Source: Octopus sinensis
Lineage: Eukaryota
DNA length: 9,950 bases
Assembly: GCF_006345805.1 (NCBI RefSeq)
Contig: NW_021827831.1
Location: 1-9,950, forward strand
Direction: 5' to 3'
Below, piece by piece: positions 1-9,950 of this stretch (positions are counted from its first letter, which is position 1; each line of letters begins with the position of its first letter). The notes under the pieces were generated by a model. The model was given only the letters and a program-made list of their open reading frames with translations, made no database searches and was not told the DNA's origin. The position numbers and the translations under genes are program-made.

Positions 1-103
1 ATATATATATATATATCATACATATATACTATATATATATATTATATATATACTATATACATATATATATATATACCATACATATATATATGTATATATG
101 TAC

Positions 104-180
<77 letters not shown>
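1..180. repeat. (TA)n microsatellite
   Basis: Imperfect TA dinucleotide run with occasional CA units. Confidence 0.97.
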
Positions 181-1040
181 CACTATTATAAACCCCTTTT
201 TGTATATGTATCTGTATGCATTATTTTTATACCACTTTTTCTTGTATATTCATATTAATTAATATCTATGTATTATCCTTATCTTATAATCCTGCTTCTG
301 ATTCATTACTCTTGATCAATAGATAATATGTATATCTTTCCAGATATTCCATGCGTAAGTGGTTTGATTGGTCTTTATAGACATAACCAAATAATTTATT
401 AATTAAGCTAAGATCAGACATTAAATTGATTCTACATAATATTAATCTTCCTTTTAATGTTTATAACGATTCGTAAACACATTTTGGCAACTTGGTTAAG
501 ATAACACTATCTAGAATTTTATTTTGTTCTTATACAACATAATATTATTGTTTATAAGCGTTTCTTCCACTGATCCCCTAATATTTTCTTGAATCTCAGT
601 CTAGCATCCTAAGTTTCATAGTGTTTGCCCCTTTAACTGCTAATAACATCATGGATTAATGTCACCCTACCCAACCTCTTTTATAGAAATTACTTCTAAT
701 TGACACTTTCTAAAGTTTTGCTTCTTTTTCATGTGGGTAGAGGGGCACTTTGACAATATTTATGTCCAATGCCCAGCGATGACATGTCAACTCATTTTGC
801 TTTTTATTCTAAATATACACAGTCTTCTAGTCTCAAATTTCAGTTTATGATAAAGAGACAGATAAATTGGAAATGAATTACAACCTCACTGTGTTCCATG
901 CCAATCTATAAAAAAATATAGTCCGTTCTCTTAGCTATTCTTTCTACGATAGCGACATGAATTTCTTCCATCTTCTTCCTCTTTTAAAATATTTAAGAAA
1001 ACTTATATTTATGTATCTTGTCTGTTGAAGTTCCATATTT

Positions 1041-1145
1041 GTGCAGCTGAAGATAGCGGTGTATTTAAATTGATGTAATTATTAAATTGATGCAACGATT
1101 GCATTGTTCAATTAAATGGATTCGCTTGAAACGGCCGTGCTTAAT
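1041..1145 (+). ncRNA. Degenerate minimal type-I hammerhead ribozyme (same family as 7784-7872)
   Basis: gtgcag-CTGAAGA(1047-1053)-long stem II-GAAA(1128-1131)-CGGCCG palindrome-TG. The internal sequence (taaattgatg..gattgcattgttcaattaaatgga) aligns with the 7784-7872 copy. The triplet is GUG and the 3' strand of stem I is eroded, so it is probably inactive. Confidence 0.6.
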
Positions 1146-1168
1146 TACTACTTGAAATCATGTTACTG

Positions 1169-1195
1169 ATATATATATATATATATAATATATAT

Positions 1196-1277
<82 letters not shown>

Positions 1278-1283
1278 TGTGTG
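1169..1283. repeat. Compound (TA)n-(TG)n microsatellite
   Basis: Direct reading of the sequence. Confidence 0.97.
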
Positions 1284-1290
1284 TATAGTT

Positions 1291-1460
1291 GTGAAGGCGT
1301 GTGGCTTAGTGGATAGGGCATTCGGCTTACGACTGTAAGGACGTGAGTTCAATTCCCGGCGACACGTTGTGTCCTTGAGCAAGACACTTTATTTCACGTT
1401 GCTCCAGTCCACTCAGCTGGCAAAAATGGGTAGTATCTGTATTTCATAGGGCCGGCCCTA
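1291..1460 (+). mobile_element. tRNA-derived CORE-type SINE, 3'-truncated
   Basis: A box TGGCTTAGTGG (1302-1312) and B box AGTTCAATTCC (1346-1356). The following gttgtgtccttgagcaagacact..ccagtccactcagctggcaaaaatggg (1366-1430) resembles the MIR/CORE domain consensus (tgtgaccttgggcaagtcactt..cagtttcctcatctgtaaaatggg). Confidence 0.8.
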
Positions 1461-1803
1461 TGTGTATATGTGTGTATATATATATACACACACACATATA
1501 TATATATACATACATATATATATAAATATATATATACATATTTATTTTCAAACACACACACACATACATATACATGCATATATATATATCCATATGTATA
1601 TCACATGTATGTACATGTATGTATATATTCATATACATGTATGTGTATATATATACATATATATGTGTGCGTGTGTGTGTGTGTGAATACCGCCCATACA
1701 TACACATGTAAATACATGCACACATACACACGCATGCACACACATGCACACAGCAACAAACACAGGCATACTCAAACGCAACACAACACACACACACACA
1801 CAC
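1460..1803. repeat. Degenerate mixed (TA)/(CA)/(TG) purine-pyrimidine alternating repeat
   Basis: Direct reading; it is the source of several low-complexity ORFs. Confidence 0.93.
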
Positions 1804-2419
1804 AAGATGTCTGACATTGTCTTCTGTCTTGATTCACGTATGCACTTAAATGTTCAAAGAATTTGGAGACTTGCCAGGAATATCAATTAATGTCCATGCC
1901 TTCTGTATCAATAAAAGGCACGAACATGAAACACCATTAAATACCCTCTTATTGATTTCAAGCAGAGACGACTTACCGAACTTTGTTTGTAACAACAATA
2001 TACTACAAAGAAATCTTTGGAACCGAAACGAATCTGAAGGAAACGAAATCGTTGTTTAGACGGCAAAATCTGAAAAAGAACCAGCAGTTACTGAAAATAA
2101 ATATTACCACCAATGAGGAAAGCTAATTGAGCAGTCATCAAAAGATAATAACATACGTGCTATCAAAAATTGGGTGATGTAAAGCAGAAATCAAGAGAAG
2201 TAAAGGGATAGCTTAGGAAATCGTTTGAAGGAAAAAAAAAATCAAAAAAACATGTCGGATATGTTAACTTGAAGAAATATCAATATCAAAATTCAGGAAT
2301 AAAAAATGGCTGAAATATTATGTATGGTCCACTGTAGACTATAGAAATGAAACATGGACAGAAACAGAATTATTATCAAACTGATTACAAAGTCTTTGAG
2401 AAACTTGGTTATATATGTG

Positions 2420-2456
<37 letters not shown>

Positions 2457-2680
2457 GTGAATGTTGAGAACATTAAGGACCGAATACAAAATCGATGTTG
2501 AAGTAAAAGGAATAACAAATGATAAAAGCTAAGACTATTTTATTATGTAGCGTCAAAGAGAGAGAAAAGTCAAATATTTTTGGTCCATTAATTAGAAACG
2601 AGACGAATGACAGACACTGTTAACAGGTTCTAAGGGAAAAGAAGAAGGAAAAAAGTAAGGCTGTACAGGCTGCATCCGTT
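1803..2680 (+). pseudogene. Decayed RTE-clade LINE reverse transcriptase and C-terminal fragment
   Basis: Collinear motifs across stops and frameshifts: MFKEFGDLPGISIN; RHEHETPL (decayed RYADDTVL, ~1916-1939); FGTETNLKETKS (GL.IN.KKTK); CKAEIKRSKGIA (2178-; EIKRRIGIA); LKYYVWSTVDYRNETWT (2310-2360; LKCYVWS.LLYG.ETWT); ETWLY; MLRTLRTEYKIDVEV; ERKVKYF..LIR; GKEEGKK (GKIEGKR). Confidence 0.82.
2421..2454. repeat. (TA)n expansion interrupting the RTE fragment
   Basis: The TA run lies between the ..ETWLY and ..MLRT motifs, which are adjacent in RTE proteins. Confidence 0.9.
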
Positions 2681-2945
2681 ATGTATATGTGTATATAACA
2701 CACACACACACACATATAATTACACACACACACATTCATACACACACACACCCACACACATTCATACACACATACAAACACACATATATAATCACACACA
2801 TATATATAACTACACACGCACACACACACACACACACACATATATAATCACACGCGTACACGCACACATGCATGCACACACACATATAATCATGCGCACA
2901 CACGCACACACTCACATACACTCACACACACAAACAAACACACGT
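2681..2945. repeat. (CA)-rich microsatellite with recurrent cacatatataatcacac unit
   Basis: CA runs are punctuated several times by catat(at)aat(c/t)acac. Confidence 0.92.
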
Positions 2946-2973
2946 TTACATATTTATGTTTGTACGTATATAT

Positions 2974-3034
2974 TCTTTTACTCTTTACTCTTTTACTCGT
3001 TTCAGCCATGCGGCCGCGGTCACGCTGGAGCACC
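2974..3034 (-). mobile_element. Isolated 3' tail of the SINE family at 3261-3678
   Basis: The reverse complement reads ggtgctccagcgtgaccgcgg..ctgaaacgagtaaaagagtaaagagtaaaaga, matching 3609-3678. Confidence 0.85.
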
Positions 3035-3260
3035 ATCGTGGTCCTTCTAATGTCCTCAGTCTGGGGGTGTTCCACATCCCCACTCTTGTATGTGCCTCTG
3101 TCCCAGCAGAGGCACATACTTGATGTATAAGGGAGTTTGATTTCGCTGCCCTCGTCTGCACCTCATTTAAATAAAATCTTTGATTCAAAGACACTCTATA
3201 CTTGGAATGACCAATTTTAAATACTACTGGAATTTACTCACAAGGTACTGGAATCTTAAA

Positions 3261-3678
3261 GGCGCAGGAGTGGCTGTGTGGTAAGTAGCTTGCTAACCAA
3301 CCACACGGTTCCGGGTTCAGTCCCACTGCGTGGCATCTTGGGCAATTGTCTTCTGCTATAGCCCCGGGCCGACCAATGCCTTGTGAGTGGATTTGGTAGG
3401 CGGAAACTGAAAGAAGCCTGTCGTATATATGTATATATATATGTGTGTGTATGTGTGTGTGTTTGTGTTTGTCCCCCTAGCATTGCTTGACAACCGATGC
3501 TGGTGTGTTTACGTCCCCGTCACTTAGCGGTTCGGCAAAAGAGACTGATAGAATAAGTACTGGGCTTACAAAGAATAAGTCCCGGGGTCGAATTGCTCAA
3601 CTAAAGGCGGTGCTCCAGCATGGCCGCAGTCAAAGGACTGAAACAAGTAAAAGAGTAAAAGAGTAAAGAGTAAAGAGT
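3261..3678 (+). mobile_element. Apparently full-length tRNA-derived SINE with internal microsatellite and (AAGAGTA)n-type tail
   Basis: A box TGGCTGTGTGG (3271-3281), B box GGTTCAGTCCC (3314-3324), CORE-like cttgggcaattgtctt, an internal (TA)/(TG) tract at ~3424-3465, and a tandem tail at 3646-3678. Partial copies occur at 2974-3034 and 7294-7424. Confidence 0.9.
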
Positions 3679-3819
3679 GTATACCATTCTACCTAAAAAA
3701 TGGATCTACAAATGCAATATCCCTGCATATCTCACATCTATTTTCTCTTATTTCCTCCACTTCACTCTCTATTTTATATCTTATCTAAATTAACTATTTC
3801 TTAACCACCCTCTCGCACC

Positions 3820-3867
3820 GTCTCCGATGAAGGGATATAATAAATATCCTGGAAACAGCTGTAAGAC
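3820..3867 (+). ncRNA. Minimal type-I hammerhead ribozyme, U4C core variant
   Basis: Stem I gtct(3820-3823)/agac(3864-3867); core CCGATGA(3824-3830); stem II gggatat-aataa-atatcct; GAAA(3852-3855); palindrome CAGCTG; triplet GUA with predicted cut after 3863. Confidence 0.72.
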
Positions 3868-4191
3868 CTTTTATTTATAAATGTTCTAAAATCTACACAG
3901 CCTTGGTTTTTTTTATCGCATTACGAAAAAAAAAATTATATACGCACGCTGACATATGACCGACGTTGAACCTCTTATTCTCATAATCACCGAACCTGGA
4001 ACTTAACTGTGATTCATCTATAGCACTTATTCAGTGCTATAGATGGACCAATATACTGCTGGTAGTATATCCAATATACTGCAGGTAGAATACCCAATTA
4101 TTAATACACAAGTGATTTTTATTGCATTGCAATTACATTACCTAGTGTACTAAATGGGTGAAGGTAAAGAGATATTTTACCAGTAATTTAT

Positions 4192-4478
4192 AGAGCAATA
4201 AGAAAATGGAGGGGATCAATAGGTGGTTCATCAACTTTTAGACATTATATTATGTCTATTTATTTATTTACTAAAATGACAATTATAACAATATACATAC
4301 ATGTATAACATATCATGCTTTACATATATAATATATAAAATACAAAAATATCAGAAATTATTAAGATGTATAACATACAAGAATAGAAATGGAGAAAATA
4401 AATAAATAAATTGACTTAATATAACGTCTAAAAGTTGATGAATACCACATATTGATCCACTCCATTTTCTTATTGTTC

Positions 4479-4479
<1 letters not shown>
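4192..4479. repeat. Inverted repeat pair, ~80-bp arms (4192-4270 / 4399-4479)
   Basis: agagcaataagaaaatggaggggatcaataggtggttcatcaacttttagacattatattatgtc is the near reverse complement of gacttaatataacgtctaaaagttgatgaataccacatattgatccactccattttcttattgttct. Confidence 0.93.
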
Positions 4480-4542
<63 letters not shown>

Positions 4543-4557
4543 ATATATATATATATA
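4478..4557. repeat. Compound (TCTG)n-(TC)n-(TA)n microsatellite
   Basis: Direct reading of the sequence. Confidence 0.95.
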
Positions 4558-4730
4558 GTGAACGTACGTGGACTAGTGGTTAGGGTGTTGTCCATCACGA
4601 TCATAATGTCGTGCGTTCGATTTCTGGATCAGGTGGCACGTTCTGATCTTGAACGGGGTACTTCGTTTCTCATTACTTCAGTCCGTTCAGCTGTAAATGC
4701 GTACCAACCTTCTGCTGGTGTTGATCCAAC
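4558..4730 (+). mobile_element. Old, diverged tRNA-derived CORE-type SINE
   Basis: A box TGGACTAGTGG (4569-4579), B-box-like GTTCGATTTC (4615-4624), and a decayed CORE (..ttcagtccgttcagctgtaaatgcgtacc). Collinear with 1291-1440. Confidence 0.7.
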
Positions 4731-4763
4731 TACGCTCTCTCTCTGTATCTTCTACCCGGTGCG

Positions 4764-4927
4764 CCCATTAAATCTTTTGTTTAATTGTTCTGTTGTACAA
4801 CCAACATAATTCAAGTTGTGTTTCGTGCATTTTGCCGCGTACACCAAATGGGAATCTCTACATGTCCCACCTTCAGTATAAATTATAACATTTCTGTTGT
4901 GATTTCTGATGGAATTCACTTCAATCG
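4764..4927 (-). pseudogene. N-terminal half of PLE GIY-YIG endonuclease (inverted segment)
   Basis: The minus-strand ORF reads IIYTEGGTCRDSHLVYAAKCTKHNLNYVGCTTEQLNKRFNG, fitting the C....(V/I)Y...C......Y(I/V)G.T...L..RFNG pattern of PLE endonucleases. Confidence 0.88.
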
Positions 4928-4928
4928 T

Positions 4929-5180
4929 GGGTACAGATTCGACGCCAGGCACAAATAACAGTAGTTCGACAGAACTTGCTGAACATTTCGTTTCAAGTAG
5001 CTGCAATTTTGAAGAAGACTTGAAAGTGCATATTCTCAGAAAATATTCCGAATCTGCTACACTTTCACTTCTCAAAATGCATGAGGAGAAATATGTTTGC
5101 GGGTTATTAACATCACGTCCTCGAGGAATGAATAAAATGACAGGAGAATATCATCAAATTGATACAAGACTGATTAAATA
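4929..5180 (+). pseudogene. C-terminal half of PLE GIY-YIG endonuclease
   Basis: GYRFDAR, then after a frameshift TELAEHFVSSSCNFEEDLKVHIL..HEEKYVCGLLTSRPRGMNK. This matches the A.HF..DL.V.IL..E..(W/Y)IC.L.T..P.G(L/M)N pattern, including the conserved Glu and Asn. Confidence 0.88.
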
Positions 5181-5440
5181 TTCTTTCTCTCTTTTTCTTT
5201 CCTCTTTTTTTTTGTCTCTTTTTTCTGTCTTCTACTTTTTGCCTGTTATAAAATTGAAACTTAAAGACTGGTGATGTCGTTCCATCAACGTGTGGACGCT
5301 GGTTGCTCTCGTTCATACTTCAAATTTAAGTTTCTATAATTTTGGATTTTTATCACTTCTTATTTTGAACGACAGATTTGCTGTCGAAATATCGTTCAAC
5401 CAATAAAATATCTATTGCAATCGCATCGCGCTCTTCGTCT

Positions 5441-5457
5441 AACAACAACAACAACTA

Positions 5458-5510
<53 letters not shown>

Positions 5511-5573
5511 TACTACTGCTGCTGCTGCTGCTGCTGCTACTATTACTACTACTACTACTACTATTACAACAAT

Positions 5574-5640
<67 letters not shown>
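5441..5640. repeat. Compound trinucleotide microsatellite (AAC)-(TAC)-(TGC)-(TAC)-(AAC)-(AAT)
   Basis: Direct reading of the sequence. Confidence 0.97.
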
Positions 5641-5641
<1 letters not shown>

Positions 5642-6174
5642 AATGCCCTGATGCAGTACCAGGCAATGGCTCTCATGGCATCTGATTGGAAGTGTTATCA
5701 TGTACATTGTTTTGTCTTGGTATAAAAGACGGGCTACAGCAAATATTCTGCTCAATCCCTCAGATTTGCTCGTCAGTTGTTTGACCTTAACCAGTTGAAC
5801 ATGTCTCTTGGTGGCTGACGATATGTGCATCTCTGATCACGAGCAGAAGTAGTGGGGGAGCATCATAGCCATGTGTTGAGAGGGATTCTTTGGAGTTTGA
5901 ATAATTCACCTCTGGAAACATGGGTGTTTCATCATCCTTAAACGACCTTTATTCAGGGACCTTTTGAGCGGGATGGGCTGCAGTAGATTCTAACTGGGCC
6001 CCACCTGCAAGGTCATGTGCTGTTTATCTTGATATGAAATCAACATGTTGCGCACATATGGTTGTGATGCATGTGCCTGGTGTACCCTTATGACGGGTAG
6101 TCATGATGGGTATACAGGGCTTCGTATATTTGTACCCCAGTGTCACTTTGATGGCATGCGTTGCTCTCTCACTC
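5641..6174. mobile_element. Probable non-coding interspersed element embedded in (AAT)n
   Basis: A ~530-bp complex block, more GC-rich than its surroundings, with sharp edges and AAT repeats directly on both sides. No coding motif or Pol III boxes recognised. Family unassigned. Confidence 0.55.
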
Positions 6175-6181
6175 AATAATA

Positions 6182-6235
<54 letters not shown>

Positions 6236-6278
6236 GTGATGGTGATGATGCTGATGCTGCTGCTGATGATGATGATAG

Positions 6279-6321
<43 letters not shown>

Positions 6322-6412
6322 CATGATCATGACGACGACGACGACGACGATCATGACGATAATGACGATGATGATAACGATGATGATGATGACGATGATG
6401 ATGATGACGATT

Positions 6413-6464
<52 letters not shown>

Positions 6465-6640
6465 CGACGACGACGACGACGATCATGACGATAATGACGA
6501 TGATGATGACGATGATGATGAGGAGGACGGCGACGATGGTTATGATGATGATGAATGTGATAACCAATAATAATGATAATAATAATACTAATAATAACTG
6601 TACTACGAATAATAATAATAATAATAATAATAATATAAAT
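6175..6640. repeat. (GAT)n/(GAC)n microsatellite grading into (AAT)n
   Basis: Direct reading. The internal block (gac)n-gatcatgacgataatgacgatgatgat occurs twice (~6331 and ~6463). Confidence 0.97.
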
Positions 6641-6854
6641 ATGAGTAAGACCAGCTGCAATGGACAGAAATATTTGCAGCAATCAGCTGCCATTATCATT
6701 AGTGTGTTTATTTGTAATTATCGTCTTCGTTCGTTAATTACGTCTTTCCGTTTTTGTTGGCGGAATCAGAATGATGATTATTGAATGTTATGAATATATA
6801 ATGAGTACGAAAATGTCAATGTTATTGATCACATCAGTAACAACAACAGCGTCA

Positions 6855-6873
6855 TGTATATATATATATATAT

Positions 6874-6947
<74 letters not shown>

Positions 6948-6952
6948 GTATA

Positions 6953-6984
<32 letters not shown>

Positions 6985-7004
6985 CATTGTATATATACAC
7001 TCAC

Positions 7005-7039
<35 letters not shown>

Positions 7040-7140
7040 TACAGTGCATACATAAACACATACATAAAGTATAGTTACATACTACATATATATATATATA
7101 TGTGTGTGTGTGTGTATATGTATGTGTATACATGTGTGTG
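6855..7140. repeat. (TA)n with (CA)/(TG) segments
   Basis: Direct reading of the sequence. Confidence 0.95.
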
Positions 7141-7293
7141 CGTAAAGAACGGTATAGATTCGATAATATTACGTCATTGGAATCAGTTTGAGGTACCTGA
7201 TAGCAGTCGCTGATTTTTACTAGACATAGCAGTCAAATTGCTATATAAGGAGTTGTATGACCAGGTGATCAGCTTTAATGCAATGAAAAAGAA

Positions 7294-7424
7294 CTTTAGT
7301 CGAATGAGTCGACCTCAGTGCTTACTCTATCGGTCTCTTTTGTCGAACCGCTAAGTTACAGGGACGTAAACACACCAGTACCGGTTGCCAAGCGTTGGTA
7401 GAGGACAAACACAGACACAAACAC
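7294..7424 (-). mobile_element. 3'-half fragment of the SINE family at 3261-3678
   Basis: The reverse complement matches ~3460-3606 (gtgtttgtcc..ggtgtgtttacgtccc..cttagcggttcg.caaaagagac.gataga..gtcga..actaaag). Confidence 0.88.
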
Positions 7425-7429
7425 CCCCA

Positions 7430-7439
7430 TAATATATAT

Positions 7440-7483
<44 letters not shown>

Positions 7484-7490
7484 ATATATA
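7430..7490. repeat. (TA)n microsatellite
   Basis: Direct reading of the sequence. Confidence 0.95.
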
Positions 7491-7639
7491 TTGGGTATGG
7501 TAAATGAGTTCGGCAAAAAATTTAGATTCAGGTGAATATGGTACTTAAGTTGAGGCACCAGAATTTAGTACGGTATTATCAATACAATTTCAAAGTAAGG
7601 TGATTAAAATCAAAATAGCAACAAGGATATCCAGAGGTA

Positions 7640-7728
7640 ATGCAGCACGATCATTTCATGCAACTCCATTTAATTGAACAATGCAATCATTACATCAATT
7701 TAAAATGCAGTGCAATCCTCAACTGCAC
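7640..7728 (-). ncRNA. Mutated hammerhead copy (probably inactive)
   Basis: The minus strand reads gtgcag-TTGAGGA-stem II-GAAA-TGATCG-TG-ctgcat: C3U, a broken palindrome and a GUG triplet. Confidence 0.65.
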
Positions 7729-7783
7729 AAAGACATATACTAATGTGTCCATCTGTTCTAATTTAATTTAATTCTCTGTCTTT

Positions 7784-7872
7784 GTGTAGCTGAGGATTGC
7801 TCTGCATTTTAAATTGATGTAATGATTGCATTGTTCAATTAAATGGAGTTGCATGAAACGATCGTACTGCAT
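7784..7872 (+). ncRNA. Type-I hammerhead ribozyme with intact core, long stem II and palindromic minimal stem III
   Basis: Stem I gtgtag(7784-7789)/ctgcat(7867-7872); CTGAGGA(7790-7796); stem II tgc/gca, cattt/aaatg, aattga/tcaatt; GAAA(7855-7858); CGATCG; triplet GUA with predicted cut after 7866. Confidence 0.8.
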
Positions 7873-7904
7873 TACCTCTGGATATCCTAGTTGCTTATTT
7901 TGAT

Positions 7905-7930
7905 AATATATATATATATATTTAACATAG

Positions 7931-7965
<35 letters not shown>

Positions 7966-8055
7966 TATATGTATATGTATATATAATATATAATATATAT
8001 ATATAGATATATGTATGTAATATATATGTATTATGTATATATGTATGTATGTATA
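7905..8055. repeat. (TA)/(TACATA)/(TATG) microsatellite
   Basis: Direct reading of the sequence. Confidence 0.93.
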
Positions 8056-8121
8056 CTGTAGTACCGTGGTTACGAACGCCTCTGATCACGATAAATCGTG
8101 CCTTATCTATCTATCTATCAT

Positions 8122-8171
<50 letters not shown>

Positions 8172-8265
8172 TATATATATATATATATATATACATACAT
8201 ACATATATATATAAAGCACACGATTTATTCGTGATCAGAAGCATTCGTAAACCGAGTTACTACTG
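8056..8265. mobile_element. pogo/Tigger-like MITE with ~45-bp terminal inverted repeats and a (TA)n interior
   Basis: Left end ctgtagtaccgtggttacgaacgcctctgatcacgataaatcgtg (8056-8100). The right end (8219-8265), reverse-complemented, reads cagtagtaactcggtttacgaatgcttctgatcacgaataaatcgtg. A CAGT..CTCGGTTTACGAA start is Tigger-like. TA flanks the left end and CA the right. Confidence 0.72.
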
Positions 8266-8300
8266 CATGTATAATCAAAACATCATAACGATAGTATAGA

Positions 8301-8718
8301 GAATTATACATCACCCAAATTTATTTATTACAATTTTTCTTCTCATTAAATTCCAATTCCACACGTGTCACTGTTGAATAATCGTCATAATGTTCTTTGA
8401 TGTTGCATCTACGGACATTTCGTTGATGCAGTTGCAACAAATATGCATCCGAGGTAGACGCTCTTGTGCATATTTGTTTAAGGTGTTAACCGTTCGGGTG
8501 GTGGGTGAAGCAATCTCAACCGATTGCATAAAACCCTTGAACAAAACTGCGCATGTATGTCTTCCCGCTGATGAAAAAGCGCCGCAGCTGATTCAACTAA
8601 AAGTTCATAAATGCTTACGTCAAAGGAAATTAGGACAACTACTGAGCAGAAACACGTGTCGGAATGGAATTTAATGAGAACAACACAGCAATAAACAGAT
8701 TTTGATGATGCATGATTC
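8301..8718. repeat. Diverged inverted repeat pair, ~68-bp arms (8301-8368 / 8652-8718)
   Basis: The left arm reverse-complemented, acacgtgtggaattggaatttaatgagaa..aataaa..tgatgtataattc, aligns with the right arm acacgtgtcggaatggaatttaatgagaa..aataaa..tgatgcatgattc. Confidence 0.85.
8562..8664 (+). ncRNA. Degenerate type-I hammerhead ribozyme with long stem II
   Basis: CTGATGA(8568-8574)..GAAA(8649-8652)-CACGTG palindrome-TC (GUC triplet). Stem I ttcc/ggaa is out of register and stem II is eroded. AATAAA follows at ~8690. Confidence 0.55.
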
Positions 8719-8900
8719 CTAATTCGTCTATGGCGTATGAAATCCTTTGAAGTAAACCCTGGATTTACCTGTCAAGTGAAGAACCCTTTAATTGTTTATC
8801 ATTAACAGTTCTCTGTGTTCCGTATCTTTCGGGGCGGTTGACCACATCTGGATTATATCACAGTATTAATAAGGTGCCTGCTCGGATTCCACATCCCTGT

Positions 8901-9950
8901 TATATATATATATATATAATATATATACAATATATATATAGATAATATTTATCAGATATATATATATTTCTTTATATATATATATATATATATATAGTAT
9001 ATTATATACATATAATTTATATATATGCGCATACGTATACATACACGACATTTACAAATGCATAGATACACACAAGCATACACATACGCACATATGCACA
9101 CACATACGTACACACATATATACATGCCTACATAATGCATACACATATACACGTACAGACATATACATGCATACACACACGTACATACACAAATACATAC
9201 ATACATACATACATACATGCATGCATACATACATACATACATACATACATCCATACATCCATACATCCATACATACATGCATACATGCATACATACATGC
9301 ATACATACATACATACATACATACATACATGCATGTATACATACATACATGCATACATACATACATACATACATACATACATGCATGCATACATACATAC
9401 ATACATACATACTTACATACATACATACATGCATGCATACATACATGCATACATGCATACATACATCATGCATACATACATACATACATACATACATACA
9501 TACATACATACATACATGCATGCATACATACATACATACATACATACTTACATACATACATACATGCATGCATACATACATGCATACATGCATACATACA
9601 TGCATACATACATACATACATACATACATACATACATACATGCATGCATACATACATACATACATACTTACATACATACATACATGCATGCATACATACA
9701 TGCATACATACATACATACTTACATACATACATACATGCATGCATACATACATACATACATACATACTTACATACATACATACATACGTACACACATATA
9801 TACATGCCTACATAATGCATACACATATACACGTACAGACATATACATGCATACACACACGTACATACACAAATACATACATACATACATACATACATGC
9901 ATGCATACATACATACATACATCCATACATCCATACATCCATACATACAT
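8901..9950. repeat. (TA)n then (TACA)n/(TGCA) satellite with a 680-bp-offset duplication
   Basis: The block catacgtacacacatatatacatgcctacataatgcatacac..ccatacatcc at ~9103-9278 recurs at ~9783-9950. Confidence 0.95.

What the first reader, a model, noticed from the sequence alone, without database searches (positions are those of the whole stretch)
4764..5180. GIY-YIG endonuclease split across opposite strands by a precise inversion with 4-nt overlap
Seen: the minus-strand segment ends ..aga ttt aaT GGG (RFNG; ccca at 4764-4767) and the plus-strand segment starts TGGG tac aga ttc gac (4928-). Flipping 4764-4927 and joining on the shared TGGG gives ..YVGCTTEQLNKRFNG-YRFDAR..TELAEHF with no loss of sequence at the junction (one later frameshift near 4950). 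Known: 5' inversions arise by twin priming in L1, and PLEs also produce inverted 5' segments. Inference: this is a record of the PLE insertion mechanism that allows a nearly complete endonuclease domain to be rebuilt.
Basis: partly seen in the sequence, partly recalled or inferred. Interest (0 to 1): 0.7.

Follow-up and report, generated by a model that had tools for sequence, protein, structure and literature searches.

The report
Penelope retroelement fossil with 5' inversion
This is a dead fragment of a Penelope-type jumping gene whose first 160 bases are flipped with no coding sequence missing at the joint, likely because its copying enzyme primed twice on one RNA as human L1 does, although a flip between short inverted repeats would explain it nearly as well.

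Summary
4764-4927 (minus) and 4928-5178 (plus) encode consecutive parts of one GIY-YIG endonuclease. Of 20 proteins found with the plus half alone, 11 also match the minus half. Joining on the shared 4 bases gives the 16-residue spacing of six close relatives, plus one extra base 20-25 nt downstream. An RT-containing relative with a C-terminal endonuclease and cysteine linker makes it a Neptune/Nematis-type Penelope-like element; a hammerhead-like motif without its core follows.

The mechanism is unsettled. The geometry is L1-type twin priming (complementary arms), not the usual Penelope head-to-head duplication. But no target-site duplication was found, the left junction is GC-rich, and 15 bases left of the flip resemble upstream element sequence (8 of 12 positions, p 0.002-0.012). 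That favours a flip between short native inverted repeats. No DNA-level uninverted copy was obtained.

Odds: twin priming about 0.5, microhomology flip about 0.35. My searches found no paper on twin priming in Penelope elements; permuted inverted halves were reported in a rotifer. The scan earlier noted twin-priming-like geometry in a coral Penelope-type insert on other DNA. One decayed copy: a lead for a genome-wide survey, not a demonstration.

The parts
4558..4703 (+). SINE-like host flank, left of the insert
   Evidence: aligns with a second copy at 1291-1432, score 88 against a shuffled maximum of 32; 'tRNA-derived SINE' is a recalled label
4749..4763 (+). ambiguous 15 bases: target DNA, or a short forward piece of the element (end of the cysteine linker)
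   Evidence: 8 of 12 determined positions match P0003-compatible DNA, p 0.0017 unshifted and 0.012 best of 7 registers; 1-4 of 12 in registers that keep the intact frame; no profile score
4764..4767 (-). left copy of the 4-base overlap (CCCA, reverse complement of 4928-4931)
4764..4927 (-). inverted segment: N-terminal part of the GIY-YIG domain (both core strands to the R-F-N-G motif); homology secure to about 4921
   Evidence: no stop codon in frame
4928..5178 (+). forward segment: rest of the GIY-YIG domain to the end of the ORF
   Evidence: no stop in 4954-5178
4952..4956 (+). one extra base (frameshift), independent of the inversion point
   Evidence: 49 nt where relatives have 16 codons; frame change in the profile alignment
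5179..5440 (+). likely 3' untranslated region / pseudo-LTR of the element (inferred; ends not fixed)
   Evidence: follows the ORF end, holds the hammerhead-like motif and an AATAAA near 5402; no family consensus to set the boundary
5365..5399 (+). minimal-hammerhead-like motif with stem I (6 bp), stem II (5 bp) and the GAAA..UH side, but without the CUGANGA core
   Evidence: 0.017 such hits per shuffled set; descriptor written after seeing the motif; fold z -1.87; no Rfam hit
5441..5640 (+). compound trinucleotide microsatellite on the right side; may hide the right junction and any target duplication

Best explanation
This is a dead, 5'-truncated copy of a Penelope-like retroelement (C-terminal GIY-YIG type) whose first 160 bases are inverted with a 4-base overlap, likely made during insertion by twin priming on one sense RNA. 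Shown: the two segments are consecutive parts of one endonuclease domain, arranged head to head, complementary rather than duplicated. Inferred steps: the endonuclease cut both target strands. One end primed at the element's 3' start site and copied the RNA back to TGGG at 4928. The other end, finishing in CCCA, primed internally at that same UGGG and copied about 160 bases further upstream. The two cDNAs were then joined, possibly with a few filler bases at 4922-4927. A one-base insertion and loss of the hammerhead core would be later decay.
For: Geometry equals the L1 twin-priming pattern: the downstream end of the inverted piece faces the left flank and ends where the forward piece starts. 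In L1, 17% of 5'-inverted insertions have a duplication at this point (10.1101/2024.08.27.596794, passages), with overlap quartiles of 4 and 17 bp (PMC12016303, passages). The left flank has no profile match to the upstream linker (best -0.7 bits), fits the intact-frame registers at only 1-4 of 12 positions, and is SINE-like up to 4703, so the inversion sits at or within about 20 bases of the 5' end of the insert, as an insertion-time event predicts. A purified PLE protein cleaves and extends both target strands and starts reverse transcription internally (PMC11167929, parts 1-2 of 4).
Against: No target-site duplication: the best direct repeat across the insert scored p 0.09-0.13, while L1 inversions mostly have 10-20 bp duplications (PMC4245944, passages). 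No primer pairing beyond 4 bases (p 0.18-0.23). Bases 4749-4763 match P0003-compatible upstream element DNA at 8 of 12 positions (p 0.0017; 0.012 allowing 7 registers), and homology at 80-85% identity is not rejected (P 0.21, 0.09). The left junction is GC-rich, whereas the purified PLE (another clade) cut AT-rich DNA and primed without homology. In cell assays 5' inversions were nearly confined to L1 in human cells. It is a single copy.
Confidence: 0.5

Rival explanations
1. Microhomology-mediated inversion: the copy inserted with a 5' end near 4745-4750, and the 160 bases between two short native inverted repeats (CCA or CCCA upstream, TGG or TGGG downstream) were flipped by a template switch, either during second-strand synthesis or later in DNA replication or repair.
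For: The two 4-mers are inverted repeats that exactly bracket the flipped part, which alone explains a joint with no loss. P0003's upstream residues are real element sequence: theirs is the only one of 6092 stretch-frame combinations that allows the C-x-x-C-x-x-M-S linker end in a shifted frame. The window's left flank matches that DNA at 8 of 12 determined positions (codons -4 to -2 p 0.003-0.004). This model does not depend on a target duplication at 4764.
Against: The match is in a register that shares P0003's frameshift, not the intact frame (4 of 12 at the expected 2-base offset). It fades beyond 7 codons. It was seen with one of five relatives that reach upstream; P0023 gave p 0.02 at 8 codons unshifted and the other three p of 0.1 or more. 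It was noticed after looking. Per-codon support is 1.5-1.8 bits over 3 codons and at most 0.4 over 7, against 2.3-2.5 inside the segment. A purely post-insertion flip would have to land within about 20 bases of the 5' end of a roughly 680-base insert.
Confidence: 0.35
2. Remnant of the usual PLE head-to-head structure (self-priming or a second RNA), trimmed by later deletions, so that the inverted arm and the forward arm meet at one point by coincidence.
For: Inverted 5'-truncated arms are common in PLEs (PMC8557442, passages), and microhomology-mediated deletions disable many copies (PMC3846280, section 11).
Against: No inverted pLTR remnant left of the flip (p 0.99). Two independent deletions would have to meet within 4 bases in register (chance of the 4-base match 0.003-0.005).
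Confidence: 0.08
3. Library or assembly chimera: the flip exists only in the assembled sequence.
Against: It needs two false junctions 160 bases apart. A 4-base repeat is too short to mislead a graph assembler (general knowledge). In a rotifer, similar permuted inverted halves were supported by small-RNA polarity (PMC3846280, passages).
Confidence: 0.05

Closest known systems
Canonical C-terminal EN+ Penelope-like elements, Neptune/Nematis type (PMC8557442)
   Same: GIY-YIG domain at the ORF end; relative P0023 has RT upstream and a CX5CxxC linker; hammerhead-like motif in the 3' region; strong 5' truncation; microsatellite at one side.
   Different: The inverted 5' piece is complementary to the forward piece, not a duplicated pLTR arm. 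In the window and in P0023 the second Cys of the CCHH motif is His. The hammerhead core is missing. No tail or target duplication identified.
[quoted passage not shown]
   Same: Head-to-head complementary arms at the 5' end, short duplication at the breakpoint, inverted arm shorter than the forward arm.
   Different: Different enzyme (telomerase-like RT with GIY-YIG nuclease), no poly(A) tail, no 10-20 bp target duplication found, no L1 cut-site motif.
Adineta vaga Pen3 copies with permuted, overlapping 5' and 3' parts in inverted orientation (PMC3846280)
   Same: A PLE ORF that can be traced from two overlapping halves on opposite strands.
   Different: Those were near-complete elements on detached contigs with little flank, read as circularly permuted; no twin-priming reading appeared in the passages and section seen. 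Here it is a short copy inside flanking DNA with a 4-base overlap.

Membership tests
C-terminal EN+ Penelope-like element | GIY-YIG endonuclease domain | tested here: met
   3 of 11 relatives pass the Pfam PF01541 cut-off. The window's minus half alone is below it (14.5 bits, E 0.046). Both halves align to these relatives.
C-terminal EN+ Penelope-like element | Single ORF with RT followed by C-terminal EN | tested here: met
   Met through a relative, not in the window: P0023 (593 aa, E 1.8e-52, 1 of 3720 candidates) has RVT_1 at 84-254, and the halves match its residues 464-513 and 525-579 (42% and 32%). The window holds no RT.
C-terminal EN+ Penelope-like element | CCHH zinc-finger motif with two Cys between the GIY and YIG strands | tested here: inconclusive
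   The window and P0002, P0009, P0016, P0023 have C-x-x-H; P0017 and P0018 have C-x-x-C; one His position is Tyr in the window.
C-terminal EN+ Penelope-like element | Catalytic R, H, E, N residues beyond the core | tested here: inconclusive
   Arg, Glu and Asn positions are present; the His after R-F-N-G is Tyr in the window, P0002 and P0014. Assigning positions to catalytic roles rests on recall.
C-terminal EN+ Penelope-like element | Hammerhead ribozyme in the pseudo-LTR | tested here: inconclusive
   Stems I and II and the GAAA..UH side at 5365-5399, core absent; no Rfam hit.
C-terminal EN+ Penelope-like element | pLTR as direct or inverted terminal repeat; 30-40 bp tail | tested here: not met
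   Only one 3' region is present; no inverted copy on the left (p 0.99). Expected for a 5'-truncated single copy; the tail cannot be placed without a consensus.
Neptune/Nematis clades | CX2-5CxxC linker upstream of the EN | tested here: met
   In relatives only: P0023 has CX5CxxC, P0016 and P0018 have CxxC, P0003 allows it in a shifted frame. Truncated away in the window.
Neptune/Nematis clades | RT phylogeny places it in Neptune rather than Nematis | not tested
   No reference RT set was on hand.
Naiad/Chlamys (N-terminal EN) | EN followed by a KR-rich/CxC linker and RT | tested here: not met
   Relatives P0009, P0016, P0017, P0018 and P0023 end 10-25 residues after the G-M/I-N motif.
Twin-priming insertion (L1 type) | Inverted arm at the 5' end, complementary to the forward arm, with a small gap or overlap | tested here: met
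Twin-priming insertion (L1 type) | Target-site duplication around the whole insert | tested here: not met
   Best candidate p 0.09-0.13 for 5220-5460 and 0.57-0.69 for 5400-5700. A microsatellite on the right may hide it, and some PLE insertions lack one.
Twin-priming insertion (L1 type) | Host DNA, not element DNA, directly left of the inverted arm | tested here: inconclusive
   No profile score, but an 8 of 12 match to P0003-compatible DNA.
Twin-priming insertion (L1 type) | Microhomology between target end and RNA at the second priming site | not testable with these tools
   The 4 bases could be target-derived or copied; an empty site is needed. Nothing beyond 4 bases (p 0.18-0.23).

The most novel reading that the evidence does not exclude
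Penelope-like retroelements twin-prime in vivo: both cut target strands prime on the same sense RNA, one at the normal 3' start site and one at an internal site. The usual head-to-head PLE arms would then be the common case (both ends priming at the preferred site) and this locus the rarer case with internal second priming. That would argue for a sense template, against the proposed antisense self-priming model, and could be tested by counting complementary-arm copies genome-wide.
Probability: 0.3. Interest if true: 0.55.

Novelty: new variant of a known kind. Interest (0 to 1): 0.3.

Why it matters
How Penelope-like elements form their inverted insertions is still open: one paper proposes self-priming on an antisense template (PMC3846280), and the only in vitro work stops after first-strand priming on both strands (PMC11167929). 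A copy with complementary arms has a geometry that self-priming does not give directly and that a sense-RNA twin-priming model predicts. If such copies recur, with breakpoints clustered at 5' ends and target microhomology, they would extend twin priming beyond L1 to an unrelated enzyme. Alone, this decayed copy has no function and cannot separate insertion-time priming from a later small inversion.

Tried and rejected
No whole genome is held for the window, so family copies and the empty site could not be searched. Word-based protein searches with each half found nothing (0 of 31 and 0 candidates). The Atlas gave no usable hit, and there was no PDB sequence match. Sequencing runs: 24 listed, 20 hold part of the stretch, the best share of words is 0.32, no RNA holder listed; none was laid, so this is no evidence either way and the junctions lack read support. 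DNA relatives: metagenome scan 1 weak locus of 240 stretches (L001, 25 residues; not used); viral contigs 0 of 13; prokaryote genomes 0 of 21. Rfam found no hammerhead in 3200-6200. A first strict hammerhead scan missed both motifs and was replaced by a looser descriptor written after seeing them. Rejected as not significant: a target duplication based on the 8-mer at 4748/5228 (p 0.09-0.13), longer primer pairing (p 0.18-0.23), an inverted pLTR (p 0.99), all. Rejected: two different families, and loss at the joint; Naiad type (EN is C-terminal). The profile used the last 210 residues of 14 proteins, one of which (P0034) lacks the EN region and only adds noise. Literature: no paper holds both 'Penelope' and 'twin-priming'; three hold Penelope, retrotransposon, inversion and 'twin priming', each naming Penelope once, seen as listings only; further searches. 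Most subscription papers, including the 2005 and 2006 PLE reviews and the 2001 twin-priming paper, are outside the library. The supplement of PMC8557442 held no match to a 4-residue family motif. A repeat library deposited outside the paper (PMC13282606) and bioRxiv supplements could not be seen and may hold the family consensus. That the host is an octopus-like mollusc is a guess from the recalled look of its SINEs and microsatellites; it was not tested.

Full report
Setting. The window is AT-rich animal-type DNA full of microsatellites and SINE-like repeats. No genome is held for it, so every comparison with intact copies had to go through proteins. That the host is octopus-like is a recalled guess and plays no part in the argument.

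1. The observation. CCCA stands at 4764-4767 and TGGG at 4928-4931. The minus frame of 4764-4925 is open and ends in R-F-N-G, and the plus strand resumes at the same Gly codon. A phmmer search with the plus half alone (4954-5139) returned 20 proteins at E up to 0.001. Eleven of the 20 also match the minus segment in tblastn against the window, with residue ranges that run on in order: P0002 1-51 then 61-108, P0006 3-55 then 63-115, P0008 117-166 then 175-220, at 51-69% identity. Of the other nine, most begin at or after the joint or have unrelated N-termini; P0010 begins at the second core strand and gave no minus hit. Across the joint the F-to-E spacing is 16 residues in 6 of 12 relatives examined, 15 in five more distant ones and 19 in one. 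The flipped window gives 49 nt, i.e. 16 codons and one extra base. A profile of 14 natural proteins covers columns 74-135 in one frame after flipping (74.2 bits, against 66.6 bits and columns 74-125 unflipped) and 133-202 in the next, which puts the extra base at about 4952-4956. A 4-base match at given breakpoints has a chance of 0.003-0.005. The last few bases of the inverted part (4922-4927) match poorly (4 of 8 determined positions in codons 0-2 against 6 of 7 inside) and may be filler.

2. What it is. Three of 11 relatives pass the Pfam GIY-YIG cut-off; the window's own minus half does not. A profile search among longer proteins gave one hit of 3720 candidates, P0023 (593 aa, E 1.8e-52). 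It has a reverse transcriptase at 84-254, a CX5CxxC linker and the endonuclease at its C-terminus; the two halves match its residues 464-513 and 525-579. By the clade features in PMC8557442 (passages) this is a C-terminal EN+ Penelope-like element of Neptune/Nematis type; RT phylogeny was not tested. Downstream, 5365-5399 has stems I and II and the GAAA..UH side of a minimal hammerhead but no core (descriptor written after seeing the motif; fold z -1.87; no Rfam hit). This fits a decayed pseudo-LTR (PMC4209133, parts 1-2 of 4). The copy has no RT, a frameshift and a broken ribozyme: it is a fossil.

3. How the inversion arose. The arms are head to head and complementary. This differs from the inverted 5' arms described for PLEs, which duplicate the 3' end (PMC8557442; PMC3846280); no inverted pLTR is found on the left (p 0.99). 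It is the geometry of L1 twin priming, where 66% of inverted insertions have a small deletion and 17% a small duplication at this point (10.1101/2024.08.27.596794), with overlap quartiles of 4 and 17 bp (PMC12016303). A purified PLE protein cuts and extends both strands and starts reverse transcription internally (PMC11167929), so the chemistry is plausible. Under twin priming both new strands are antisense to the ORF, so the template would be sense RNA (inference).

Results against this reading. No target-site duplication was found (best p 0.09-0.13), nor primer pairing beyond 4 bases (p 0.18-0.23). The left junction is GC-rich, while the purified enzyme, from another clade, cut AT-rich DNA and needed no homology. 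In cell assays 5' inversions were seen only for L1 in human cells, apart from one Nimb-2 insert (PMC4245944). Most important, the two 4-mers are inverted repeats bracketing the flipped part, so a template switch between them also gives a joint without loss. That model predicts forward element sequence left of 4764. The profile finds none (best -0.7 bits), and the flank is SINE-like to 4703. But P0003, the closest relative in this region, carries the linker end in a shifted frame (1 of 6092 stretch-frame combinations), and 4749-4763 matches P0003-compatible DNA at 8 of 12 determined positions (null share 0.0017 of 10672; 0.012 for the best of 7 registers). The match is in the register of P0003's frameshift; registers that keep the intact frame give 1-4 of 12. 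It fades after 7 codons, was seen for one of five relatives, and was noticed after looking. Homology at 80-85% identity is not rejected (P 0.21, 0.09), at 90% it is (P 0.026). I put twin priming at 0.5, a microhomology flip (at insertion or later) at 0.35, a trimmed head-to-head remnant at 0.08 and a chimera at 0.05. Read support for the junctions and a DNA-level uninverted copy were not obtained (scans gave no usable relative), and these are what would decide it.

4. What is known. PLE fragments and their inverted insertions are well known, and so are L1 5' inversions. The nearest PLE precedent I saw is two rotifer Pen3 copies with permuted, overlapping halves in inverted orientation (PMC3846280). 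I found no paper applying twin priming to PLEs (0 papers; 3 listings, each naming Penelope once), but the library lacks most subscription papers, including older PLE reviews. PMC4476161, PMC2837659, PMC9977147, 10.64898/2026.07.22.740005 and PMC13282606 were seen as passages and added background only. It prompted the test for an inverted pLTR here, which was negative; I did not check that locus.

5. Verdict. The feature is real and is a new variant of a known kind: an L1-like, complementary-arm 5' inversion in a decayed Penelope-like copy. One locus without a target duplication cannot show the insertion mechanism. Interest 0.3; 0.55 if a genome-wide survey showed that PLEs twin-prime on sense RNA (probability about 0.3).

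Noticed in passing
window 3820-3867 (+): A second minimal-hammerhead-like motif with a core one base off consensus, 7-bp stem II and 4-bp stem I, in a T-rich stretch; probably the 3' end of another Penelope-like copy (0 such hits in 60 shuffled sets).
   Followed up: partly
window 7612-7735 and 7777-7900: Inverted arms of 124 nt, 94% complementary, 41 nt apart; MITE-like. A 78% copy of one arm lies at 1069-1159.
   Followed up: no
window 8478-8771 (-) and 8054-8270: A minus frame that looks like a pogo/Tigger transposase remnant (recalled resemblance; no Pfam hit), next to short inverted ends around a TA microsatellite.
   Followed up: partly
window 1291-1432, 4558-4703, 3253-3660, 7316-7404: Several SINE-like repeats; the first two align with each other, and 3474-3562 is an 85% inverted copy of 7316-7404.
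   Followed up: partly
window 284-460 (-): Frame resembling the C-terminal part of a LINE RT (recalled resemblance; no Pfam hit).
   Followed up: partly
proteins P0002, P0009, P0016, P0023 and window 4764-4925: This PLE lineage has C-x-x-H where the CCHH motif normally has C-x-x-C between the GIY and YIG strands; P0023's cluster has 39 members, several on megabase contigs.
   Followed up: no
window 5249-5267 and 5324-5343: Imperfect inverted repeat and a TATA-like word near 5248 in the likely pseudo-LTR (read).
   Followed up: no
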